NCBI RefSeq assembly: GCF_016903815.1 | Contig: NZ_CP069972.1 | Length of the DNA stretch: 64,000 nucleotides | Source: Escherichia coli | Lineage (GTDB): Bacteria; Pseudomonadota; Gammaproteobacteria; Enterobacterales; Enterobacteriaceae | Strand: one strand, 5' to 3' | Shown: positions 1-64,000 of the stretch, piece by piece | How positions within the stretch are numbered: the stretch's first letter is position 1 | How the letters are laid out: every line of letters starts with the position of its first letter | Made by a program: the position numbers and the translations under genes | Notes under the pieces: model-generated | Told to the model about the DNA's origin: nothing | Seen by the model: only the letters and a program-made list of their open reading frames with translations | The model's database searches: none

Positions 1-171
1 CTGAACGATGAAAAAAGAAAATGGTTAACTGAATATACAACCAGGCAGAATACAACAATGTCTTTGCGACGCGTCACGTTGAGACCTGGCCTTGCCGAGA
101 ACCTTATTACAGGGCAAATACTACCTGTTAGCTTATTTAATACGTCTTTATTACCCTGGTAAATACCAGAT
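1..171 (+). CDS. 3' end of upstream tra gene, cut by window edge (position suggests traE)
   Basis: Frame open from base 1 for 56 codons to TAA at 169-171; no start in window; directly upstream of traF-like gene. Confidence 0.3.
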
Positions 172-247
172 AGTACCAAAGTAAAAAATTACGGCACATC
201 CGTGTCATAGCGTTGTTTTGTCTAAATTCTGATAAACAGGAAATTAA

Positions 248-1450
248 ATGATGAAGAAAAATCATATTACCCGCACCATCATTGCATCTGCTGTATTATT
301 TTCCTTTAACGCTGCAGCAGCGACGTCATATTTTGAAGCGCGTAACGATGCAATGGGTGGCACCGGGGTAGCATCTTCCCATTATGGTGTGGCACCTCTG
401 GCAAACCCGGCTTTACTGACAAAGCACAACAGCAATGATGATTTCAGCCTTCTTCTGCCGTCTGTTGGGGCACAAGTTGCTGATCCTGATGATGTATCAA
501 ATAAAGCTGATGATGTTAAAGATGACTGGGATTTGTTTGACAGTGCTGTAGATAACCAGCATGGCGTACAACAGGCAGCGGCAAATCTTAAACATCGTCT
601 GCAGGAATTCCGCAATATCAATGCAGATGCTCAGGTAGGTGTATCAGCTGTAGCAGCCATGGCAAATGACACTCTGCCGTTTGCCCTTATGGTCAAGTCT
701 TACGGAACTGTCAGCGTAAACGGAAAAGTAAACGATGCAGACCTGGATTATCTGGACAAAGTTGCCAATGGAACAATTACCGACGTCGATAAGAATGCCC
801 TGACCTCACGCGCATTCGGGCGTGCAGCTGTAATTACCGACGTCGGAATTTCATTTGCCAAAGAACTGGAAACGGCCGGACAAAAATGGTCTCTTGGCGT
901 CACACCAAAATATCAGCGTGTGGACCTGTTTAACTACAACGTAACGGTTCGTGATTACGACAAAGACGATTTTGACGGTGACAAGTACCACAACACGAAA
1001 AACGGATTCAACGCCGATATTGGTGCTTATACAGACCTGAATGACAACTGGACTGTCGGTCTTGTTGCCCAGAACATCATTCCACGCAGTATTGATACTA
1101 AAGTCGTCAATGGCTTTAAAGAAACCTTCAAAGTTCGTCCACAGGCAACCGCCGGTGTATCCTGGCATAATGACCTGTTTACCACTGCTCTTGACGTTGA
1201 TCTGACTCCTGCCAGTGGCTTCACTTCTGACAGCAAACGTCAGTTTGCAAGTGTTGGTGCTGAATTTAACGCATGGAAATGGGCGCAATTGCGTGCCGGT
1301 TATCGTCAGAACATGGCATCAAACTCCGGAAGCGCCTTCACCGCTGGCGTTGGTATCTCTCCATTTGACGTCGTACATATCGATGTTTCCGGCCTGGTAG
1401 GAACTGACCACGATTACGGTGCAATGGCACAACTTCAGTTCACTTTCTGA
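248..1450 (+). CDS. traF: TraF-like secreted/outer-membrane T4BSS protein (400 aa)
   Basis: AGGA before ATG; N-terminal signal peptide (MMKKNHITRTIIASAVLFSFNAAAA); C-terminus ...AQLQFTF ends in aromatic residue as in OM beta-barrels; symbol by position in IncI1 tra operon. Confidence 0.6.
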   Translation: MMKKNHITRTIIASAVLFSFNAAAATSYFEARNDAMGGTGVASSHYGVAPLANPALLTKHNSNDDFSLLLPSVGAQVADPDDVSNKADDVKDDWDLFDSAVDNQHGVQQAAANLKHRLQEFRNINADAQVGVSAVAAMANDTLPFALMVKSYGTVSVNGKVNDADLDYLDKVANGTITDVDKNALTSRAFGRAAVITDVGISFAKELETAGQKWSLGVTPKYQRVDLFNYNVTVRDYDKDDFDGDKYHNTKNGFNADIGAYTDLNDNWTVGLVAQNIIPRSIDTKVVNGFKETFKVRPQATAGVSWHNDLFTTALDVDLTPASGFTSDSKRQFASVGAEFNAWKWAQLRAGYRQNMASNSGSAFTAGVGISPFDVVHIDVSGLVGTDHDYGAMAQLQFTF

Positions 1451-1509
1451 TTACAGTCCCCGCCCCCGGCACTAAACCCGGGGGTATTTTTATATTCAGT
1501 TTAAATAAC

Positions 1510-2094
1510 ATGATGAAACCACGTTCTTCTTATTCAAAGACAGCATTCATTCTTTTATTTTCTGTTTTCCTGGTAGCTGCAGTGACAAAAGCAAAAAGCT
1601 CGCTTCCCGATATCACCCTGGAACAGGCAAAAGAAATTAATGCTGATAACACCGTTATTTTCCTTTTCCGCCATGGAGAACGTTGCGACCGTTCAGATAT
1701 GCCCTGCTATTCGGATAAGAGCGGAATCACTATTACCGGTACAGAGAAAGCACAGCAGGAAGGTATTAAGTTCGCAACAATCTTCAGTGAATATGATATT
1801 TACTCCAGCAATGCGGTAAGAACCATACAAACTGCAAAATTCTTCTCCGGTAAAGAACCCGTCGTTATGGACAGTTTATCAGACTGCAATAATGATCTTT
1901 ATAAGACGCTTGAATCAATCGCAAGAGAATCTCATAAAAGGAACATAGTAATAATGACACATAATCATTGTTTATCATTTCTGGCCAGAGATAGGCTCGG
2001 CAAGAAATTCAAACCGGCGTACCTTGATGCCCTGATCATGCATTACGATGGTACCCGGCTCATACTTGACGGAAAATACAACAAAGAGGCATAG
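1510..2094 (+). CDS. traG: TraG-like exported protein with histidine-phosphatase-like RHGE motif (194 aa)
   Basis: Signal-peptide-like N-terminus; FLFRHGERCDR motif; symbol by operon position. Confidence 0.5.
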   Translation: MMKPRSSYSKTAFILLFSVFLVAAVTKAKSSLPDITLEQAKEINADNTVIFLFRHGERCDRSDMPCYSDKSGITITGTEKAQQEGIKFATIFSEYDIYSSNAVRTIQTAKFFSGKEPVVMDSLSDCNNDLYKTLESIARESHKRNIVIMTHNHCLSFLARDRLGKKFKPAYLDALIMHYDGTRLILDGKYNKEA

Positions 2095-2487
2095 AGATAT
2101 TTGAATTTACATAAATTCTGATATACTCAGTAAGATACAAGAGTGTACGGGCACATGTGCCTGTCTGAATTGCAGGTTATCCGGACGAGGGCCGGGAACT
2201 GTTTCAGGGACAAGCGCCGGTACGTTCGATTCATAAATCGTCGAGTCATCCATCATGGATCGATTCGGCGCGGAGCGTTAAAGATTACGCTCACATTCAT
2301 ATTATGTCTGACGACCAATCAACCAGCCAGTATCAGGAATAATCACCTTCAGTAAACTATGAGGCTATTTACCTGGCCGCACTGGCATTTATTTCCGGTA
2401 ACGCAAGTATAGCCGGAAACAAACATCATCCTGTCTGTACCGGAGCACCGGTATATCCCATTCTGATTTAACTGCTCAGGAATTATT

Positions 2488-2946
2488 ATGAACCGTATTA
2501 TACCTGCGGGGTGTCTTGCCGCCCTTTTTCTGGCTGGCTGCAACTCCCCTTCTCAGCATACTCCTGTTCCGCGTAACTACGGTGCTGCCTCTGATGTGGC
2601 GGTTACCCGGCACACTCAGTACACATTATGGGACAAAGGTGTGTTTTCCGGCCAACTTCCGGTTTCAACGGGGTCTCATCTTCTGACAGCTAACAGCGAT
2701 CGCCTTTCCTTTGACTGGGAAGGTGATGCGATTGAATTACTGAACGAACTGGCCAGAGTCAGGGGGATGCAGTTTAACTACAATGGTGTCCGCCTGCCGT
2801 TACCAGTCAACCTTCACGTCCGGGATATGACGTTTTCCAATACGTTGAGACTTATTGAAGCCCAGACAGCCTGGAGAGCAACAATCCATCAATATCCGGG
2901 CTTGTTACAGGTCAGCTTCATGCAGCCGGAGAACCGGAAAAAATGA
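2488..2946 (+). CDS. traH: TraH-like lipoprotein (152 aa)
   Basis: Lipobox LFLAGC near N-terminus; stop overlaps next start (ATGA); operon position. Confidence 0.6.
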   Translation: MNRIIPAGCLAALFLAGCNSPSQHTPVPRNYGAASDVAVTRHTQYTLWDKGVFSGQLPVSTGSHLLTANSDRLSFDWEGDAIELLNELARVRGMQFNYNGVRLPLPVNLHVRDMTFSNTLRLIEAQTAWRATIHQYPGLLQVSFMQPENRKK

Positions 2947-3761
2947 AAGCACTCACCTCTCTCCTTTTGCCAGTAATACTGCTTACTGGTTGTTCTTCTT
3001 CCCCTACCATCTCGCCAGGTGGTGTCAATACGCCACCACCTGACATTAATGCATGGCTTAAACCACGAAGTGAAAAGCCGGATAGTCTGTCAGAAACACG
3101 CTGGAAAATGCTGACAGACGCAGGTAAAACGCTTGGATTTCGTGGTGGCAAGGCTCAGCGTTCATGGGAGCTGATTCAGGCGCTCAACGCCCGGGAAAGC
3201 ACACTTAATGCCTTATACGATTTCCGGCCACTGATTAGCCCGGAAGGCTGGCTACCACCGGTTATTGATGAAGCACAGGACGTAGCTCATATCACGCCAG
3301 ATCAAATCCGGACCTCTTCCCGGGTCTGGACCATCATTCGCCCTGAACGCTTTGTCAGCAATCCACCGGGCTGGCGTGACTGGCTTCTCCGGGGGCTTTC
3401 AACAACAGCCACTCCGGGTACAGAAGGCAGCGTCGTTCCAGAAGACAGCGTGCAACGAAAAGTGTGGGAAACCGCATTACGGCAGGGATGGCAGGAAGGA
3501 AGACAAAACGCCGACCTGACGCTTGAAGCCAACCAGAAAACCCTCACCCGTGATTACCGGGGCATGATGCTGTACTCACTTCTCTGGCGTCAGGGCATGA
3601 TCACCCGTCCGGATGTTTCTGATCAAATGCAAACCGTTACAGGTGACGGGAAAAAACTGGTCACTGGAGATCGTGTTCGTCGCCTTAAAAATCATGCGGA
3701 ATTCAATCTTCAGAAATCTCACTGGCGTCCGCTTATAGGCACTGAAGGAGGCTCCCGATGA
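2943..3761 (+). CDS. traI: TraI-like lipoprotein (272 aa), Dot/Icm-type
   Basis: Lipobox ILLTGC; translationally coupled to traH and traJ; operon position. Confidence 0.6.
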   Translation: MKALTSLLLPVILLTGCSSSPTISPGGVNTPPPDINAWLKPRSEKPDSLSETRWKMLTDAGKTLGFRGGKAQRSWELIQALNARESTLNALYDFRPLISPEGWLPPVIDEAQDVAHITPDQIRTSSRVWTIIRPERFVSNPPGWRDWLLRGLSTTATPGTEGSVVPEDSVQRKVWETALRQGWQEGRQNADLTLEANQKTLTRDYRGMMLYSLLWRQGMITRPDVSDQMQTVTGDGKKLVTGDRVRRLKNHAEFNLQKSHWRPLIGTEGGSR

Positions 3762-4906
3762 ATATTCCTGATGAGTTTGGTCTTTTTCCGTTTCAGCGTT
3801 TCACTGCAGATGAACTACGGCATTTCTTTGTCTGGTGTGCCTCACATAAAGTCAGTGATGTGGATCTGACCGGCGGGTCACCTGTATCTGTCAGTCGCTT
3901 TGGCCGACGGGTGCGTTGTTCCAGTGCAACGTTACCAACCACACTCATGTCCTCCCTGATTGATGAACTGTTCGGTCGGGAAGTCATTCCCCGCGTTCTG
4001 GCAGGCAATCCGGTTGACAGGACGATACAGATTAACGGGGATGCATCCGGGCGCTATGGTCTTAAACGCGGAGAACGCATCCGGTTACGCTCTCACCTCA
4101 TTCAGGGCACATCTGGTGCGGAGGAGAAAGCAATCTCAATAACCATGCGTGTCATCCCGACAGAAATACCGGACATTCTCTCCATGAACATTGAACCAGA
4201 CCTGCTTGAAGCAATGGTCTGCAAAAGCGGTCTGGGATTTGTATGTGGTGAAACCGGGTCAGGAAAATCAACGCTGTGTTCAGCACTGTACCGTTACATT
4301 ATGGACAATTTCCCCGACGCCAAAATCGTGACATATGAAGACCCGGTGGAATATATCCTGGGAAATGAAAACGATCTGCTCCCACCGCATCAGGCAGAAA
4401 TCGGGCGTGATGTGGTCAGTTTTGCTGCCGGACTGCGTTCTGCTGTACGACGTAATCCCGAAATTATCGGTGTTGGTGAGATCAGGGATAACGAAACCGC
4501 CGACGCAGCGGTACAGGCAGGCAACACCGGGCATTACTGCCTGAGCACCATGCATACGAAATCTCCTGGTGAAACGCTGGCACGTCTTCTTGGGCTGTTT
4601 CCCCCTGTCATCAGGGATTCGATGGCCTGGGCTGTCCTGTCACTGTTGCAGTTCATTCTGGTTCAGGTTCTGGTCAGAACAAATGACGGTGGTCGTAAAG
4701 CCGTCCGGGAATATATCGTCATTAACGATGAGCTTCGCGACAATCTTTCCGGAATGCCGCATGCAGAGTGGGGGCATCACATTGATGCCATAATCCGGCA
4801 GGAGAAGCGCCGTATCCGGGACCAGATTCTGGAAATGTATATCCGGAATGAAGTTGACCGAAGAGAAGCGATTCTTTTTATCCCGCCAGGGGAGTTACGG
4901 TCATGA
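3758..4906 (+). CDS. traJ: TraJ, VirB11/DotB/PilT-like secretion ATPase (382 aa)
   Basis: AGGAGG RBS; Walker A GETGSGKST; size and position match IncI1 TraJ as I recall it. Confidence 0.85.
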   Translation: MNIPDEFGLFPFQRFTADELRHFFVWCASHKVSDVDLTGGSPVSVSRFGRRVRCSSATLPTTLMSSLIDELFGREVIPRVLAGNPVDRTIQINGDASGRYGLKRGERIRLRSHLIQGTSGAEEKAISITMRVIPTEIPDILSMNIEPDLLEAMVCKSGLGFVCGETGSGKSTLCSALYRYIMDNFPDAKIVTYEDPVEYILGNENDLLPPHQAEIGRDVVSFAAGLRSAVRRNPEIIGVGEIRDNETADAAVQAGNTGHYCLSTMHTKSPGETLARLLGLFPPVIRDSMAWAVLSLLQFILVQVLVRTNDGGRKAVREYIVINDELRDNLSGMPHAEWGHHIDAIIRQEKRRIRDQILEMYIRNEVDRREAILFIPPGELRS

Positions 4907-5193
4907 AAAGAGAAGGTTTCTGGCGATATGCAACACCGCCAGTCAACATCCAGGGCGTACCTCTGCCGTTCACCATGATTTATCTGTTTATATGCCCCTT
5001 TCCCTCCAAAACAACCTTCTGGATTTGCACCGGCATCATTTTATTTTTCGTTATTCTCGACCGTTCAGGCTGGACTGTCAGGACTATCTGTACACGCATT
5101 TTCAGCATTCTGAGAGGGGCCATCGCCTCCGGTCGTCCATGGTGGTATCGCCACCATACGGAATCACCACGAGACTGGACTGGCCTCGATTAA
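4903..5193 (+). CDS. traK: TraK-like small membrane protein (96 aa)
   Basis: GGGAG RBS; start overlaps traJ stop; two hydrophobic segments; operon position. Confidence 0.55.
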   Translation: MKREGFWRYATPPVNIQGVPLPFTMIYLFICPFPSKTTFWICTGIILFFVILDRSGWTVRTICTRIFSILRGAIASGRPWWYRHHTESPRDWTGLD

Positions 5194-5207
5194 ATTCTGG
5201 AGTCTTT

Positions 5208-5759
5208 ATGTCAGGTAAAAAAACTATCGTTACTCTGCTCCGGGTATCGCTACTGGCATGCCCGTTACTGTTCACGACACCATCGTTTGCAATGATCGAC
5301 ACGCCATCCGTGAAGGTCGGCTTTTCTCCTGAAGGAAGCGCATCCGCTCTGGTGCTTGACACAATCAACAGTGCGGAAAGCTCCATCAGGATGATGGCAT
5401 ATTCCTTCACCGACCCGGATGTAATGCATGCGCTGGCAAAAGCGAAAAAACGCGGAGTGGACGTCCGTATTGTTGTTGATGACAAGGGGAATACGAACCG
5501 GGCAAGTCAGGAAGCGATGAAATATATCAACCTGCTGGACATTCCTCTCCGGACTGTAGATGCCTTCCCCATCCATCACGACAAAGTCATCATTGTTGAC
5601 GGAAACACGGTTGAAACTGGCTCCTATAACTTCTCTCGTGCTGCTGCACGCAAGAATTCAGAGAATGTCGTTGTGCTCAAGAATATGCCGGATGTAGCCG
5701 CACAATATCTTGAACACTGGCAGGATCGCTGGAATAAGGGTACAGACTGGAAACCCTGA
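5208..5759 (+). CDS. nuc: Phospholipase-D-family (HKD) endonuclease, Nuc-like, secreted (183 aa)
   Basis: ATG 5208 in frame with track ORF 4848..5759; signal peptide; HKD motif HHDKVIIVDGNTVETGSYNFS; resembles plasmid Nuc (pKM101-type). Confidence 0.85.
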   Translation: MSGKKTIVTLLRVSLLACPLLFTTPSFAMIDTPSVKVGFSPEGSASALVLDTINSAESSIRMMAYSFTDPDVMHALAKAKKRGVDVRIVVDDKGNTNRASQEAMKYINLLDIPLRTVDAFPIHHDKVIIVDGNTVETGSYNFSRAAARKNSENVVVLKNMPDVAAQYLEHWQDRWNKGTDWKP

Positions 5760-5789
5760 CAAACATTTCTCCCCCGATTTTCTATCCCC

Positions 5790-5822
5790 CCAGCCACCCC
5801 CGGCTTCCGGCGGTGGTTTTTT
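5790..5822 (+). terminator. Rho-independent terminator-like hairpin after nuc
   Basis: CCACCCCCGG/CCGGCGGTGG imperfect inverted repeat followed by T7 run. Confidence 0.45.
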
Positions 5823-5848
5823 TCCGTCTTTTTTCAGGAGAAGCACTC

Positions 5849-8800
5849 ATGCCGTCTGTATCCCGCTACCGCACCTGGCTTGCCGTGCCTGCAGATGAAA
5901 TAGAAGATCTCAAAAAAGCACATCCCCCGATGAACGGGCACACGCCCGTCATCTGGGACAAGGAGCACAAACTCTGGTTCGCCCGCCCGGGGGCGGACCT
6001 GTCCAGGCTGGACCGCTGGCTGCCCCGGCCACAGGACGTCTCCATGAACGGCAGTGATCCGGTCACCGAGTTTGCCCAGGTTCTGGAGAATGCCGGACTG
6101 GTTCTGAAAGAACTGCCGGTCATGGACGGGAAAATCCACCGTGTCCCGACCGCCGATGACAAAAAAGGACAAAAAAGTGGCGCATATCGCGGATTCCTGG
6201 ACGGCAGACCTGCCGGCTGGTACAGGGATTATCGCAGCGCGGATGATTCGCCGATCACCTGGACCTTCTCCGGCGGAGAACAGACAGATCCCCGCGCAAG
6301 ACTCCACCTGAAAGCGCATTCAATGCAACGCAGGGAGGACGCGGAGCGGGAACTGAAAGCACAGTACAACCGACAGGCCGCGTATGCCCGCCGCTATGTC
6401 AACAAATGGCCGCAGGCCACAGCACATGAATACCTGACCCGGAAAGGCATTCAGGCTGCACCGGGGGTGCGGGTAAACAACAAAAATGAACTGGTTATTC
6501 CCTTCAGTAACCGTAACGGCGCGATACGCTCTTACCAGCGTATTCCGGTCACCGGGGGGAAGGATGCCCGCATCCTGAAAGATTCAGAGAAAACCGGTAA
6601 CTGGTTTGCGCTGGGCACACCGCGCAACGGTCAGCCGGTACTGTTTGCCGAGGGCTATGCCACTGCGGCCTCCCTGCACGAAGCCACGGGCCTTCCGGTA
6701 CTGATGACGGTGGATGGAGGCAACATGATTGCCGTTGCCGAAAATGCCCGGCAAAAGTGGACGCAAAGCCCCTTTATCTTCTGTGCCGACAACGATCATG
6801 CAATCCGGGTTAACAAAGGTATCGTCAGTGCAACAAAAGCCGCAGAACTGACAGGAGGAACGGTCATCTTTCCTGCGTTCACCGATGCCGAAAAAGCGCA
6901 GGGGCTGACCGATTTCAATGACCTGGACGCAAGCCGGGGACGGGCCGCTTTTCAGCATGTCATCAACGCCCAGTTAGAACACATCGGGGTTTCCACCCCC
7001 AACAGTAACACCCCGGAAATCCGCGAGGCACTGGTGATCGGCAACCTCGTTTTTACACCGGTCCACACTGAGGAAAAAACCATGACTCCGACAGAATATC
7101 CTGAAACATCACCCGATACAGGGCACAGCCATGACCAGGGACCTTCTCTGCCGTCCGCCACGCAGCAGGAACAACCAGCTGCTTCCAGCAGTAACATTGC
7201 TGATGAAACACAGTCATTTACCAGTCACGCCACTGAAAATAACGGCAAAGATGAGCGGCACGCTGATAACGTTCAGGCGCAAACGGAAAGCTCTGTAGTT
7301 CAGGACTCCCCTGCAGAATCACCGGCGTCCCCGGAAAGTACAACGGCATCTGCCCCTGATGAACCCGCTCATCCGGCGGAACCTCCGGAAAAAGTTGTCT
7401 CGGTGGCCACAGATAAAGACTGGCGTGAATTTGAAGCCGAACTGTCACAACCGGAAAAAAACGAGTCACAACAGGAATCCGGCACTTCACCTGAAATACC
7501 GGCCCCTGCTGCCGCCCCCGCATCCCCTGAAGACAGTCCCTCATCTGAAACCATGAATGAATCAGCCGAGCCATCACCTTCCCCTGATGCAGTCAAAGAG
7601 GAAATGACCGTGATGACGGAGCCTGATGACAAACAAAGCACCGGAATATCCCCGGATACTCCCCGGGAAGAGGCGGTCAACCATGTAACTGAAGACATTC
7701 CCCTTCAGCCAGAGCCGTTCCTTCCTGAGTCAGATGGCCCCGAAGAATACGAAAACTACAGCGCATATCAGGAGCTGATGAACAATGAAAATCCTGAGCA
7801 TCTGCAGGAAAACAGTGATATGCCGTCGCAACCGGACACAGACCACGTTCAGGCAGATGAGTCAGAACTTCAGGCCACAACAGATACTGCAGAACCGGCT
7901 GTCCGGGATGAACCCACTCCACAGCAACCTGTTCAGAGCACATCACCTTCTGATAATACTTCATCGTTTCTCGACAAAGCGCGTGGCTTTTTTACGCGTA
8001 AAAAAACGGATTCACAGGCACATGAGAACAGTGATCCCACGCCCTCAGCGGAAACCACGACGACTCCACCGATACCTGACAGTATTGTCTACGCCCCGGA
8101 ACGTTCTGATGCACCGATATCGCTCAACATGGACGAAATTCTTAAAGAGCTTGACTGGGAAAAACGAGCAGACAGAACCGTCCTGTACAAACTGGATGGC
8201 AAACCTGCCTTCATTGACCGGGTAAACCGGCTGGAAATGGTCAACGGTGCCAGCAATGACGATCGCAGCGTTCTGGCCGCACTTGCTGTGGCCACCAAAT
8301 TTTATGGGGGCGTCATAGAGCTGACGGGCAGTGATGCCTTTAAGCAAAAAGCAATGCAGTTGATTATCGAGCACAACATCGATGTCCGGATGAAATTGCC
8401 AGATCAACGGGCTGAACTAGAAAAATTACGCAAGGAAATGGCTGTCAGTAAGGATGCAGTTGTCACCCATCAGCCAACACCGGAACTTAACCGGAATACC
8501 CCAGAACAACCGGCTGTCCCTGACCCCGTTCAGGAAAAAGAAGCCACACAATCCCCGGCGTCCCCTGTTGCCCCTGAAGCATCAACCGTCAGCACCGCCT
8601 CTGCACCATCACCGGCTGAACCAGGCAAAACGGCAGATGTGGCACCAGACGAAGAACCACCAGGAAAACTTCGCCCGGGAGAGAGCGTGACTGCCGTACT
8701 GCACAATTTTGGTCGTGCTGAATATGCACCCGGCAAAGGAGAGAGTTTCTTTGTTGAGCTTAAAAACCGCAGTGGCAGCAAACTCTACTGGGGGGAACAA

Positions 8801-9616
8801 CTGGAAAGTCTGGTCAAAAACCATCAGAAAGGTGACGTGGTGACACTGACACTTCAGAACCGCGAACAATTCATCCTCCCGGGAGAGCAAAAAGCACGTT
8901 TCCGGAATAAGTGGTCCATGGAGTCAGTTACCAACGGGATCTCGGTATCACATGATAATCCGGATAAAGGTCAGCGTATTCAGGCGATTCCGGTCGAAAC
9001 CTTTATGAAAGTGGCTGCGCAAATCAGCCAGGGGTGGCCCGAAGAGATGAAAGCGTTACGTATGCCAGAAAACGTCGGCTCACATCTGTTTATCGGTGAA
9101 GACCGACATCCGGTCTCCGCGCCACAGAACGCAAATCAGGTAACAGAAATAACCAGCGCAGCCCCTGACAAGCTGACACCTGTTCTGGGATCAGTGGATA
9201 AGGATACGCGTGAACTCAACCTGCTACTTGTCCAGAGTGCCGATGAACATCTGCAGGGTGTGGTCCGGCTGAACGGCACATTGTATCCGGCACTGGCCAC
9301 CCCATCAGCCGACAACAGTCAGCTGGTTATCAATGCGCTGACCGACAAAGGTTTACGCTTTGCAGGTTATGGTGAAGCGGTAAACCACGATGCTGACAGC
9401 ACGAATCGCCCCGCACCGGAGCTTATGCAGTTTCATCTGAAAACCCGGGAAGAACCGCTTTTTGCTGCTGTCTACACGCCGGAAAAACAACCTGATGCGT
9501 TGTACCGGAACCTGGGCTTCGAGCAGTCATGGCAGCAGTGGTCCAACAGCCAAAAGCCGGAGGACAGGCAGGAAAAAACTCTGCATCAGGATCTCTCCCA
9601 CAGCCCCGGCCGATGA
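5849..9616 (+). CDS. sogL: SogL-type conjugative DNA primase (1255 aa) with TOPRIM domain and long acidic P/E/S/T-rich linker
   Basis: AGGAG RBS before ATG 5849 (13 codons inside track ORF); TOPRIM motifs LFAEGY...CADNDH; 1255 aa equals recalled SogL length; low-complexity middle third. Confidence 0.85.
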   Translation: MPSVSRYRTWLAVPADEIEDLKKAHPPMNGHTPVIWDKEHKLWFARPGADLSRLDRWLPRPQDVSMNGSDPVTEFAQVLENAGLVLKELPVMDGKIHRVPTADDKKGQKSGAYRGFLDGRPAGWYRDYRSADDSPITWTFSGGEQTDPRARLHLKAHSMQRREDAERELKAQYNRQAAYARRYVNKWPQATAHEYLTRKGIQAAPGVRVNNKNELVIPFSNRNGAIRSYQRIPVTGGKDARILKDSEKTGNWFALGTPRNGQPVLFAEGYATAASLHEATGLPVLMTVDGGNMIAVAENARQKWTQSPFIFCADNDHAIRVNKGIVSATKAAELTGGTVIFPAFTDAEKAQGLTDFNDLDASRGRAAFQHVINAQLEHIGVSTPNSNTPEIREALVIGNLVFTPVHTEEKTMTPTEYPETSPDTGHSHDQGPSLPSATQQEQPAASSSNIADETQSFTSHATENNGKDERHADNVQAQTESSVVQDSPAESPASPESTTASAPDEPAHPAEPPEKVVSVATDKDWREFEAELSQPEKNESQQESGTSPEIPAPAAAPASPEDSPSSETMNESAEPSPSPDAVKEEMTVMTEPDDKQSTGISPDTPREEAVNHVTEDIPLQPEPFLPESDGPEEYENYSAYQELMNNENPEHLQENSDMPSQPDTDHVQADESELQATTDTAEPAVRDEPTPQQPVQSTSPSDNTSSFLDKARGFFTRKKTDSQAHENSDPTPSAETTTTPPIPDSIVYAPERSDAPISLNMDEILKELDWEKRADRTVLYKLDGKPAFIDRVNRLEMVNGASNDDRSVLAALAVATKFYGGVIELTGSDAFKQKAMQLIIEHNIDVRMKLPDQRAELEKLRKEMAVSKDAVVTHQPTPELNRNTPEQPAVPDPVQEKEATQSPASPVAPEASTVSTASAPSPAEPGKTADVAPDEEPPGKLRPGESVTAVLHNFGRAEYAPGKGESFFVELKNRSGSKLYWGEQLESLVKNHQKGDVVTLTLQNREQFILPGEQKARFRNKWSMESVTNGISVSHDNPDKGQRIQAIPVETFMKVAAQISQGWPEEMKALRMPENVGSHLFIGEDRHPVSAPQNANQVTEITSAAPDKLTPVLGSVDKDTRELNLLLVQSADEHLQGVVRLNGTLYPALATPSADNSQLVINALTDKGLRFAGYGEAVNHDADSTNRPAPELMQFHLKTREEPLFAAVYTPEKQPDALYRNLGFEQSWQQWSNSQKPEDRQEKTLHQDLSHSPGR

Positions 9617-9633
9617 GCCGGTAAGGAAGCCAT

Positions 9634-9981
9634 ATGAACATGCATAAGTCTCTGGTTGCCGTGCTCGGCCTTATCCTGATTTCATCCACGGCAAGTGCTG
9701 CAACCTGTCGTGCGGGTAGCGCGGCACAGGCCGGTAGTAATACAGGATATGAGCGAGCACGTGCAGCTGCGGATGCATGGTCACAACGTGAAAACGATGT
9801 TTCCTCATCCCTGCAGTCCTGTCTGTCACGAATCAAAAAAATCAGCATAAACCTCCCCCAGTTCCCCAGCCTTGACGACATTCTGTCGCAGCTGGAAAAC
9901 CAGGTCTGCGACGCGGTCGTGGACAAGGTGAATGAAAAGCTGCCGGGGAATATTGATCCCTGGAAGGACTACAACCTATGA
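9634..9981 (+). CDS. traL: TraL-like exported protein (115 aa)
   Basis: AGGAAG RBS; signal peptide; operon position. Confidence 0.55.
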   Translation: MNMHKSLVAVLGLILISSTASAATCRAGSAAQAGSNTGYERARAAADAWSQRENDVSSSLQSCLSRIKKISINLPQFPSLDDILSQLENQVCDAVVDKVNEKLPGNIDPWKDYNL

Positions 9982-10670
9982 CCGAAAATACCGAGCCATC
10001 CTCGCCATCACATCCGGCACCTGACCCGGAAATACTGAAGAGCACAATCAGGGCTATGAAGCAGTCAGAACAGCGGGCAAATAATGTCCCTGCGCTGATA
10101 AAAGCGCTTTTATGTACGGGCACATGTCTTCTTATCAGTATTACTGGTAACGCCATTCAGTACTGGCACTCAACGAATGTGGAGCGCGAATATTTCGCTA
10201 CAGACAATGGTCGTCTGGTCAGGCTGGCACCAACAAATCAGCCAGCATGGAGTCAGAATGACGCAATGGCCTTTGGCAGCCAGGCACTGGCGACCGCATT
10301 CAACCTGGATTTTGTGCACTATCGTTCACAGATTTCCTCTCTGTCTCCGCGTTTTTCTGACGAAGGTTTTGCCGGATATGTGAATGCATTACAGGCATCT
10401 AACATTCTGGAGACGATCAAGAAAGAGAAGATGAATCTGACCGCCACGACAGGCGCTGGCGTTCTGGTACGACAGGGACAAATGTCCGACGGCGTATGGT
10501 TCTGGACATTTCAGTATCCTGTCCGTATGCGTCTGGTCGGCCAGACAACCAGCAAGCCAGAACAGTCTTTTGTTTTCGAAATCACCATCCAGCGTGTTGA
10601 CCCCAGACTGAAACCATCCGGTATGGAAATCCGGCAGATGATCTCCCGTAACGCCGGACCGAACTCCTGA
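9978..10670 (+). CDS. traM: TraM-like T4BSS protein (230 aa)
   Basis: ATGA overlap with traL; one TM segment; operon position. Confidence 0.55.
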   Translation: MTENTEPSSPSHPAPDPEILKSTIRAMKQSEQRANNVPALIKALLCTGTCLLISITGNAIQYWHSTNVEREYFATDNGRLVRLAPTNQPAWSQNDAMAFGSQALATAFNLDFVHYRSQISSLSPRFSDEGFAGYVNALQASNILETIKKEKMNLTATTGAGVLVRQGQMSDGVWFWTFQYPVRMRLVGQTTSKPEQSFVFEITIQRVDPRLKPSGMEIRQMISRNAGPNS

Positions 10671-10680
10671 GATAAGTAAT

Positions 10681-11664
10681 ATGCAATCACGTTATTTACT
10701 GAGCACACTGCTCCTGGTGTGCAGCGCCGCCACGTCTGCAGATAACGCAGGATGGCAGAACGCACGCACACCACAAACGACAAATTCTGCCAGCGATCAC
10801 GTTCAGAACGCCTCCCAAAACACCGGAGGTGTTCCGGCAACACTGGTAAAAGGTGAGCTGCCTGCCCCCGGGCAGGCCAGCCCGCTGGTACAGGATGCGG
10901 CAAGACTTGATTCTGAGCTCTCCGCCGATGAGATTCGCTCACTACGCAGTCTCATGGCGGATAACGAGCGGGCCATCAATGCGCCCATCACCAGTGTTGT
11001 ACCCCGTATCAGCTCTCTGACAGTTAATCTGTCCCCCGGTGCCAGCCTTCCTCTTGTTCGCACAGCCATGAACAACCTGAGCGTAGTGACATTTACCGAT
11101 ATCAACGGTTCACCATGGCCACAATCCGATCCTCCTTATAACGCGGCACCAAAACTCTTTGATGTGCAGTACAACGAGAACATGGTGACAATCACACCAT
11201 TGCGGCCATGGGCATCCGGAAACATTTCTGTCTACCTGAAAGGTCTGTCGGTACCGGTCATCCTGAACGTAACCAGTGGCGAAACAGATACGCCGTCATC
11301 CAGTCAGGAAATGGACAGTCGTCTGGATCTGCGAATACCACGGCAGGGACCAACCAGCCCGGTTGTCTCCATCCCGACGGATAAAATCGCCCTGCATGAC
11401 GCAACATTACAGGCATTTCTGGATGGTATTCCTCCCCGGGACCCTTCAGTTAAGAGGCTGAAATTCACAGGTAATGTCCCGGATACAACGATCTGGCAAC
11501 ACGGCGATGACCTTCTGGTTCGTTCCCGGGCGATATTGCGCGATGAATTTGAACAGACCTTGTCCTCTGCCGACGGAACTCATCTCTGGAAGCTTCCCGT
11601 CACCCCACTACTGACTTTCTCTGTGAATGGCCAGTCCGTTCACGTGACACCAGAACTGGAGTAA
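10681..11664 (+). CDS. traN: TraN-like exported T4BSS protein (327 aa)
   Basis: Signal peptide MQSRYLLSTLLLVCSAATSA; operon position. Confidence 0.55.
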   Translation: MQSRYLLSTLLLVCSAATSADNAGWQNARTPQTTNSASDHVQNASQNTGGVPATLVKGELPAPGQASPLVQDAARLDSELSADEIRSLRSLMADNERAINAPITSVVPRISSLTVNLSPGASLPLVRTAMNNLSVVTFTDINGSPWPQSDPPYNAAPKLFDVQYNENMVTITPLRPWASGNISVYLKGLSVPVILNVTSGETDTPSSSQEMDSRLDLRIPRQGPTSPVVSIPTDKIALHDATLQAFLDGIPPRDPSVKRLKFTGNVPDTTIWQHGDDLLVRSRAILRDEFEQTLSSADGTHLWKLPVTPLLTFSVNGQSVHVTPELE

Positions 11665-11666
11665 TC

Positions 11667-12956
11667 ATGAGTGCTGAACAGGATGCCGGTAAATCCGGAA
11701 AGAAACTGGCTGCCCTGCTTGGGCTGAGCAGCATCATCTTATTTGGCGGCAGCTATATCGCGTTTTCCAAACTATCAGGGAGTAACAGCGATATGCAGTC
11801 AGCCGTGAACATAAACAGTGCTGCAAGTGGCGGTACGCGCAGCGTTACCGAAACGCCTCACTATCGTGAACTGTTAAGAGCGGATAATGAACGAGGGGCT
11901 GCGGCGGCAGCCCGCAATAATCAGACGTTCATTGCCAGTCTTCCGCAGGGGCTTGATATTCCGGACACTCCGGAAAAGCAACAACAGCCTGCAGCAAAAC
12001 CGGAAAACTATGCTTATCGCCAGGCTTCCGGCACACCAGAGGAGGATCGAGCAGCCAGTGAAAAGCGTATGGAACGGCTGCAAAAGCTGATTGTAAGAAT
12101 AAAAGATCAGCATCCTGCCGGTAGTACACCAACCATAGCAACGACTATGTGGAATAAATCTCCGGCTGAAACAACAGGGCAGAATGGTACGCAGCAATTC
12201 GCATTACAGAATGCCAGCCTGTCCACGCCTGTAGCAGAAAAAGGGATACAACTGATACCTGCCCTGACCCGTATACCGGCATATATTGATACTGCAGTGG
12301 ATTCTGATAACCCGTCATCCAAGGTTATCGCAACCATTCCCGCTGGCCCCTGGGCAGGGGCAACGCTGTTCAGTCCGGGAGTCAAACTGGTGGGTAACGG
12401 CGTGGAGATCCATTTCGACCGGATGAGCTGGAACGGCATGGACCTTAAGGTCAATGCATATGCTCAACGGGAAGACAACCTGATGTCATCCGTGGCCAGC
12501 AATGTGAATACACGCTGGTTTAAACATATCATTCTGCCGTCAGTGTTAGGAGGTGTGGGCAGTATTGGCACACTTTATAAAGATGCCAACACGCAGGTTA
12601 TTCAGGGTAACTATGGCACGGTTACCGGACGCGTGGGAATGCCCAGTGGTGAAGCTGTTGCGGGCGTTATTGCCGGTGGTATGGCGGAAAGAGGAAGTCA
12701 GATATTAACCCGCCAGGCAGAAAGTGAGCCCTATAAACAGGTAGAAGTGTATCAGCATGAAGTCGTATCAATTCTGTTTGTTGACCCGGTAATGACAAAC
12801 GACGCCAGGTCATCTTCCCTTTCCAGTGGCATTTCCCCTTCAGTTAATCGTACATCACAGGCGGAACAACGCTCGCAGGCACGAATGCAGACAGCCATGG
12901 AGCAAAGAAAAGCTGTGATGCAACGTCGGTATGATGAACAACCGGAGACACCATAA
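11667..12956 (+). CDS. traO: TraO-like T4BSS core protein (429 aa)
   Basis: GGAG RBS; N-terminal TM then Q/A-rich periplasmic region; operon position. Confidence 0.55.
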   Translation: MSAEQDAGKSGKKLAALLGLSSIILFGGSYIAFSKLSGSNSDMQSAVNINSAASGGTRSVTETPHYRELLRADNERGAAAAARNNQTFIASLPQGLDIPDTPEKQQQPAAKPENYAYRQASGTPEEDRAASEKRMERLQKLIVRIKDQHPAGSTPTIATTMWNKSPAETTGQNGTQQFALQNASLSTPVAEKGIQLIPALTRIPAYIDTAVDSDNPSSKVIATIPAGPWAGATLFSPGVKLVGNGVEIHFDRMSWNGMDLKVNAYAQREDNLMSSVASNVNTRWFKHIILPSVLGGVGSIGTLYKDANTQVIQGNYGTVTGRVGMPSGEAVAGVIAGGMAERGSQILTRQAESEPYKQVEVYQHEVVSILFVDPVMTNDARSSSLSSGISPSVNRTSQAEQRSQARMQTAMEQRKAVMQRRYDEQPETP

Positions 12957-13660
12957 TGAAACCTGAAACAGAAATAGATGAAACCGGCAGCTTCGGTGAA
13001 CCCGAAGAGAAACCCGCCCCCTTCTGGAAACGTTCCGTCTGGGGGATATCTGTAGCAACATGGGGGCTATGTGCAGTCGTGTTGCTCGCAGCCATATGGT
13101 ATCTGTTCCTGAGAGCGCCATCGGAAACAGGCATGCCTCCGTTTAATGATGCGGATGCTGGCGTACAGACCTGGCAAACCACACAAGAATCATCACCTTC
13201 TGTTCAGTCCACTGAGACTATGACTGTCCGGACAGGAGAAGATATGAGCCAGCTTGCCCGGGATGTAAAAACAGAGCTGGATAACCGCGATGAAAAAATT
13301 CAGGCAACACTGAATATGCTTCACGACAGCATTAACAAGCTGGGCGAAGCTATAAAAAAGGATGAAGAATACGCACAGGAAACGCGCCGTCAGCTGGATG
13401 ATATCCGGAGCCGCCTGAACGGAATAATGACACAGAAAAGCGTCACTGAATCCTCTTCCACACCGCATCCAGCAAAGAAAAAAACGTCGTCTGTTCTTAA
13501 CGGAATGAAAATCATGTCGATGGAAACTGGTATGGCCTGGATTCGCTGGCAGGGTAGTACCTGGGCTGTCAGAGAAGGTCAGACGCTGGGCAATGTGGTG
13601 ATCCAGCGGATTGATCCGACTACCCGGACCATCATCACCAGTGCAGGGACGTTACGCTGA
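12956..13660 (+). CDS. traP: TraP-like T4BSS protein (234 aa)
   Basis: ATGA overlap with traO; single TM, coiled-coil-like region; operon position. Confidence 0.55.
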   Translation: MKPETEIDETGSFGEPEEKPAPFWKRSVWGISVATWGLCAVVLLAAIWYLFLRAPSETGMPPFNDADAGVQTWQTTQESSPSVQSTETMTVRTGEDMSQLARDVKTELDNRDEKIQATLNMLHDSINKLGEAIKKDEEYAQETRRQLDDIRSRLNGIMTQKSVTESSSTPHPAKKKTSSVLNGMKIMSMETGMAWIRWQGSTWAVREGQTLGNVVIQRIDPTTRTIITSAGTLR

Positions 13661-14187
13661 TGAACATGGATGCCCTGACCGCCATTGAGAACTTTGCCAG
13701 CAGTATTTTCAGTGCCGGAATGGATTTCCTGTTTACCTGGGGAGAATTCATCGGGGTGATCAGCATGATTACCCTGTTTGCCCGCGCCCGTTCAGCCGGT
13801 CCGGTAAAAATGTCTCCCGGAAAATTTATTGCGGGGATGTTAACCAGCTGCATGCTCGTATCACTCCCGGCAATGATTAACGCCGGAGGCGTACAAATGG
13901 GATTCAGGGCTGACTCATTTGGCCCGATTGCATATGTACAACCTCAGACGTTTGGCGCTGCTGCTGGCGCAGCAAATGCAGTTCTGTCGCTGGCCAAGCT
14001 GGCCGGTGTGGGATTTGTCATGAACGGGATATCCATCTGGCGCAAGGCCGGACTCGATGGACATACCGCACTGAGTGCCAGTGAATCCGTCAGTAAGGGA
14101 AACGTCAAATTTATTGCCGGCGTCCTGCTGGTCTTTATCGATCGTGTCCTCAATGCCCTGCTGGCAAGCATTGGAATCGTCTTCTGA
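13660..14187 (+). CDS. traQ: TraQ-like integral membrane protein (175 aa)
   Basis: ATGA overlap; multiple hydrophobic helices; operon position. Confidence 0.55.
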   Translation: MNMDALTAIENFASSIFSAGMDFLFTWGEFIGVISMITLFARARSAGPVKMSPGKFIAGMLTSCMLVSLPAMINAGGVQMGFRADSFGPIAYVQPQTFGAAAGAANAVLSLAKLAGVGFVMNGISIWRKAGLDGHTALSASESVSKGNVKFIAGVLLVFIDRVLNALLASIGIVF

Positions 14188-14237
14188 TTTTTTTCACCTT
14201 CATATAAACCACTGATATATCCATTTAAGGAGAAACT

Positions 14238-14642
14238 ATGTCACGTATTCGTGTCGTGGCGGCCCGTCTGTACGCCGCATTTATCCATGCACAACTGTTT
14301 GTAATGTCATGCCGGAGCAAACTGACTAAGTACCTGCTGCTCATTCCCATGATGTTGCTGCCCAAAGCCGTTCTTGCCGATGGAGATCTTGCCGATATGG
14401 TTCGCAATGTTGGTGAAGGTGCTAAAACAGCACAGTCATCATCAATCACTATTGCGCAGTTCATCGGCGTAATTCTGTTTCTCGGGGGCCTGATTGGCCT
14501 GAAAAAAGTTGGGAAACAAGGGGGGATGGGACTGGCTGGTTGCATTGTATCTATCGTCATTGGGGCGGTACTTGTCGCCGGACCTGAAATGATGAGTCGC
14601 AGCCAGAAACAGTTGGGGATTTCCTCAATTTCCATTGGCTAA
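14238..14642 (+). CDS. traR: TraR-like membrane protein (134 aa)
   Basis: AAGGAG RBS; two TM segments; operon position. Confidence 0.5.
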   Translation: MSRIRVVAARLYAAFIHAQLFVMSCRSKLTKYLLLIPMMLLPKAVLADGDLADMVRNVGEGAKTAQSSSITIAQFIGVILFLGGLIGLKKVGKQGGMGLAGCIVSIVIGAVLVAGPEMMSRSQKQLGISSISIG

Positions 14643-14705
14643 TCTTGTCCAGGGCACTGGCATTTATCCGGTGCCCTTCCTATTCGGCAATACAAGGAGG
14701 CACAT

Positions 14706-14894
14706 ATGTCTGCCTGGAGCCCGGAGCACATAACGTTACGACGAACAGAAAACGGCAATGTGATTGCCCACGACAGTCGGGACGATCAGGAATTCATTTT
14801 TGCAGAATGCTGTTCCGATGAAATCGCAAACATCATTCTGGAAGCCGTGAAATGTTACACCAGTACGGAGCCTGCTCATGCAACACAGCATTAA
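14706..14894 (+). CDS. traS: TraS-like small protein (62 aa)
   Basis: AAGGAGG RBS 7 nt before ATG; operon position. Confidence 0.45.
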   Translation: MSAWSPEHITLRRTENGNVIAHDSRDDQEFIFAECCSDEIANIILEAVKCYTSTEPAHATQH

Positions 14895-15678
14895 AGACTT
14901 GTGGTTGTATCCCTTTCCAGAAATTGATGTGGTTCATACTCAGGAGGCACTGTTACCGGAACCGGAATTAACAACGCCCGGTCGATGTATCTGCTGCCGG
15001 CAAAACGTCAGGCACCGTTTCAGACTGGATGACTCATGGCCACTCAGACAGCTTACCGACACAATCAGTAACACACGAGTTCGTCTTAATAAGGCCACAG
15101 AACATCTGGTTAAGTTAATCAGGCGTGGTGAACCAGTCGCAACCGGCAAAAAGGAAAAGTACAACACGGCAGTAAAAGCCGCTGAACGGGCGCTTGAGCA
15201 TGCCCGTCTGTCTGCCAGACGTCTTTCACTCCGCCATGTACAGAAAGCTGAAATCACCAGTACAGAGCCGTTGTCAGGGAAAGAGCAGGAGCTGTTTCAT
15301 GAAGACGGCCCGCCTTACAGCTTATGTGCTTTCTGCCACGCCTGGCATTCACTGAATGGTTATGCCGCAGCACAGGGCGTTATGGTGTGGCTACCCGACC
15401 TTCATCCATCCACGGTCGTGGCCCTTAACCGTCGTTCATTACAGGAAGTTTTCAGTAATGATAAGTTCCGGGTCCGGCGAGGACGGGAAGCGCTCTCTGC
15501 ACTGATGCAAAACAGACTGGCGGTTGAGGATAAATTCCGAAGTTTCCGCCCGGCCGATTTCGCTGACGTTTTTCGTCGCTACCCACCTTCCGGTCGTTCG
15601 CCTCTGCGTGAAAAAATGAACGGTATTGCCCTGATTCTGACACCAGATTCATTCATCAAAAAAGAATACGTTGATTGA
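14878..15678 (+). CDS. traT: TraT-like protein (266 aa)
   Basis: Start overlaps traS end; stop overlaps traU ORF; operon position. Confidence 0.5.
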   Translation: MQHSIKDLWLYPFPEIDVVHTQEALLPEPELTTPGRCICCRQNVRHRFRLDDSWPLRQLTDTISNTRVRLNKATEHLVKLIRRGEPVATGKKEKYNTAVKAAERALEHARLSARRLSLRHVQKAEITSTEPLSGKEQELFHEDGPPYSLCAFCHAWHSLNGYAAAQGVMVWLPDLHPSTVVALNRRSLQEVFSNDKFRVRRGREALSALMQNRLAVEDKFRSFRPADFADVFRRYPPSGRSPLREKMNGIALILTPDSFIKKEYVD

Positions 15679-15767
15679 TTTTTCTTCATGCCACTCCAGC
15701 GCGGGGTGGCATTAAAAAAATCAAACTGCACAAACCTCCCTCCTGTAAGTCCGGAGTTCCCTCACCT

Positions 15768-18700
15768 ATGAACATAAACCGTTTAATCTTCACTATCGAA
15801 GACTGTCTGAACACGCTATCCCGTTTCTCTGTCGCAAGCAGTTTTGTTGAGTATTGCGATTTACGTACTGTAATTGGTCTGGACAGACAGGATCGTGAAC
15901 GTCGCCCATGGCTGAATTCGCCCTATATTGCAGCCACAAAGCGTGGAGAATATCTCTCTGTCTTTGAAGTCAGCGGTGCTTTCAGGGAAATGGATGAAGC
16001 ATCCGACCAGACTGGCTCAGGTTCACTGGAATCGCTGATCACCAGCATGAGTGACAGCCTGAATACGGCATATAAAAACAGCGGTCATAAAATCAGCTGC
16101 GTTTTCGAGCGTGACCCTGAAATGGGGAAAGAGGAAATCGAAGACATGGTCGCCCCACAAAAACGCTCACTGGCTAATACAGGTATCCAGTTACAGGATG
16201 TGGTCGATGAGAAAGTCACAACACTGTCCCCATGGCTGGTCCGGGAGCGTTGCTGGCTGGCGATCTGGAGTGGACCCGACCTTATCAGCAACAGCGATCG
16301 CACTGCCCATGATGAGCTTGTCAGAAGACTGGCTGAACGGGTACCGAAAGCACGCTTTGCCCAGTCCCCCTGGCAGTGGACCTTATCTGCACTGAAAATC
16401 CGCCACGAAGCTTTTCTTGATAATGTGGAACAGGCACTGAGACATTCATCTGATGGCCTGATTCTCCGGCTTCTGGATATACACGAAGTCGGGCGTGAAA
16501 TACGTCGTCAGACAGAACGGTACAGCACACCGCGTAACTGGCAACCCCACCTGCCTGAAGATGCCCAGCCAGCAGGATATCGCTGGACTGACGATGAATC
16601 CGTACTACATGCTCCTTCATTGCATTTGCAGTTATTCAACACGCAGGTGACCACACAGGGCAACCTGGTTCAGGCGGGCGGACTCTGGCACGGAATGGTA
16701 TCGATTACTTTACCTCCGCAAAATCTGCAGACGTTTAACGAACTGGTCCGTGCCGTCCCCCGCGCAGTCCCCTGGCGCATCAGAATGGATCTGATGCCCG
16801 GCGGGATGAAGGCTCTTAATCTGAAGAAAACGCTTCTGACTTACAGCAGCTTCATTTCTGCCGTTCGTCCAATGTATGAATCCGTTATGACCCTGGCGGC
16901 AACGGATGAAAAAGAACCTGTCTGCATAATGACCATCATGGCCTCCACGTGGGGAAAAACACGTGAAATATGCGCACGAAACCAGGCCATTCTGAAATCA
17001 GCCATTGAAGGCTGGGGCGTATGTGGCACCACGACAACATTTGGCGATCCCCGACGCGCCTGGGTGAATACCATTCTCGCGGCATCCGGAGGCTCCGGCC
17101 CGGTTCCCCTGTATCCCCCGTTGTCACATGCCATCTCGCTTTTCCCGCTTAACAGGGCAGGCTCTGTCTGGCGAGGCAAAGGGAATCTGATGTTACATAC
17201 AGAAGACGGTTCCGCATTTGAGGTTGGTCTGGCGTCATCCCAACAAAATAAACATACAGAACTGGCACCAGGCGATCCGGGACTGGGTAAATCAGTTCTG
17301 ATTAATACGTTGTCGGAAATACAGATATCATCTGCTCAGAAAAACCTGCCCTTCATTGCCTATATCGATAAGGGATACAGTGCTCAGGGACTGGTTCAGC
17401 TTATTCGCGACAGTCTTCCTCAGGAAAGAAAAGACGAAGCTGTCGGTATTATTCTGAGCAATGATCCGGACTACACCCGTAACCTTTTTGACGTGATGTA
17501 CGGCGCTAAAAAGCCTATTACGCCGGAAAAGAATTTCATGTCATCGGTGCTGTGTGCTCTCTGTGTCGATACCGGTACCGGTCAACCCTGTAACCCCGGA
17601 GACACCCGACAAATTATCAACCAGCTTATCGAGCTGGCTTTTAAAGAGTACGGTGAAAATAATCCGCGACTTTATCGCGCCTCAACGGAAGAACTGGTGG
17701 ATTCAGCACTGCAGGACTCGGGACTGTATGAAAAACATGATGCAGCCTGGTGGGCCAGATCAACCTGGTTTGAAGTCCGGGATATGCTCCACAATGCCGG
17801 GTATATCATGGCGGCTCAGCGGGCACATTATCAGGCAATGCCCCAGCTTCCCGAAGTGTCCTCGATGCTGGGCCATACCAGTCTCAGGGATGTTTTCGGT
17901 ACTGTTCAGCGTGATGGTTCAAACGAGCTTCTGCTGGACTACATCCGCCGCGCCCTGGAGCAGGGACATAACGACTACCCCATGATATCCGGGTATACCC
18001 GGTTTATGATCAACCCGGAAACCCGGGTTATCGCTGTCGATCTGAATAATGTTGCCGGTGACAAAACGCCTGCAGGCAGGCTTAAAACCGGCATCATGTA
18101 CCTGCTTGCAGGTCAGATCGCCGGTGGTGACTTCACCCTGCCACAATACAGGGATGAAGTGTTAAAGCAGCTTCCACGGGAATACCATGAAATCGCTCTT
18201 AAACGTATTAACCAACTTGATCAGGAGGTTAAGACAAAAGTTTATGATGAACTGCATAACGCCCGGGGCATTGACTTCATCTGGGAAAATCTGGATACCC
18301 AGGAGCGTGAGCAACGCAAGTTTGCTATCCGCACGGTTCTGAGTACGCAGTATCTGAGGGACTACCCGGAAAGCGTTCTTAAGTCAGCAAATACTCTCTG
18401 GTTACTGCGCTACAAACCCGAAGATATCCCCGTACTGAGGGATAACTTCAACGTGCCTGAATTTATGCTGAAACGCTTCCTGAAAATGCCGGAAGGCCCG
18501 GCACCAGATGGTAGTGGTGTTCCTGTTCTGGGAGTATTCAGGGTAAAAAGTGGCACGCTTGCGAGAATACTCAAATTTACCGTCGGTCCACTGGAGCTAT
18601 GGGCGCTGAACTCATCGCCAAAAGACAGTGCCCTGCGTAAAACACTGACAAATAAGTTAGGTTCAGTTCGGGCACGTAAGATTCTGGCCGAAAACTTCCC

Positions 18701-18812
18701 CAGAGGTTCTGCAACGTCATTAATTGAGCACCGGGCGGGCCAACATAACAGTGACAATGTTATTGAAGAACTGGCCTCGGAGCTCATCCGAAAACAGGGA
18801 TACAATCTCTGA
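15768..18812 (+). CDS. traU: TraU, DotO/IcmB (VirB4-like) T4BSS ATPase (1014 aa)
   Basis: ATG 15768 is in frame inside track ORF 15675..18812; Walker A GDPGLGKS; 1014 aa equals recalled R64 TraU length. Confidence 0.8.
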   Translation: MNINRLIFTIEDCLNTLSRFSVASSFVEYCDLRTVIGLDRQDRERRPWLNSPYIAATKRGEYLSVFEVSGAFREMDEASDQTGSGSLESLITSMSDSLNTAYKNSGHKISCVFERDPEMGKEEIEDMVAPQKRSLANTGIQLQDVVDEKVTTLSPWLVRERCWLAIWSGPDLISNSDRTAHDELVRRLAERVPKARFAQSPWQWTLSALKIRHEAFLDNVEQALRHSSDGLILRLLDIHEVGREIRRQTERYSTPRNWQPHLPEDAQPAGYRWTDDESVLHAPSLHLQLFNTQVTTQGNLVQAGGLWHGMVSITLPPQNLQTFNELVRAVPRAVPWRIRMDLMPGGMKALNLKKTLLTYSSFISAVRPMYESVMTLAATDEKEPVCIMTIMASTWGKTREICARNQAILKSAIEGWGVCGTTTTFGDPRRAWVNTILAASGGSGPVPLYPPLSHAISLFPLNRAGSVWRGKGNLMLHTEDGSAFEVGLASSQQNKHTELAPGDPGLGKSVLINTLSEIQISSAQKNLPFIAYIDKGYSAQGLVQLIRDSLPQERKDEAVGIILSNDPDYTRNLFDVMYGAKKPITPEKNFMSSVLCALCVDTGTGQPCNPGDTRQIINQLIELAFKEYGENNPRLYRASTEELVDSALQDSGLYEKHDAAWWARSTWFEVRDMLHNAGYIMAAQRAHYQAMPQLPEVSSMLGHTSLRDVFGTVQRDGSNELLLDYIRRALEQGHNDYPMISGYTRFMINPETRVIAVDLNNVAGDKTPAGRLKTGIMYLLAGQIAGGDFTLPQYRDEVLKQLPREYHEIALKRINQLDQEVKTKVYDELHNARGIDFIWENLDTQEREQRKFAIRTVLSTQYLRDYPESVLKSANTLWLLRYKPEDIPVLRDNFNVPEFMLKRFLKMPEGPAPDGSGVPVLGVFRVKSGTLARILKFTVGPLELWALNSSPKDSALRKTLTNKLGSVRARKILAENFPRGSATSLIEHRAGQHNSDNVIEELASELIRKQGYNL

Positions 18813-19426
18813 TGTGTACAATTCATATCACCCCACGCTGCCGGAGACCTGCCAGAGGGCAGGTATTTCTTAAAAAACTTGAGGTAAAAGGTGACAGTTT
18901 CTCATTCACTCTGCCGTCACGTGTCTTCAGGTTACATCCGGCCCCCAATCCCAGAGTGATATACGCCTCGGATGCCAGAACACAGGGAAAGGTCACAGGC
19001 ATGCGGCTGTTGTTGCCGTCCAGCACAGATGAGCTGATAACAACGGCAATATGGCAGGTTTCTGTCCCGGATGAAGCACCATTCGACGTTCAGCATGTCA
19101 TCCAGTGGATACTCCCTTCACCGCTGGCTTCGCTGATGTCCGATGATACCTGGTTATGGCCATCCGTTCCCGGAACGCCGGCACTGAGTGCCGGTGACTG
19201 GCCTGTTATGGATACTGACCCTTCCACCTTACGGCGCGTCAGACGTCGTTCTTTCAGCATCATCGATAACCGGAACAGGAAAGGTTATATCACCAGGCGA
19301 TATCAGTGTTTCCCACTGGCCCCACTACCTGAAGACAGAAAATACGACAGCCTTCCTGACCTTGTGCTCCATCCCGAGCAGGAGACAATAAAATGCAAAG
19401 AAAAACATTACTCGCAGCCCTTATAG
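18812..19426 (+). CDS. traV: TraV-like protein (204 aa)
   Basis: Start overlaps traU stop; operon position. Confidence 0.5.
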   Translation: MCTIHITPRCRRPARGQVFLKKLEVKGDSFSFTLPSRVFRLHPAPNPRVIYASDARTQGKVTGMRLLLPSSTDELITTAIWQVSVPDEAPFDVQHVIQWILPSPLASLMSDDTWLWPSVPGTPALSAGDWPVMDTDPSTLRRVRRRSFSIIDNRNRKGYITRRYQCFPLAPLPEDRKYDSLPDLVLHPEQETIKCKEKHYSQPL

Positions 19427-20595
19427 CCACCCTGAGTGGAACGGCATGCCAGGCTCATGCTTATTCAGTCACCGTCGTCGCCAGCCGGCCTGTTGAAGAG
19501 CAGGTCATCCCCAGAATGGAAGCCATCAAAGATGTCCTTGGCAACATACTGAGTACCCAGACAGCCACGGGTACCGCTATCAATCAGAACTCTGAAAAGC
19601 TGGCAAGTGTCATTGCCCAGAACGGACAGGCGACACGTCAGCAGATGATTTTCAGTAATGAAACTCAGCGCCTCGAGGAGGCTCGGAAAAGCTTCACCGT
19701 GCCGGACTCCATCTGCAGTGAATCCGCATCAGGGATTGCAACAGAAAGCAAAAGTGCCTCAGCATCCGCAGCCTCAAAACTCAGTAAAGGTGGCGGTGTG
19801 AGCAACCGTAGCCTCCGCGACCGTCTGGCCAGCGCAGCAAACTCTCCCGTGCGGGAAGCTTATGATGGCGCGGCCATACACGCCAGTTACTGTACAGAAG
19901 CAGAATATGCACGTTTTGGAGGAACCGCCGTTTGTCCTTCTGTGGGCGAAATACCAGGTGGAGACAGTCAGGTACGCTCGATTTACCACGGCGCAGGTAC
20001 AGCGGACACACCTGCGGCACTGACATGGGATCAGAAGCAAATAGATGCAGCGACTGCTTACATGAAAAACACTTCCCGCCCCTCTGCCGGTCGTGCTCTG
20101 GGTAAAGGAGAAGTGAATACCCAGAGTGGGCGAACCTACGTCGGACTCCAGAACGAATACAACGGCATCATTGATTCTGCGTCGAATCCCCAACTGACGC
20201 TGATTGCTGACAGCACGCCTAATGAAAGCACACGTAAAGCACTGGCTGAAACACTGCAGTCAGACTCAGCGGCCGCTTACTTCGACCAGGTGGCTTCACC
20301 AGAAGCAAAAGCACGGGGATATATGAGTACCCGTGAGTTTGAAGCTTTTGAGGCTGGCCGGCGCTACGCCAACACAGCATACCTGGTGGATTTACAGGAA
20401 ATGCAGGGAGATAACCTGCTCCGTGAACTGGTAAGAATCACTGCGCAAATGAACTGGCAACTGAACGACCTGAAAGAACAGATCCGCCAGGGTAATGTCA
20501 TCTCTGGACAGCAACTGGCTCTGACCGCCCGCCAGTATTATGAAAAACAACTCGGTAGCCTTGAGAAAACAATCAATCAGGCAAACGCACGTTGA
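19393..20595 (+). CDS. traW: TraW-like lipoprotein (400 aa)
   Basis: GGAGAC RBS; signal peptide with Cys (LSGTAC); operon position. Confidence 0.55.
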   Translation: MQRKTLLAALIATLSGTACQAHAYSVTVVASRPVEEQVIPRMEAIKDVLGNILSTQTATGTAINQNSEKLASVIAQNGQATRQQMIFSNETQRLEEARKSFTVPDSICSESASGIATESKSASASAASKLSKGGGVSNRSLRDRLASAANSPVREAYDGAAIHASYCTEAEYARFGGTAVCPSVGEIPGGDSQVRSIYHGAGTADTPAALTWDQKQIDAATAYMKNTSRPSAGRALGKGEVNTQSGRTYVGLQNEYNGIIDSASNPQLTLIADSTPNESTRKALAETLQSDSAAAYFDQVASPEAKARGYMSTREFEAFEAGRRYANTAYLVDLQEMQGDNLLRELVRITAQMNWQLNDLKEQIRQGNVISGQQLALTARQYYEKQLGSLEKTINQANAR

Positions 20596-20623
20596 AAGCT
20601 GACGTCAGAACAGGACTGAAAAA

Positions 20624-21208
20624 ATGAATAAGTTACCGGAAAATTCAGACCAGACGAAAAACGTCAAAAAATCACCATCCATAACCCGCATAGCCACCCG
20701 GGGGATTATTAACATTTTTGTTCCTCTGATGGAGACTCGCCTGATAACGAATTCTGTACAGCATATGCTGGAACAACAAAAACGCAGGCTGGACAGATTT
20801 CGTCAGGTAAATAATAAAAAGGCGCAACTCCACCTCACGTGGGAAGAAGCTCTGCAGGCCAGCCATATGTCAGTAGACGATCTGGATCGTCGTTTCCGCC
20901 GGCGCAGAACAGTATGGCGATTCTGTTGCTGGAGTCTGCTGGCCATCGCTTTGTTTCTCAGTGGTATGCTCTTTGCCGCCTCTTCATTACCTCTTACGAC
21001 TCTGGTACGCGCCATCAGCACTCTTGTGTTGATACTGTCAGGCGTCGCTCTTTGTGCTTCCAGAGCACTGATTGTTACATACCGCCTCTGGCAGTTGCAT
21101 GAACGAAAAGTCAGCGAACCCGAGCAGGGGACTTTCCGTGATTTTCTGAACGACCGCAATGGCTGGCGCAATGCCACATTAATTGCCGTAACCAGTAAAC
21201 AATACTGA
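20624..21208 (+). CDS. traX: TraX-like membrane protein (194 aa)
   Basis: Two TM helices in C-terminal half; operon position. Confidence 0.5.
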   Translation: MNKLPENSDQTKNVKKSPSITRIATRGIINIFVPLMETRLITNSVQHMLEQQKRRLDRFRQVNNKKAQLHLTWEEALQASHMSVDDLDRRFRRRRTVWRFCCWSLLAIALFLSGMLFAASSLPLTTLVRAISTLVLILSGVALCASRALIVTYRLWQLHERKVSEPEQGTFRDFLNDRNGWRNATLIAVTSKQY

Positions 21209-21235
21209 TCACGTCCAGATGCCAGTACCACTGGC

Positions 21236-23473
21236 ATGTCGCCATCCCCCTTAATTAAATCCTGTGTGGCCTTTGCCCATACGCAATTCTATTCCGGAGT
21301 TACTGTGAAAATTTTACTTCGCGCACTCTGTGCAGGCCTTGCTATATCCTCACTGCCGGCAATGGCTTCAGTGACCTATCAGGATATTGTGTCTGCCGCA
21401 ACCAATCCTGACGATCTGTCTCGCCAGGCGCTGGTCACGATATTCGGTGATGTAGTCACCAATCCACTGTCAACCAGCGCCCCCACTCTGATCGGAAGCA
21501 TGTTCGGGGCGTTCAACAGTATCATCGCCGTACTTGCCGTTGTCTGGTTTATGTTCATTGGTATCCGTCATGTTGTGCGTTCGGGGCATCAGGGACAGGT
21601 ATTCAGCACCGGACGCGATATCGTCGGCACACTGAGTGTCGTTGCAGGTTTTCTGATGATCGTTCCAACCGGAAATGGCTGGAGTATCGCTCAGCTCATT
21701 ATGTTATGGGGCGCATCGATAATGGGGGTTGGGTCCGCCAATGTGATGGTGCAACTTGCCGCTGATAATATCGCAAATGGTTATTCAATGACTGTACAGC
21801 CAGTTCAGGCATCCACACGAACAGCAGCGCGTGGCATTTTTGAAATGGAACTGTGTAAGTATGCGGTTAACGCAGGACTAAATGATTTTAATCAGACGGT
21901 CAAATCCTCGACTTCACTGATGACAGAATCAGCTAAAACCGCCAGTGGTAATTACACTGTCACGGTATCCAATGGCAGCGGTATCTGTGGTTCAGCCAGC
22001 CTGTCAGTAGAAGGAAACGGAACAACAGATCAATCGACGATTGGAAAATTCTTTAATCCCTTCAGTAAAAACGAATACAGCGGTGTTATCTCAGCACAAC
22101 GTGCAGCCATGGATAATATGATTAGCGACATGGACAACGCTGCCAGTGAGTTTGTGACAACATTTCTGGAAAAAAGAAATTCTGGCAACGGAACATTGCC
22201 GGATATCGAGACACGGATTCAGAGAGCAGCCGATGAGTATGAACGCGCTGTACAAAAATCGCTACCTATTGATAACGGAGAACAATCCAGGAAAGAAGCT
22301 CTCAAGTCTTATCTCACAACCTATGGATGGGTGACGCTTGGCGCGTGGTATCAGACCTTTGCCACTGCTAACCAGCGTCTGGCAGAGCTGGCTGACAGAG
22401 CTCCAGCTGTAACTTCAATGTCATCACTTGGGGAAGTTGGCGATACTGATTTATTTAGTGCTGTTATGGGGGCATACAAGACTCAATTACAGAACTCCAC
22501 ATATACTCCAACGATAGGAACGATAACAACTCAAGATGAAAGTAATGCAGCTAATAGCACAGACCCACAAAGTGTGGTCATGAAAAGTATAGCGCCAACC
22601 ATATTAAAATGGACAAACCAAGCTGCTACTGAATGGTCAGGAACAGGAACAACCAGCAACCAAGTTAACCCATTAATTAAGATGAAAAACATCGGCGATT
22701 ATACATTGGGTACAACAGAAATTCTCTGGACAGGATATACAACTGTCAGAGTTCTCGCGACAATGGGTGATAACTCTATTTTCGGAAAGGCTGTTAATTT
22801 GTTCTCTGGATTACCTAAAGGATTTGTTGCTCTGCTGGATGCTGCAGCTCCCCCAATATATTTCTTGTTGTTCCTGTTGTTTTGTGCGGGTTTTTCCTTA
22901 TCAATTTACCTACCATTTATACCATTCATTTTCTGGATGACAGGCATTGGGAACTGGATAGTAAGCGTATTAATAGGATGCACCGCCGGGCCTCTGTGGG
23001 CAGCAACACATCTAGGAACATCAGAGGACAGAGGAAGTCGAGCAGCTTACGGATATATATACTTAATTGACAGCATGATAAGACCACCTCTCATGGTATT
23101 CGGTTTCTTTTTTGCCTCTGTCGCCATCATTGCCGTCGGCACAATATTAAACTCACTGTTTGGCGCAGCACTAGTTAACGTACAGGTAAAATCATTAACA
23201 GGGATATTCAGCCTTGCCGGGTTCCTGCTAATTTACGCCCGTATGTGTACAACGTCTGTAGCTGCAATATTTGCTTTACAAGCATATCTTCCTGACCATG
23301 TTATCAATTTCTTGGGTGGTAGAGATGGTGTAAATACTCTTGGCAACCTCACCTCATCAGTAAAAGATATTTTTGCAGGTTCTAATAGAAATATTAGACA
23401 CAGCCCTGGAGTTAGAGAGGACAGACTAAAAAATGTCACAAAGGATGATAATAAAGATGGAATAAAAGGATAA
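21236..23473 (+). CDS. traY: TraY, DotA-like polytopic inner-membrane T4BSS protein (745 aa)
   Basis: Many TM helices at both ends with large soluble middle; 745 aa equals recalled R64 TraY length. Confidence 0.7.
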   Translation: MSPSPLIKSCVAFAHTQFYSGVTVKILLRALCAGLAISSLPAMASVTYQDIVSAATNPDDLSRQALVTIFGDVVTNPLSTSAPTLIGSMFGAFNSIIAVLAVVWFMFIGIRHVVRSGHQGQVFSTGRDIVGTLSVVAGFLMIVPTGNGWSIAQLIMLWGASIMGVGSANVMVQLAADNIANGYSMTVQPVQASTRTAARGIFEMELCKYAVNAGLNDFNQTVKSSTSLMTESAKTASGNYTVTVSNGSGICGSASLSVEGNGTTDQSTIGKFFNPFSKNEYSGVISAQRAAMDNMISDMDNAASEFVTTFLEKRNSGNGTLPDIETRIQRAADEYERAVQKSLPIDNGEQSRKEALKSYLTTYGWVTLGAWYQTFATANQRLAELADRAPAVTSMSSLGEVGDTDLFSAVMGAYKTQLQNSTYTPTIGTITTQDESNAANSTDPQSVVMKSIAPTILKWTNQAATEWSGTGTTSNQVNPLIKMKNIGDYTLGTTEILWTGYTTVRVLATMGDNSIFGKAVNLFSGLPKGFVALLDAAAPPIYFLLFLLFCAGFSLSIYLPFIPFIFWMTGIGNWIVSVLIGCTAGPLWAATHLGTSEDRGSRAAYGYIYLIDSMIRPPLMVFGFFFASVAIIAVGTILNSLFGAALVNVQVKSLTGIFSLAGFLLIYARMCTTSVAAIFALQAYLPDHVINFLGGRDGVNTLGNLTSSVKDIFAGSNRNIRHSPGVREDRLKNVTKDDNKDGIKG

Positions 23474-23522
23474 TTTTAATAAAACAACCTTGCCATAAAC
23501 ACTCAATCGCATTAAAATATCG

Positions 23523-24197
23523 ATGAGTGTTTATGGAGGGTTTATTATGCAAATGGTAAAAACAATCAATAGATATCCTGCTTGGTGGACATTATATTAC
23601 GCCCTTAGATTTATATATTTCATAAGCATACCAGTGTTATCCATTTTTATTCTTTTCGGCGTGCTCTCCATTACATCTTCAAGATATGTGACGCAAGAAG
23701 ATTATATTTATACTTGCGTCTGTCTGTTTTTACTAATTGCCCCTGCAATATTGATGTATTCCCGAGCAAGCTCAAGAAAAGACAAAATAAAAAAAATTGT
23801 CGCGGAGATAAAAAACACCGGTTTTTATTCACCTGACAAAGAATATGAGGGACTATCTTTTACTCAGGGCGTCTATTTTGGCGTGGATACCAAAAAAGGC
23901 ACTATGCTGTATGCTCGTGCTTACCCTGGAAATATAATGGATATTATCGGCTTTGACATTGACAACTTCACACGCACTGTGACCGACGCCAAGACACTAG
24001 AGATTTATACAAAATACATAAATATACCAATGGTCTCAATTCCGTCAGGATGCATCCATCCCAAAATGATGGCGGATACAATGCATGCAATGGCAGAAAG
24101 AGGATATGATTACCCTGTCGACTTTCCTCGCCTAATTCAGGAGAAGCGTAAGGAGTGGGAGCAGATTGCAGGCATGCCTGTAGCCGAAGTATTTTAA
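23523..24197 (+). CDS. excA: Entry-exclusion protein ExcA-like, inner membrane (224 aa; alternative start 23544)
   Basis: Immediately after traY; two N-terminal TM helices; AT-rich relative to tra genes; assigned by synteny. Confidence 0.5.
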
Positions 24198-24216
24198 GAT
24201 AAGCTCCCTCCATAAC

Positions 24217-24243
24217 AGCCGGTTCAAATGAGCCGGCTTTTGT
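24217..24243 (+). terminator. Rho-independent terminator after excA
   Basis: AGCCGG-loop-CCGGCT hairpin followed by TTTT. Confidence 0.45.
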
Positions 24244-24869
24244 TCATTACAACAGATAACTTATGCCGTTACCGATAAATTCGACCAAGTGCTTTAATCG
24301 CAGCAATTTTTATTTCCATATCATCACTTTGACTCAATCTATGTAATTCACGAGTAATGTTCTCCGCCTGACACCGGCCTTCACCTAATGCATAGATCGC
24401 AGCAAGTGTAACGTCTTTTGATTTACTCTTCATCATTTCAAACAAGAAAGTATTAGCTATCGCAGGAGGCATGCTCATAATCAATCCTCTTCATGAAATA
24501 AACAATGGCACTCACTTACAAACAGGAGTCCACTATCGCAAGCGACTCAACTTAGCAATATCTCTCAATTTGAATGAAAAAAACAGATGGCATGTGACAG
24601 GGAACCGTCCGCATGATGTCCGTGACCATTTAACCCCATAAGCTAACCTTGTCACAAACGGGCGCAGAACAGCCTGCCAGACAGACAACAAAACAAAAGT
24701 CCAAGATAAAACATGAATACCGGTATCTCAATGCGAAGAAATAATCTCCGTAGAAACCCCCATGAGAAAAATATCATATGGGAGAAAATCGCAATTATCA
24801 CAGCCAGCGCATTCATTACTTTCGCTGTGTTCTGGCATTAATTATTTTCAACACAAAAAGGAAAAAACA

Positions 24870-25046
24870 ATGAATCTGGTAGACGCCTTTGTCAAAAAAG
24901 TAATATCCGGTCCATATGAAGAATATGGAAAATGGTGGATAGATGTCGAATACATTTCATGGGGTGTTCCCGGGAAAACAAGACTGATGTTTGACTCAAA
25001 GGAGCAGGCACTGGAAGTTAAGGAAGGGTACAAATTTTTAACGTGA
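24870..25046 (+). CDS. Hypothetical small protein (58 aa)
   Basis: A-rich RBS-like stretch before ATG 24870 (inside track ORF 24762..25046); followed by hairpin 25061-25095. Confidence 0.3.
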   Translation: MNLVDAFVKKVISGPYEEYGKWWIDVEYISWGVPGKTRLMFDSKEQALEVKEGYKFLT

Positions 25047-25060
25047 GATCTCTTTTTGTT

Positions 25061-25095
25061 AAAGGGCAGGAAGCGGTAACTCCCTGCCCTTAGTT
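25061..25095 (+). terminator. Terminator-like hairpin
   Basis: AGGGCAGG ... CCTGCCCT perfect 8-bp stem. Confidence 0.4.
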
Positions 25096-25130
25096 ACGTT
25101 TCCAGGCTTATCAGTCGACAAGTTCCCGGA

Positions 25131-25205
25131 TCAGTTCCAGAACAGCAATCAGCGCGTTTGCAACGGCAACTACTGCCCTGAGAACGATGATTAACAGATT
25201 AATCA
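25131..25205 (-). CDS. Candidate type I toxin-like hydrophobic peptide (24 aa, MINLLIIVLRAVVAVANALIAVWN)
   Basis: Not in ORF track (<60 aa); GGAG 8 nt upstream of ATG; almost entirely hydrophobic; sits beside repeated sRNA-like elements. Confidence 0.35.
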
Positions 25206-25277
25206 TCCGCTTCTCCATCACTGGAGGAAATCACCGTTGCTTACTCTTACATTGCCTGTCACAACGGCACTTTCAGT

Positions 25278-25301
25278 GTTAGTTGAAAAGAGACTTCCTC
25301 C
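25278..25301 (+). repeat. Copy 1 of ~24-bp repeat GTTAGTTGAAAAGAGAYTTCCTCC
   Basis: Near-identical to 25465-25488. Confidence 0.6.
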
Positions 25302-25464
25302 TGCCAGAGCACTGAACACAGCACCACCTGTTTGTTCAGCCAGGACTTAAAATCTTGCATCCATAGTCCCGATGGATATCACGGCAGAAGTGTCGCCAGA
25401 CAGAGCTAACCTGCGGATTATAAGGATGGTTGCTATCAAATGAACAGCTCGCTATTATAAGAAC

Positions 25465-25551
25465 GTTAGTTGAAAAGAGATTTCCTCCGGTCAGGGCCAC
25501 CCACTCTGTAACGGAACAGTAAAAAAACCGACCTCACCAGTCGGTTTTTTT
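25465..25551 (+). ncRNA. Candidate ~85-nt small RNA (repeat copy 2 plus terminator)
   Basis: TATTAT -10-like box just upstream; repeat core then strong terminator 25521-25551. Confidence 0.3.
25521..25551. terminator. Bidirectional Rho-independent terminator
   Basis: A7-AACCGAC-loop-GTCGGTT-T7. Confidence 0.65.
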
Positions 25552-25704
25552 ACATCTGTTGTTTCTCAAAATCCGTCCGACATGCCCGTCACACCGGGGA
25601 AACTCATGCTCTGAATCAGAACCAACCATCTCAACTTTGCCGTCTCCTGAAAAAACTGGCACATTCAGTTCGATAACTACCCATAAATACAGAGAGAAAA
25701 TCCG

Positions 25705-25956
25705 ATGTCAGAAAAGTGGAGTAAAGAATTCGACTCTTGCTTTCAGGTGGGGAGCATAGAAGAAATTGCAGATGCTCTCGAGAAACGCAGCGGAAGCGAG
25801 GAAAATGCGTTAGCCATGCTGGCAATGACAGCCTTCACACTCATGACCCGACGTGGTATCTGCGAAATGCAGAACGTGGCCCCCGATGGCAAAGGCATTC
25901 GGCTGGAGCTAATCGGCTTCAGGGAAAATGAAACAATACCGGATACGCTTCATTGA
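25705..25956 (+). CDS. Hypothetical protein (83 aa)
   Basis: Track ORF with weak GAGAG RBS; no recognisable motif. Confidence 0.3.
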   Translation: MSEKWSKEFDSCFQVGSIEEIADALEKRSGSEENALAMLAMTAFTLMTRRGICEMQNVAPDGKGIRLELIGFRENETIPDTLH

Positions 25957-26027
25957 AGAAGAAAGGGCGCAATGAGGTCAGCCTTCGCAACAAAGCGGCG
26001 GCAGAAAACCTGCCGCCGTGTTGCCCG

Positions 26028-26180
26028 TTAACGTTTAACTTCGTAGGCTAACGTTGCCACAAGCACTGTGTTTCCCTGCTGGAGCCGGAGTCCGCAAAGC
26101 GAATCCCTCACCATCCAGACAAAACACAGAATCGTCACACAGATGACGATTAACATCATTAAAAACGTTCGCTGTGGCAT
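26028..26180 (-). CDS. pndA: Hok/Gef-family type I toxin, PndA-like (50 aa)
   Basis: Not in ORF track; translation MPQRTFLMMLIVICVTILCFVWMVRDSLCGLRLQQGNTVLVATLAYEVKR with GGAGG RBS; single TM plus conserved Cys typical of Hok family; hairpin 25996-26018 downstream. Confidence 0.8.
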   Translation of the reverse strand: MPQRTFLMMLIVICVTILCFVWMVRDSLCGLRLQQGNTVLVATLAYEVKR

Positions 26181-26212
26181 CATAGCCCCTCCATTGCCTT
26201 ACGGCGGTTATC

Positions 26213-26295
26213 GGGCTACTATAATGTTGTCTAGGCATTACAGTAGAGCCCTTGGTTGATTGATAAAAAAATCTCCAGGGGCTTTCTGCTGTATA
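26213..26295 (+). ncRNA. Candidate Sok/PndB-like antisense RNA region over the toxin leader
   Basis: TATAAT-like box at 26220-26225; lies antisense to the expected mok/pndC start upstream of pndA; exact ends not determined. Confidence 0.35.
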
Positions 26296-26510
26296 CCGTC
26301 CACAAAACGCTTTCGGCATACAGCCTCAAGCGCCCGCAGCTATTCTAACGACTTTCGTATCGGTAACAATCCTTTTAACCAGCCCCACACATCTTTCGGA
26401 CATGGTGAGTACAAAAGGCTGCGCTCTCGAACATTTGACATTGAAAATGATTCAGGTGACAGCCTGAATGTAGCAGGAGTCCCCGTCCTTCTGGCATAGA
26501 AGATGTCAAC

Positions 26511-26591
26511 GGGCTACTATAATGTCGTTCACGCATTACAGTAGAGCCCTTGGTTGATTGACAAAAATCTCCAGGGGCTTTCTGCTGTATA
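26511..26591 (+). repeat. Second copy (~85% identical) of the sok-like segment
   Basis: GGGCTACTATAATG...CATTACAGTAGAGCCCTTGGTTGATTGA...TCTCCAGGGGCTTTCTGCTGTATA shared with 26213-26295. Confidence 0.6.
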
Positions 26592-26748
26592 TGGTTTAGT
26601 TAACAAAGAGAGCCAGTGTTCCACTGAGCAAAACCAGTAGCTATTCATGCTTACAATTATCTTCTCCATATCTGAAATAACTCAAACAGCCCAATAGAAA
26701 CATATTGTTACATCTAAGATCTTGAAAAGACCTCTTTGAGAAATCAAT

Positions 26749-27735
26749 ATGAGATCACGGTATGTTGATAGGATAATATATATGAAGAAACTATTGATTC
26801 GATTAATACCTGATGCAATATATGAGGCTCTGGAAAAGACAGCTCTGCATTCTGAACGCTCCCTGGAAGCACAGGCCAGATATATCCTTAGTTGCTCCGT
26901 AGATAATGAAAAACAATTAACTGGTGGTGAACGCTATCAAAGAGAAATAACCGCGCGTCTTAATCAAGCGTTATCAGAAGCTAATGAGGTCATAACAGCC
27001 ATTAATCTTGTTCCCGCAAGAATTGCAGAACAATTAGGCCATCATGACGCCATAGAATCCGAAAATTGGTTCACCGGAAATGCTGTTCCTAGCTTTACAG
27101 AGCTTGACGAATTAAGCGATATCTTTGGATGCTCTCCAGATTGGTTAAAGTTTGGCGAAAATGTACCTTATCCAAAGAGTTCTAAAGGAAGGATAAACTG
27201 GAATCGTGGCGGAGAAAAAGATATCGATGCACTTTTAGAGCCTGACAACAAAGGTCGTAAAGTCTCATCTATTCATATTTTCAGGGTAAATGAATCTGGC
27301 AATATACTAATACTGAGAGAATTTGAAAACAGCATAACTACAGATTTTTTCTCAACAAACCTTTACTTATCAGACAAAGAAAAAATAGGACAGGGCGGAT
27401 TCCACGACCTGGTCGATTTCCTTGTAATTTTACAATCCCTTTATTTAAAATATATAAATAGCAATCTGTTAGTGAAAAGCTATAACATTAGCCAATATGT
27501 ACTGGATTCCTGTTATAAGAGCGGAGAAAAGCACCCCATAACTATATGTAGTGCAGGTGAGACAAGTACCTGGTGGGAAGACATATGGCATGAAGACATG
27601 ATAGCTCAATCGAGGAATAATGAGTCCTACTTCTGGGATGGTGACAAACCTCTTATTGATAGCCTTCATAAAGAACTTCAAAAAAATAACAGATTAAAGC
27701 CAAACAGTGAGTTAGATATGCCACTAATTGGTTAA
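26749..27735 (+). CDS. Composite DNA-binding protein: N-terminal Arc/MetJ-type RHH, central XRE-like HTH, ~170-aa C-terminal domain of unknown function (328 aa; alternative start 26782)
   Basis: RHH pattern LLIRLIPDAIYEALEKTALHSERSLEAQARYIL; HTH-like ARIAEQLG...GNAVPSFTELDELSDIFGCSPDWLKFG; AT-rich. Confidence 0.55.
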   Translation: MRSRYVDRIIYMKKLLIRLIPDAIYEALEKTALHSERSLEAQARYILSCSVDNEKQLTGGERYQREITARLNQALSEANEVITAINLVPARIAEQLGHHDAIESENWFTGNAVPSFTELDELSDIFGCSPDWLKFGENVPYPKSSKGRINWNRGGEKDIDALLEPDNKGRKVSSIHIFRVNESGNILILREFENSITTDFFSTNLYLSDKEKIGQGGFHDLVDFLVILQSLYLKYINSNLLVKSYNISQYVLDSCYKSGEKHPITICSAGETSTWWEDIWHEDMIAQSRNNESYFWDGDKPLIDSLHKELQKNNRLKPNSELDMPLIG

Positions 27736-27952
27736 ACACCAATTAAAGATTATCTAGCTAAAACAACATCGTACACGCATACTGCAAAGCCCTTGGTGAG
27801 TTAATAGAAGAATTACTAAGGGCTTATAAAAAATATATACCCCCACATTGGTGACACATTAAAATATTTTTTGTTGATGTGTTACCAGCCTGACCCAAAA
27901 ACAATTTTTAATCTTTCCGTTCGATTTAAATTCCAGAAATGGAGACTTTGTC

Positions 27953-29161
27953 ATGTCTTACAATCGACAGCCTGTCGCAGAAGATCCTATGCAGATATGG
28001 GGCGCTGTTGGTGTCCTTCTTATCCTGCTGCTATTCGTCATATGGTTATTCTTGCCGGAAGTGGTTTACACCAGCTGCCTGATTCTTCATACCTTATGGG
28101 GACTGGTCGACTGGGGACCATTTCATAACTATGCAGCACCACGATACAACCTGCTTGCCATGACCGGTAACAACGCCGCCAACATAAGCTATAGCCAGTG
28201 GGTTAACGTCATGGAACAGACCATAGGTATTCTGTGGATGTACCTCTTACCTGTGACACTCTGGTGTTTGTGGGAATGGTATCAACATCCGGGACAAAGC
28301 CGTTTCACCCGCAGACCAGTAGATATTACCCGACTGCCACACATCTTTGCTTCGTTATCCCCTGCTATCGCCCCTGTACTGGCAGATGGTGATCCGAAAA
28401 AACTCTTTCATGGTGGTAAACGACCTGAACGGCGGGTTGCTCTCACCCCGGAAGCATTTGTCGAACAGCATACTCTCATCACCAATATGCAGCTCGATGT
28501 TGCAGCTGCAAGACGATGTTTCATGGCCCAGTTGGGTAAACCTTTAACGTCCTGGAAAGACATGGCACCACATGAAAAAGCGCTCTTTGCCATATTTGGC
28601 CTTCAGTATTTCCTGGATGATCGGAAGGCAGCATTAAAGCTCATGGATACACTGAACCTCTCATGCAGAATTAAAAGCAAACGGGACAGCGGGAAATTCT
28701 GTACCCCTGTTTATTCATTGGCCAAATCAGCTTTCCAGAGCGTGATTAAAAGCAACGGAGCACAGCAATGGCTGAAACAACATCGCTACGTCCGCAGTGG
28801 GCTGGTCTGGCTGTATGCACATGACCTGCGGCTTACGCCACCCAACTGGATTTGGCTGAAAGGCGTGGACAGAACGCTGTTTTATGCATTACACCGCGCC
28901 AATACCACGAAAGGATTTATTGAAGGCGCTGGCGTGGTGGCCGTTGCACGTGCAGAGGCCGAAGCCATGCGTTTTGGTCTTCCCTGCCCTGAACCCTGTG
29001 TTGATGAAGCGGTGGAAGGCTTACGGCGGGATATGCTCAGTCTCGGTCTTATCTGGGATGAACCACAACCAGATCGCGACCGGAAACGCCGCATCCTGAC
29101 CAACTGGTCCCTCACCGACGACATCCTGCCCCGCACACCTGCTACAGACAACGAATTCTGA
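27953..29161 (+). CDS. trbA: TrbA-like inner-membrane T4BSS protein (402 aa)
   Basis: GGAG RBS; N-terminal TM helices; precedes trbB/trbC; symbol by synteny. Confidence 0.6.
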   Translation: MSYNRQPVAEDPMQIWGAVGVLLILLLFVIWLFLPEVVYTSCLILHTLWGLVDWGPFHNYAAPRYNLLAMTGNNAANISYSQWVNVMEQTIGILWMYLLPVTLWCLWEWYQHPGQSRFTRRPVDITRLPHIFASLSPAIAPVLADGDPKKLFHGGKRPERRVALTPEAFVEQHTLITNMQLDVAAARRCFMAQLGKPLTSWKDMAPHEKALFAIFGLQYFLDDRKAALKLMDTLNLSCRIKSKRDSGKFCTPVYSLAKSAFQSVIKSNGAQQWLKQHRYVRSGLVWLYAHDLRLTPPNWIWLKGVDRTLFYALHRANTTKGFIEGAGVVAVARAEAEAMRFGLPCPEPCVDEAVEGLRRDMLSLGLIWDEPQPDRDRKRRILTNWSLTDDILPRTPATDNEF

Positions 29162-29179
29162 TTATCCGGAGAACTGAAA

Positions 29180-30250
29180 ATGACAATCGAGTACTTTGCA
29201 ACACGCATTGCAAAACATATTTCCGTGCAGGCAATCTGGCCGGATGGCAGGACAGAAATTATTGCCGTCCTTCCACGGGATGCCCTGTCAGGGCTGGTAA
29301 CACGAAATAATCAACTGATTCATATAGCCTTTGACGCCATGGGCACCCGTAACAGAGAAACCGTCCTGATTGATAAACAGGAGCATAACGCTGACCAGAT
29401 ACTTACAGCTATTGATTCCTGCCTGCGCCTTGAATATCTGATGGAACGCCGCTTCAGCAGAACACCTTTGTTCCGTGGCATAATCGCCAGCGTTGTGCTG
29501 TTCGTAATGGCAACGATTGGCTTCTCTCTGTTCCGCTATGTTGATCGTGTATTCTGGGATGATACAACGCCTGAAGCAGTACAGACAGCAGGTGAGCCAC
29601 GACTGCTACCCCCTCACCTGAATCACACTGTGCCATTAAATGAAGGCATTCAACTCCCGGTTCCCCCGAAAAAAGACGTCCAGGTCCCGGAGAAAACAAT
29701 CACAAGCAAAAATCCGGAAGCCGCAGCTGCGCGACATAATCTGGCTACTGTTCTGAAGCGGAACGCCGATCGGGGCATGTTTACCATCAACCTGTCATCC
29801 GGTCATGAACGAACCCTGTTCGCATTTCTCGATCCTGCCTGTCCTAACTGCAGACTTCTGGAGCCGGCCTTAAAACGCCTGGCCAGCGACTTCAATGTCG
29901 TTATCTACCCGGTTTCAGTTATTGGTGGAGAGGAATCCACCGACCGTGTGGCACCACTGCTGTGTGAAAAAGATGCTCAGAAACGTGCTGCCGGCTGGCA
30001 CCGACTGTATTCCGCAGATAACGGAATGATGACGCCATCAGAAGAAACAACGCCTGCAGATGAAACATGCCTGAAAGCAGCCAGAGCTGCGATTGATGTT
30101 AACAATGTCGCCTTCCGTAAGTTCGGATTTGCCGGTACCCCATGGGTGCTGTCCGACACCGGCTGGCATCTGCCTACAGGAATTCTGCAGGAAACTGGCA
30201 CGCTTAATTTATTCCTGAAAACCACCGACAGCGAGTCTGGCCATGAGTGA
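29180..30250 (+). CDS. trbB: TrbB, thioredoxin-fold DsbC-like disulfide isomerase (356 aa)
   Basis: CPNC active-site motif (FLDPACPNCRLLEPAL); N-terminal TM. Confidence 0.7.
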   Translation: MTIEYFATRIAKHISVQAIWPDGRTEIIAVLPRDALSGLVTRNNQLIHIAFDAMGTRNRETVLIDKQEHNADQILTAIDSCLRLEYLMERRFSRTPLFRGIIASVVLFVMATIGFSLFRYVDRVFWDDTTPEAVQTAGEPRLLPPHLNHTVPLNEGIQLPVPPKKDVQVPEKTITSKNPEAAAARHNLATVLKRNADRGMFTINLSSGHERTLFAFLDPACPNCRLLEPALKRLASDFNVVIYPVSVIGGEESTDRVAPLLCEKDAQKRAAGWHRLYSADNGMMTPSEETTPADETCLKAARAAIDVNNVAFRKFGFAGTPWVLSDTGWHLPTGILQETGTLNLFLKTTDSESGHE

Positions 30251-32534
30251 ACATCGCGTTAACCCCGAGCTTTTACACCGTACAGCCTGGGGAAATCCTG
30301 TCTGGAATGCACTCCAGAGTCTCAATATCTATGGCTTTTGCCTGGTGGCAAGTCTTGTGGCCAGTTTTATCTGGCCACTTGCATTACCGGCATGTCTGTT
30401 GTTCACACTGATAACAATGCTGGTATTTAGTCTGCAGCGATGGCGCTGCCCTCTTCGTATGCCCATGACGCTGGAATGTGCTGACCCGTCACAGGACAGA
30501 ATGATTAAAAGAAGTCTTTTCAGCTTCTGGCCAACCCTGTTCCAGTATGAGGTCATTCTGGAATCACCGGCCAGCGGCATATTCTATGTTGGTTATCAAC
30601 GCGTCAGGGATATTGGCAGGGAGTTATGGCTGAGTATGGACGATCTGACCCGCCATATAATGTTTTTCGCCACCACCGGTGGCGGTAAAACGGAAACCAT
30701 CTTTGCCTGGGCGATTAACCCACTTTGCTGGGCAAGAGGATTCACCCTTGTCGATGGCAAGGCACAGAATGATACGGCAAGAACGATCTGGTATCTGGCC
30801 AGACGCTTTGGACGTGAAGACGATGTGGAAGTCATTAACTTCATGAACGGAGGAAAATCCCGCAGTGAAATCATTCTGAGTGGTGAAAAAACGCGTCCTC
30901 AGTCAAATACCTGGAATCCCTTCTGTTACAGCACTGAGGCATTCACAGCGGAGACAATGCAGTCAATGCTGCCCCAGAACGTCCAGGGGGGCGAGTGGCA
31001 GTCCCGGGCCATTGCCATGAATAAGGCACTGGTATTTGGTACTAAATTCTGGTGTGTGCGCGAAGGCAAAACAATGTCGCTGCAGATGCTCCGTGAACAT
31101 ATGACTCTCGAAGGGATGGCCAAACTTTACTGTCGTGGCCTCGATGATCAGTGGCCGGAAGAAGCTATCGCACCGTTACGTAACTACCTTCAGGACGTTC
31201 CCGGTTTCGACCTGTCGCTGGTCAGGACACCATCAGCCTGGACGGAAGAACCCAGAAAACAACATGCTTATCTCTCCGGGCAGTTTTCTGAAACTTTCAG
31301 CACATTCACGGAAGCATTCGGGGATATTTTTGCTGAAGATTCCGGTGATATCGATATCCGTGACAGCATTCACAGCGACAGGATTCTGATGGTAATGATC
31401 CCCGCTCTGGATACATCAGCGCATACAACGTCTGCTCTTGGACGAATGTTTATCACCCAGAAAAGTATGATTCTCGCCCGTGATTTGGGCTACCGCCTCG
31501 AAGGAACTGATTCCGATGCACTGGAAGTCAAAAAATATAAGGGGCGTTTCCCTTATCTGTGTTTCCTTGATGAAGTGGGGGCATACTATACGGACCGTAT
31601 TGCTGTGGAAGCCACTCAGGTGCGTTCACTGGATTTTGCTCTGATTTTGATGGCACAGGACCAGGAACGTATAGAAGGACAGACAACAGCCACGAATACT
31701 GCAACACTGATGCAGAACACGGGGACAAAATTTGCCGGCAGGATTGTCAGCGAGGGTAGTACGGCCAGAACGCTGAAAAGCGCCGCCGGTGAAGAAGCCA
31801 GGGCGAGGATGAACAACCTGCAGCGTCAGGACGGCATATTTGGTGAATCATGGATTGACAGCCCACAAATCAGCATCCTGATGGAAAGCAAGATAAATGT
31901 TCAGGAGTTGATTGAACTTCATCCTGGCGAGTTCTTTTCTATTTTCCGGGGAGAAACCGTACCATCAGCATCATTCTTCATCCCTGACGATGAGAAAAGC
32001 TGCAGCAGCGATCCCGTTGTTATAAACAGGTATATCAGCGTGGATGCGCCACGCCTGGACCGTCTCCGCCGTCTTGTTCCCCGTACAGCTCAACGTCGAA
32101 TCCCGTCACCGGAAAATGTCAGTGCCATCATTGGCGTCCTGACTGCGAAACCCTCCAGAAAAAGACGAAAAATTCGCACGGAGCCGCACACGATCGTGGA
32201 TACATTCCAGCAACGCATTGCAGGACGTCAGGCGGCTATGGCAATGCTGGAAGAGTACGACACGGATATCAACGCACGTGAAAGTGCCTTGTGGGAAACA
32301 GCGGTGAATACGCTTAAAACGACCACACGGGAAGAGCGACGAATTCGCTATATCACGCTGAACAGGCCAGAACTACCTGAAACAAAAGAGGAAAATCAGA
32401 TATCAGTGAGAGCAGAAAGAGCAGGTATAAACCTGTTAACGCTTCCACAGGACAATAACCACCCGACAGGGCGTCCTGTAAACGGGTTTCATCATAAAAA
32501 AACCAACCGTCCGGACTGGGACGGAATGTACTGA
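30243..32534 (+). CDS. trbC: TrbC, type IV coupling protein (DotL/TraD-like ATPase, 763 aa)
   Basis: N-terminal TM helices; Walker A FFATTGGGKTETIF; 763 aa. Confidence 0.8.
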   Translation: MSEHRVNPELLHRTAWGNPVWNALQSLNIYGFCLVASLVASFIWPLALPACLLFTLITMLVFSLQRWRCPLRMPMTLECADPSQDRMIKRSLFSFWPTLFQYEVILESPASGIFYVGYQRVRDIGRELWLSMDDLTRHIMFFATTGGGKTETIFAWAINPLCWARGFTLVDGKAQNDTARTIWYLARRFGREDDVEVINFMNGGKSRSEIILSGEKTRPQSNTWNPFCYSTEAFTAETMQSMLPQNVQGGEWQSRAIAMNKALVFGTKFWCVREGKTMSLQMLREHMTLEGMAKLYCRGLDDQWPEEAIAPLRNYLQDVPGFDLSLVRTPSAWTEEPRKQHAYLSGQFSETFSTFTEAFGDIFAEDSGDIDIRDSIHSDRILMVMIPALDTSAHTTSALGRMFITQKSMILARDLGYRLEGTDSDALEVKKYKGRFPYLCFLDEVGAYYTDRIAVEATQVRSLDFALILMAQDQERIEGQTTATNTATLMQNTGTKFAGRIVSEGSTARTLKSAAGEEARARMNNLQRQDGIFGESWIDSPQISILMESKINVQELIELHPGEFFSIFRGETVPSASFFIPDDEKSCSSDPVVINRYISVDAPRLDRLRRLVPRTAQRRIPSPENVSAIIGVLTAKPSRKRRKIRTEPHTIVDTFQQRIAGRQAAMAMLEEYDTDINARESALWETAVNTLKTTTREERRIRYITLNRPELPETKEENQISVRAERAGINLLTLPQDNNHPTGRPVNGFHHKKTNRPDWDGMY

Positions 32535-32539
32535 ACAGT

Positions 32540-32572
32540 GGCCGCGCCGGATTCTGGCGCGGCCTTTTTTTT
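32540..32572. terminator. Bidirectional terminator between convergent trbC and nikB
   Basis: GGCCGCGCC-loop-GGCGCGGCC then T8. Confidence 0.65.
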
Positions 32573-35270
32573 AACCTGGAGAAGGCGGTTCCCAGCGTTT
32601 ATCCTGCTCCGGCGGAGGCAGTGATGCGTCATCGTTGCTGTTCGCCGCGATATAATCGCGGTAGTAGCGTTCACTTCCTTCACGGTGATGATCCACGTCC
32701 GGTCGCGTAATCCTGTAGTCTTCGTGACCGGTACGGCCTGTCACATTATGCCAGGCAACCATTTCAGCAAAGACCTGGTTAAATTGTTTGTCGTTTCCTT
32801 CTGGTTCAAAACCCATGCGTGGATCACGCCCGAATAATACCGGTGCAATCAAATCCAGTTTATCTGCCAGCGCATTGCGGTCATGGTGATTACGGAAAAC
32901 AACCCTGTCACCATAATCCGTACAGACAAACTCTCCCGTCCGACGATCACGGAAACGAACACTCCCGTTCTTCTGCAAACGGGCCTCGAGATCACCGGTA
33001 TTACCGTATACCGGCGTTCCGCCCGGTTCACAAAGCACGACACAGCGGTCTGTTGTCGTTGTGCGTGACTTATCTTTACGGCGATCGCGATAATCCCAGC
33101 CTCTCAGCTGCGATACAGCAGCCCTGTCTCCCTGAGCAGCCTGAATTTCGACCCACTGACGGTAAGAGGGTGGATACCACTTCCCGTCAGCAATAAGTTT
33201 CTGCCGCTCATTCCTGATGTCTTCTTTCAGCCTGATCAATGCCTGCATTCGCTGAACTTCTGCAATGTGATAATGCAGCTTACGTAATGCCGGATCATCG
33301 TACTGCGCACGAATGTGTGACTTCCGCAGACGGCATGCCTGATGAATTTCCCGACAACGTTCCCCATAACGCAGATCTGGTTTACGCCATTGTTCACGCC
33401 ATGCCAGATAGCGGGCACGCAGGTCAGCACGGGCCTCAGCTCTGGCTTCACGTCGCTGCCGGCGCAGCATTGGGTCACGTTTACTGCTGACCCCGTACCT
33501 GTCACTGACAGCCAGCTCCGGGTTATAGCGACTTTCAGGTTGCACCCTGTCAAACAAATCTGCTGGGGCACTCACAAAAGGTCCGGCCTGTGGCTCTGCA
33601 CGCCCCAGAGTCAGATCAGGATGAATGCTGCTGGCCTTCACCGGCGTTTGCTCATGATTAAAGGCATCAACGACAACAAGCCCGTGATGTTGTTTCTGTA
33701 GCATCAGTCCCTGTTGTGCAAACAACTCATGACAACGCTGCCAGGTAAACTCACCCTGTGTGATCATTTCTTCAATCTGAGGGCTACAATGGCTGATGCT
33801 GTATCCCCACAGACTTTCTTTGTCAGAAAACAGTTCGCGTTTGATAGCCCCCTGCGGCCCCGTACCTGTACGCATACGGTGCCATTCTTTATCGGTCGCA
33901 GGACAGCTCTCCATACGACGACCACGGAAGCGTTCTGTTGGCGTAACCTGGAGGAAAATATCTGTTGGTACAGGCTGCCAGCCACCATCGAGTTGATTCA
34001 CATTGTCGAGCGTCAGCAGTGACCATACGCTGTCAGCACGAACGGGAGTCTGGTTATGATCATAACCGTCACAGATAACCAGGTGACCATGCTGAACACG
34101 CATCCATAATCCCGCTTCAGCCAGTGTGCGGTGAATAGCCTGGCAGTTTTCCAGCCGTCCTTCCCGTGCCATTTCCGGCAGACGTTCTCCAAGATGACGA
34201 CAGGCATACTGCTGCAGACTTTCTGTTTCAGCGATTTTTTCCGGGCGAACATCAGCTGCAATGAAGTCCGGATTATAGCGTCCTGGTGCTTCCACCTGGC
34301 TGAAAATGTCTTTTGGTACTGGCGTGTAGTCACCCATTTTTTTCATGAGTTTTTCTGCACACCAGGAGGGACCAAACGAGTCAAGCTGTACACCTTCCCT
34401 GTTGCGATCCCAGCCATCCATCACCAGAAATTTTCCGTCCATCTGAGACAGGTACAGACCATCTTCCGCAAGACGACGATGCAGGGATAACCAGTCATTT
34501 ACAGGTTCACTGCGTAAACCAGCGACCGCTGTCTGCGCGACATACTCGCGAAAAGTTTGTTTTTTTCCGCGTGTCCAAGCGTTCTGGCGATCACGTTCAA
34601 CGGCAGTTTTGCGAACGATACGATTTCCCGGCGCATGGACCCAGCAACCGTTATCCGGAGCAAAACCATGCTTCAGTTCAAGCTCACGGCAGGCACGACT
34701 GAGTTTTTCCTGACTCCATGATAATCGGTTCAGATAACCCGTTTCAGGGTGTACCCGGTTAACAGCCACATGGACGTGCAGATTATCTGTATCAGTATGC
34801 ACGGCAGAGACATACTGATGGTCGGCAAGGCCGAGTGATTTCAGCGTATGACGTACACTGTCATAAATCTGTTCCGGACGCGGGCTTTCATGTGACTGCC
34901 AGGAAAGGATGTAGTGAAAAACAGGATCAGTGTCATCTTTTGCATAGTGTGCCTGCCGGGCAATGTACTCCATATCTGCAGCGGCAGTTTCAAGAGAAGT
35001 ACAGTTATGAAAGCAGGTGACACCATAAAAGTTGACCCATTCGCAGCCGTCCTTCATGACATCAACCAGCGCCACGAATGACTCATTTCGAAGACGTGTC
35101 GCATAATCAACAAGGCGACTGAAACGGCTTCGGTGCGGTTGTTCAGCCTGCGAAGAAGAAGATAAATCCAGTTCCTCATCGGTCATGTCATCCCGGACAG
35201 AGACGTAGGATACCAGGTCTTCGAACGAAGACTTGCCGTCCCTTCTCTTTTTCGGAATGACTGCATTCAC
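32571..35270 (-). CDS. nikB: NikB, MobP-type relaxase (899 aa)
   Basis: Histidine triad ...NLHVHVAVNRVHPETGY; 899 aa; immediately downstream of nikA/oriT. Confidence 0.9.
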   Translation of the reverse strand: MNAVIPKKRRDGKSSFEDLVSYVSVRDDMTDEELDLSSSSQAEQPHRSRFSRLVDYATRLRNESFVALVDVMKDGCEWVNFYGVTCFHNCTSLETAAADMEYIARQAHYAKDDTDPVFHYILSWQSHESPRPEQIYDSVRHTLKSLGLADHQYVSAVHTDTDNLHVHVAVNRVHPETGYLNRLSWSQEKLSRACRELELKHGFAPDNGCWVHAPGNRIVRKTAVERDRQNAWTRGKKQTFREYVAQTAVAGLRSEPVNDWLSLHRRLAEDGLYLSQMDGKFLVMDGWDRNREGVQLDSFGPSWCAEKLMKKMGDYTPVPKDIFSQVEAPGRYNPDFIAADVRPEKIAETESLQQYACRHLGERLPEMAREGRLENCQAIHRTLAEAGLWMRVQHGHLVICDGYDHNQTPVRADSVWSLLTLDNVNQLDGGWQPVPTDIFLQVTPTERFRGRRMESCPATDKEWHRMRTGTGPQGAIKRELFSDKESLWGYSISHCSPQIEEMITQGEFTWQRCHELFAQQGLMLQKQHHGLVVVDAFNHEQTPVKASSIHPDLTLGRAEPQAGPFVSAPADLFDRVQPESRYNPELAVSDRYGVSSKRDPMLRRQRREARAEARADLRARYLAWREQWRKPDLRYGERCREIHQACRLRKSHIRAQYDDPALRKLHYHIAEVQRMQALIRLKEDIRNERQKLIADGKWYPPSYRQWVEIQAAQGDRAAVSQLRGWDYRDRRKDKSRTTTTDRCVVLCEPGGTPVYGNTGDLEARLQKNGSVRFRDRRTGEFVCTDYGDRVVFRNHHDRNALADKLDLIAPVLFGRDPRMGFEPEGNDKQFNQVFAEMVAWHNVTGRTGHEDYRITRPDVDHHREGSERYYRDYIAANSNDDASLPPPEQDKRWEPPSPG

Positions 35271-35280
35271 CGGAGAATCC

Positions 35281-35613
35281 TCAACCTTCCATTAACTGTT
35301 TACGCAATGTATTTGTAAGTTCGGTTATGGCAACAAGCACTTCTGCGTATTCCTTGTCACCGGTTCTTTTTCCCTGAACAAACAGATGCTTCTGCATCCT
35401 TCCCAGTCTCATTAACTCCTTCAGAAAAGCATCATCTGTCCGGGAGTTAATTCGCTTATTCAGTGCTGCATTTCGGATGTAAGCAGATACAGTAAGTCCG
35501 GAATCTTCAGCATTCTTACAGATAGTTTCATCCTCATCCGGTGAGAACCGGACCGCTCTCAGGATCGTCTTTTGCCGTCTTTCACTACCACTTCTTTGAC
35601 GTTTATCACTCAC
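35281..35613 (-). CDS. nikA: NikA, RHH relaxosome accessory protein (110 aa, GTG start)
   Basis: AAGGAG 7 nt upstream of GTG 35613; protein VSDKRQRSGSERRQKTILRAVRFSPDEDE...; track ORF extends 29 codons further without RBS. Confidence 0.85.
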   Translation of the reverse strand: MSDKRQRSGSERRQKTILRAVRFSPDEDETICKNAEDSGLTVSAYIRNAALNKRINSRTDDAFLKELMRLGRMQKHLFVQGKRTGDKEYAEVLVAITELTNTLRKQLMEG

Positions 35614-35619
35614 GGTCAG

Positions 35620-35720
35620 CTCCTTACTGGGGTGTCGGGGCGAAGCCCTGACCAGGAGGCAATTGTATAATCGCGCGTGCGCGGTTATACAATTGCACAT
35701 CCTGTCCCGTTTTTCAGTCC
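35620..35720 (+). other. oriT: oriT: 10-bp inverted repeats flanking a GC core (35661-35694) and IncP-like nick motif ATCCTG|T (predicted nic 35704/35705, + strand)
   Basis: AATTGTATAA-N14-TTATACAATT followed by GCACATCCTGTCCCG directly upstream of nikA. Confidence 0.65.
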
Positions 35721-35845
35721 ATTATAGCCTGTTATTTTTGTGCATCATAGTCTTATGCAGACGGCAGAGGCAGGGCGCAGCCCTGCCAGGAGTCAGTTTT
35801 TGATGATAAAATCAGGCTTCAACATTAAACGGAGAGAAAGTGCCA

Positions 35846-36181
35846 ATGGCGTCTAAAAAATTTTACTCAGATGATGACATCCAGCTGGCAAAAGCTGCTT
35901 TATCGGAATTGCCAGACCTCACCGCTCAACGGAAAACATTGCGTGATTTTCTTGATGCCATTCGTGATGACATCATTATCCTGGTAAGGACAAAGGGTTA
36001 TACACTGACAGATGTTCGTGACACGCTCAAAAATGCAGGATATGAAGTAGGAGAGAAAGCACTTCGTGACATTATTCGGGAAGCAGAATCGAAAAAACCA
36101 TCCCGCCGTTCTTCCTCTAAAACAGCACCTAAAAAGACAGACTCAGGCAGGAAAGATGGCATCGATATGAACAACAATTGA
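35846..36181 (+). CDS. Hypothetical protein with K/R/S-rich basic tail (112 aa)
   Basis: GGAGAGAAAG RBS before ATG 35846; C-terminal KKPSRRSSSKTAPKKTDSGRK. Confidence 0.4.
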   Translation: MASKKFYSDDDIQLAKAALSELPDLTAQRKTLRDFLDAIRDDIIILVRTKGYTLTDVRDTLKNAGYEVGEKALRDIIREAESKKPSRRSSSKTAPKKTDSGRKDGIDMNNN

Positions 36182-36266
36182 TGTGACAATGTCACATTGT
36201 GTTCTGAGATTATGATGATTACAGAAAAAAAAGCCCCGGCATAAATACCTGGGCTTTTCTGTTTAA

Positions 36267-37118
36267 TCAGACTCGTGGCGGCAATGCACCAGGATAATGC
36301 CGTGCAATAATATCATTCAGTTTTTCAACAAGGTCAGAACGCTTAAAGACAATGTGTACGGTCCCTTTCTGGTAGCCACGCACCGTAAAATATTCCCCTT
36401 CTAACAGCTTACCGACATTGTCACCGTTCCCGAGAAATTCACCATACTGCGCCCCGATGCTGTTCCTGAAGTCAGGAACGTTGCGCCCCTCCAGCAGATA
36501 AAACGGACGTACCAGGTCATCCAGTGCCTCCCGTCCGCTGCAGTCCAGCGTCACACGCCCGTTACTCCAGCGGTACAGTAGGTTTTCAATAATTATTTTC
36601 TTACCCAGACGGCAGGGATTATTGGTTCTGTAATCCCATGACAATTTCCGGTAGACATCAATCAGCCCCTGTTCAAACGTCTGCATCTTGCTGGCATTAA
36701 GATGGCGGAATGTTGCCAGTACATTGTCCAGGGTGATTTCAGGACAGGTGTCGCTCATCAGCTGGCTGTTCCACTCATCACGCTGGCATGAACTCATGAA
36801 GGTGTACATGCCCGTATCTGTCATCAGGCGGTCCCAGATTTTCCGGTCGGCAAGACGGGTGATATTCCTTTTCGCTTCTTCCGTCTTATCCATGCGACGA
36901 ACGGAATCAGTCACGCAGTCTTCAAACCCGTAAAGAAAAATATCACCTGACGCATCGAGCAGAATCTTGCGCGCTGTCGCCAGGCATTCCATCGCCTGCA
37001 TGAACAGTGCAATACCTTCGTTACGCTGCGCGATGATGCGGTCGATAGCTACAGACGGAATAACATCTGTCGTGCCGGCAGTATTCAGGTCAGCAGTGGG
37101 TAAAGTCTGATTCATCAC
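36267..37118 (-). CDS. Leading-region protein of unknown function (283 aa)
   Basis: Long ORF directly downstream (on - strand) of repeat A1; no motif recognised. Confidence 0.55.
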   Translation of the reverse strand: MMNQTLPTADLNTAGTTDVIPSVAIDRIIAQRNEGIALFMQAMECLATARKILLDASGDIFLYGFEDCVTDSVRRMDKTEEAKRNITRLADRKIWDRLMTDTGMYTFMSSCQRDEWNSQLMSDTCPEITLDNVLATFRHLNASKMQTFEQGLIDVYRKLSWDYRTNNPCRLGKKIIIENLLYRWSNGRVTLDCSGREALDDLVRPFYLLEGRNVPDFRNSIGAQYGEFLGNGDNVGKLLEGEYFTVRGYQKGTVHIVFKRSDLVEKLNDIIARHYPGALPPRV

Positions 37119-37159
37119 ATTGTCTCCTCATCGTCACGACTGCCGGGTCAGCCAGGTCA

Positions 37160-37495
37160 TTTCCCGGAGGAGCGAAGCTCCTTCTGCCGTCCGGGTCTTC
37201 GGGGATTTCCCCGCAGTGGACCTTTCCGACGGGGGACGCTCACCACGTCACGGGGCAGTTGTCCGGGGGCAGACGCAAAAGTTTTTGACGCCTGCGGCAA
37301 AAAGTTTTGTGGCTGGTACATCTCTCCCCTGGACGACTGAAACGGGATGTGGTCATGTATGTACCCCCGGAAAGTCCGTCTGCGGAGAACAGGCCGCAGT
37401 GCGGCGGCAGACAGGCAGAGACAGCTGCGCCATCAGGCGCAGTGGCCTTACACACCGTAAGGTGTGCAGGGAGCGCCGCATACGGCGCGACTGAA
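37160..37495 (-). repeat. Family-A GC-rich structured repeat, copy 1 (Frpo/ssi-like single-strand promoter candidate)
   Basis: ~335 bp highly similar to 40553-41055 and 46898-47400; many internal inverted repeats. Confidence 0.6.
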
Positions 37496-37592
37496 GAAAA
37501 ACGACGGCACAACAATGGCATGTGGTGGTCACTGGCACACCACTCCCGCACAGGTGAAAACAGAGAAAACCGCACGACATTTACAACCAAAA

Positions 37593-37680
37593 AAAGTGAA
37601 ATTTCTTCACTTTTTCACGCTTATTTTTCGCGTTGATTTGGTGATTATGATGATAAAATAAAGTGAAATTTTTTCACTTT
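37593..37680 (+). promoter_or_regulatory. Two AAAGTGAAA/TTTCACTTT palindromic operator-like sites bracketing a promoter-like TTGATT..TAAAAT
   Basis: Inverted repeat 37593-37616 and perfect 21-bp palindrome 37659-37679, directly upstream of HTH gene. Confidence 0.45.
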
Positions 37681-37694
37681 TTCAAAGGTGTTTT

Positions 37695-37946
37695 ATGACC
37701 GGCTGGGAACTGCGAATCTGGCGAAAAAGCATGCTCTGGTCACGCGAAAAAGCGGCCAGAGAATTTGGCGTGACGCAGAGAACATGGCACGCCTGGGAAA
37801 ATGCGGAACAGGTGGACGTCACCGTCTGGAGGACCACCCAGGCACTTTCAGTCCGTGACCTGCTGCCTCACATGCAGGGGATGCGTAAGGCAGATATCAT
37901 CAGGCGACTGGAAAATGAACTGGGGGAAACGGCAGGGAATGTGTGA
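37695..37946 (+). CDS. Small HTH DNA-binding protein (83 aa)
   Basis: HTH-like WSREKAAREFGVTQRTWHAWE; preceded by palindromic operators. Confidence 0.5.
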   Translation: MTGWELRIWRKSMLWSREKAAREFGVTQRTWHAWENAEQVDVTVWRTTQALSVRDLLPHMQGMRKADIIRRLENELGETAGNV

Positions 37947-37976
37947 GCGTGATTCACAGCCTGGCTGAATGCCAGG

Positions 37977-38159
37977 CTACTGCTCATCAGGAAACAGCTT
38001 TTTCAGTTCTTCACCGGAAAGTCCCGTGACCTCCTGAATCCGTTCCAGCGGCCAGCCTATATCCCGAAGCCGGCAGGCTATTTCCCGCGCCACTTCAAGA
38101 GCCCCTTGTTTAAAACCCTCGTCGAAACCTTTCTGTATAAGACGTTCTGCAATCGTCAT
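37977..38159 (-). CDS. Free-standing Rpn tail-domain ORF (RpnS-like, 60 aa)
   Basis: MTIAERLIQKG...TGLSGEELKKLFPDEQ parallels the C-terminal tail of the adjacent Rpn protein; lies after the rpn terminator; SD weak and distant. Confidence 0.45.
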   Translation of the reverse strand: MTIAERLIQKGFDEGFKQGALEVAREIACRLRDIGWPLERIQEVTGLSGEELKKLFPDEQ

Positions 38160-38181
38160 GCTGTTTGCTCTGCTCCTGCTG

Positions 38182-38208
38182 ACAAAAAAGCCCGGCATTT
38201 TGCCGGGC
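38182..38208 (-). terminator. Rho-independent terminator after rpn
   Basis: GCCCGGCA-loop-TGCCGGGC; on - strand followed by T6. Confidence 0.55.
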
Positions 38209-38221
38209 TTTGTGGTTCTCA

Positions 38222-39148
38222 TCAGTGAGTGATTTTCTTCAGTTCGTCATCGGAAAGTCCGGTAGCCTGCTTAATCTGCTCCGGCGTCATCCCCATTTTC
38301 TGAAGCTGGCACGCAATAGCCAGGGCTTTTTCAAGCGCTCCTTCCATGCGTCCTTCCATGCGTCCTTCCATCCTGCCTTCCTGGCGACCTTTTTGCTCAA
38401 GACGTTCTGCGATAGTCATCAGTTTATCCTCATGCTGCGGCAGACGCTCAGCCAGCGCCCGCATAAATTCCGGTGATACAGAGTCCCCTGCGTTAACGAT
38501 GTAATGAATCAGAACACGCACCTGCTCGTCTGAAATTTCCACCATGACCTGCGGGAGTTTGTCCAGCAGCTCCATCATGTCACGATGGCGGATATGCTTC
38601 ATCAGCAGCGTCAGTGCGGCCATCCGGCGATGGTTCATGATTTCATTGTCATCAACGACAGTGATATCAACCAGCGGAAACGGCTTTGTGTATATTTTAG
38701 CCGCAAGTGCCGGATTCTCAAAACAGTCCAGCCAGTTCATGCTGTACGGGTACGGGCTGCGCTCACCGTGATAGAACAGCACCGGAATCACCAGTGGCAA
38801 CGTTTTGTGCTGCTCCAGATGTCTCTGCATCGCCGCCACACTGTAGCGTAACATGCGAAAAGGCATGTACAGATTTTCTGTGCTCTGGTGCTCGATGAGC
38901 GTATAAACATAACCATCTTCACCCCCGGTGGTTTTCACGCTCCAGAGGATATCGCTGGCGTACTGATGCAGGTCCGGCTCAACAAAGGTGGCGGGTTCCA
39001 GCTTCAGCGTGGACAGGTCGCACAACTGCCGGTACTCCGCAGGAAGATGCAGTTCCAGAAAATCCCTGGCAACGTCGGGATTCGCCAGGAACGACCGGAA
39101 CGCGGCATCATGCGGCGTGGGCGTTGTGGTGTTTTTCTTCTTACTCAC
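38222..39148 (-). CDS. Rpn-family (YhgA-like) recombination-promoting nuclease (308 aa, GTG start)
   Basis: GGAGG before GTG; N-terminal domain with ...YVYTLIEHQSTEN... motif; C-terminal tail with (EGRM)3 repeat; internal in-frame ATG 38419 with GAGGA SD. Confidence 0.75.
   Translation of the reverse strand: MSKKKNTTTPTPHDAAFRSFLANPDVARDFLELHLPAEYRQLCDLSTLKLEPATFVEPDLHQYASDILWSVKTTGGEDGYVYTLIEHQSTENLYMPFRMLRYSVAAMQRHLEQHKTLPLVIPVLFYHGERSPYPYSMNWLDCFENPALAAKIYTKPFPLVDITVVDDNEIMNHRRMAALTLLMKHIRHRDMMELLDKLPQVMVEISDEQVRVLIHYIVNAGDSVSPEFMRALAERLPQHEDKLMTIAERLEQKGRQEGRMEGRMEGRMEGALEKALAIACQLQKMGMTPEQIKQATGLSDDELKKITH
38340..38387 (-). repeat. Tandem 12-bp coding repeat (CCTTCCATGCGT x3-4) encoding EGRMEGRMEGRMEG
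   Basis: Direct tandem copies inside the rpn tail. Confidence 0.8.
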
Positions 39149-39534
39149 GGTTCCTCCATCAAATCAGCAGCATCGCAGCAATCATCGCCCAAATCCCCAC
39201 AACCGAGAGGACAGCAATTGCGTTCAAAGCCATGACAACAATAGCCGCGTTCTGAGTCACGGCGTATTTCTTCAGCAATCTCTTCTGCGGAAAGGTAATC
39301 AAACTCCTCACGGGCCAGTTCCAGGACCAGTAGATGTTGTTCTGTCGGCAATGTGGCCACAAAATTATCAATAGCAGCACTCAAACGTCGCTGATATAGC
39401 TCATAAACAAGACCACAACGGGGCATTAGTTCTTCGGATAATAGTTCCAGTTTTGAGCGAATTCTGTCAGCGTTGAAAGTGACTTCATCAAAAGACATAT
39501 GAAAAGCTTTGTCAGTATCAAAACAAGACTTCAT
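39145..39534 (-). CDS. Hypothetical protein with Cys-rich C-terminus, translationally coupled to rpn (129 aa)
   Basis: GGAG before ATG 39534; stop overlaps rpn start (4-nt overlap); CCHGFERNCCPLGCGDLGDDCC tail. Confidence 0.4.
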   Translation of the reverse strand: MKSCFDTDKAFHMSFDEVTFNADRIRSKLELLSEELMPRCGLVYELYQRRLSAAIDNFVATLPTEQHLLVLELAREEFDYLSAEEIAEEIRRDSERGYCCHGFERNCCPLGCGDLGDDCCDAADLMEEP

Positions 39535-39710
39535 TGTTATCTCCAGCCCTCCCGGGCCCTGAATGAAAGAGAATCTGTTTCCCTTTTCTGTTTTTTGTGG
39601 AGACACCATGCAACACAGACGTCGTGATGTTTTTCATCTTGCTCACGGTTCCTCCTGGTAAAGTACCTGAACACATCCTGCCACCTGCACAGGCAGACGG
39701 CAGGGGTTAA

Positions 39711-39977
39711 TCAGTGACAGACCCGTTCAATTTCAAGCGCGCGGAGCAGGTGGCCCCATTCGCTGACTTTCATGGCGGGGATACGTACCCGCTTCTGCTC
39801 ACTGCAGCGTCTGGCGATATGACCGCCCATCGCCAGGACGTCCGGGTTAATCTCATCCGGTGCCAGTTCCTGGCGTCTGAAGCGGGTATGGCGGTGCAGG
39901 GGTTTGTTCTCCCGCAGGCACTCTTCACGCAGACGCTTTACATACTCGGCGGTTGCGAAGATAATTGATGGTCTCAT
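39711..39977 (-). CDS. Hypothetical protein (88 aa)
   Basis: GGAG 9 nt upstream of ATG 39977 (internal to track ORF 39711..40073). Confidence 0.4.
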   Translation of the reverse strand: MRPSIIFATAEYVKRLREECLRENKPLHRHTRFRRQELAPDEINPDVLAMGGHIARRCSEQKRVRIPAMKVSEWGHLLRALEIERVCH

Positions 39978-40069
39978 GGCATAATCTCCATAGTTAGTGA
40001 ATGAGATGCCGGACTTCCGTACGGGGAAGCGCCAGCGGAGAAAGGCAGGGTTTATCGCCCTGCTTTTTT

Positions 40070-40504
40070 TCATTCCGGACAGCGACGCAGTGCCAGCGCG
40101 AGCGCTTTCATCTTCCAGCCTTCCGGCGTGCGGTACATCACCTTCCAGTAGCCGTCGATGAACACATAATGGAAGCGCACCTCTTCAGTGCTTTCCGTGG
40201 CGATGGCCTCCCTGAAAGAACGGTACTCACGCGCCTCACTGTCCATCCGGAAACCACTGTCACGTCCGTAATAAGCCGTCACACCGTCCACCGGGTTCTG
40301 AAGCGTATGCCCGGCGGGTTTGTCGCAACGGGGACCGAGGCAACGGATATCACCGTGTTCAACCAGGGCTTCGGCCTGCTGACCGGTGGCATAGTGGGTA
40401 TGCAGGATGCGACCGTTCCAGGTCGGCTCACCGTGCAGGTGGCAGTAAACGGTACGGAACACCCCGTCGCGGCAAAAAACGGAAATCGTGCTGCTGACTG
40501 TCAT
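40070..40504 (-). CDS. Hypothetical protein (144 aa)
   Basis: AGGAG before ATG 40504; first gene downstream of repeat A2; His/Cys-containing, no motif recognised. Confidence 0.5.
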   Translation of the reverse strand: MTVSSTISVFCRDGVFRTVYCHLHGEPTWNGRILHTHYATGQQAEALVEHGDIRCLGPRCDKPAGHTLQNPVDGVTAYYGRDSGFRMDSEAREYRSFREAIATESTEEVRFHYVFIDGYWKVMYRTPEGWKMKALALALRRCPE

Positions 40505-40552
40505 GAAAACGTCTCCTTCTGCTGAATCAGGTCGCCGGGCCGACCGGTTGCT

Positions 40553-41055
40553 CCCCCGGAGGGGCGAAAGCCCCTTCTGCCGTCCACTTCTTCGGGGTTT
40601 CTCCCCGCAGTGGACCTTTCCGATGGGGCAGCGACTGCCACGGCACGGGGCAGTTGTCCGGGGGCAGACGCAAAAGTTTTTGACGCTTGCGGCAAAAAGT
40701 TTTGTGGCTGGTACATCTCTCCCCTGGACGGCTGAAACGTGTTGTGGCCGCTTCAGCCCCCGGAAAGTCCACAGCGGGGAAACAGGCCGCAGGGGGGGCG
40801 GCGGAAGGGCAGACAACTGCGCCATCAGGCGCAGTTTCCTTACACACCGTCAGGTGTGCAGGGAGCGCAGGTCACGGCGCGACAGAGGCGGCGCGACCGG
40901 AACGGTCGCTGCAAGCCTGGTTTTTCAGACATCGGACCGTAGCGGCAGCCCGAAACCGCGCCAGCGGGTTCGGCGGAGACTGGCGGGTGCGCCAGCAGCT
41001 GCCTGTCGGAGTCGGGCCTGACGACCGGATGCCGCCAGGCAGCCGGGAGCCGAAG
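40553..41055 (-). repeat. Family-A repeat, copy 2 (Frpo/ssi-like)
   Basis: ~500 bp; near-identical blocks shared with copies 1 and 3. Confidence 0.6.
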
Positions 41056-41236
41056 GGTGTCCCCGCCCCCGGGAGTCAGAACAACAGAAACGACAAAACA
41101 GAAAAATGCCTCACACTATGACAGGCAGGAAGGGTAGCGCCGCAGGCGCGGCCCTCCTGTATTTCAGGCAGGCGTAAGCCTGCCAGGGTTTTCCGGGGGC
41201 CTGGCAGGCCATCCCCCCGCCGGAGCGGGGAGTAAA

Positions 41237-41737
41237 TCACCGACGGAACACATGACCGTCAATAAAGGTGAAGGAGTCCAGGAATAAATCCCGCGCATAC
41301 GCCTCATAGTCAAAATAGAGCGCCACCGTCTCCGGCACGTCAGCCAGCAGGCCGGTATCACTGACGAACTCAACCGCAAAAGCCTCCTCACTGTCAGCCT
41401 CGCCCCACCAGGCATCGCGGAAGCTGTCAAAATCCGTCTCACCGGTATCATCCACCCAGAGACGATAAGCCTCTTCGCAGCCTTCATCCCGCGCCTGGCG
41501 GAAGCCTTCAACCCAGGCCCAGTTGATATGGCATTCAGAGGCCATATTCCCCGGGAATCCCTCATAATCCTGAAACATCAGTTCCGGGTCGGTTTCATCC
41601 TGGTGAAGGGCACGGCAGGCGGCGAAAAAGTCGCGTTCATCATCAAACGTTGTCAGGTCAAACCAGCGGCCAGCGATGCTTCCACAGTTGTATTTGTGCC
41701 AGGTTCCAACGTATACAGCAGGTGCAACAACAGACAT
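41237..41737 (-). CDS. ardA: ArdA antirestriction protein (166 aa)
   Basis: MSVVAPAVYVGTWHKYNCGSIAGRWFDLTTFDDERDFF..., acidic; matches ArdA as I recall it; ATG 41737 internal to track ORF. Confidence 0.9.
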   Translation of the reverse strand: MSVVAPAVYVGTWHKYNCGSIAGRWFDLTTFDDERDFFAACRALHQDETDPELMFQDYEGFPGNMASECHINWAWVEGFRQARDEGCEEAYRLWVDDTGETDFDSFRDAWWGEADSEEAFAVEFVSDTGLLADVPETVALYFDYEAYARDLFLDSFTFIDGHVFRR

Positions 41738-41761
41738 TCCCGAATCCTCCATAGTCACATG

Positions 41762-42095
41762 TTCTGCGACACCGGGCGGTGCCGTGCCTCCATCTTTGCC
41801 GGGCCTGCAGGGATGCAAGGGCGCAAGGGAAGCCGCAGCCCGACGCACACGGCTGGCGGGAGTTGGAGGGTGAGACCGCGAAATCTGAGCGGGTGAACGA
41901 CCGGAAAATCACGGCAGACGGGAAGGAGGGACCGGGTGACCGCAGCGGTTCATCTTACCTTGCATCCCGCCCGCAGAAGCCCGGCTACGATGGAGGCACG
42001 GCACAGCCCGCACACGACACGGCGGCCACATAACTGAAAACCCACAAGGCCATGCCCCGCATGGCCGGGTAAAAGCGGAGCCGGCGGCGACGTCC
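41762..42095 (-). repeat. Family-B GC-rich structured repeat, copy 1 (Frpo/ssi-like), upstream of ardA
   Basis: ~335 bp near-identical to 51055-51387. Confidence 0.55.
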
Positions 42096-42198
42096 TTATT
42101 CCGGCGAGAGCAGGGAGCACACCGCATGATCTCCAGACCACCCCTGGAACGAAACGATCATGACCGGCATGTCCCTGCGTAAAATATACATGCCTGGT

Positions 42199-42795
42199 TC
42201 ACCGGAGAATATCTGTGATATCCACAAGTTTTCTGTCGCGCAGCCAGTCCTGCGCTTCACGCACCACACAACTGTCCGGTTTCACCGCTTTCAGCGATGA
42301 TGCCAGTCGCTTGATCAACATCACCAGTTCCCGTGTCTGTATGTCCGGCATTGTCTCCGGCGGAGCAGGGGGACTCTCATTTCCGACGCTCATCCCATGC
42401 GCTTCCAGTGTGGCACGGACAAACCAGGCGGCATCGACCAGTTGCTGTCCAATCCAGGCCAGATCGGCATTTCTGTCACGGGCTGCCATTCGCTCGCCCG
42501 ACAGCGCCTTGCTGATATGGCTGCGCACCAGATTATCCAGGAGTGCCTGCGCTTCTTCCGGTGAAAAGCCACCTGGTATCTCTGTGCGCAACAGCCCTTT
42601 CCTGTACAGAAGCTGCAGCAGATCAACCTGCGACCGCACAGCAACTATCAGTACATAACGGACAACATTCGCACTGGCAGTGGTTTCTGTATCATTCAGC
42701 AGTTCTTCCGGATCGTTCCCCCCGGTGTTGCAGAGCAACGGCAACAGAGGTCGCATCCACGCGGGAACCTGGTATTTTTCGTCTGATTTCATCAT
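42199..42795 (-). CDS. Hypothetical protein downstream of psiA (~198 aa)
   Basis: Start adjacent to psiA stop (operon-like); no motif recognised. Confidence 0.45.
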   Translation of the reverse strand: MMKSDEKYQVPAWMRPLLPLLCNTGGNDPEELLNDTETTASANVVRYVLIVAVRSQVDLLQLLYRKGLLRTEIPGGFSPEEAQALLDNLVRSHISKALSGERMAARDRNADLAWIGQQLVDAAWFVRATLEAHGMSVGNESPPAPPETMPDIQTRELVMLIKRLASSLKAVKPDSCVVREAQDWLRDRKLVDITDILR

Positions 42796-43511
42796 ATTAC
42801 GTTCTCCAGCTTGTTCGGGATCATCCACTGCTCAAGTGCACGTACCTGTACCGGTGCACCACGACCGGCCTCACCGGCTTCAAAAATCAGCCGCCAGAGT
42901 GGTTCCTCCTGCCAGAAAAACCGGTCAAATGATGACAGTGATGGAAAACGCCCGCACCACCCCCAGAAAATCGTTTCCAGATCATGCTCCTCAACAACAC
43001 CAGACCAGCGGGACAACCAGCTTCCGACCGTGGCGGGAGTATGAAACGCAAGGTCAATCTGCGCCTGAGCAAAACATGTCTGGTATTCCAGTTCCCGTCG
43101 TTCTGCCTCACGTTCCCGCTGGCGGCTGTATTTCTGCTCTGTCAGCGTGGTTTTCTGACGACGACGCTCACCTTCACGAAAAGGCACGGACGGGAACAGA
43201 CGGTGCCCCGCATCGGATGGCAGGGGAAGAACACAGACTTCCCCAAAACTTTCAATCAGTTTATCCACGGCAGCCAGCCACAGGAGACGGTTGCCATGAA
43301 ATTCCTCCTTCGTCAGCGCAGGGGCAAAAAAGCGGAGATCGGTCAGCGAAATCCGGCGACTGCCATTCAGGCAGCGAAAGAAAGCGGTGGCATAAGGCCA
43401 TGCTGAAAGTGTGCGTCCCTGACGACGACGTTGTTCTGTGACAGCCACCGCCTGCATGGCGGCCTGTTGTTCTGCGCTGAGGGGGATCAGTGCCCGTGAA
43501 CGTGCGCTCAT
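42792..43511 (-). CDS. psiA: PsiA (239 aa)
   Basis: [22 protein letters not shown]...; overlaps psiB stop; psiB-psiA order as in F/ColIb. Confidence 0.85.
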
Positions 43512-43945
43512 GCCTGACCTCCTTCTGCCATCAGGATATGGATGATGTCGTTAACACTGTATCCCTGCGCATCCAGTGTCGCGGCAAGCGCCAGCGTGTG
43601 ACTGATCGCGACAGGCGTGAAGATATGTTGCACCTGAACGACGGCGAAAGGCTGTCCACCACCATTCACCAGAACCAGCATCCAGAGCTGAGAGACGTCT
43701 CCCGGCGAACATAATGCCAGGTGGAAACGTTCGTGGGCTGGCGTGAAACGAACCTGGACGGGGAAAAAGCCCCCGAACTCACTGCCATACTCTCCGTTCA
43801 TCACCCAGTTAGCCGGTGCGTCCACTTCACGCATCACCTCGTGAGTGAGATTACGGCGCATATCGCTTCCCGCAGCACGGATATCTTCATATTCCTGTGC
43901 GTTCATGGACTGCAGGGCATTCAGGGTCAGTTCAGTTTTCATCAC
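43508..43945 (-). CDS. psiB: PsiB, plasmid SOS-inhibition protein (145 aa)
   Basis: [28 protein letters not shown]... closely matches PsiB as I recall it. Confidence 0.9.
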
Positions 43946-43996
43946 GGTATCTCCCTTGCTGCCGCCCCGTCTCCGGCGGGGCGGTGTGGTTGTTCA

Positions 43997-45961
43997 TCAG
44001 GCGGCATCAGCCAGGTTAGCGGTGTGTTCAGTGGCATCCGTCTGTGGACGTGGTGCACACATCCAGCCAGGCACCCAGCGGTTGTCTTTCATATGGAACT
44101 CTGCATGTTCAGCCGCATCGCCTTTCTTCATTTTCTCCGCGTCCCGTGCGGCACCGGACAGTCCGGCCTCATTCAGGGCTGCGATAATCTGCGGCTTTTT
44201 CAGGTGTCCGAAGAAGTTTGCTTTTGTCGGCTGCCACCAGTCGCGCATGTGAAAGCCGATGGCGGTTTCCAGCGAGTCCAGCGGACTGCGTGACGTGTGA
44301 CCACACTCGCGGGTCTGGACACCGTTAAGACTGCACGCGGTACAGAAACTGAGCAGGGATAACAGCACCTCCTGGCTAAGTGACAGGAACGTCGTCATAT
44401 CCCGTTCCCATCCTTCCGGCAGCAGGGCAGCAAAACGAGAGTGTTCTGCCATCAGCGCCATGAATGCGGCACCTTCCTTCCCTGACGGTGCATCGCTGGT
44501 CAGCGCATAATGCTCACATTCCAGGCGAATTCTGGCGGGACTACTATGCGCTTTGCTGTCAAACACATTCAGGCAGAGCGTCCATGCCAGCAGTGCCAGG
44601 GATTTGTCCGGTTGCTGCATCAGTGCTGCCTGGACTGCCAGCGTGCGCTCTGAGGTCAATTTAGTCAGCAACGGCAGACTAATTTCCTCCACTGACGCGC
44701 TCTCCAGCCCCTGTTCCGTGCGGTCAGCGTCGTCAGCCACATCATCCTCACTGCGCAACTGCACACCACGCTGGATACACACATTACCGTAACGCCAGGA
44801 CACCACCACGCCACTTCCGGCACGCATCTCCGGCGTCCACGCCCTGACCTTCGCCATGCAGTCAATCAGCTTCATTTCTGCTGCCAGCAGGTCAGATTCC
44901 TCACACTGGTTTTCCAGCGAGTCGTAACGAGCCATCAGTTCGTTCAGACGTTCGTCTTCCGCCTCCGTCAGCACCGCTTCCGGCTCCGGCAGGTTGCGGT
45001 ATGCCCGGGCATCTTCACGGCACTCACCGACAGGCTCCATGCGTCCGGCGCACCATTCCCAGCCTTCGGCTTCCCGAAGGAACTCTGCGACAGCCTGGAG
45101 TTTTTCCAGCAGGGCGGCATCGAGCGCCACGCGGTCGACATAACCGTCCCCGTCATCGCTGAACAAATCGGTGCGCAGTTCGTCTGGCGAGAAGGCATCA
45201 GCCCCCACGAAGCGGAATTTACTGTTCCCCGCCACCGCCACTTCACTTTCGGTCACCAGACGACGAATGGTCTGTACTTCCGGTTTACCGCCCCATCCCG
45301 ACTGGCAGGCGGCTTCAAACACCTGCACCTGACGCGCGGTGTCGTTCTCCAGCGCCAGCGCCTGACAGTGCTCTGTGGTGATGCGGTCTTCTGCCAGCGC
45401 ATCGAGGATAACCGGAGCAAGGTCTGCCAGTTTCAGCATTCGCTGAACGTGGCGGGGTGAATAGCCCAGCAAATCACCGATTTGTGCAGGCGTTTTGCCT
45501 TCCTGCGCCATTGCGCGGAATCCGGCAATCTGTTCGGCAGGGTGCATATCCCGACGCTGACCGTTCTCGGTCATCGATGCGGCAGTCGCCAGCTCCTGCG
45601 GAATGACCTTCACGCGTACAGGCCAGTCAGCCGGAAGGATGTTGCGCTCTGCCAGCATGTTGAGTGCTGCCAGTCGGCGACCGCCTGCGGCGACAGCGTA
45701 ACGGTCACCAGGCAGGGTATGCACGACCAGATTCTGCAGCAGTCCGACGCCCTTAATGGACTCCGCCAGTTCGCTGACGGACTCCGCAGAATACGGCACC
45801 GTGCGCACATTCAGCGGTGATTTAATCAGCGAGGCCAGCGGCACGCTCACTTCCTCCGTCTGCGCCAGCAGGGCAGACAGGACAGTTTCCTGCGTTTTTA
45901 CAGATTTACGGCTTGCTTTGCGGGTGGTTTCTGGTTCACACTTCGTTACAGGCATAATCAT
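43997..45961 (-). CDS. ParB/Srx-like nuclease-domain protein of leading regions (654 aa)
   Basis: N-terminal ParB-like domain (GLLQNLVVH...AGGRRLAA); long acidic C-terminal region; between psiB and ssb. Confidence 0.75.
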   Translation of the reverse strand: MIMPVTKCEPETTRKASRKSVKTQETVLSALLAQTEEVSVPLASLIKSPLNVRTVPYSAESVSELAESIKGVGLLQNLVVHTLPGDRYAVAAGGRRLAALNMLAERNILPADWPVRVKVIPQELATAASMTENGQRRDMHPAEQIAGFRAMAQEGKTPAQIGDLLGYSPRHVQRMLKLADLAPVILDALAEDRITTEHCQALALENDTARQVQVFEAACQSGWGGKPEVQTIRRLVTESEVAVAGNSKFRFVGADAFSPDELRTDLFSDDGDGYVDRVALDAALLEKLQAVAEFLREAEGWEWCAGRMEPVGECREDARAYRNLPEPEAVLTEAEDERLNELMARYDSLENQCEESDLLAAEMKLIDCMAKVRAWTPEMRAGSGVVVSWRYGNVCIQRGVQLRSEDDVADDADRTEQGLESASVEEISLPLLTKLTSERTLAVQAALMQQPDKSLALLAWTLCLNVFDSKAHSSPARIRLECEHYALTSDAPSGKEGAAFMALMAEHSRFAALLPEGWERDMTTFLSLSQEVLLSLLSFCTACSLNGVQTRECGHTSRSPLDSLETAIGFHMRDWWQPTKANFFGHLKKPQIIAALNEAGLSGAARDAEKMKKGDAAEHAEFHMKDNRWVPGWMCAPRPQTDATEHTANLADAA

Positions 45962-46013
45962 CCCCTTATAATTGCTTATGTCCTGCCGGACGTTCGCGCG
46001 TCCGGCACCTCTC

Positions 46014-46247
46014 TTACTTAAGAATCCCGAAATCCCTGATGTACTGGTTCATCCAGTACCCGGCACAGTCCTCAAAATTCCAGGAGCGCCAGATCAACGT
46101 GCCATCCTGACGGACAACCAGGCGAAAATGCGTTCCCTGATCATCCTCGATAAAGACGTTCCGGTACTGTGCGGCAACGGCTTCCGCCTGTTCGCGGGTA
46201 AAGGAGCCGTCCGGCAGTCCCTGAAGTATTCTGAAATATTCGCTCAT
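46014..46247 (-). CDS. Hypothetical small protein (77 aa)
   Basis: GGAG 8 nt before ATG 46247; between ParB-like gene and ssb. Confidence 0.4.
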
Positions 46248-46304
46248 CCTCATATCTCCGGTGATGCCCCGCACAGGGCGGGGCGGTTGTCACAGTCAGC
46301 CCGA

Positions 46305-46832
46305 TCAGAACGGGATGTCGTCTGAAAACCCGTAATCCTCCCCCTCCGGCGGTTGCGGCTGAGGCTCTGGCTGCGCGGCCTTACGTCCACGGCCTTTCGT
46401 TTTCGCGCCACCTTTTTTCGTCGCGTCAGCACTCTGTGGCTGCCCATTCTGCTGAGGCTTCGGTTGCGCCTGAGCGTTCTGCTGTGGTGCACGTCCCAGC
46501 ATCTGCACGGTGCCCGTGGTCTTAACAAGAATTTCAGTGACGTAACGGGTGATACCGTTATCTTCCCAGCTACGGGTGCGAAGCTGACCTTCGATGTAGA
46601 CCTGCGCACCCTTGCGCAGATATTCACCTGCCACTTCCGCGAGCTTGCCGAACAGCACCACGCGGTGCCATTCCGTCTGCTCCCGCATCTCCCCCGTCTG
46701 TTTGTCACGCCAGCTTTCTGATGTGGCCACCTGCAGGTTTGCCACTGCGCCCCCGTTGGGGATGTAACGGACTTCCGGATCATTGCCCAGACGCCCGACG
46801 AGGATGACCTTGTTGATACCACGTGCACTCAT
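46305..46832 (-). CDS. ssb: Plasmid single-stranded DNA-binding protein (175 aa)
   Basis: OB-fold N-terminus [18 protein letters not shown]; Q/P-rich linker; acidic C-terminal DDIPF tail. Confidence 0.9.
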
Positions 46833-46897
46833 AAGAACCTCCTGACTGAAAGATGTGAGATAAACCGGATACCGGCGACGGGACGTTCATGTGCCCC

Positions 46898-47400
46898 TTC
46901 AGAGGAGCGAAAGCTCCTCCTGCCGTCCACTTCACAGGGGTTTCTCCCCGCAGTGGACCTTTCCGATGGGGGCCCGTTTACCGCCTCACGGGGCAGCTGT
47001 CCGGGGGCGGACGCAAAATTTTTTGCCGGGTTCATGGCTAAAAATTTTGTGGCCGGTGCATCTCACCCTGGACAGATGGAACGGGAGGGGGTTACGTCTG
47101 CCCCCCGGAAAGTCCACAGCGGGGAAACAGGCCGCAGGGGGGGCGGCAGGAGGGAGGACTGCTGCGCCATCAGGCGCAGTTTCCTCACACACCGTCAGGT
47201 GTGCAGGGAGCGCAGGTCACGGCGCGACAGGGGCGGCGCGACCGGAACGGTCGCTGCAAGCCCGGGTTTTCACGCATCGGACCGTAGCGGCAGCCCGAAA
47301 CCGCGCCAGCGGGTTCGGCGGAGACTGGCGGGTGCGCCAGCAGCTGCCCGTCGGAGTCGGGCCTGACGACCGGATGCCGCCAGGCAGCCGGGAGCCGAAG
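46898..47400 (-). repeat. Family-A repeat, copy 3 (Frpo/ssi-like), upstream of ssb
   Basis: ~500 bp near-identical to copy 2; right edge is where the intron begins. Confidence 0.6.
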
Positions 47401-47406
47401 TGGGCG

Positions 47407-49747
47407 GTGCGACAGGAAGTCGCTTAACGTATTGTTTTACATTGATAAAACCAGCTATCCCATTAGCTGTAGCCTACCGGGACAGGCGTTGCCGGCAACG
47501 GCGGGGTCTGAAGCTCCCGGGACAACGAGAGCCGGGCGTCAGCCCGGGTAATGCCCCGTGAGGGGCTTTACCTTGCTGCAAGCATCATGCGGCAGGAGAG
47601 CAAGGCTGGTCAGAAGGGTTAACACATGTGAACTGTTGATAAACACCGTTATCGGCAACAGGCCAAAGATGCTGACAGGCCTGAACCAAAAGGTACGGGG
47701 TCCGGTTGCTACCTCGCGCACAGGGAGCACATGGGCGCAGAGACCCCCGGTGAAGAGACAGAACCCGCCCTGACCCTCTGTATGTTAAGCGGAACCTGGT
47801 AAACCCGTATCGCTGCCTCACAGGCAGGTGAACCGCAAGGAACACTGTTAGCGGTGCGGGCATAGGAGGACGGAAAAAGCGAATGCCCGGCTGTAATAAC
47901 CGGGATACGGGGCAGGTTCCCCGACGCGAAAGCGGGCAGACTTCCGTCTGGTCTTTAATTGCATGAAAAGCTGTAAAGCAGTCAAAAGGATATCAGCGAG
48001 ATGAATACACACATCAGTGTGTCCACGATACCCCACCCGACAGGCTGGCACACCATAAACTGGAAAGCATGCCATGCCCGGGTGCGAAAGCTACAGTTAC
48101 GGATTGCAAAGGCAACCCGACAGCAACAATGGCGGCAGGTCAGAGAACTACAGCGCATCCTCACCCGCTCATTCTCCGGCAAAGCCGTGGCTGTCAGGCG
48201 TGTAACTGAAAATACCGGTAAAAGGACACCCGGTATTGACGGAAAAATATGGCACACACCGAAGGAGAAATGGGAAGGAATATGCAGCCTGAATCTGTGT
48301 GGTTACAGGCCACAGCCACTACGGCGAATACATATCCCAAAATCAAACGGCAAAACGCGACCGCTGGGCATACCCACAATGAGGGACCGGGCCATGCAGG
48401 CACTGTGGCTGCTGGCTCTGGAACCCGTATCCGAGACCACTGCTGACCATAACAGCTATGGTTTCAGACCAATGCGCAGCACGCATGACGCCATTGAGTC
48501 CATTTTTCTGCGGATGAGCCAGAAAGTATCGCCCAAATGGATACTGGAGGGCGATATTAAAGGGTGCTTCGATAACATCAGCCATGACTGGCTGCTTTCC
48601 CATATTCCGATGGACAGGAGACTGCTTAAAAAATGGTTGAAAGCAGGTTACATGGAAAGAGGCGTGTTTAACCATACGAACAGCGGGACACCGCAGGGAG
48701 GCATCATATCCCCTGTTCTCGCCAACATGGCTCTGGACGGACTGGAGAAGGAACTGATGCAAACGTTCAGGAAAAGTGGTTATCACAGTGCAAAGCACCA
48801 GGTGAATTATGTGAGATATGCTGATGATTTCATCTGTTCAGGCAGCTCCCGTGAATTGCTGGAAAATGAGGTCAGACCACTGATTGCAGCTTTCATGCGC
48901 GAACGAGGGCTGGAACTGTCGGAAGAAAAAACAGCGATCACACATATAGATAAAGGCTTCGACTTTTTAGGGCAGAACGTCAGGAAGTACAACGGTAAAA
49001 TGCTGATTAAACCGTCGAAGAAAAACCTGAAGAACTTCCTCTGTAAAGTCAGAGAAATAATTAAACGCAATCCGACGCTCCCGGCATGGAAACTGATAGG
49101 CCAGCTAAACCCGGTGATCCGGGGATGGGCTACCTATCACCGACACGTCGTGGCGAAAGAAACATTTAATTATGTCGACACCCAAATCTGGCGAGCTATA
49201 TGGCGATGGTGTGTAAGACGGCATCCCCGGAAAGGATTGCGGTGGATCGCCGGACGATACTTCTCCTTTGAAGGCAGGCGCTGGATCTTTAAAGCCATAA
49301 CCCCGGAAGGGAAAATTCTGACACTCTTCCGGGCAATGGAAACACCGATAAAGCGCCATATAAAAATCAAAGGCGAAGCAACACCATACACCCCCGGAAT
49401 GGAAATCTACTTTGAACGTCGTCTGGATCTAATCTGGAAAGGCAAATCAAAGAAGATGAAGACAGTAGTTCAACTCTGGAAGAGGCAGGGGAAACACTGT
49501 CCGCAGTGCGGACAACTCATAACCAACCAGACCGGATGGAATATACATCACCGGATCAGGAAAGTTATGGGCGGCAGTGACGAACTGACCAATCTCGAGT
49601 TGTTACATCCGAACTGCCACCGACAGTTACACAGCAGGGAAGCCGGTGCTCACCGAAAGCACTTATAAAGGCTTGAGCGGAGTGCGGGGAAACTCGCACG
49701 CTCCGTTCTTAGGGGGCGGCGGCGCAGCAATGTGCCGCTGCTACCCG
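47407..49747 (+). mobile_element. Group II intron (boundaries approximate)
   Basis: 5' GTGCG at 47407; ORF in domain IV; domain V-like 34-nt hairpin 49675-49708; domain VI-like stem to ~49747. Confidence 0.8.
48001..49668 (+). CDS. Group II intron-encoded reverse transcriptase/maturase with HNH endonuclease (555 aa)
   Basis: RT motifs incl. YADD; maturase X region; C-terminal HNH (HCPQCG...HHRIRKVMGG...HPNCHRQLH). Confidence 0.9.
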   Translation: MNTHISVSTIPHPTGWHTINWKACHARVRKLQLRIAKATRQQQWRQVRELQRILTRSFSGKAVAVRRVTENTGKRTPGIDGKIWHTPKEKWEGICSLNLCGYRPQPLRRIHIPKSNGKTRPLGIPTMRDRAMQALWLLALEPVSETTADHNSYGFRPMRSTHDAIESIFLRMSQKVSPKWILEGDIKGCFDNISHDWLLSHIPMDRRLLKKWLKAGYMERGVFNHTNSGTPQGGIISPVLANMALDGLEKELMQTFRKSGYHSAKHQVNYVRYADDFICSGSSRELLENEVRPLIAAFMRERGLELSEEKTAITHIDKGFDFLGQNVRKYNGKMLIKPSKKNLKNFLCKVREIIKRNPTLPAWKLIGQLNPVIRGWATYHRHVVAKETFNYVDTQIWRAIWRWCVRRHPRKGLRWIAGRYFSFEGRRWIFKAITPEGKILTLFRAMETPIKRHIKIKGEATPYTPGMEIYFERRLDLIWKGKSKKMKTVVQLWKRQGKHCPQCGQLITNQTGWNIHHRIRKVMGGSDELTNLELLHPNCHRQLHSREAGAHRKHL

Positions 49748-49946
49748 ACCAATAAAAGACAGCCAGAAACGGTGACAGTGTCACGGAATATCACACCTGT
49801 TCCCTGCATACAGCCATACACTACCTTCTGACCGGAAAGCCGGGCCGGCAGCGCCGCAGGCGCTGCACCCCGCGTTTCCGGCAGGCGTCAGCCTGCCAGG
49901 GGTTTTCGCGCGGGCTGACAGGCGGCCTCCACCGCCTGCCCCTGTA

Positions 49947-50138
49947 TCACCTGTTTCTGCTGCCCTGAAGGATGTAGTGACCGCCCAGGAAAACCGCCTG
50001 CTGATTCGCCACAAAATCGCAGATTTCATCAACAATCTGCGCGGTGGTGAGCGGTTTCTGCCCCATTTCACGACGCCGCGCATTAATCACGGCCCTGTAA
50101 TTACGCAGAATTTCGCGGGTTTCTGTGCTGATATTCAT
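49947..50138 (-). CDS. Hypothetical small protein (63 aa)
   Basis: Start overlaps stop of upstream ORF (coupling); 3' end runs into the repeat flank, so it may be truncated. Confidence 0.3.
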   Translation of the reverse strand: MNISTETREILRNYRAVINARRREMGQKPLTTAQIVDEICDFVANQQAVFLGGHYILQGSRNR

Positions 50139-50557
50139 GACATCGTCTCCCCGTCCAGCGCCTGCAACACAACGTCCATTGCTTCGAGTTCCTCCCTGAC
50201 GAATGCGTCACCGTCGCCCCCGTTCTCACTCCCGACGGCATACAGGCGCTTCATTTCACTACCTGCCAGCGCCATCACTTTTTCCAGCATCACCGCCGGG
50301 ACTGTCACATGACGGCTGGCGCGCTTTTCTTCCATCAGTTCATTGACAATATCGGAAACAACTCTGTCACATGCGCCATATACAAAAGCATCGTCCAGCC
50401 GCTGCATGACGGTTTCCAGCTCATCGTCTGACAGGTTCCAGTCCTGGGCTATGTGACGCACATCCCCACGGGTCAGCACCACGGCAAAAACGCATTCACT
50501 GTCCGGCACGTCTGTATCCAGTACATCGCGGATGATTTCTTTAACAGTACAGTACAT
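50135..50557 (-). CDS. Hypothetical leading-region protein (140 aa), paralogue of 52260..52694
   Basis: Shared blocks with the 144-aa ORF (LSD[DH]E.[IE]TV...RL[DE]D; VTVPA); downstream of klcA-like gene. Confidence 0.5.
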   Translation of the reverse strand: MYCTVKEIIRDVLDTDVPDSECVFAVVLTRGDVRHIAQDWNLSDDELETVMQRLDDAFVYGACDRVVSDIVNELMEEKRASRHVTVPAVMLEKVMALAGSEMKRLYAVGSENGGDGDAFVREELEAMDVVLQALDGETMS

Positions 50558-50603
50558 GTTCTCGTCTCCTTTACAGGGGCGGCATTGCCGCCCCGTCCGT
50601 TAA

Positions 50604-51029
50604 TCAGTCAAGTGCCGCGTAAATCGCGTTGCATTCGGGGTGAAATTCGATGTGGCTCCACAACTGCGCATCACGCATCCTGTACAGGTGTGTCAACCCT
50701 GCATCCCCGCTGTCGTGGTACAGCCACAACTGGCGGTTAATCACAAGGGAGGTAAGGATGATGCCTGCGGCATCAGCGCTCACGGTACGGTCAAACCAGT
50801 TTGCACCGTTCACCATGTGGAAACGGTCGCCATCCGGCATCATGTAACCGCCACCGTCCGGCAGGCGGATGAAGTGCCAGAATCCGCCTTCATATTCCGG
50901 CATCATTTTTTTCGCCAGCGCGTATACAGACGCTTCGGCATACAGAAAATCCAGGCCAAACAGGTAAGGCAGAAAAGACAGACGGTCGCACTCTTCAACG
51001 TTCAGAGTGACAGGTTTCGCATATTGCAT
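50604..51029 (-). CDS. klcA: KlcA/ArdB-family antirestriction protein (141 aa)
   Basis: Conserved blocks [44 protein letters not shown] as in KlcA/ArdB. Confidence 0.75.
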
Positions 51030-51054
51030 GATGTTTTCCTCCGTTGTTCACATA

Positions 51055-51387
51055 TTCCGCGACACCGGGCGGTGCCGTGCCTCCATCTTTGCCGGGCCTG
51101 CAGGGTTGCAAGGGCGCAAGGGAAGCCGCAGCCTGACGCGCACGGCTGACGGGAGTTGAAGGGTGAGACCGCGAAATCTGAGCGGGTGAACGACCGGAAA
51201 ATCACGGCAGACGGGAAGGAGGGACCGGGTGACCGCAGCGGTTCACCTTACCTTGCAACCCGCCCGCAGAAGCCCGGCTACGATGGAGGCACGGCACAGC
51301 CCGCACACGGCGCTGAGGCCACATAACTGAAAACCCACAAGGCCATGCCCCGCATGGCCGGGTAAAGCGGAGCCTGCGGCGACATCC
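51055..51387 (-). repeat. Family-B repeat, copy 2 (Frpo/ssi-like), upstream of klcA-like gene
   Basis: Near-identical to 41762-42095. Confidence 0.55.
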
Positions 51388-51444
51388 TTTTGCTCTTTCC
51401 GGGGACCGGCTGGAAAAGGCGGAGATTTTTCCCCGCCAGCGTCA

Positions 51445-52215
51445 TCATTTCCGGATTTTCGCCAGTGCATCCGCCATGCTGCGGATTTCAGTCCGGGCTT
51501 CCAGGACCACCTCCCGCAGAATATCCCGGTCAAACCAGCGACGGGACGGTTCATCCGGTATACGCAGCACATCGCAGGCCAGCCCACTGGACAGGATATG
51601 CTCCACACACTCACTGACCAGATACATTTCCACCGACGAAAAACGAGCGCCCCGGTTCAGGATGGCATCGAGCACCACGGGCAGGTTTTCGTCGTCTTCA
51701 TCGAGCCAGCAGGGGTGATCGCTTTCCTTCACAACCAGGCGAAAGCGGCGCGTCTGGCGGGTCAGCAACGTCTGACCGGTTGTGGTCAGCGCCGCCCTGA
51801 TACGCCGCGCATCTTCTGCCACCCGGCAACTGACACTGCGTACCGCATCGTGCACCGCATCAAGAACTGCCCTGATTTCGTCTTCGGTCAGCCATTCTCC
51901 GGCATACGGGAAAGACACCTGCGTTCCGTCTGCCGGAAGTACCGGCAGCGACTGCCACTGACTGCCGGACAGAACAAGTTCCGCCCCGGTTCCGGTCAGT
52001 TTCTGAATGGCAGAGGCCAGGAGCGGCGGCAGTACGCCGCCGTGACGGTTGATAAGTAACGTCGCCAGCCGGGGCGCATCCAGCAGAACATAAATGCTGA
52101 TCCAGCCCGGATACTTCGGGTTACGCTGGTCAACATCCGTCTCTTCCGGCCAGCCCTGCGCCAGCAGCAGGTTACGGGCGTGGCGACAAATCAGTGCATT
52201 CAGCGTTTCGTTCAT
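51445..52215 (-). CDS. Hypothetical leading-region protein (256 aa)
   Basis: Long ORF, no motif recognised. Confidence 0.5.
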
Positions 52216-52259
52216 GATTCATGGTCTCCCTGAATCGCCGCCCGCAGGCGGCGATAACA

Positions 52260-52694
52260 TCAGTCGTTTTCGCGTGTGTTGTTTTTCAGCAGGGCGCGGG
52301 CCTGATTAACCACCGCCTGTCGGCGGGTGACGCATTCCGGGACGGCGAGGCCGTTATCACGGGCGGCCCACTCACGTTTCCACAGTGCCTGTTCGGCGGT
52401 CTGAATCAGGGACGCCAGCAGTTCAGCAGGGACGGTCACCTGGCGGTTTTCTCTCACGTTATTGATGATCTCCATCGCCGCACCGGAAGAAATACCGGAT
52501 TCAGTCCGCTGGTCTTCCGGGATGTCCTCCAGGCGCGCCAGGACAGTCCTGATTTCATGATCGGACAGGGAAATATCCATTCCGTCAGCGAGGGCCTGAA
52601 TTTCTTCCGGGGACCAGATAACCAGCATCAGCGGCGTATCTCCCGGATACTTTGCTGCCAGCGCCCGGCAGAGCGTTTCGCATGTTCCGTACAT
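52260..52694 (-). CDS. Hypothetical leading-region protein (144 aa), paralogue of 50135..50557
   Basis: See paralogue. Confidence 0.5.
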   Translation of the reverse strand: MYGTCETLCRALAAKYPGDTPLMLVIWSPEEIQALADGMDISLSDHEIRTVLARLEDIPEDQRTESGISSGAAMEIINNVRENRQVTVPAELLASLIQTAEQALWKREWAARDNGLAVPECVTRRQAVVNQARALLKNNTREND

Positions 52695-52707
52695 TCTCGT
52701 CTCCTTC

Positions 52708-52929
52708 TCAATCTTTGAAGCAGGAATCCAGTTCCAGAATTTCGGTATACGCTTCCATGAACAGGCGATTGGCGCGATACAGCGTCTGGCGTGTCAGGCG
52801 TTCAACAAGCACATCGGAATCAAAGCGACAGCGATGCTCCATATCGTTCAGCCTGGCCCGAAGGTCACACATGGTGTTGGCCACCTCCGCCACGTCGGCG
52901 CGAAGTTTTTCGTGTCCGGCATAGTTCAT
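52708..52929 (-). CDS. Hypothetical small protein (73 aa)
   Basis: Stop abuts MTase start (52930); operon-like. Confidence 0.4.
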   Translation of the reverse strand: MNYAGHEKLRADVAEVANTMCDLRARLNDMEHRCRFDSDVLVERLTRQTLYRANRLFMEAYTEILELDSCFKD

Positions 52930-53613
52930 TTACGCAGCCTCCGGTTCAAACCAGTTATCATTCGCGGCCCCCTGCTGCATGGCCCGTTGCACGGCGGTCA
53001 GTCGTTGCTGTCCGGCACGGTGATACTGTTCAAGCAGCTCGATACCGATATACCGGCGTCCGGACTGAAGAGCGGCCACGCAGGTTGATCCGCTGCCTGC
53101 AAACGGGTCCAGCACAATCGCGTTCGGATGTGTGAAGCTCTCAATCAGTGGTTGCAGGCTGGTAACGGGCTTTTCCGTCGGGTGATGGCGATTGCCCGAA
53201 TATTTCCAGCCCAGCACGTCCGGCAGCGGGTTTTGTGGCAGACGTGGACGGCCTTTTGCCAGGATGTAGGCACATTCGTGGCGATAGCCCACATATGCGG
53301 CCTTCGATGTGTAGTTTTTGGTGAAGACCAGGTGACCAACAACGCTGAATCCCGCATTTTTCCAGGCAGACATAAAACGATCGACGCGATTCCAGCCATA
53401 GAAGCTCACCATTAACGCGTCTTTTTTGAGTACGCGGTACATCTCATTACAGGCCGGTTGCAGCCATTCATCGGTTTTATCGCCGGCAATGGTACGCCCC
53501 TGACGGTCACGAAAACCGACGAGGTACGGCGGGTCGGTGAGGATGAAATCAATGGCGTTATCAGGGATACGGGCCATAACATCGATGCAGTTACCGAGGA
53601 CAAAACGGGACAT
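52930..53613 (-). CDS. Orphan DNA methyltransferase, N6-adenine/N4-cytosine type (227 aa)
   Basis: Motif IV ILTDPPY near N-terminus; motif I-like DPFAGSGST near C-terminus; no restriction gene adjacent. Confidence 0.85.
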   Translation of the reverse strand: MSRFVLGNCIDVMARIPDNAIDFILTDPPYLVGFRDRQGRTIAGDKTDEWLQPACNEMYRVLKKDALMVSFYGWNRVDRFMSAWKNAGFSVVGHLVFTKNYTSKAAYVGYRHECAYILAKGRPRLPQNPLPDVLGWKYSGNRHHPTEKPVTSLQPLIESFTHPNAIVLDPFAGSGSTCVAALQSGRRYIGIELLEQYHRAGQQRLTAVQRAMQQGAANDNWFEPEAA

Positions 53614-53996
53614 ACCAAACTCCTTCTCTTACAGAGGGCACCGGGAGGGCACCCCTGTGGTGCCCGTTCCCCGCTGCCTGTGGGCTGTTCACCGCGTCCG
53701 GTAACGGGTCAGGCCGACCGTGGAATACCGCAGCCGTCGTCTTTTTGACGGCAAGGCTATGCCGCGAAAGCGGCTTGAAGGGCGTTCATCAGAAAAGGGC
53801 GACGGGCTGGCGTACACTGTCACCGACGCCAGCCGGGAGCGGTAAAAGCGCCCGTCCCGTGCCCGGCCGGACGCGGACACTGACCACAGGCAGCGTTTAT
53901 GCCGCGCCGCGTCAGCCGGCGCAGTAAAAAGAGGAGCACGGCGACATCCTTTACCGGAAAAGAAACGGGCGGTTGCCCGCCCGTCTCCGTCATACT

Positions 53997-54923
53997 TCAT
54001 CCGCCATAATGCGCCACATTGTCGATTATCCACGCAGGTCCGGTGACTTCCGGCAGCTCATCATCATCTGTCGGGGAAGACCATTCCAGTTCCCCCCACA
54101 GCACATCAACGAGCTCTCCGCGCTCATACAACTGCCAGCCACAGAAATTGCAGCCCTGTTCGGCGTACCAGTGCTCCAGCGTGCAGCCGAAACGGCGGCT
54201 TAATTCTGCAACAACGTCGCTTTCCGGCTGACACCACGGCGTGTCGAAATCTACCTGAATGAAGTTTTCCCCCTGACTGCTGATATTCAGGTCATACCCA
54301 CAAGGCCACTTCACGCCATACCGTTCTGTATACCAGTGATATGCAGAAGGAACACCGTTCAGAACACCGCCGTTAAAGCCATTCACTTCAATATCCAGGC
54401 GGGTCGGCAAAACCGTCAGCAGGTCAAACGGCATGGTTTTTTCCGGCAGTACGTTGTCACACAGACGGTTCCACCACACCGATACATCCTCGTTACCCCA
54501 GATGTCACACCAGTCACCTCTTTTTGCGGTGAAATGCACAGTGATAGTTTCCCTGACATCATCCGGTAACTCTTCCCAGCGACGCTGTCCAGTACCGCTC
54601 TGCAGCCAGAGTTCATGCAGCATCAGGCAGTTTTGCTCATCCAGCAGTACACCGTTCTGCAGGTGTGTCAGCCAGCGGGTGAACGCGATATTTTCCGGTG
54701 ATACAGCACCACGTCCGGCAGCCGTCACTCCGGGGCACTGCTCAGAGCGGATATTTTCAGTGATCTGCAGAAGTCCGGCACTTCCGGCCAGAAACAGCTG
54801 AATACCTTCATTTGTGGCGCGGCGATAAAGCGGTGTAACTGCACCGCTGGCCAGTCGTTTAATCTCAGCGATCTGTGCCGGTTCACCAGAAAAATACATA
54901 CGATTCGAGCACCAGTTTGGCAT
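53997..54923 (-). CDS. Hypothetical leading-region protein (308 aa)
   Basis: GAGGAG before ATG 54923 (inside track ORF); W/C-rich; no motif recognised. Confidence 0.5.
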   Translation of the reverse strand: MPNWCSNRMYFSGEPAQIAEIKRLASGAVTPLYRRATNEGIQLFLAGSAGLLQITENIRSEQCPGVTAAGRGAVSPENIAFTRWLTHLQNGVLLDEQNCLMLHELWLQSGTGQRRWEELPDDVRETITVHFTAKRGDWCDIWGNEDVSVWWNRLCDNVLPEKTMPFDLLTVLPTRLDIEVNGFNGGVLNGVPSAYHWYTERYGVKWPCGYDLNISSQGENFIQVDFDTPWCQPESDVVAELSRRFGCTLEHWYAEQGCNFCGWQLYERGELVDVLWGELEWSSPTDDDELPEVTGPAWIIDNVAHYGG

Positions 54924-55275
54924 GGGAATTCTCCTCTCACATGCGGCCTCCATCAGGCCGTGCCGCACCTGTTACCGGGCGACCGCATACGAATGCAGGT
55001 GCGGCCCCGAAGCCGCAGCGCGTGGAGGAGGAACGACGAAACGTGACCGGGTGAGGAGGCCGGCGACAGCGACACACTTGCATCGGATGCAGCCCGGTTA
55101 ACGTGCCGGCACGGCCTGGGTAACCAGGTATTTTGTCCACAGAACCGTGCACAAAATGCTGTGGATAAGCTGGACACAGCAGCCCACAGCAGGCATACAG
55201 CCACACACTCAGAGAATTGAGCGTTTTTTAGTCACAACAATGACATTTGACTGTGTGCGGATTCAGTTATTAGAA

Positions 55276-55295
55276 TACTGTATAAACATACAGCA
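55276..55295 (+). promoter_or_regulatory. LexA (SOS) box upstream of impC
   Basis: TACTGTATAAACATACAGCA fits CTGT-N8-ACAG; 22 nt upstream of impC. Confidence 0.75.
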
Positions 55296-55317
55296 TAAAG
55301 AAAAGGGAGATGAGAAC

Positions 55318-55566
55318 ATGATCCGCATTGAAATTCTTTTCGACCGCCAGAGCACAAAAAACCTCAAATCAGGCACACTTCAGGCGCTACAGAATGAAAT
55401 CGAACAACGTCTGAAACCACACTACCCGGAAATCTGGCTGCGTATAGACCAGGGCAGCGCCCCGTCTGTATCTGTCACAGGAGCCCGCAACGACAAGGAT
55501 AAAGAACGTATCCTGTCTCTGCTGGAAGAAATCTGGCAGGACGACAGCTGGCTGCCTGCAGCATGA
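55318..55566 (+). CDS. impC: ImpC, DinI-like regulator (82 aa)
   Basis: GGGAG RBS; ATG 55318 internal to track ORF; first gene of SOS-boxed operon. Confidence 0.75.
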   Translation: MIRIEILFDRQSTKNLKSGTLQALQNEIEQRLKPHYPEIWLRIDQGSAPSVSVTGARNDKDKERILSLLEEIWQDDSWLPAA

Positions 55567-56000
55567 GTACCGTTTATCACCGTCCGGCTGACCCTTCAGG
55601 CGATGACAGTTACGTGCGACCGTTGTTTGCCGATCGTTGCCAGGCCGGTTTTCCTTCGCCTGCCACTGATTATGCTGAGCAGGAACTGGATCTGAACAGC
55701 TATTGCATCAGCAGACCTGCAGCCACCTTCTTTCTGCGCGCCAGCGGTGAATCGATGAACCAGGCTGGCGTGCAGAATGGTGATCTGCTGGTAGTGGACA
55801 GGGCCGAAAAACCACAACACGGGGACATCGTTATCGCTGAGATCGACGGTGAGTTCACCGTCAAACGACTGCTGTTGCGCCCACGCCCGGCACTGGAGCC
55901 GGTTTCAGACAGCCCGGAGTTCCGCACACTGTATCCGGAAAACATCTGTATTTTTGGTGTTGTCACTCACGTGATACACAGGACGCGGGAGTTACGCTGA
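55563..56000 (+). CDS. impA: ImpA, UmuD/MucA-like S24 peptidase (145 aa)
   Basis: LexA/UmuD-type fold with RASGESM and lysine dyad; ATGA overlap with impC. Confidence 0.85.
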   Translation: MSTVYHRPADPSGDDSYVRPLFADRCQAGFPSPATDYAEQELDLNSYCISRPAATFFLRASGESMNQAGVQNGDLLVVDRAEKPQHGDIVIAEIDGEFTVKRLLLRPRPALEPVSDSPEFRTLYPENICIFGVVTHVIHRTRELR

Positions 56001-57271
56001 TGTTTGCACTGGCTGATATCAACAGTTTCTACGCCTCATGTGAAAAAGTTTTCCGCCCGGACCTTCGCAACGAACCGGTCATCGTACTCAGCAATAACGA
56101 TGGCTGTGTGATCGCGCGCAGCCCGGAGGCAAAAGCCCTTGGCATCAGAATGGGGCAGCCCTGGTTTCAGGTGAGACAAATGCGCCTGGAGAAGAAAATA
56201 CATGTATTTTCCAGCAATTATGCGCTGTACCACAGCATGAGCCAACGGGTTATGGCTGTTCTGGAGTCGCTTTCTCCCGCAGTTGAGCCCTACTCAATTG
56301 ATGAAATGTTCATTGATTTGCGGGGGATAAATCATTGCATCTCTCCGGAGATTTTTGGTCATCAGCTCAGGGAACAGGTAAAGAGCTGGACAGGACTCAC
56401 CATGGGGGTGGGCATTGCGCCTACAAAAACGCTGGCTAAAAGTGCCCAGTGGGCAACAAAGCAATGGCCACAGTTTTCCGGTGTGGTCGCGCTGACGGCA
56501 GAAAACCGTAATCGGATCTTGAAGCTACTGGGGTTGCAGCCAGTTGGTGAGGTCTGGGGAGTAGGACGCAGACTGACGGAAAAGCTGAATGCGCTGGGTA
56601 TTAACACAGCACTGCAGCTGGCGCAGGCTAACACGGCATTCATCCGGAAAAACTTCAGCGTCATTCTTGAGCGTACGGTACGCGAACTCAACGGCGAGTC
56701 CTGCATATCTCTGGAAGAAGCACCGCCGGCAAAACAGCAGATTGTCTGTAGTCGCAGTTTTGGTGAACGAATCACAGACAAAGATGCCATGCACCAGGCT
56801 GTTGTTCAGTATGCAGAGCGGGCCGCAGAGAAACTACGTGGGGAGCGTCAGTATTGCCGGCAGGTGACGACATTTGTACGGACATCCCCCTTTGCAGTAA
56901 AAGAACCCTGTTACAGCAATGCCGCTGTGGAAAAGCTTCCATTGCCCACACAGGACAGCCGGGACATTATTGCCGCAGCATGCAGAGCGTTAAACCATGT
57001 CTGGCGTGAAGGGTACCGCTATATGAAGGCAGGTGTCATGCTGGCTGATTTCACACCATCGGGTATAGCGCAGCCGGGATTATTTGATGAAATCCAGCCC
57101 CGTAAAAACAGTGAAAAGTTAATGAAAACACTCGATGAACTGAACCAGTCGGGAAAAGGGAAAGTGTGGTTTGCGGGGCGAGGAACCGCCCCTGAATGGC
57201 AAATGAAACGGGAAATGCTTTCTCCTGCGTATACCACCAGATGGACAGATTTGCCAGTAGCCCAGTTATGA
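56000..57271 (+). CDS. impB: ImpB, UmuC/MucB-like Y-family polymerase subunit (423 aa)
   Basis: MFALADINSFYASCEKVFRPDLRNEPVIVLSNNDGCVIARS... Y-family N-terminus. Confidence 0.9.
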   Translation: MFALADINSFYASCEKVFRPDLRNEPVIVLSNNDGCVIARSPEAKALGIRMGQPWFQVRQMRLEKKIHVFSSNYALYHSMSQRVMAVLESLSPAVEPYSIDEMFIDLRGINHCISPEIFGHQLREQVKSWTGLTMGVGIAPTKTLAKSAQWATKQWPQFSGVVALTAENRNRILKLLGLQPVGEVWGVGRRLTEKLNALGINTALQLAQANTAFIRKNFSVILERTVRELNGESCISLEEAPPAKQQIVCSRSFGERITDKDAMHQAVVQYAERAAEKLRGERQYCRQVTTFVRTSPFAVKEPCYSNAAVEKLPLPTQDSRDIIAAACRALNHVWREGYRYMKAGVMLADFTPSGIAQPGLFDEIQPRKNSEKLMKTLDELNQSGKGKVWFAGRGTAPEWQMKREMLSPAYTTRWTDLPVAQL

Positions 57272-57292
57272 ATATGTAATCCACCCATAATA

Positions 57293-57366
57293 TTGTTATC
57301 CTGTTATCCTGCTATCTTGTTATCTTGTTATCTTGTTATCTTGTTATCTTGTTATCTTGTTATCTT
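57293..57366. repeat. Upstream array of ~9 direct 8-bp repeats (TTGTTATC): centromere-like iterons
   Basis: Tandem unit read directly. Confidence 0.8.
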
Positions 57367-57379
57367 AATTAATCTATAA

Positions 57380-57490
57380 ATCAAATACTTAACAACTTGC
57401 TAAGTTGTTAACATAACAAAAATAATTGCATGGTTCGCGTTCAGATGGCAATATTAAGTTGTTAACTTAACAGCTTAATATGAGGCTATA
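57380..57490 (+). promoter_or_regulatory. par promoter/operator region with palindromes
   Basis: TTAACAACTTGCTAAGTTGTTAA and TTAAGTTGTTAACTTAA upstream of parA-like start. Confidence 0.4.
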
Positions 57491-58117
57491 ATGATAATAG
57501 TATTAGGTAGTCAAAAGGGTGGGGTAGGTAAAAGTACACTGGCGGTATCTATAGCTGCGTATCTGATGTCACTAGGCAATAGAGTGATTATTGTCGACGC
57601 AGATGACCAGAAATCAGTATTAACCTGGTACAACAATCGCCCTGAAGATCTCCCTCATATTCCGGTTACAGGCGCGACAGGTAACATCAAAGCCATGTTA
57701 AAGGAACACGAAAAATCCTATGATTTTGTTATTGCAGACTGTGCTGGCCGTGATAGCGCAGAAATGCGTAGTGGATTGATGGCCGCAGATGTATTCATTT
57801 CTCCTTTGCGCCCATCTCAGATGGACCTGGATGTTGTGCCTCATACATGCTCCGTTTTTACAGCAGCAAAAGATTTTAATGAGGATGTTCGGGGATATCT
57901 CGTTTTAAACATGACGCCCACAAATATGTTTGTTAATGAAGCCAATGAGGCAGCTGAAGTACTTAAGGATTACCCTGAAATGCATCTGGCAAACTCCCGG
58001 GTATGTGATCGTAAAGCACATCGAGATGCTTGGGCCGAATCAATGACAATTTTTGAAACGCAAAATGATAAAGCCCAGCAAGAAATCGAAGCGTTAGTGA
58101 AAGAGGTTATTCTGTGA
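57491..58117 (+). CDS. parA: ParA/ParF-like small Walker-type partition ATPase (208 aa)
   Basis: Deviant Walker A GSQKGGVGKST. Confidence 0.85.
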   Translation: MIIVLGSQKGGVGKSTLAVSIAAYLMSLGNRVIIVDADDQKSVLTWYNNRPEDLPHIPVTGATGNIKAMLKEHEKSYDFVIADCAGRDSAEMRSGLMAADVFISPLRPSQMDLDVVPHTCSVFTAAKDFNEDVRGYLVLNMTPTNMFVNEANEAAEVLKDYPEMHLANSRVCDRKAHRDAWAESMTIFETQNDKAQQEIEALVKEVIL

Positions 58118-58416
58118 GAAATAGAGCAAACACTTCACCTCGTGACGAGGCAGCATTTATTAACGGTGGCACGGCTGGCCTTGATAATACCAAAAAGTCA
58201 TCAGATAAATCATCGGTTGTAAGCAAAGCAAAACCAGTGAGTATTTCTTTTTTTGAAGAAAACCTAAAAGACATTGATGCCCTTATAACGGCTGAGATGG
58301 TTTCAGGTAAAGGCAGAGTGAATCGTTCTGATGTTGTCAGGGCGGCGGTAGAAGCACTTAAAACACTATCAAAAACAGAGGTATCACGATTGATAGCAGA
58401 AGTAAAACAAAGATAA
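58114..58416 (+). CDS. ParG-like centromere-binding protein with C-terminal RHH (100 aa)
   Basis: Translationally coupled to parA; C-terminal GRVNRSDVVRAAVEALK RHH-like. Confidence 0.6.
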   Translation: MRNRANTSPRDEAAFINGGTAGLDNTKKSSDKSSVVSKAKPVSISFFEENLKDIDALITAEMVSGKGRVNRSDVVRAAVEALKTLSKTEVSRLIAEVKQR

Positions 58417-58420
58417 CACC

Positions 58421-58486
58421 TTGTTATCTTGTTATCTTGTTATCTTGTTATCTTGTTATCTTGTTATCTTGTTATCTTGTTATCTT
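58421..58486. repeat. Downstream array of ~8 direct 8-bp repeats (TTGTTATC)
   Basis: Same unit as upstream array. Confidence 0.8.
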
Positions 58487-58541
58487 CAATGTATTTTAGG
58501 ATGACCTATGTTGAATAGAACCTAAAACAAAACAAATATTA

Positions 58542-58833
58542 ATAGGGGTCCGCTTGGAAAAGGGAAATTTTCCCACGCTAAGAGAATTGAGTTGAACGAG
58601 TGGTTACATCCAGGCCAGCTAACTCACTGAACGTAAAGGCTGTACGAAATGTTCCGGCCGTCCGATAACCGTTTGGCTTACTTCCGTACATTCCCTTGCG
58701 TAGATGTACAGAATTGTACGATTTCGGACACCAAAACCGCTGTTGTCCCGCCATTCTGGCGATTCCTGAAAGTCCTTTGACTAAAAAATAGTCTTAACGT
58801 GGTTTATTTTCCGAATTCCAAGCGGACCCCTAT
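58542..58833. mobile_element. 292-bp element bounded by 18-bp perfect terminal inverted repeats (MITE/IS-remnant-like)
   Basis: ATAGGGGTCCGCTTGGAA at 58542-58559, reverse complement at 58816-58833; no ORF inside. Confidence 0.4.
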
Positions 58834-59035
58834 CAGGCCTGCCGTGGGGATTTTGTGGTGCGTCTCGACGGCAGCACCTGTCTGCAGTTATGGAATAAAG
58901 AAGGCAGGGTGGTACGCCGGGAGGGCGATCCGCTGGAAGTGGCGCAGTGGCTGCTGGCCTGTCATGACGCAGGAATAGAAGTTCGCGTACAGATAAATGA
59001 AAGTGCCGCTCCGTAAGAACACGCCTGTGCACGGT

Positions 59036-59383
59036 TTACACATCATCCCATGGTGGCAGCCGGTTAACTTTCCTGCGCCACCAGTGGAAAGAGGCCATGC
59101 ACAGTCCGAACAAAAAACCCCCCGTGATACTTATAATAATGGCCTCACCTGCCACCATTCCTGACGGCCCCCAGTAGATAAACCACATTGCACATCCCCA
59201 GGAAATGCCCCATAAGCCCCCCGTCAGCACCGTGACCTGCCAGAACGGCATAAAGGGTAATGGCGGAAGCCGGATACCCAGCCGCCATAGAATACGCAGA
59301 AGAGGAGGGGCATAATTGCTCCGCCACATCTTTTTGCTGTCCATCAGGGCAATGGCCCGGGCTTTTTTCTGCTCAAAGGTCAC
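59036..59383 (-). CDS. Hypothetical Trp-rich membrane protein (115 aa, GTG start)
   Basis: GGAGG 7 nt before GTG; 2-3 TM helices; adjacent to immunity gene. Confidence 0.45.
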   Translation of the reverse strand: MTFEQKKARAIALMDSKKMWRSNYAPPLLRILWRLGIRLPPLPFMPFWQVTVLTGGLWGISWGCAMWFIYWGPSGMVAGEAIIISITGGFLFGLCMASFHWWRRKVNRLPPWDDV

Positions 59384-59511
59384 AGGAGCACCTCCGTTCC
59401 ATGATGTAAACGTGACACAGCTTATTGTTATTGATTATTATTATCATGCTGTGGTTATGTTGTCATGCATCAGTACACTGACAAAAGTGCAAAAGAAAGG
59501 AAAACAGGCAG

Positions 59512-59847
59512 ATGAACAGAAAATATTATTTTAATAATATGTGGTGGGGATGGGTGACGGGGGGATATATGCTGTATATGTCATGGGATTATGATTTTAA
59601 ATACAGATTACTGTTCTGGTGTATTTCTCTCTGCGGAATGGTTTTGTATCCAGTTGCAAAATGGTATATTGAGGATACAGCTCTGAAATTTACCCGGCCT
59701 GATTTCTGGAACAGCGGTTTTTTTGCTGATACACCTGGAAAAATGGGATTGCTTGCTGTTTATACGGGTACTGTTTTCATATTATCTCTTCCGTTAAGTA
59801 TGATATATACTCTTTCTGTTATTATAAAAAGGCTGTCTGTAAGATAG
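59512..59847 (+). CDS. iia: Colicin Ia-type immunity protein (111 aa)
   Basis: MNRKYYFNNMWWGWVTGGYMLYMSW...; 3 TM helices; opposite strand to colicin gene as in pore-former colicins; Ia versus Ib rests on recalled 111-aa length. Confidence 0.8.
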   Translation: MNRKYYFNNMWWGWVTGGYMLYMSWDYDFKYRLLFWCISLCGMVLYPVAKWYIEDTALKFTRPDFWNSGFFADTPGKMGLLAVYTGTVFILSLPLSMIYTLSVIIKRLSVR

Positions 59848-59866
59848 ACAGCCTGTCTTATATTTT
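59821..59866. terminator. Bidirectional terminator shared by convergent colicin and immunity genes
   Basis: GGCTGTCT-loop-AGACAGCC with T/A-rich flanks. Confidence 0.55.
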
Positions 59867-59868
59867 AT

Positions 59869-61749
59869 TTAAATACCCCAGAACTTATTCGCTTTTTCCA
59901 CAAGCGATTCATCAATCAGCGCACCGGTGACAGCCATCAGTAAACCATACCCGATAATGCCTAAAGCGCTTCCGGTAAGAATACTGAAGACCAGTGCAAC
60001 AAGAGCCGTTGCGGCATTGCCTGCTATAATGGCTTCTGTTTTAACAAAAAGAGGACGCCAGTTCTCTGTCCGGACAGCCTTACCAAACTCAGTGATCCAG
60101 TCAGCAAGACTTGTAAATTTTCCTGCATATCCCAGTCCCCGACTGAATCTGTTCAGATTAGACGATATATCAGACAGCTTCACAGACTCAAGGGCTGCGG
60201 CAATCGCTGCACGATCTTTTGCATTAATTTTTTTGTTAATGTCAGCCCGGTACTTTTCATACGTTTTTAATGCCTCTTCAACATTACGTATTTTCTTCCC
60301 TTTAGCCTGCCCGGCCATCTCTCTGGCTAACTGCTCAGCTTTTGCACCATATTTTTCTGAAACTGATTTCAGGAACTCTGTTGTGAAATTAATTGCGTCT
60401 TTCGTTTCCTTCAGTTCATCCTGTTTTCTTTTCTCTTCCGCTATCTTCTGATTGATGCCGGCAAGCTGGTTACGGATATTCTCTTTTTCCTTCAACAGGG
60501 CATTAAGAGCGTCATTTGCATGCTTTTGCTCATTTGTTCTGGCACTGAGGTTATTTCTCGCCGAATTTACCGCAGATTCAGCAGAGGTGATTTTATTTCT
60601 GGCATCAAGCAATCTTTGCCGTAACTTATCCCATTCAGCAACTTCAGCATTATAAATTTTCTTGTCACCTTCCACATCCTCTGTCACCACCGGATTCCGG
60701 TCATTCAGAATATTGCGTTTATAGTCCAGACCGGAATGGGTCAGAAGATAATTCAGGTTTGCACGGTTATCGATGACTGCGCTGGTTGTGATTTTTATCG
60801 TACCGGCAAATCTCGGATCACCGCTCACAACAATAGAATGATTTGTTGATGAACGCCCCGGGAATTTTTCAGGGGAAACTATCGTTTTGCCGTCAGGCGT
60901 GTTTTTCTGTTGCGTCAGCTGTTGTTCAGCTCTGGTTAATGCATTACGGGCCGTGTTAAGCGATTCCGTCACTGAACTGAGTTTATTCCGGGCCTCTGAA
61001 ATGGCCCTGTCATTCCGTGTCTGCTGCCCGAGCAGACGGGCCTGTTGTGCATCAAGAACGGCAAGGGCTGCCCCGCCATTTTTTTCCAGCTCTGACAACC
61101 GCGTGTCCAGAATACCTTTTCTGCGCTCGTATTCAGCAAGCATATCAGCGGCCTTCTTGTCTGCGTTCTGCGCATCCTTCTGCCGTTTTTCAGCCTGTTC
61201 GATTAACGACCTGGCCTCCCGGGGAGATATACGAAGAGAATCAGCATCAGCAAAGAGCATCCGGCTCTCTGTATGCAGCCGGAGGGCATCATATCCGGCG
61301 ATTTCAGTACGGAATCCGTATTCTCTCAGCTCTGCCTGCAGGAGTCTGAACTCCTGTCGTGTAATATCAGCGGCATCTGCGTTTCCGGCACGGAGTGTTT
61401 TCAGTGTGTTTTCATCTTTTTCCCTTGCAGCAATCGCCGCAGAGAGGCGTTTTCCGGCTTCAGTACGCTTATTCTCATTCTCTTTCTGCTGCGCGCTGAG
61501 CGTGTTTTTGTACGCTGTGATTTCCTTGTCCCTTTTTTCGATATCACTTCGGGTTGGGGAATCATCAACCCACTCGTTTCCGCCCCAGATGGTTTTGTTC
61601 CCGAAGGAACTCCATGCAGGCGGGGTACCATGAAAGACATCGACACGTGGAGGGTTTACATAAATATCAACGGCCATAATTTCATGGCCATCTGAATCAT
61701 ACCCCAGCGATTCTGCACCGGGATTTGTAATACGTACAGGGTCAGACAT
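59869..61749 (-). CDS. cia: Colicin Ia/Ib-family pore-forming colicin (626 aa)
   Basis: MSDPVRITNPGAESLGYDSDGHEIMAVDIYVNPPRVD...; long coiled-coil; C-terminal hydrophobic hairpin; 626 aa. Confidence 0.9.
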   Translation of the reverse strand: MSDPVRITNPGAESLGYDSDGHEIMAVDIYVNPPRVDVFHGTPPAWSSFGNKTIWGGNEWVDDSPTRSDIEKRDKEITAYKNTLSAQQKENENKRTEAGKRLSAAIAAREKDENTLKTLRAGNADAADITRQEFRLLQAELREYGFRTEIAGYDALRLHTESRMLFADADSLRISPREARSLIEQAEKRQKDAQNADKKAADMLAEYERRKGILDTRLSELEKNGGAALAVLDAQQARLLGQQTRNDRAISEARNKLSSVTESLNTARNALTRAEQQLTQQKNTPDGKTIVSPEKFPGRSSTNHSIVVSGDPRFAGTIKITTSAVIDNRANLNYLLTHSGLDYKRNILNDRNPVVTEDVEGDKKIYNAEVAEWDKLRQRLLDARNKITSAESAVNSARNNLSARTNEQKHANDALNALLKEKENIRNQLAGINQKIAEEKRKQDELKETKDAINFTTEFLKSVSEKYGAKAEQLAREMAGQAKGKKIRNVEEALKTYEKYRADINKKINAKDRAAIAAALESVKLSDISSNLNRFSRGLGYAGKFTSLADWITEFGKAVRTENWRPLFVKTEAIIAGNAATALVALVFSILTGSALGIIGYGLLMAVTGALIDESLVEKANKFWGI

Positions 61750-61790
61750 TCGGTATCTCCTTCATCCTCTGAGGAAAACAAATGAATTAA

Positions 61791-61820
61791 CTGCTTACGC
61801 ATATGGATACATATACAGTA
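61791..61820 (-). promoter_or_regulatory. Overlapping double LexA box in the colicin promoter
   Basis: Coding-strand TACTGTATATGTATCCATATGCGTAAGCAG, ~40 nt upstream of the start. Confidence 0.55.
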
Positions 61821-62027
61821 TTAATTTATTAAGGAGAAAATGGCATGTCAAGATTTGATGATAGTGATTATCATTAACATGAAGTGATGTTACACCGTTC
61901 AGAAAGCCTGCTGACGCTGTGGCAGCATCACAGTCTGGGTATTCTCTGGTGCAATACAAAAACCGGACTTTCCCGTAACAACAGACAATGTTACGGGAAA
62001 AGTTACAGAACTGAGCCACAAAATATC

Positions 62028-63374
62028 TCAGTACCTGAGATGCATAAAAACACCGTACATATGTTTCTTAAAAGGGGGATGCTCGTTATCCAGCCATTTC
62101 GGTGGATCGGTATGCAGAACACCAATCTGCTTCATGCCGGTATGCTGCCTGGATTTTCTCGCGCAGTAATCACTGTCTTCATATCCCATCGTTTCGATGA
62201 CCACTCTGGCCGTCTTTCCGTCAGGAGCCCTTGCTGTGACAATGAAATCCGGCAGTACATATTTCTTTTCACCATTAACATAAACTTCTGTATCAAACAG
62301 GGGCCTTTCCAGACTTAATTCCGGCGTACCTGGCTTTCTTTTAAGCCAGCTGGCCACATTCAGAAGAGCAGTGAGCGTGTTTCGTTCCAGTTTGCTGTCC
62401 ACAGGCACCGGACATGTCAGTTGATAAAGAGCATGAGCATACCCTTCACTGCAGATGATTCTGCCATCGGCACTCCGGCAAAAAGCAAGAATAACCCAGT
62501 AAGGGGGACGTATTCCGCCCTGCGCTTCACCATTAATACTGATCCCCCGCACAGGTCTGATGACCTGAATATTACCGTTCGCCCAGTGAATTTCCACAGC
62601 ATCACGACAGATGTGCTGCGCCATAAAAATCTGAAAGAACATATGCTTTCTTCTGGCAGGCCAGTGTCGTTCTGAATTCTCCAGCGTTTCCATTAACCGC
62701 TCCTGAGACCTTTCAGACATTCCTGGCCGGAAATGGATAATTTCAGATAAGGCTCTTCCCCGAATATACTCCTGCTGTAGTGTAACCTGCCGTATGGCAT
62801 CAAGACACTCACGATAATTAGTCCGGATACGGGGATTAGCCAGGGAATCCAGTTTATTCAGCCCTGCATCTTCAATAAGCGACAGGAGTAAACGGCCAAG
62901 GCGCGGACGTTTCTTGCGAACGGAGGAGCGCTCACCATTATGGTAAGCAGAGCGGGCCTGCAGTCTGATAACAGAATTACTGTCATCAGGTGGTAAAAAG
63001 TTTCTGTAATTTATACGGGTGCTAACGGGATGCCGGCTTGCTCCGAAGGATGTTTCCTCTTCATTTCCGGATAACTGACGATACATGGGGCATTCAGGTG
63101 CATGCTCATGATTAAAACTGGACAGATAAAGAGTACCCGTATTGTTTTTAAGAGCAGCAAAATTCATGGCCGGCGAATCTCCCGGAATACAGTCACACTG
63201 TAACCATGCATCATACTCACGCATTTCCCGGAGAAGATCATTGGCCAGGTTATGTTGTGCCATGGTTGCTGGCCTTTTCAGTCCACAGACCGTCTTTACT
63301 GCAGTCTCTTCCTCACTGCTAAGCTCCCGAATCACTTTGCCCCGGGGATTCTTCTTTACAAGTATCATTGGCAT
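62028..63374 (-). CDS. Hypothetical protein (448 aa)
   Basis: AAGGAG before ATG 63374 (M24 of track ORF); no motif recognised with confidence. Confidence 0.5.
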   Translation of the reverse strand: MPMILVKKNPRGKVIRELSSEEETAVKTVCGLKRPATMAQHNLANDLLREMREYDAWLQCDCIPGDSPAMNFAALKNNTGTLYLSSFNHEHAPECPMYRQLSGNEEETSFGASRHPVSTRINYRNFLPPDDSNSVIRLQARSAYHNGERSSVRKKRPRLGRLLLSLIEDAGLNKLDSLANPRIRTNYRECLDAIRQVTLQQEYIRGRALSEIIHFRPGMSERSQERLMETLENSERHWPARRKHMFFQIFMAQHICRDAVEIHWANGNIQVIRPVRGISINGEAQGGIRPPYWVILAFCRSADGRIICSEGYAHALYQLTCPVPVDSKLERNTLTALLNVASWLKRKPGTPELSLERPLFDTEVYVNGEKKYVLPDFIVTARAPDGKTARVVIETMGYEDSDYCARKSRQHTGMKQIGVLHTDPPKWLDNEHPPFKKHMYGVFMHLRY

Positions 63375-63727
63375 AATGAAAGCACTCCTTATGTACATGC
63401 TTAAACAGTAAGTAAAATATACAAAGAACCCCCCATGAAACAAAGGCAGAGATGAACTGTGCGCCCCGATATCTTCTTCTGATATCCTTTCAAATGAATT
63501 GTTTTTATTTATATCATGACAACATTAAAGTGAGAGAATATATCAACCATGTTTCTGTCAGGGTTCAGTAGAATATCAATTCGACTGTCACGCCATAACT
63601 GTAACTACCTCGAGTATAAATATTCAGAGAATGGACTTATTAGCCATGAAAAATCACCTGATGGGAAATTTACTAATTTATGGATTGTGATATTATTAAA
63701 GAGTAAAACCAGCCAGCCGAGGTATTT

Positions 63728-64000
63728 ATGGGAAAAAATCAGGAAGAAAGGAAAACTCCCGTCATTGTGGTGAAAAAACGTCGTACTTTTTCGCCACCGT
63801 CCTTATCCGAAAAAACAGATATTATCGCACCTGTATTTACTGAACAGACGGCAGAATCAGCCCCCGCCGGAATAAATTCATCTGCCGTCGAAACACATAT
63901 CCCCGAAGCGCCAGCCAGGAAGAAGAAAAAGAAAAAACGCCGTTTCCCACGTCCCTCCCACTGGACCCGTGAGTATACTCACGAGTGCGTGGAAAAAATA
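63728..64000 (+). CDS. Window-truncated ORF (>=91 codons), basic K-rich N-terminal region
   Basis: ATG 63728 open to window end; not in track because no stop. Confidence 0.3.
   Translation, partial: MGKNQEERKTPVIVVKKRRTFSPPSLSEKTDIIAPVFTEQTAESAPAGINSSAVETHIPEAPARKKKKKKRRFPRPSHWTREYTHECVEKI

Follow-up and report, generated by a model that had tools for sequence, protein, structure and literature searches.

The chromosomal NusG paralog RfaH acts through ops, a short non-template-strand motif that lies in the leaders of long operons, namely rfa, hly and the F tra operon. The ops hairpin is closed by a GCG...AGC clamp, and T6, the base read by RfaH, is flipped out. In Bacillus, the NusG paralog LoaP needs a leader RNA hairpin. 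The sequence of ops is 5'-GGCGGTAGCGTG-3' (PMC11880322). In IncX3 plasmids, the target of PrfaH (ActX) is an ops-like hairpin of the non-template strand, at -42 to -25 in the 5'UTR of its own gene (PMC11880322).

In E. coli and Salmonella, plasmids of the IncI1 group rank among the chief carriers of ESBL and AmpC resistance genes, and their TraB protein is annotated by NCBI as a member of the NusG family. Against the Pfam NusG model TraB scores 21 bits, just under the cut-off of 22.2 bits, and the only match of a phmmer search against solved structures was a chain named RfaH in entry 9ik0 (E = 6e-12, residues 10-109). This entry, deposited as 'Transcription antitermination protein RfaH', is presumably the crystal structure of PrfaH. 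Conjugation and pil transcription both require TraB (PMC4288162, PMC5013300). That IncI1 transfer requires TraB and TraC has been known since 1993 (Kim et al. 1993, as cited in PMC5801416), and in traB and traC mutants of R64 surface transfer was affected as well as the pilus genes (Kim et al. 1993, as cited in PMC10286972). The papers that we searched mention TraB only as a required, NusG-like regulator, and we found in them no target of it, whether DNA or RNA.

In this paper we describe the DNA between traG and traH in a stretch of 64,000 nucleotides (the window) from an IncI1 resistance plasmid of E. coli; traB lies outside the window on the same plasmid. With a probability of roughly 0.55, this gap serves the traH operon (traH to trbC) as promoter and leader, and it would carry an ops-like loading site for TraB. 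Such a system would work like RfaH with ops and PrfaH with its ops-like site, and what would be new is a non-canonical motif that sits within a conserved RNA fold, an arrangement unreported for either.

The traE-to-traJ region of the window, including the gap, is 100% identical to pMB7603_1 (NZ_CP103590.1), in which minus-strand position 53008-p is the counterpart of position p of the window. traG, on the + strand at 1510-2094, encodes an Ais/PmrG-like histidine phosphatase (Pfam His_Phos_1, E = 1.4e-8) and ends, stop included, at 2094. The ATG of traH is at 2488, and this gene, for a DotD-family lipoprotein (Pfam DotD), occupies 2476-2946 on the + strand when its ribosome-binding region (AGGA, 2478-2481) is counted with the open reading frame (2488-2946). 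The gap is thus 393 bp long (2095-2487), just as the original prediction had given it, and it is the widest intergenic spacing from traE to excA in NZ_CP103590.1, where the other spacings are overlaps or at most about 96 bp. No annotation lies under the gap in 1,395 PLSDB plasmids or in 812 RefSeq E. coli records.

The gap had been taken for an interruption of an otherwise tightly coupled tra operon, and this part of the original prediction is not supported. Transposon sequencing of pESBL found traE, traF and traG dispensable and traH to trbC required for transfer (PMC4288162), which makes traH the first gene of the transfer-required block and the gap the boundary between dispensable and required genes. 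A terminator scan found a terminator-like hairpin with a T-run directly 3' of traF (1462-1495, + strand), which sets traE and traF apart from the genes downstream. The IncK2/Z, IncB/O and Citrobacter relatives lack traG altogether, and three variants that retain the gap DNA (L002, L008 and L010) have only remnants of it. With the dispensable genes traE, traF and traG ahead of it and a terminator-like hairpin behind traF, the gap is better described as the head of an essential block than as a hole within one operon. The terminator-like site after traF was flagged in the window and in L002, only in lineages that have the structured element described below, and none was flagged in relatives that lack it, a distribution that fits a separate transcription unit in need of its own promoter and loading site.

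The gap contains open reading frames at 2143-2355 (70 amino acids), 2304-2342 and 2359-2412, of which the first is on the + strand, and another at 2349-2543. Two of these, 2143-2355 and 2349-2543, had been named in the original prediction and dismissed as unconvincing; both exist, though the latter lies on the minus strand, which had gone unstated, and the dismissal itself is supported. No ribosome-binding site was found for the gap ORFs, the frame differs between paralogous copies (the conserved CCTGTC block is read in different frames in copies B and C, defined below), and the translations of the L013 traB leader and of the window diverge completely after 7 residues. Orthologs of the gap differ by indels of 2, 3, 4 and 6 bp, those of 2 and 4 bp falling within the 70-aa ORF, and in ortholog alignments the substitutions in the ORF at 2359 are mostly non-synonymous and its stop codon is lost. 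The gap thus has no conserved frame, ribosome-binding site or synonymous bias, and a small protein from 2143-2355, 2304-2342 or 2359-2412 was rejected. That the gap nevertheless encodes one seems to us hardly credible, even though the ORFs do exist and the NCBI pipeline extended the L013 traB coding sequence through the leader in the same frame.

A blastn-short comparison of the gap with the whole plasmid found two further copies of a part of it, both in the same orientation. Copy A lies upstream of traA (about 71,888 to 71,735 of the pMB7603_1 record) and ends in a canonical terminator; in pESBL it is 46 bp upstream of the Hft region. Copy B (about 70,823 to 70,678) stands directly against the GTG start of traB, and both are in tra orientation. 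Copy C is the element in the gap itself, about 149 nt on the + strand at 2134-2282, as delimited by the paralog search, alignment and a covariance model; it lies about 20 kb downstream of the traABC region, at the head of a second operon. The three copies are colinear over about 145 nt, from TAC(A/T)AGAG to GCGCGGAGCGTT. Promoter and small RNA prediction had been proposed for the gap, and it holds a promoter-like site and a structured RNA element.

The conservation of copy C was assessed by aligning six gap variants, among which the deep lineages are the window type and the L002/L008 type. Between these lineages 7-8 of 160 positions differ over 2134-2293, with no indels (95-96% identity), whereas over 2294-2475 there are 38-39 differences in 177 positions and 9 gap columns (78% identity). 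In the same comparison the decaying 3' end of traG is 86% identical and the traH 5' fragment 78-80%. The contrast between the element and the neighbouring non-coding DNA is significant (Fisher p about 4e-6), and part of it could reflect history or recent exchange instead of selection because the region is a recombination mosaic, in which the lineage changes near 2293 in L009 and near 2233 in L010. The less conserved part, 2294-2475 on the + strand, forms the variable 3' half of the leader, with several indels and local hairpins at 2388-2423 and 2437-2453. The element is present in about 1,390 plasmids.

The gap is not the equally long and featureless region in all relatives against which the original prediction had set itself. 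The traF-to-traH spacers of the IncK2/Z, IncB/O and Citrobacter plasmids are unrelated to it and measure 358, 103 and 132 bp, respectively; their homology to the gap is confined to the last ~27 nt before traH, and for this reason they cannot serve as gap orthologs.

Minimum-energy folds of all three IncI1 paralogs have two hairpins in common, P1 and P2. P1 (2141-2227, + strand; minimum-energy folds and RNAalifold) is a long interrupted hairpin with an AGAG...UUCG closing stem and an apical hairpin at 2180-2196. P2 (2239-2270, + strand; RNAalifold and single-sequence folds) has as its 3' strand the conserved GGAUCG-N-UUCGGCG block. A third hairpin, P3 (GAGCGU-UAAAGAUU-ACGCUC, 2273-2292, + strand), is invariant in all gap variants and is followed by a U-poor tail; it may be an attenuator or the remnant of a terminator. 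Its equivalent in copy A is a canonical terminator and its L002 ortholog was flagged as terminator-like, while P3 of the window, with its U-poor tail, was not flagged as an intrinsic terminator in the scan. Folding favours the + strand (-53.9 kcal/mol) over its complement (-40.9 kcal/mol), and the folding z-scores of single sequences are moderate, from -2.5 to -3.0.

Covariation supports this fold. In an alignment of five sequences, 19 of 45 pairs changed on both sides, where shuffles gave 8.2 ± 2.1 and slid controls 1-4. With 16 distinct sequences, 88% of cells pair and double changes affect 28 of 45 pairs (shuffles 16.8 ± 2.2, slid controls 5-14), figures that are biased toward structure since this alignment was fitted to the covariance model. 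By helix, changes on both sides were found in 14 of 21 P1 pairs and in 8 of 14 P2 pairs. Among the orthologs of copy C, all three substitutions in the P1 stem keep pairing (U-G to U-A; G-C to G-U to A-U). An early RNAalifold run on a loose alignment of nine sequences had proposed a long-range helix between GUGCCUGUCUGAAU and the motif region. It was dropped for the local P1 and P2, which also emerge when each paralog is folded singly and when the tighter alignment is used; an alternative, antiterminator-like pairing may exist.

The covariance model, R1, was built from five sequences. Run on the window with filters off, it gave a sole match of 164.6 bits at 2134-2282. A scan of genome contigs for relatives of TraB yielded 10 loci, which is why the family alignment is as small as 16 distinct sequences. 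R1 matches upstream of traB in the TraB-bearing loci L013-L017, L020 and L022-L024, with scores from 18.7 to 114 bits; sequences outside model building scored 36-62 bits, and the weakest match, in L017, had 18.7 bits (E = 0.0034). In L025, where TraB is 43% identical and residues 1-9 of the query are unmatched, the stretch examined contained neither the motif nor an R1 match. The element thus precedes traB even where TraB is only 48-65% identical, and several such plasmids have no traA. Before the divergent traB starts the pattern is GGATC(G/A)-N4-6-GCG(C/T)G(G/A)AGC(G/C)TT, with TTCG and ACAAGA(G/A) blocks further upstream. Between traF and traH of the IncK2/Z, IncB/O and Citrobacter plasmids R1 found no match.

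No Rfam family reached its gathering threshold on the element, and JUMPstart was unmatched up to E 10. Over 1400-3200, Rfam searches at E up to 10 gave matches at chance level only (guanidine-III at 15.3 bits, the SBWMV pseudoknot and BsrC). Because no Rfam family matches and covariation supports the fold, the element would represent an undescribed RNA family.

At the 3' end of the element stands a 12-mer, GCGCGGAGCGTT (2268-2279, + strand), with the core heptamer GCGGAGC at 2270-2276, which we regard as the candidate ops-like loading site for TraB. By exact-match search it occurs once in the window and exactly three times in the 91-kb plasmid, upstream of traA, traB and traH, each time in tra orientation and in non-coding DNA. 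Like P3, the 12-mer is invariant across the gap variants. Across all relatives GCG(G/A)AGC is the invariant core; in L013-L017, L020 and L022-L024, as in homologs with a TraB 48-65% identical, it precedes the start of traB by 5-12 nt. The GGAG that acts as Shine-Dalgarno sequence of traB is part of the motif in copy B and in every relative, and part of the motif's conservation there may accordingly be translational; copies A and C, however, keep the motif with no start codon after it, so it is not just the ribosome-binding site of traB.

The sequence of the motif is related to ops. GCGG-AGCGT is the ops core GCGGTAGCGT (GCGG[T]AGCGT) minus one nucleotide, with 9 of 10 positions agreeing after the 1-nt deletion. 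The canonical consensus, GGCGGTAGnnTG / GGCGGTAGNNTG, had no match in the gap at up to 2 mismatches and was not enriched overall. We call the motif ops-like and not an RfaH ops because the canonical match fails and the likeness needs a gap of one nucleotide. The GCG...AGC clamp of the ops hairpin is preserved in it, whereas its loop would be of one nucleotide instead of two and would lack the T6 position. DNA of the type d(GCGNAGC), like d(GCGNNAGC), forms unusually stable mini-hairpins. Nearest-neighbour calculations give the predicted DNA hairpin CGC-GGA-GCG -1.9 to -2.1 kcal/mol, which agrees with such a mini-hairpin but is no better than shuffles, and predict the L016-type variant to be unfolded.

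The general design also resembles RfaH/ops: a specialised NusG paralog, a short non-template-strand motif in a promoter-proximal untranslated leader, and, behind it, a very long operon with conjugation genes among its members. The differences are that the factor would be plasmid TraB and not chromosomal RfaH, and that the motif sits within a conserved RNA fold of ~150 nt that occurs in three paralogous copies. PrfaH, too, is a plasmid-borne RfaH-like activator, essential for conjugation and co-transcribed with type IV secretion genes (PMC11880322). Its target is a hairpin with a 3-bp stem just 5' of its own start, and copy B has the same position relative to traB; the sequence of the PrfaH motif, in contrast, is TCGGGGTCATCCGAG. 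In IncX3 a single site, in the prfaH 5'UTR, is reported and no conserved RNA fold (PMC11880322), against three copies in IncI1. LoaP acts through a structured 5' leader with a terminator to permit read-through of long operons, as is proposed here; LoaP, however, belongs to a different phylum and paralog subfamily, and binding of RNA by TraB would be pure conjecture.

Just upstream of the element there is a candidate sigma-70 extended -10 promoter on the + strand, read by eye at 2101-2127: a -35 TTGAAT (2101-2106), a 15-nt spacer, TG at 2119-2120 and a -10 TATACT (2122-2127). TGn directly precedes a near-TATAAT hexamer, as in extended -10 promoters, for which the -35 is optional. Promoter activity is predicted at TGaTATACT (2119-2127), with a start near 2134. 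The candidate does not vary among the gap variants, and 7 nt further 3' the conserved part of the element begins. TGNTATAMT was found twice in the 64-kb window with 1.86 expected, which is chance level, and it is thus from position that we infer the promoter. A default promoter scan, which allows spacers of 16-18 nt only, reported nothing in the gap and missed the candidate because its spacer is 15 nt. An inverted-repeat search found a near-perfect palindrome at 2097-2124, ATATTTGAATTTA / TAAATTCTGATAT, with 13-nt arms 2 nt apart (85% complementary), which overlaps the promoter candidate and is itself a candidate operator. It is kept with 1-2 changes in all six gap variants and has no counterpart upstream of copies A or B.

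Taken together, these features suggest the following course of events for the TraB loading that we propose at the traH operon. RNA polymerase would initiate at the extended -10 promoter (2119-2127), where the operator-like palindrome overlaps it, or would read through from traG, and would transcribe the structured leader of ~150 nt (2134-2282). It would then pause at GCGCGGAGCGTT (2268-2279), where a GCGNAGC mini-hairpin in the non-template strand would recruit the RfaH-like TraB to the paused polymerase, much as in RfaH/ops and IncX3 PrfaH. Modified by TraB, the polymerase would pass the P3 hairpin and later termination signals across traH to trbC. Loading of TraB at the gap would explain the need for TraB in surface transfer as well as in the pilus genes. 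It would also explain why Hft mutants, in which the expression of traA and traBC is raised, have raised traU and nikB too (PMC4288162, PMC5801416). A wider form of this reading, which we put forward tentatively and rate at slightly worse than even, is that throughout IncI1 and related I-complex plasmids the ~150-nt leader ending in GCGNAGC is the loading site for TraB, that IncI1 has the module in triplicate (traA, traB and traH), and that the gap copy places the type IV secretion genes under TraB.

Among the observations that speak against the reading of the gap as a TraB loading site are the failed match to canonical ops, the chance-level promoter match, the U-poor tail of P3, the small predicted stability of the DNA mini-hairpin, the mosaic history of the region and the overlap of the motif with the Shine-Dalgarno sequence of traB. 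Another is the lack of a copy upstream of traH in the IncK2/Z, IncB/O and Citrobacter relatives. A further one is the strong covariation, which points to a function of the RNA fold that RfaH-type recruitment via DNA would not require, and an RNA-level function independent of TraB is the main rival. The element could act in cis as an attenuator or sensor through alternative P2/P3 folds, or it could yield a small RNA of ~160 nt that ends at P3 and is bound by Hfq or by a plasmid protein of the ProQ/FinO family. Such a protein is encoded by the plasmid, the canonical terminator of copy A would release a discrete small RNA, and unpublished hints from Poidevin et al. implicate Hfq and a small RNA in the expression of traA and traBC (PMC5801416). 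The compensatory changes in P1 and P2, and the G-U pairs through which the + strand folds better, would also be accounted for. We nonetheless consider this unlikely, though with more in its favour than the other alternatives: the most conserved part is the single-stranded GCGNAGC and not a helix, the folding z-scores are only moderate, Rfam has no matching family, and there is no ligand, target or partner to name. It would, moreover, have to be coincidence that the element is strictly associated with a NusG paralog and resembles ops.

It is less probable again that copy C is a non-functional relic, a duplicate of the traB leader brought in by the insertion of traG or by recombination. The same three relatives without a copy upstream of traH would be expected on this account, the neighbourhood is rearranged (remnants of traG, a second copy of the 5' end of traH, one more small ORF), and mosaic recombination could yield a block that is locally young. 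A relic would hardly remain at 95-96% identity free of indels beside DNA at 78% with 9 gap columns, or be kept in three variants after the deletion of traG; all stem substitutions keep pairing, one of them a double change from G-C to A-U, and the 12-mer and the P3 hairpin are invariant in an element found in about 1,390 plasmids. An initiation factor binding duplex DNA at the 12-mer or the palindrome, with TraC, TraA or another plasmid transcription factor activating or repressing initiation at traA, traB and traH, we rate marginally lower than a relic. TraA has, in our analysis, a helix-turn-helix of the LuxR / sigma-70 region 4 type, and it activates traB in a manner that needs sequences upstream of traB (PMC5801416); TraC is always encoded beside TraB and has no known fold; and the palindrome overlaps the promoter candidate of the gap. 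The 12-mer, however, is conserved in plasmids that have no traA, is not palindromic as a duplex, and lies more than 130 nt 3' of the predicted start and abuts the start codon of traB, which is an unusual position for the site of an initiation factor, while copies A and B have no counterpart of the gap palindrome upstream.

If TraB does load at these sites, a defined target would link the traABC regulators, including the Hft "superspreader" region, to secretion genes about 20 kb away, and would provide a site that is directly testable, also for blocking the spread of the plasmids. It would allow comparison with RfaH/ops and PrfaH as to how NusG paralogs tell their sites apart; on that view, the one nucleotide by which the motif differs from ops would act as a simple specificity code, separating the regulon of host RfaH from that of plasmid TraB. 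The element would also add a new family of structured RNA with covariation support.

Some smaller observations concern the same sequences. The guanidine-III match falls at 2158-2218 and has in common with that family the strings CCGGACGAGG and GACAAG; it was rejected, since its 15.3 bits (E = 3.2) compare with a gathering score of 36 and the helices come in a different order. By eye, the palindrome matched the consensus of neither FNR nor CRP, and a site for either was likewise rejected. A non-template-strand oligonucleotide spanning the motif reads TTCGGCGCGGAGCGTTAAA, and the motif with one T inserted reads GCGGTAGC. We found no description of the 12-mer or of the element in Rfam 15 or in the literature that we searched. 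There the 12-mer turned up nowhere but in a primer used to clone the IncI1 nusG/traB gene.

Directly upstream of traA, the "Hft" high-frequency-transfer region of pESBL matches the Rfam C4 antisense RNA family (RF01695) with 77.5 bits and E = 5e-15, the gathering score of the family being 45. Similarity of the region to the c4 a1/b1 targets (32.9 bits) and to isrK (31.6 bits) stays below threshold. In comparison locus L007, the C4/isrK-type matches lie at 21455-21542 (minus strand), 21629-21681 and 21583-21668, outside the window; the same Hft stretch is found at 71,455-71,681 of the pMB7603_1 record and at about 35,424-35,650 of pESBL. An antisense module of the phage-P1 c4/IsrK type placed before traA could account for the derepression of traA that is caused by transposon insertions at both ends of Hft. 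Two papers describing Hft (PMC4288162, PMC5801416) make no mention of a C4/IsrK-type module.

Within the structured leader element of the traG-traH gap, a match to the guanidine-III riboswitch at window 2158-2218 scored 15.3 bits, below the gathering threshold of 36. This match arises because the strings CCGGACGAGG and GACAAG occur in the apical part of the long interrupted hairpin P1, and it was judged to be a chance resemblance; the order of the helices differs from that of the riboswitch. The 12-mer TAAATTCTGATA is found without mismatch both at window 2112-2123, as the right arm of the palindrome that overlaps the candidate promoter of the gap, and at window 223-234, just 5' of the traF start codon. 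The repeat could be due to chance (E = 1.8) or could represent an operator half-site common to both places.

In several of the plasmids compared, traG has been deleted except for a 58-bp internal piece and its last ~45 bp. The remnant is located between traF and the gap (2396-2452 in locus L002, and likewise in L008 and L010), and the gap DNA downstream of it is intact. Two additional features are present between the gap and traH in some IncI1-like plasmids (pS1-9 type, p1002W03_1), the first a second, decaying copy of the traH 5' end and the second a hypothetical ORF of 87 aa. A shorter homolog of the ORF occurs in IncK2/Z, where 24 nt left over from the traH coding sequence stand in front of it. 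The stretches concerned are 2866-3245 in L002, about 2975-3355 in L008, 3240-3599 in L009 and 2727-2960 in L003.

In p17-07187_1, the traB homolog as annotated by the NCBI pipeline (locus L013, 1866-2507) has 45 extra N-terminal codons that run across the leader element. A tblastn match and a conserved motif place the true start at 2001, and the annotated start is therefore probably mis-called.

Elsewhere in the window, Rfam matches to group II intron domains D1-D4 (47451-47600, plus strand, 121.8 bits) and D5-D6 (49673-49749, plus strand, 60.1 bits) fall in the leading region and are separated by approximately 2.3 kb. For the matching plasmid, the gene table in PLSDB, itself incomplete, lists no intron or reverse transcriptase. 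Two known small RNAs scored above their gathering thresholds, the sok antitoxin of a pnd/hok-type system (26178-26335, minus strand) and the AgrB antitoxin of a dinQ-like toxin (25466-25553, plus strand).

Follow-up and report, generated by a model that had tools for sequence, protein, structure and literature searches.

The sog gene of IncI1 plasmids gives rise to two polypeptides from one reading frame, SogL (1,255 aa) and SogS (844 aa), both of which are transported to recipient cells (PMC6112013). Export into the recipient proceeds via the I1 transfer system (PMC6112013, PMC8406263, PMC12365149) and only the long form, SogL, has primase activity (PMC6112013). Re-annotation of the plasmid pESBL placed SogS in the last 2532 of the 3765 nt of the gene (PMC4288162), and the sogS locus is used in IncI1 plasmid MLST (PMC2887853). 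The literature is split on whether sog is essential for transfer: deletion of sog in R64 is cited as reducing transfer only ∼10-fold (PMC6112013), whereas transposon sequencing of pESBL scored SogS as 'required for transfer' (1.00) and SogL as 0.26 non-essential and 0.74 required (PMC4288162). Taken at the level of scores per product, the pESBL data suggest that the gene can dispense with the region specific to the primase.

We analyzed a window of 64,000 nt from Escherichia coli (contig NZ_CP069972.1). The open reading frame at its positions 5849–9616 had been assigned to IncI1 sog at first pass, and we confirm this assignment by near-identity to R64 SogL and by the surrounding IncI1 tra cluster and plasmid backbone. 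We are highly confident that the sequence represents the sog gene of a conjugative IncI1 plasmid, in which one frame served by two ribosome-binding sites yields SogL and SogS. The protein shares 1254 of 1255 residues with R64 SogL, with no gaps and a single change (A1177T), and the RefSeq annotation of identical plasmids carries a matching CDS. In an identical plasmid, as in R64, the gene order is traJ-traK-nuc-sog-traL-traM(DotI)-traN, where nuc encodes a PLD-family nuclease, so that sog lies between nuc and traL in the IncI1 transfer region. Of 1838 plasmid records with a hit, 1761 are conjugative, and those inspected are typed IncI1/MOBP/MPF_I. It has been known for decades that sog makes two products and that both are exported; the present allele is a one-residue variant of the reference. 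Apparent sizes of the two Sog products have been reported as about 210 and 160 kDa; the calculated mass of SogL is 138.0 kDa (pI 4.95), and the difference between SogL and SogS is calculated as 45.6 kDa. The hairpin that precedes the gene (Table 1) has a predicted RNA folding energy of –17.2 kcal/mol (z –4.24), and none of 200 shuffled sequences was as stable. No sigma-70-like promoter was found in a scan of positions 5500–9900, so nothing points to separate transcription of sogS.

Table 1. Features of the sog locus. Coordinates are positions in the 64,000-nt window; residues are numbered as in SogL.
Feature	Coordinates	Strand	Details and basis
Intrinsic-terminator-like hairpin	5792..5823	+	GC-rich, followed by a U7 run; nuc-sog spacer, directly upstream of the sog ribosome-binding site
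Shine-Dalgarno sequence of SogL, AGGAGA	5836..5841	+	7 nt 5' of the ATG; duplex with the 16S 3' end, –7.4 kcal/mol
sogL CDS	5849..9616	+	ATG 5849, stop 9614-9616, 1255 aa; identity to R64 SogL, RefSeq CDS
DUF5710 N-terminal domain, aa 8-59	5870..6025	+	Pfam PF18974, 34.9 bits versus cutoff 26.5
DnaG/T7-type primase catalytic region with TOPRIM, aa 148-381	6290..6991	+	
Toprim, aa 266-365; AEGYATA, aa 267-273	6647-6667 (AEGYATA)	+	
Acidic P/E/S/T-rich low-complexity linker, aa 385-755	7001..8113	+	About 344-371 aa; composition
Internal Shine-Dalgarno sequence, GAGGA	7070..7074	+	Codons Glu408-Glu409; –12..–8, 7 nt before ATG 7082
sogS CDS, start Met412	7082..9616	+	844 aa + stop, calculated 92.4 kDa; published length, annotation, conservation
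Basic/amphipathic island SFLDKARGFFTRKKT, aa 706-720	7964..8008	+	15 residues inside the linker, pI 11.1
Folded LPD7 region, aa 756-868	8114..8452	+	Pfam match aa 775-862, PF18821, 52.9 bits versus cutoff 27
Second linker, P/A/E/T-rich, aa 869-942	8453..8674	+	74 residues; composition
C-terminal domain 'Sog-C', aa 943-1255	8675..9613	+	Beta-rich, ∼310 residues

The N-terminal third had been described as primase-like, and it does contain a DnaG/T7-type TOPRIM region at aa 148–381; both the primase catalytic fold and the conserved acidic Toprim residues are present. Pfam gathering scores were missed for this region (23.5 bits versus 27.2 for Toprim_3 and 14.7 versus 23.1 for Toprim), a Toprim or Toprim_3 match at E ≤ 0.001 was obtained for just 9 of the 44 family members, and a sequence search of all PDB chains with the whole protein and with an N-terminal profile returned no match. 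Sequence identity to the DnaG, T7 gp4 and T4 gp61 primases is 12–17%. Zinc-binding and helicase-interaction domains were not detected in Sog, which, unlike these enzymes, begins with DUF5710 (found in 27 of the 44 family members) and continues into a long, export-related C-terminal half.

The middle third is acidic and of low complexity, as the first-pass annotation had stated, but the length of ∼500 residues given there has to be reduced to about 344–371 (aa ∼385–755), of which 344 aa fall within SogS. An objective window criterion places the acidic tract at aa 401–758. Over aa 385–755, D+E make up 21% of residues, K+R 5%, P+E+S+T 49% and hydrophobic residues 15% (pI 4.05). Tandem Repeats Finder detected no repeat array in the linker, reporting just a trivial 20-nt repeat at 6158–6177; hence the low complexity is compositional, not repetitive. 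Sequence and length of the linker are hypervariable among homologues. Within it, the island SFLDKARGFFTRKKT is one of the few recognizably conserved stretches and aligns with SLFSRLRRFLTG in IncK2/Z Sog. In the 39 homologues whose linker spans 60 aa or more, its length ranges from 68 to 746 aa while the net charge is acidic in all 39 (median D+E 0.17, median K+R 0.05). The acidic tract probably acts as a flexible spacer that is constrained in composition.

Downstream of the linker, LPD7 was found in 41 of the 44 family members. A comparison of Sog aa 750–869 with NikB, the relaxase of the same plasmid (window positions 32571–35270, minus strand), gave a best BLASTP E-value of 0.85, and the sole related signal for the LPD7 region was NCBIfam TraI_MobP at 19.8 bits versus a cutoff of 250. 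We therefore rejected the reading of this region as the middle or C-terminal domain of a NikB-like MOBP relaxase, since BLASTP detected no similarity to NikB. Sog-C, the uncharacterized domain that ends the protein and now has a defined extent, matched no family in a Pfam search. Its predicted fold (AF2 pLDDT 87.7) comprises a five-stranded barrel (aa ∼946–1026) and a larger beta-rich domain, and structural matches to OB-fold/SSB domains were weak. The most conserved part is aa 1128–1217 (positions 9230–9499). Among 1.84e9 proteins we found 95 representatives of Sog-C, and the domain is C-terminal in all full-length members examined.

Sog-C also occurs outside the sog family. The C-terminal ∼290 aa of MobA from MOBQ4 plasmids (e.g. 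pEA22_6, 4091 bp) are homologous to it, with 46% identity over Sog aa 947–1231 and a patch that is 67–93% identical; at the DNA level, a 268-nt patch (Sog aa 1137–1226) is 82% identical to sog. The N-terminal enzyme of these proteins is a MobA/MobL relaxase rather than a primase, and they have neither LPD7 nor the acidic linker. R64drd11 mobilizes MOBQ4 plasmids most efficiently, and a 'low homology to SogL primases' is already in print (PMC6856555). We tentatively propose that Sog-C (aa 943–1255) could be a portable access module for I-type (Dot/Icm-like) conjugation machines; it might dock to the coupling complex, or it might bind ssDNA through its tandem barrels and escort the transferred strand. 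On this proposal, small MOBQ4 plasmids would have acquired Sog-C and kept part of it (aa ∼1128–1217) homogenized with IncI1 sog to exploit IncI helpers, and the internal start present throughout the family would supply the primase-free module in excess. The sharing of Sog-C with MOBQ4 relaxases offers a testable hypothesis on substrate recognition by I-type conjugation systems, which disseminate genes for ESBLs and carbapenemases.

In Legionella, DotM binds effector peptides rich in Glu, and the acidic tract of Sog could likewise be a multivalent Glu-rich secretion signal for a DotM-like part of the I-type coupling complex, with Sog-C as the docking module. Net acidity is retained while linker sequence and length drift freely, sog homologues always lie within a Dot/Icm-like cluster (with IcmT, DotI and DotH as neighbors), and Sog-C is common to the MOBQ4 relaxases that R64 mobilizes best. 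However, those relaxases carry Sog-C with no acidic linker or LPD7, so recognition of this module cannot depend on the linker, and acidity is equally explicable as a means of keeping the linker soluble or off DNA. We consider this role of the acidic tract rather unlikely.

The first-pass annotation had left the internal start to a scan of in-frame ATG and GTG codons with Shine-Dalgarno sequences. Such a scan, read together with the published length of 844 aa, places the start at Met412: subtraction of 844 from 1255 leaves 411 codons upstream, hence codon 412 (position 7082), where GAGGA stands 7 nt upstream. We conclude that the SogS start can be pinned to ATG 7082, in agreement with published length, annotation and conservation in distant homologues. 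In an alignment of 44 family proteins, 25 of the 37 residues in the column of Met412 are Met, 7 are Val and 2 are Leu. By Met fraction the column ranks fifth among 1059 well-populated ones; seven columns exceed 50% Met, and this is the sole one outside a folded domain. Glu occupies position –4 of the aligned start in 26 of the 44 proteins. For nine loci the DNA was available, seven of them distant (24–32% identity to the present Sog in the C-terminal domain). All nine have ATG or GTG as the aligned codon (the three Val residues are all encoded by GTG), and a GAGG/AGGA core stands in equal register to it in seven; the remaining two, IncK2/Z Sog (GAGAAG, –2.7 kcal/mol) and locus L011 (GAAGAA), have a weak Shine-Dalgarno sequence. 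In most homologues the aligned start comes directly after the end of the primase domain. Because the start keeps this place at the end of the primase domain throughout the family, the two-product design is probably ancestral and not a peculiarity of IncI1. RNA structure around the internal start is unremarkable (z –0.40).

By Shine-Dalgarno energy Met412 (–6.1 kcal/mol) is not the top in-frame start. A short polypeptide beginning elsewhere in the frame, most plausibly at Met293 (ATG 6725), could draw on the gene's strongest match (GGAGG with a 5-nt spacer, –9.3 kcal/mol), and Val947, Met1067 and Met644 likewise equal or exceed the score of Met412. Yet initiation at Met293 would give 963 aa instead of the published 844 and would fall within the Toprim fold; the GGAGG in front of it is simply a pair of Gly codons, and at the same position eight other loci have no comparable Shine-Dalgarno sequence (energies +0.6 to –3.4). 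All four codons were rejected as starts, as the combination of start codon and Shine-Dalgarno sequence is not conserved in homologues, and we regard a start other than Met412 as highly improbable. Alternatively, SogS might arise with no internal initiation, if a protease cut SogL in its disordered linker. This would suit the protease sensitivity typical of long acidic disordered linkers but is scarcely credible given that SogS is described as being translated from the same frame (PMC6112013), that a start codon and Shine-Dalgarno sequence, neither of which cleavage needs, are kept in fixed register at the domain edge although the surrounding linker is unalignable, and that Tn-seq scores suggest tolerance of insertions in sogL upstream of SogS while SogS is needed (PMC4288162).

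Initiation at Met412 provides a rule at the sequence level for annotating SogS. PGAP omits SogS and names the long protein just 'LPD7 domain-containing' or 'DUF5710 domain-containing', and the R64 copy in RefSeq, after re-annotation, has no sogS entry.

Overall, we suggest that initiation at ATG 5849 would produce SogL, consisting of DUF5710, the TOPRIM primase, the acidic linker, LPD7, the second linker and the beta-rich C-terminal domain, and that initiation at ATG 7082, served by the GAGGA of Glu408-Glu409, would produce SogS. As the latter start lies 27 residues into the acidic tract, SogS would retain most of the linker and all downstream parts but not the primase. In published accounts, both proteins enter the recipient via the conjugative type IV secretion system of the I type (Dot/Icm-like), SogL there primes synthesis of the complementary strand on the single strand that arrives, and transfer needs the portion common to the two. 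The transfer-related activity may reside in the half formed by LPD7 and Sog-C and might consist of binding to ssDNA, of docking to the secretion machinery, or of a combination of the two.

Compared with SogL and SogS of R64 and ColIb-P9, the present locus shows no substantive difference: it is essentially the same gene, with the same length, neighbors and internal start for an 844-aa product. The Sog protein of IncK2/Z and the Pri proteins of IncM pCTX-M3 and IncL pOXA-48 share the DUF5710-primase-acidic linker-LPD7-linker-Sog-C architecture, occupy an equivalent position in the MPF_I cluster and keep the aligned internal Met. IncK2/Z Sog (1353 aa) is 57% identical overall to the present protein, its additional ∼100 aa lie wholly in the linker, and its locus differs by the lack of nuc upstream and by a weaker Shine-Dalgarno sequence at the internal start. 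For pCTX-M3, Pri has a reported length of 1070 aa, and a putative product of 689 aa would imply initiation at codon 382. In RP4, the TraC primase likewise exists as two products of one frame and has the EGYATA motif in common with Sog. Both TraC products keep primase activity because the catalytic domain lies in their common part, whereas in Sog this activity belongs to the long form only. Like Sog, TraC1/TraC2 of RP4 (IncP) represent a plasmid-encoded Toprim primase that is transferred in conjugation (PMC5512222).

The gene at window 5849..9616 (+) is IncI1 sog by every testable feature, from sequence identity and gene context to the primase fold with its motif and the internal start. Its frame runs uninterrupted for 1255 codons and a stop. 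It extends mechanically up to a GTG at 5813; ATG 5849 is the codon preceded by AGGAGA (5836-5841, 7-nt spacer) and is also the start that RefSeq annotates on identical plasmids. The product is identical to the R64 protein at NC_005014 91573-95340 (SogL) at 1254 of 1255 residues, and the gene order is traJ, traK, nuc (phospholipase-D-family nuclease), sog, traL, traM (DotI/IcmL family), traN. This identity and these IncI1 neighbours therefore bear out the first-pass recognition of sog, a textbook gene already known. By megablast, sog is present in 1838 plasmid records (1761 typed conjugative), at ≥99% identity in 289 and at 95-99% in 1052; the sog-bearing plasmids inspected are IncI1/B/O, MOBP and MPF_I.

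Several observations concern the records and the neighbourhood. Current automatic annotation in the RefSeq/GenBank records of the matches uses the names 'DNA primase TraC', 'LPD7 domain-containing protein' or 'DUF5710 domain-containing protein' for the gene, and SogS is listed in none of them; in the re-annotated R64 RefSeq record the sogL and sogS names are gone. A clinical E. coli IncI1 plasmid (CP088685.1 8398-13478) carries the identical sog allele in two pieces separated by an IS3-family insertion of ~1.3 kb, and is a natural sog knockout. Upstream, the longest ORF covering nuc (window 4848-5759, 303 aa from 4848) far exceeds the annotated 183-aa PLD-family nuclease (start ~5208). The small traK ORF (4903-5193), labelled only 'hypothetical protein' by PGAP, lies in another frame and overlaps this spurious extension. 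In the 89-nt spacer between nuc and sog, window 5792-5835 contains a strong GC hairpin (-17.2 kcal/mol, z -4.24) with a U7 and then a U6 run behind it, and ends only about a dozen bases upstream of the sog Shine-Dalgarno (SD) sequence. This element looks like a candidate intrinsic terminator or attenuator, although sog is regarded as co-transcribed with the tra genes.

Because the Toprim_3 match is sub-threshold, the TOPRIM assignment was tested independently of Pfam. Residues 148-381 match the PHROG DNA-primase profile (E 1.3e-58), and AEGYATA (aa 267-273) with acidic D316, D355 and D358 is invariant in nine homologues (40-75% identical). The proposed assignment of the N-terminal third as a DnaG-type primase therefore holds. 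No PDB chain was detectable by sequence search with Sog.

Domain layout of SogL (amino-acid positions)
Feature	Position	Evidence	Remark
DUF5710	8-59	Pfam, 34.9 bits	above threshold
Toprim_3	266-365	Pfam, 23.5 bits	below gathering score 27.2
Folded LPD7 region	756-868		follows first linker
LPD7	775-862	Pfam, 52.9 bits	above threshold
Second linker	869-942		P/A/E-rich
Folded C-terminal domain (Sog-C)	943-1255		no Pfam family

The first-pass annotation had left the internal start unplaced and suggested scanning in-frame start codons for SD sequences. Published lengths are 1,255 aa for SogL and 844 aa for SogS (PMC6112013), and a pESBL re-annotation assigns to SogS the 3'-terminal 2532 nt of the 3765-nt SogL frame (PMC4288162); the start therefore falls after 411 codons, at Met412 (window 7082-7084). 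The scan did reveal an ATG at 7082 preceded by GAGGA (7070-7074, 7 nt from the ATG, made of codons Glu408-Glu409; sequence before Met412, cacactGAGGAaaaaaccATG), but other candidates score as well or better: Met293 (GGAGG) reaches -9.3 kcal/mol against -6.1 for Met412, and Val947, Met1067 and Met644 at least equal Met412. Thus, Met412 could not have been picked from SD strength alone, and comparative data decide.

We gathered the Sog family via the C-terminal domain, which has 95 representatives among 1.84 billion proteins, and built an alignment of 44 long members. Of the 37 residues in the Met412 column, 25 are Met, 7 Val and 2 Leu, and 26 sequences have Glu at -4. By Met fraction this column comes fifth among the 1059 that are well populated. 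Seven columns exceed 50% Met, and this is the only one outside a folded domain. DNA was taken for seven distant members whose C-terminal domains are 24-32% identical to the window Sog. All seven loci lie in Dot/Icm-like MPF_I clusters, with TraL-like, DotI and DotH genes downstream (7/7) and either IcmT/TraK (five) or a shufflon/pilV gene (the other two) upstream. With IncK2/Z and the window added, the codon aligned to Met412 is ATG or GTG in 9/9 loci, all three Val being GTG. A GAGG/AGGA core stands at the same distance in seven of the nine; the two exceptions are degenerate (GAGAAG, GAAGAA). In most homologues the aligned start comes immediately after the final primase-domain helix. pCTX-M3 Pri (1070 aa), for which a putative 689-aa product is reported (PMC6112013), fits the rule with a start at codon 382. 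At the rival positions Met293, Val947, Met1067 and Met644, none of the other loci couples a start codon to an SD of similar strength; the GGAGG ahead of Met293 results from two adjacent Gly codons specific to IncI1. Overall, the comparative data argue strongly that SogS begins at window 7082 and that making two products is an ancestral trait of the family.

We found no promoter consensus inside sog for a separate sogS transcript, and the RNA around the internal start shows no unusual folding. SogL has a calculated mass of 138.0 kDa and SogS one of 92.4 kDa. The classical apparent sizes are reportedly ~210 and 160 kDa; abnormally slow migration of both products would be in keeping with the acidic, proline-rich tract they have in common.

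That tract, the first linker, extends from aa ~385-401 to 755-758 by sliding-window composition and segment statistics (401-758 by an objective window criterion). Its acidic, low-complexity character holds as first described (P+E+S+T 49%, D+E 21%, K+R 5%, hydrophobic 13-15%, pI 4.05), whereas the length of ~500 residues was too large: it measures 344 aa from Met412 or 371 aa from aa 385, ~30% of the protein, in agreement with its first description as the middle third. No tandem DNA repeats were found in it. In 39 homologues the linker is anywhere between 68 and 746 aa long and can hardly be aligned, yet all 39 are net acidic (D+E 0.11-0.24, K+R 0.02-0.10); its composition is conserved, and its sequence is not. 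A basic amphipathic 15-residue island, SFLDKARGFFTRKKT (aa 706-720, window 7964-8008), interrupts the acidic tract and is among the few stretches still recognisable in IncK2/Z Sog, there as SLFSRLRRFLTG.

The LPD7 region, second linker and Sog-C were absent from the first description. BLASTP found no similarity between the LPD7 region and the plasmid's own relaxase NikB. Modelling of aa 935-1255 with AlphaFold2 on 24 sequences gave a confident prediction (pLDDT 87.7, pTM 0.64), in which a barrel of five strands (aa ~946-1026) precedes a larger domain rich in beta structure. Foldseek returned no match at E ≤ 0.001 for this model; its top list consists mostly of weak RPA, POT1, Teb1, HIN and SSB OB-folds (E 0.006-0.06), compatible with single-stranded DNA binding without establishing it. 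Sog-C is a rare domain, and all full-length members examined carry it at the C-terminus. Among the 44 members it is accompanied by LPD7 (41/44), DUF5710 (27/44) or a MobA/MobL relaxase (3/44). Four of the 44 Sog-like proteins (L012 1501-5925 and three others, alignment A2) also show resolvase-type HTH_7 and HTH_23 matches. A Pantoea cypripedii protein (P0014, 545 aa) appears to be a stand-alone combination of LPD7, a linker and Sog-C (59% identical in Sog-C) that lacks both the primase and the long acidic tract. Either its gene is a natural, separate counterpart of SogS, or its start may have been called wrongly. The size of its contig (1.4 Mb) suggests a chromosome or megaplasmid. A tentative and rather doubtful idea is that Sog-C is a portable module giving access to I-type machines.

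Both SogL and SogS pass from donor to recipient (PMC6112013), SogL in hundreds of copies and independently of DNA (PMC8406263, PMC12365149). SogL primes DNA synthesis after transfer (PMC6112013, PMC5512222), and coating of the transferred strand has been proposed for Sog proteins (PMC6112013). Transposon sequencing of pESBL gave SogS a score of 1.00 as 'required for transfer' and SogL one of 0.74 (0.26 non-essential) (PMC4288162). These scores, rather than insertion positions, suggest that transfer can do without the primase-only region and needs the part common to both products. Published accounts differ on the importance of sog: its deletion from R64 is cited as lowering transfer only ~ten-fold (PMC6112013). 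Gene identity, primase fold, domain layout and the conserved ATG/GTG with its SD at the primase-domain edge are established from sequence. The linker would serve as a flexible acidic spacer, and LPD7 with Sog-C would carry a transfer-related function. Our additions are modest: an exact SogS coordinate, its family-wide conservation, a corrected linker length, a fuller domain map and a delimited Sog-C.

The relaxase carriers of Sog-C are MOBQ4 MobA proteins of ~4-kb enterobacterial plasmids. The MobA C-terminus of MOBQ4 has already been recorded as having 'low homology to SogL primases', so the relationship is not new, and the best helper for these plasmids is R64drd11, an MPF_I plasmid (PMC6856555). 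In pEA22_6 (NZ_CP117634.1, 4091 bp), mobA spans the record origin, is missing from the gene table and ends in the Sog-C module. Its 715-aa product is 46% identical to Sog aa 947-1231, rising to 67-93% over aa 1128-1217. A 268-nt patch (window 9257-9524) is 82% identical in DNA, against 27-47% at the protein level for the rest of the module, a pattern suggesting that the patch has undergone gene conversion with the helper plasmid or is locally under very strong constraint. In IncK2/Z plasmids the only sog segment still aligned by megablast is the part matching this patch. Their loci (L003, L004, L005, about 1295-1359) have no nuc between traK/icmT and sog, and their Sog is 1353 aa, all added length lying in the acidic linker. 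RP4 TraC, like Sog, is an exported plasmid primase; it too is made in two in-frame forms, both of which, unlike those of Sog, retain the primase.

What the first reader, a model, noticed from the sequence alone, without database searches (positions are those of the whole stretch)
25100..25560. 24-aa hydrophobic peptide gene flanked by two repeated sRNA-like elements (type I toxin-antitoxin candidate)
Seen: a - strand mini-ORF (25131..25205) with a GGAG SD encodes MINLLIIVLRAVVAVANALIAVWN. On the opposite strand, 70-340 bp into its expected 5' UTR, a ~24-bp motif (GTTAGTTGAAAAGAGAYTTCCTCC) occurs twice (25278, 25465); the second copy is followed by a strong terminator (25521-25551), predicting an ~85-nt antisense RNA. 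A 1-nt shift near 25136-25140 would extend the peptide with ...LELIRELVD. Established: type I toxins are short hydrophobic peptides controlled by antisense sRNAs, and the chromosomal dinQ/agrAB locus uses two repeated sRNA genes. Inference: an unannotated type I TA-like module; the current frame may be a frameshifted derivative.
Basis: partly seen in the sequence, partly recalled or inferred. Interest (0 to 1): 0.65.

Follow-up and report, generated by a model that had tools for sequence, protein, structure and literature searches.

The report
Known DqlB–AgrB plasmid toxin-antitoxin module
This is an intact copy of the already described DqlB–AgrB type I toxin–antitoxin (plasmid addiction) module on an IncI1-type plasmid, with one antitoxin RNA gene rather than two and no frameshift, so it is real but ordinary.

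Summary
The sequence features are real, but two details were misread. The minus-strand mini-ORF is intact. It runs 25206..25111 and encodes 31 aa, MINLLIIVLRAVVAVANALIAVLELIRELVD. The "24-aa ...AVWN / frameshift" was a reading slip. The peptide matches NCBIfam NF041473 "DinQ-like type I toxin DqlB" (67 bits, cutoff 35), and RefSeq annotates it as dqlB in identical plasmids.

The second repeat copy plus its terminator (25465-25553, +) matches Rfam AgrB (55.3 bits, gathering score 40) and has its own promoter-like site. The first copy (25278-25310) is not a second sRNA gene. It has no promoter-like site, no terminator and no Rfam match. It lies where the mapped AgrB target lies in E. coli dinQ mRNA, 73 nt from the start codon against 75 in K-12. 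In 10 other loci examined, sRNA and target change together.

The dql family was named in 2016. DqlB–agrB was shown to be a toxic, agrB-neutralised addiction module on pOXA-48 and pOXA-484 in 2025, with IncI1 carriage reported. Function of this allele is inferred by homology.

Verdict: already known, low interest. One side observation may merit follow-up: toxin-less agrB genes of several specificities on related plasmids.

The parts
25111..25206 (-). dqlB coding sequence: 31 aa MINLLIIVLRAVVAVANALIAVLELIRELVD plus TGA stop, a single hydrophobic helix with an acidic C-terminal tail
   Evidence: The ORF list and translation show an intact frame. It matches NCBIfam NF041473 DqlB at 67 bits (cutoff 35). 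PGAP annotates dqlB at the same position in a 100% identical plasmid. Differences from homologues fall mainly at third codon positions, e.g. L006 10 synonymous vs 2 non-synonymous codons. GRAVY is 1.89.
25213..25216 (-). Shine-Dalgarno sequence GGAG, 6 nt upstream of the ATG ('sequence 4' of the dinQ model)
   Evidence: Read directly from the sequence. The GGAG is present, with only slightly shifted alignment positions, in 10 of the 11 aligned loci including K-12 dinQ; L004 has GGGA instead.
25223..25232 (-). Anti-SD element GAUUUCCUCC ('sequence 3'). It can pair either with the SD (closed hairpin) or with GGAGGAAGUC inside the AgrB target ('sequence 2').
   Evidence: the repeat finder reports inverted repeat I1. 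RNAduplex gives a 10-bp 2:3 helix. The SD is sequestered by CUCC 25226..25223 when the target is blocked.
25278..25310 (-). AgrB target site in the dqlB 5' UTR (mRNA positions 101-133). It contains sequence 2, GGAGGAAGUC.
   Evidence: It is a 33-nt direct repeat of the AgrB 5' end: 29/34 Watson-Crick plus 3 G-U pairs. It lies 73 nt from the start codon, against 75 nt for the mapped dinQ target G88-A119 (PMC5066626). sRNA and target co-vary in 10 other loci examined. There is no Rfam hit, no promoter-like site and no terminator for a + strand RNA here.
25383..25390 (-). Putative 'sequence 1' (CUUCUGCC, mRNA +21..+28). It can pair with GGCAGGAG of the target region and so lock the full-length mRNA.
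   Evidence: RNAduplex of the mRNA 5' end against the target region gives -24.9 kcal/mol. The position is homologous to dinQ U16-C28 in the alignment. This assignment is inferred only.
25417..25422 (-). dqlB promoter -10 hexamer TATAAT. The inferred transcription start is G at 25410 (GTTAGCTCTG...). The -35 is weak.
   Evidence: The alignment with K-12 dinQ places the -10 and the conserved GTTAGCTCTG start at the mapped dinQ +1. The consensus promoter scan did not flag it, because the -35 is poor.
25055..25410 (-). Inferred full-length dqlB mRNA of about 350 nt: 204-nt 5' UTR, ORF and terminator hairpin (25062-25091)
   Evidence: It is homologous over its whole length to dinQ mRNA. The terminator hairpin folds at -22.4 kcal/mol and keeps its pairing through compensatory changes across loci.
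25430..25458 (+). agrB promoter-like site, TTGCTA-17-TATTAT, back-to-back with the dqlB promoter
   Evidence: Found by the promoter scan. Comparable -35/-10 pairs can be read by eye upstream of agrB in two other loci, L005 and L007 (first columns).
25465..25553 (+). agrB antitoxin sRNA of about 88 nt: single-stranded 5' tail (nt 1-21), a small stem, and an intrinsic terminator (25519-25553)
   Evidence: It matches Rfam RF02891 AgrB at 55.3 bits (gathering score 40), E = 1e-7, over the full model length. The terminator was found. The fold and the -55.5 kcal/mol duplex with the mRNA come (shuffled controls -25.4 +/- 3.1).

Best explanation
The locus is a complete DqlB–AgrB type I toxin–antitoxin (post-segregational killing) module on an IncI1-type conjugative plasmid, lying between excA and pndA/trbA.

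Proposed mechanism (the steps are inferred here; see the last paragraph):
1. A promoter with a perfect -10 (25422..25417) but a weak -35 makes an mRNA of about 350 nt on the minus strand, starting at about 25410.
2. In the full-length mRNA, a 5' segment pairs with 'sequence 2' (GGCAGGAGGAAGUC, inside 25278-25310). This leaves the anti-SD element (25232..25223) free to close the Shine-Dalgarno sequence, so the mRNA is stable but untranslated.
3. 5' processing would free sequence 2 to capture the anti-SD element. That would open the ribosome-binding site and allow synthesis of the 31-aa membrane peptide.
4. A stronger promoter transcribes AgrB (25465-25553, + strand) divergently, 55 bp away. AgrB does not overlap the mRNA. 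Its single-stranded first ~34 nt are a direct-repeat copy of the target, so it pairs in trans with mRNA nt 101-133.
5. That pairing sequesters sequence 2, re-closes the SD hairpin and, as in dinQ, probably creates an RNase III substrate.
6. When the plasmid is lost, the short-lived AgrB would decay first, the mRNA would be translated, and the cell would be killed.

Shown by others, on homologues: toxicity of DqlB, rescue by agrB and plasmid stabilisation on pOXA-48 and pOXA-484; the RNA switch and RNase III cleavage for dinQ.

Inferred for this allele: the transcription starts, mRNA processing, the relative RNA half-lives and killing.
For: - **Toxin family.** NCBIfam DqlB equivalog, 67 bits against a cutoff of 35.
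- **Antitoxin family.** Rfam AgrB, 55.3 bits against a gathering score of 40, full model length.
- **Existing annotation.** dqlB is annotated in 100% identical IncI1/B/O plasmids.
- **The repeat is not chance.** Two copies found, none expected.
- **Target position.** The target lies 73 nt from the ATG. The range across the 10 other loci with a located AgrB, K-12 dinQ among them, is 72-78 nt. It is 70-71 nt in the IncL/M pOXA-48-type loci, where the target-to-agrB spacing is 188-190 nt against 187 nt here.
- **Co-variation.** The 5' ~22 nt of AgrB and the target differ between lineages but change together. Cognate duplexes are mostly -56 to -70 kcal/mol (L009 -46.4). Duplexes between different specificity groups are mostly about -25 to -45 kcal/mol.
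- **Homology to dinQ mRNA.** The whole mRNA aligns with dinQ mRNA, from the -10 and +1 to the terminator.
- **Predicted pairing.** The AgrB 5' tail is predicted single-stranded, and its duplex with the mRNA is -55.5 kcal/mol against -25.4 +/- 3.1 for shuffles. Blocking the target closes the SD in silico, with P(unpaired) of 0.07 or less at every SD base.
- **Coding signature.** Substitutions in the ORF show third-position bias.
- **Literature.** The dql family and its 5' UTR switch are described in PMC5066626. DqlB toxicity, agrB rescue, a 35-nt 5' UTR target and carriage in 67.4% of IncI1 plasmids are reported in PMC12365149. Toxicity and plasmid stabilisation by IncX3 agrB-dqlB are reported in PMC12317039.
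Against: - No transcript or toxicity data exist for this exact allele.
- Thermodynamic folding did not reproduce the 'closed in +1, open after processing' contrast. In both forms the MFE also pairs the SD with CUCU in the target region, so the open state is not supported in silico.
- The dqlB promoter has a poor -35, and the consensus scan did not call it.
- Complementarity here (29 Watson-Crick + 3 G-U of 34) is somewhat lower than in several homologues (32/34).
- Rfam did not detect agrB in the IncL/M loci, so the sRNA family is more heterogeneous than the Rfam model.
Confidence: 0.9

Rival explanations
1. One reading: two repeated antisense sRNA genes, AgrA-like at 25278 and AgrB-like at 25465, both control the toxin, as in chromosomal dinQ/agrAB.
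For: The 33-nt repeat is real. K-12 does carry two sRNA genes, agrA and agrB, both matching the Rfam AgrB model.
Against: - Copy 1 has no promoter-like site, no terminator and no Rfam match even at E <= 1.
- K-12 has three copies of the repeat: the target plus agrA plus agrB. The window has two. Copy 1 aligns with the K-12 target, 73 vs 75 nt from the start codon, not with agrA.
- Most of the plasmid loci examined have a single AgrB near their dqlB.
- An independent search of IncX3 plasmids also found no agrA (PMC12317039).
Confidence: 0.04
2. The module is an SOS (LexA)-controlled stress-response toxin like chromosomal dinQ, rather than a constitutive addiction module.
For: A CTG-N10-CAG site (ACCTGTTTGTTCAGCCAGGA) lies at 25326-25345. 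The identical sequence was predicted as an SOS box for dqlB on plasmid pTF2, with heterology index 11.64 (PMC12211044).
Against: - The site lies at about +66..+85, inside the transcribed 5' UTR, in a stem-loop segment conserved across the family, not at the promoter.
- The K-12 LexA box overlapping the dinQ -10/+1 is not conserved here: CTG is replaced and no CTG-N10-CAG lies at the promoter.
- The pTF2 study did not detect DqlB in its proteomic analysis, so it provides no evidence of SOS induction.
- pOXA-48 DqlB-agrB acts as an addiction module.
Confidence: 0.08
3. The locus is a decayed, non-functional remnant: a frameshifted or silenced toxin with a leftover sRNA.
For: Related plasmids do exist that have lost dqlB and kept agrB.
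Against: - The ORF is intact, and its start, stop and length are the same as in the validated homologues.
- The SD, -10, terminator and target complementarity are all present.
- The 551-bp locus is at least 99% identical in 310 complete-genome E. coli records and 478 PLSDB plasmids.
Confidence: 0.04

Closest known systems
DqlB–agrB of pOXA-48 (IncL) and pOXA-484 (IncX3), plasmid type I TA / addiction modules (PMC12365149, PMC12317039)
   Same: - The peptide has the same length and family, with 25/31 residues identical to the pOXA-48-type peptide and 24-25/31 to the IncX3 ones.
- The layout is the same: the toxin on one strand and a divergent, non-overlapping agrB.
- The target lies 70-78 nt from the ATG.
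- The target-to-agrB repeat spacing is 187 nt here and 188-190 nt in the IncL/M loci.
   Different: - The recognition sequence differs (GTTAGTTGAAAAGAGA... here, GTCAATTGTTTAG... in IncL/M), so cross-neutralisation is not expected.
- The IncL/M agrB is shorter, lacks the middle stem and is missed by Rfam.
- The genomic neighbourhood differs: excA/pndA/trbA here, trbC/repA in pOXA-48.
- This allele has not been tested experimentally.
Chromosomal dinQ–agrAB of E. coli K-12 (PMC3567139, PMC5066626)
   Same: - The mRNA is homologous from the -10/+1 to the terminator.
- The AgrB target occupies the same position.
- The sequence 2/3/4 elements are present, and the LELIR peptide motif is shared.
- AgrB matches the same Rfam family.
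   Different: - There is no LexA box at the promoter.
- There is no agrA paralogue.
- The peptide is 31 aa with an ATG start and an acidic tail, against 27 aa with a GTG start. It scores only 20.7 bits on the DinQ model, below the cutoff of 30.
- It is plasmid-borne, so its likely role is plasmid maintenance rather than the DNA-damage response.
tisB–istR-1 and zorO–orzO (type I TA with a long 5' UTR and a trans-acting divergent sRNA)
   Same: The logic is the same: an inert primary mRNA, a target upstream of the ribosome-binding site, and a divergent, non-overlapping sRNA. There is a weak Rfam OrzO-P match over the agrB terminator region (33.6 bits).
   Different: There is no sequence homology of the toxin. 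The OrzO-P score is far below its gathering score of 60. The tisB ribosome-standby mechanism differs from the dinQ-type SD switch (PMC5066626).
hok/sok-type pndA module 800 bp away in the same window (26028-26335)
   Same: It is also a plasmid type I post-segregational killing system, with a small membrane toxin and an antisense RNA (Rfam sok 134 bits).
   Different: It is an unrelated family. Sok is cis-encoded and overlaps the mok/hok leader, whereas AgrB is trans-encoded through a direct repeat.

Membership tests
DqlB–AgrB (dinQ-like) type I toxin–antitoxin family | Small (~31 aa) single-helix hydrophobic peptide matching the DqlB profile | tested here: met
   NCBIfam NF041473 equivalog at 67 bits (cutoff 35), covering residues 1-31 of 31. 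The ...LELIR... motif is shared with all homologues.
DqlB–AgrB (dinQ-like) type I toxin–antitoxin family | AgrB-type sRNA gene next to the toxin gene, divergent and non-overlapping, with its own promoter and intrinsic terminator | tested here: met
   Rfam RF02891 at 55.3 bits (gathering score 40), full length, at 25466-25553 on the + strand. Promoter-like site TTGCTA-17-TATTAT and a 14-bp terminator were found.
DqlB–AgrB (dinQ-like) type I toxin–antitoxin family | About 31-36 nt of the AgrB 5' end complementary to the toxin 5' UTR, upstream of the ribosome-binding site | tested here: met
   29 Watson-Crick + 3 G-U pairs of 34, at mRNA nt 101-133, 73 nt from the ATG. This position is conserved, and the sRNA and target sequences co-vary in the 10 other loci examined.
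DqlB–AgrB (dinQ-like) type I toxin–antitoxin family | 5' UTR homologous to dinQ, with mutually exclusive pairings 1:2, 2:3 and 3:4 that gate the SD | tested here: inconclusive
   The UTR aligns with dinQ over its whole length. The 2:3 helix (10 bp) and the 3:4 SD hairpin are predicted, and 1:2 pairing is possible. However, MFE folding does not give an open SD in the truncated form.
DqlB–AgrB (dinQ-like) type I toxin–antitoxin family | Peptide toxic on expression; agrB neutralises it; the module stabilises the plasmid | not testable with these tools
   Shown only for the pOXA-48 and pOXA-484 homologues (PMC12365149, PMC12317039).
dinQ–agrAB proper (chromosomal SOS-regulated locus) | LexA operator overlapping the toxin promoter | tested here: not met
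   The K-12 box TACTGTATGATTATCCAGTT lies at the dinQ +1. The homologous window sequence has no CTG-N10-CAG. The only such site is inside the 5' UTR, at 25328-25343.
dinQ–agrAB proper (chromosomal SOS-regulated locus) | Two paralogous sRNA genes, agrA and agrB | tested here: not met
   There is one AgrB hit in the 64-kb window, against two in K-12. The other repeat copy is the mRNA target.
dinQ–agrAB proper (chromosomal SOS-regulated locus) | Peptide matches the DinQ equivalog model | tested here: not met
   NF041472 scores 20.7 bits, below its cutoff of 30.

The most novel reading that the evidence does not exclude
The AgrB/target recognition sequence may have diversified into discrete specificity groups among otherwise syntenic IncI/K/B/O/X/L/M plasmids. 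Some plasmids also carry toxin-less 'orphan' agrB genes of two or three different specificities, including the one found in this window: p33822-2, pSTU288-1 and pECY44-2.

If those orphan sRNAs are expressed, they would act as anti-addiction elements. They would disarm the DqlB killing of competing plasmids, which would make the agrB 5' tail an arms-race determinant in plasmid-plasmid competition. This window's module would then be one allele in such a system. It would be cross-protected by the IncK2/Z and some IncI1/B/O agrB genes (same specificity group) and vulnerable to the orphan copies.
Probability: 0.3. Interest if true: 0.55.

Novelty: already known. Interest (0 to 1): 0.15.

Why it matters
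The module itself has practical relevance but is not new. DqlB–AgrB is a widespread addiction system on conjugative resistance plasmids. At least 5000 PLSDB records match this locus in a distant search, and dqlB is reported in 67% of IncI1 plasmids (PMC12365149). It helps explain why such plasmids persist without selection and why plasmid-curing strategies kill cells.

The refined anatomy for the IncI1 allele (a single sRNA, the target site, back-to-back promoters, no LexA box at the promoter) gives coordinates for annotation and for designing agrB-based rescue or curing tools.

The only part that might add knowledge is the side observation of specificity groups and orphan agrB genes.

Tried and rejected
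- **Frameshift idea.** Rejected. Direct translation gives the full 31-aa peptide.
- **Second sRNA at 25278.** Rejected. There is no promoter-like site, terminator or covariance-model hit, and the site is positionally homologous to the dinQ target.
- **LexA control at the promoter.** A pattern search found only a site inside the UTR. I treat the published pTF2 'SOS box' as probably a by-product of a conserved RNA stem.
- **Thermodynamic test of the +1/processed switch.** Folding the full-length, truncated and target-blocked mRNA supported only the 'AgrB-bound = SD closed' state. The free truncated form did not come out open, so I do not claim the switch is demonstrated here.
- **Consensus promoter scan.** It did not find the dqlB promoter. 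That promoter is assigned by alignment to dinQ only.
- **Rfam on the IncL/M loci.** It found no AgrB. I located the sRNA there by direct-repeat search instead.
- **Not used.** I did not run the large protein or metagenome searches or structure prediction, because curated family models and the literature already settle identity.

Full report
**1. What is in the sequence**

On the minus strand, an ATG at 25206..25204 follows a GGAG Shine-Dalgarno sequence (25216..25213). It opens a 31-codon frame that ends at TGA 25113..25111, which is followed immediately by TAA. The peptide is MINLLIIVLRAVVAVANALIAVLELIRELVD. An in-frame GTG at 25221 would add five residues.

The real sequence already encodes LELIRELVD, so there is no frameshift.

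The 24-nt motif is real. It occurs exactly twice in the 64-kb window, at 25278 and 25465 on the + strand, with none expected in shuffles even when 3 mismatches are allowed. The repeat extends to 33 nt at 88% identity. A 14-bp hairpin followed by a T run lies at 25519-25553, and a TTGCTA-17-TATTAT promoter-like site at 25430-25458 sits just upstream of copy 2.

**2. Identity**

- The peptide matches the curated NCBIfam equivalog NF041473, 'DinQ-like type I toxin DqlB', at 67 bits (cutoff 35) over its whole length. It matches the DinQ model only weakly, at 20.7 bits against a cutoff of 30.
- Copy 2 plus its terminator (25466-25553) matches Rfam RF02891 AgrB over the full model, at 55.3 bits against a gathering score of 40.
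- The 551-bp locus is 100% identical to many E. coli plasmids in which RefSeq annotates the ORF as dqlB. One is pSF-468-2, typed IncI1/B/O, where the locus lies between excA and a Hok/Gef (pndA) gene and trbA.

**3. Literature**

- Kristiansen et al. 2016 (PMC5066626) named the dql (dinQ-like) genes, dqlA and dqlB. They found them on chromosomes and plasmids of Enterobacteriaceae and described their conserved 5' UTR switch.
- In 2025, DqlB–agrB of pOXA-48 (IncL) was shown to be toxic, to be neutralised by agrB and to cause death on plasmid loss. That paper describes a 35-nt 5' UTR target complementary to agrB and reports dqlB in 67.4% of IncI1 plasmids (PMC12365149).
- The IncX3 pOXA-484 locus was validated independently as toxic and plasmid-stabilising. 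That study found agrB but no agrA (PMC12317039).

The module is therefore already known, both in annotation and experimentally, although this IncI1 allele itself has not been tested.

**4. One sRNA gene, not two**

I fetched the K-12 dinQ-agrAB locus and twelve plasmid loci of types IncI-gamma/K1, K2/Z, I1/B/O, X3, X4, X5 and L/M. Most loci have a single AgrB hit near their dqlB, K-12 has two (agrA and agrB), and the IncL/M loci have none.

In every locus where an AgrB was located, the first ~34 nt of the cognate AgrB are a direct repeat of a site that starts 72-78 nt from the toxin start codon. In K-12 that distance is 75 nt, and the site is the experimentally mapped AgrB target, G88-A119 of dinQ mRNA. 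In the window it is 73 nt, which is repeat copy 1.

The 5' ~22 nt differ strongly between lineages, but the sRNA and the target change together (target form first where the two differ):
- window: GTTAGTTGAAAAGAGAC/T...
- L003: GTCAGTTATAGACAGTTC...
- L007: GCTAGATAC/TAGAGCG...
- L008: GTTGGATGTAGAGTA/G...
- K-12: GTTAGATAAGAACTCTC...

Cognate duplex energies are mostly -56 to -70 kcal/mol, with L009 weakest at -46.4. Duplexes between members of different specificity groups are mostly about -25 to -45 kcal/mol.

In the pOXA-48-type IncL/M loci, Rfam misses the shorter agrB. A direct-repeat search there finds the target 70-71 nt from the ATG and the sRNA copy 188-190 nt further on, against 187 nt in the window.

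Copy 1 in the window has no promoter-like site, no terminator and no covariance-model hit even at E <= 1. It is therefore the target within the dqlB 5' UTR, not an AgrA-like gene.

**5. Anatomy of the toxin mRNA**

The minus strand aligns with dinQ mRNA over its full length.
- A perfect TATAAT (25422..25417) aligns with the dinQ -10.
- The conserved GTTAGCTCTG that begins the mapped dinQ +1 transcript starts at 25410. This gives a 204-nt 5' UTR, against 194 nt in dinQ.
- A terminator hairpin lies at 25091..25062. Its pairing is kept through compensatory changes across loci.
- The -35 is poor, and the consensus scan did not call this promoter.
- The K-12 LexA box that overlaps the dinQ -10/+1 is not conserved. 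The only CTG-N10-CAG in the locus lies inside the UTR, at 25328-25343. [quoted passage not shown]
- The dqlB and agrB start sites are 55 bp apart, back to back.

**6. Mechanism**

The elements of the published dinQ switch can be recognised:
- Sequence 2 (GGAGGAAGUC, within the target) forms a 10-bp helix with sequence 3 (GAUUUCCUCC, 25232..25223).
- Sequence 3 can alternatively close the SD.
- A 5' segment (CUUCUGCC, +21..+28, together with the 5' GUUAG) can pair with the target region.
- AgrB is predicted to have a single-stranded 5' tail of 21 nt. Its duplex with the mRNA is -55.5 kcal/mol, against -25.4 +/- 3.1 for shuffled controls.
- When the target is made unavailable, mimicking bound AgrB, the SD is fully sequestered by the anti-SD element, with P(unpaired) of 0.07 or less at every SD base.

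The folding programme did not give an open SD for the truncated free mRNA. The activation step therefore rests on homology to dinQ, not on my computation.

The ORF behaves as a coding sequence. Differences from homologues are concentrated at third codon positions, for example 10 synonymous against 2 non-synonymous codons for L006.

**7. Verdict**

It is already known, already annotated and experimentally validated in sister plasmids. Interest is low.

**8. Side observations**

Related plasmids carry agrB genes without a toxin.
- p33822-2 has the window's synteny but lacks dqlB, and has two agrB genes of different specificities.
- pSTU288-1 has two orphan agrB genes.
- pECY44-2 has dqlB, a cognate agrB and the same two extra agrB genes.
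- One orphan class has this window's specificity.

This suggests a possible anti-addiction role for orphan agrB genes and discrete specificity groups. I did not pursue it further, and I did not see it mentioned in the passages of the papers I read.

Noticed in passing
L016 1475-1808 (NZ_CP051343 p33822-2); L017 1515-1975 (CP004058 pSTU288-1); L004 1015-1728 (CP069703 pECY44-2): Some related plasmids carry orphan agrB genes. p33822-2 has the same excA-HEAT-hypothetical synteny as the window but no dqlB, and two agrB genes with different 5' recognition sequences. pSTU288-1 has two agrB genes and no dqlB in the fetched stretch. pECY44-2 has dqlB, a cognate agrB and the same two extra agrB genes. 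One orphan class has the window's specificity (GTTAG[C/T]TGAAAAGAGATTTCCTCC). They may act as anti-addiction elements.
   Followed up: partly
loci L002-L011 against window 25278-25310 / 25465-25498: AgrB/target recognition sequences fall into discrete groups by predicted duplex energy: {window, IncK2/Z L005, IncI1/B/O L006}, {L003}, {L004 cognate}, {K-12}, {L007}, {IncX L008, L010, L011}, {L009}. L003 is syntenic with the window and 81% identical overall, yet has a completely different recognition sequence.
   Followed up: partly
L006 1-67 and 656-751, with agrB at 329-416 and 1058-1145 (NZ_AP025678 pRb23_1): Two dqlB genes lie in tandem on one IncI1/B/O plasmid and encode the same protein. 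The two neighbouring agrB genes have different 5' sequences.
   Followed up: no
window 26028-26335 (-) and 26484-26691 (-): A pndA/Hok-family toxin ORF (26028-26183) has a full sok/hok-leader Rfam match (134 bits). About 300 bp further on there is a second, degenerate sok-like element (38 bits, below the gathering score of 59) with an 84-nt insertion and no matching toxin ORF. It looks like a remnant duplicate. The plasmid thus carries two different type I killing systems within 1.3 kb.
   Followed up: no
window 25328-25343 (+): A CTG-N10-CAG LexA-like site lies inside the dqlB 5' UTR, about +68..+83 of the inferred mRNA, in a conserved stem-loop segment. It is identical to the 'SOS box' predicted for dqlB on pTF2 (PMC12211044). 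It is not at the promoter, and its significance is doubtful.
   Followed up: partly
window 47451-47600 and 49673-49749 (+): Rfam matches to group II intron domains D1-D4 (122 bits) and to the group II catalytic intron model RF00029 (60 bits) lie about 2.2 kb apart. This indicates a complete group II intron inserted in the plasmid.
   Followed up: no
window 24871-25046 (+) and 25705-25956 (+): Two small conserved hypothetical ORFs (58 aa and 83 aa; WP_001054898 and WP_001291964 in RefSeq) flank the dqlB-agrB module. The first ends 16 bp before the hairpin at 25062-25091, which it appears to share with dqlB as a bidirectional terminator.
   Followed up: no

Follow-up and report, generated by a model that had tools for sequence, protein, structure and literature searches.

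The pndBCA system is a textbook addiction module of the hok family, and the loci of the IncI1 plasmids R483 and R64 were reportedly described by Nielsen and Gerdes in 1995 and by Furuya and Komano in 1996. For R483, published work has reported post-segregational killing (PSK) by pnd. By analogy with hok/sok and with R483 pnd, a stable pnd mRNA would be held inert through pairing of its 5' and 3' ends, and translation of the toxin PndA would be coupled to that of a leader ORF, pndC. The short-lived antisense RNA PndB, transcribed from a TATAAT promoter within the leader, would block pndC translation and trigger degradation, and plasmid-free segregants would lose PndB first and be killed. The hok/sok (parB) system of plasmid R1 shares with pnd a Hok peptide, a mok-like leader ORF, a Sok-like antisense RNA directed at the leader start, and tac/fbi pairing; however, the two are different family members by sequence. 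To our knowledge, an orphan Sok-like copy is not part of the R1 hok/sok paradigm. The chromosomal hok loci of E. coli K-12 were reportedly found by Pedersen and Gerdes in 1999 to be inactivated by insertion sequences. Hok 'islets' have been reported to arise by local duplication (bioRxiv 10.1101/2025.08.07.668861). The locus described here resembles the K-12 loci and the islets in that hok-family loci are broken by IS elements and occur as local tandem or partial duplicates. It differs from them in that it is plasmid-borne, involves an IS200/IS605-type element and retains an apparently functional copy beside the relic.

The window, which is the whole stretch of 64,000 nt of E. coli DNA that was analysed (contig NZ_CP069972.1), is the transfer region of an IncI1 plasmid (traW-traY, excA ... 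trbABC, nikB). The region is 100% identical to IncI1-type conjugative plasmids, for example pSF-468-2 (NZ_CP012627), and the gene order in the identical plasmids is traW-traX-traY-excA ... dqlB ... Hok/Gef ... hypothetical (328 aa) ... trbA-trbB-trbC-nikB. The trbA-pndC interval is one of the five IncI1 pMLST loci and its length varies through insertion of finQ (PMC2887853); it serves in IncI1 plasmid typing because it varies. The pndBCA loci of R483 and R64 are like that of the window in position (excA to trbA), in the pndC overlap, in the leader, in the antisense promoter and in the 5'/3' closure. The locus proper of R64 does not differ from that of the window and the PndA proteins are identical. 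In contrast to the window, R64 features no second leader fragment and no cargo gene, and trbA follows directly after pnd, with 291 bp between the pndA and trbA starts. The features of the pnd locus and the position of trbA are as follows.

25962 to 26335, minus strand: full-length pnd mRNA, with ends predicted from the Rfam sok match and the computed fold
25996 to 26018, minus strand: GC-rich terminator-like hairpin in the 3' part of the pnd mRNA, from the sequence and promoter scan
26028 to 26180, minus strand: pndA, 50-aa Hok/Gef membrane toxin, RefSeq start
26035 to 26238, minus strand: pndC, mok-like leader ORF of 67 aa (204 nt) that overlaps pndA, from the ORF frame
26220 to 26297, plus strand: PndB (Sok-like) antisense RNA gene, with the -10 box TATAAT (26220-26225) followed by a hairpin
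26342 to 26369, minus strand: predicted pnd promoter TTGTTA-16 nt-TAGAAT, sigma-70-like, from the promoter scan
27953: start of trbA

The translation of the pndA ORF is MPQRTFLMMLIVICVTILCFVWMVRDSLCGLRLQQGNTVLVATLAYEVKR, and an alternative start (26028..26183, minus strand) would give a 51-aa protein with one extra Met. PndA matches the Pfam family HOK_GEF with E = 1.5e-12 and is WP_001331364.1 (Hok/Gef), a RefSeq protein common to the identical plasmids and R64. These results bear out a first-pass annotation of the window, which had recognized a Hok-family gene of 50 codons on the minus strand below the length cut-off of its ORF list; type I toxins are missed by ORF tracks with a 60-aa cut-off. 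The same annotation had dismissed the longer overlapping ORF at 26035..26319 (minus strand) as being in the wrong frame. This 94-aa ORF is the pndC frame extended upstream, and is thus a real, mok-like leader frame and not noise. The pndC start is located 55 nt ahead of pndA, and both this offset and the 204-nt length of pndC are the same as those tabulated for PndC/PndA of pESBL (PMC4288162). The leader ORF begins within the antisense target, overlaps pndA and terminates close to the toxin stop codon, as expected of mok and pndC.

The Rfam sok model (RF01794) represents the hok-type mRNA leader, and it covers 26178..26335 on the minus strand over its full length (model positions 1-157) with 134.2 bits, where the gathering score is 59. 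The predicted pnd promoter sits just upstream of the +1 defined by this match. The predicted pnd mRNA, running from 26335 to 25962, folds with a minimum free energy (MFE) of -164.8 kcal/mol, with z = -8.07 relative to shuffled sequences. Closure of the 5' and 3' ends by tac/fbi pairing is typical of hok mRNAs, and in the predicted pnd mRNA a tac-like 5' GGGCGCUUGAGG pairs with an fbi-like 3' CCUCAUUGCGCCC. The computed MFE and centroid structures both feature GGGCGC.UGAGG at the 5' end paired with CCUCA..GCGCCC at the 3' end. The PndB hairpin has a computed energy of -30.0 kcal/mol and is perfectly complementary to the pnd leader, and the RNA presumably starts at ~26232, ~7 nt past TATAAT, by analogy with Sok. 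Homology of the pnd region with R64-type plasmids extends to ~26377, and 25962-26377 contains every part of a canonical pndBCA locus, a type I toxin-antitoxin system of the hok/sok family. We infer its PSK activity and transcription starts by analogy with the described systems.

The interval between this locus and trbA contains a second, partial copy of the pnd leader, and the features that surround the two copies are the following.

26212 to 26295: repeat copy 1, the duplicated part of the genuine pnd leader, from sequence alignment
26378 to 26444, no strand assigned: 67-bp stretch specific to this form of the locus, with no match outside plasmids of the same form
26445 to 26509, plus strand: putative IS200/IS605-family right-end remnant (IS609/insQ-like) of ~65 bp, from similarity to insQ/tnpB 3' ends
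26510 to 26591, plus strand: repeat copy 2, probable relic of a second pnd locus, from the alignment and an Rfam sok match of 38.4 bits
26592 to 27897, plus strand: low-GC cargo segment absent from R64-type plasmids, from comparison with other plasmids
26749 to 27735, plus strand: RHH-HTH protein gene, an ORF of 328 aa, or 317 aa from the likely true start at 26782

The two copies are in direct orientation with a spacing of 296-298 nt and are identical at 77 of 84 positions (92%), with five mismatches and one 2-nt indel in an A-run; their final 29 nt are identical. This identity is far beyond chance. TATAAT is located on the plus strand of both copies, at 26220-26225 and at 26518-26523. The first-pass claim of a leader region duplicated ~300 bp upstream, with a TATAAT-like box in each copy, is therefore sound. 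Copy 2 retains the -10 box and a PndB-like RNA segment whose hairpin is intact, and an ATG at 26536-26534 on the minus strand resembles the start of pndC. It lacks a toxin, a pnd promoter, a tac element and the native -35 region, and the homology stops at 26510 and at 26591. An ORF search of the window found no Hok-like toxin ORF downstream of copy 2. The Rfam sok match of copy 2 is below the gathering score of 59, with only central model positions aligned. The predicted hairpin of copy 2 has an energy of -30.1 kcal/mol, compared with that given above for PndB, and the predicted duplex with the pnd leader is -109.2 kcal/mol for the copy 2 RNA versus -127.1 kcal/mol for the cognate PndB. By sequence and computed fold, the features of a Sok/PndB-type antisense RNA (-10 box, stable terminal hairpin and leader complementarity) are all present in copy 2, and the relic may still be transcribed because the -10 box and the intact PndB-like hairpin are kept.

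Of the five mismatches between the two copies, three (26231, 26232 and 26234) affect or adjoin the predicted 5' recognition tail of the antisense RNA and alter codons 2-3 of pndC. A fourth, at 26228, is located in codon 4 of pndC, ahead of where the RNA is predicted to start, and the last, at 26266, is in the hairpin loop. The predicted 5' tails of the two antisense RNAs are UAGGCAUU and CACGCAUU. Between the window and the related locus L007, which diverges uniformly by 1-2.5%, copy 2 differs at 2 of 81 positions. The relic is conserved no better than its flanks in this comparison, and the substitutions are too few to infer selection. One L007 change, G26574A, converts a G-U pair to an A-U pair in a hairpin pairing that was drawn by hand. 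A promoter-like sequence, TTGAGT-18-GATAAT, is present at window positions 26656-26685 on the minus strand and faces leftward, in the direction of copy 2 and then pnd. Were this site active, the relic would be transcribed in the sense orientation, and transcription may continue into the pnd promoter region.

On its toxin-proximal side, copy 2 abuts the IS sequence. IS200/IS605 right ends feature the 3' end of tnpB, then a subterminal hairpin with a terminal cleavage motif ~10 nt downstream (TCAA in IS608). The stretch 26445-26509 would correspond to the last tnpB codons, a degenerate subterminal hairpin and the terminal ...GATGTCAA, which ends in GTCAA. It is 81-86% identical to the insQ/tnpB 3' end and right end on plasmids, and among 5426 E. 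coli genomes, 4877 contain insQ 3' ends to which it is 83-85% identical. The 3' arm of the hairpin is mutated (GCATAG vs GCGTGG), tnpA, tnpB and a left end are absent at 26445-26509, and this stretch is a remnant and not an element. The right-end remnant and its flank were also considered as a TnpB guide RNA against intact pnd, which is implausible given a scaffold of ~65 nt with ~85% identity and no tnpB.

On the other side, copy 2 is joined to the cargo segment. The RHH-HTH gene that it carries probably starts at 26782, where L007 is annotated with a protein of 317 aa and from where, at residue 12, the alignments of distant homologues begin. The protein features a FitA-like RHH domain, a Cro/CI-type HTH domain and a conserved C-terminal domain, and it belongs to a small (21 clusters), plasmid-borne and entirely hypothetical family. 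The GC content of the segment is 0.32-0.40. Searches of NCBIfam, PADLOC, PDB sequences and PHROGs with the RHH-HTH protein gave only generic repressor-type HTH matches. The gene occupies the slot that holds finQ in other IncI1 plasmids.

Comparison with other plasmids revealed several forms of the pnd-trbA interval. Form A, which is that of R64 and the pattern in most sampled records, features one copy of the leader; homology with the window ends at ~26377 and resumes at ~27898, before trbA. Form B is that of the window, in which an extra 1.52 kb comprises the 67-bp stretch, the IS remnant, copy 2 and the low-GC cargo segment. Form B or the copy-2 variant was found in ~65 PLSDB plasmids, 66 of 5426 complete E. 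coli genomes and 5 metagenome contigs, and the architecture is kept in variants that have diverged by 2.5-5% (L007, L017). An intact pnd/hok locus with the copy-2 variant was found neither in PLSDB, where only 65 plasmids of the same form were returned, nor in a metagenome scan, which returned five contigs of the same form.

Form C is represented by 36 PLSDB plasmids, in which a single copy with copy-1 type SNPs is joined directly to the cargo; therefore, 26296-26509 has been lost, including the pnd promoter and the tac element. A crossover within the 29-nt identical block would be expected to yield this form, and by sequence the two copies appear to have recombined. In one example, L003 (NZ_MN702386.1), pndA and the PndB gene are kept at 2817-3242 while the promoter and the 5' tac region are deleted. 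Plasmids of form C score as 'pndA-positive' but, judging from the elements they have lost, probably cannot express the toxin normally.

Form D is that of pESBL-EA11 and comprises 512 PLSDB records. finQ is located in the same slot, and a 171-nt partial pnd copy, which is 91% identical and includes the promoter, lies between finQ and trbA. In L008 (pESBL-EA11, NC_018659.1) the 171-nt direct repeats of the pnd promoter/leader, at 1706-1876 and 3127-3297, flank finQ, and recombination between them would yield the R64-type arrangement. The finQ-type variants (pESBL-EA11, pEC_Bactec) resemble the window in having, in the same slot, a cargo gene and a second partial copy of the pnd 5' region in direct orientation. 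In these variants the partial copy is on the trbA side of the cargo, keeps the promoter and tac, and is without an IS remnant, whereas in the window it is on the pnd side, lacks the promoter and tac, and abuts an IS609-like end, and the cargo is the RHH-HTH gene rather than finQ.

A toxin-less pnd is found in L006 (CP056802.1, IncK2/Z; 1960-2200), from which pndA and the 83-aa ORF that otherwise lies downstream of pnd are absent. The pnd 5' half, which consists of the promoter, the tac element and the PndB gene, is located directly upstream of trbA and adjoins, at the same breakpoint (...GTCAG followed by CGGGCTAC), a related IS200/IS605 right-end remnant. L006 looks like a recombinant of a left-hand relic, such as that at 1499-1640 of L007, and pnd proper. 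L007, L012 and L017 each feature such a further relic ('relic 1') to the left of pnd, with the same breakpoint and a related right-end remnant. Relic 1 of L007 and L012 keeps the promoter and a tac-like region. The combination of an IS right end and a pnd fragment was considered as a discrete mobile unit and rejected; relic 1 of L007 and L012 shares the left breakpoint and not the right one.

The arrangement is probably explained by a canonical pndBCA locus accompanied by copy 2 as a doubly truncated, neutral relic in the variable trbA-pndC interval. The toxin-proximal side of the relic would have been cut off at an insertion of an IS200/IS605 (IS609-like) element, of which ~65 bp of the right end survive, and the promoter-proximal side would have been replaced by the foreign low-GC cargo segment with the RHH-HTH gene. 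The relic would have arisen within the trbA-pndC interval, a recombination-prone, length-variable hot spot of IncI1 plasmids, and as an 82-nt direct repeat it appears to permit homologous recombination in which pnd loses its promoter and tac region, giving form C. The order of these events, including which form is ancestral, would follow from parsimony only. The first-pass suggestion of a rearranged pnd locus holds insofar as the extra copy is a truncated relic beside an IS remnant; the pnd locus itself is intact. The first-pass annotation would be refuted if the second copy were simply the ordinary 5' end of a canonical pnd mRNA, and this is not the case. Position upstream of pnd is the one point in favour of reading it as the 5' part of a long canonical mRNA, which together with the reading as a chance or low-complexity match carries next to no weight: the full-length Rfam leader ends at ~26335, the segment is absent from R64 and from the sampled R64-type plasmids, which have a single copy, and the 77/84 identity with its 29-nt perfect block argues against chance.

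It is unlikely that copy 2 is a functional orphan antitoxin gene, that is, one encoding a second PndB-like RNA that raises the antitoxin dosage or neutralises the pnd variants of competing I-complex plasmids. A transcribed and even functional second antisense RNA is conceivable because the perfect -10 box, the intact hairpin and near-full complementarity to the pnd leader are kept and because the architecture survives in variants of 95-97.5% identity (L007, L017) as well as in the ~65 PLSDB plasmids. Copies of the pnd 5' half without the toxin likewise persist in IncK2/Z plasmids and beside finQ, and an interference plasmid that carries PndB without functional PndA permits curing of IncI1 plasmids (PMC5330492). 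However, the native upstream (-35) region of copy 2 has been replaced by IS sequence, its predicted 5' recognition tail deviates from the cognate target at three of the first four nucleotides, it is conserved no better than the surrounding junk, and 36 plasmids have lost one copy without obvious cost. Selection for an extra antitoxin is likely weak because deletion of pnd from pESBL left plasmid stability unchanged (PMC7602700). That the relic is live at present, with a PndB-variant RNA whose altered 5' tail would buffer PndA expression or confer cross-immunity to PSK by a pnd variant of a competing I-complex plasmid, is judged from the sequence to be quite unlikely. If the orphan antitoxin were real, the toxin-less pnd 5' halves of IncK2/Z and finQ-type plasmids would represent the same anti-addiction strategy, and the relic RNA, if expressed, would represent an orphan RNA antitoxin occurring in nature.

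That the RHH-HTH gene downstream is now transcribed from, or attenuated by, the co-opted promoter and hairpin of copy 2, a possibility which the first-pass annotation had raised as reuse of the antisense region to control the adjacent regulator gene, is very unlikely. The copy 2 promoter has the same direction as the gene and is located ~230-260 nt upstream of its start, a consensus scan gave no strong plus-strand promoter in 26592-26748, and a PndB-type promoter precedes the gene in both form B and form C. PndB, however, points toward trbA in every form because of the orientation of pnd. No sok-like element was found near the distant homologues of the RHH-HTH protein (40-53% aa identity) in Klebsiella, Enterobacter and E. 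coli plasmids, and the copy 2 promoter is separated from the gene by a GC-rich hairpin that ends in a UUUCU tail, ~170 nt before the gene. A weaker candidate promoter of the gene itself was assigned by eye; it adjoins the likely start at 26782 and consists of TTGAAA (26722-26727), a 17-nt spacer and CAATAT (26745-26750). The first-pass suggestion of regulatory reuse is accordingly not supported, and the relic is most likely a neutral scar.

The pndBCA locus is known and already annotated, the relic is an unannotated but ordinary rearrangement scar, and the locus holds little new biology. Recombination appears to act on partial pnd duplications, and pnd would thereby lose its promoter (form C, 36 plasmids) or its toxin (IncK2/Z); therefore, the presence of 'pndA' or 'pndC' in surveys guarantees no functional module.

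An 83-aa ORF (WP_001291964.1; window 25705-25956) is located directly downstream of the pnd 3' end. It has no match in PHROGs and is conserved in all forms with pndA. At a distance of 0.5-1 kb from pnd, window positions 25111-25553 contain another type I toxin-antitoxin locus, which consists of the following features.

25111 to 25206, minus strand: dqlB, DinQ-like toxin gene, from the annotation in the identical plasmids
25466 to 25553, plus strand: AgrB antisense RNA, Rfam match of 55 bits against a gathering score of 40

A further agr-like repeat is present at 25278-25310, and related plasmids feature two or three AgrB-like copies.
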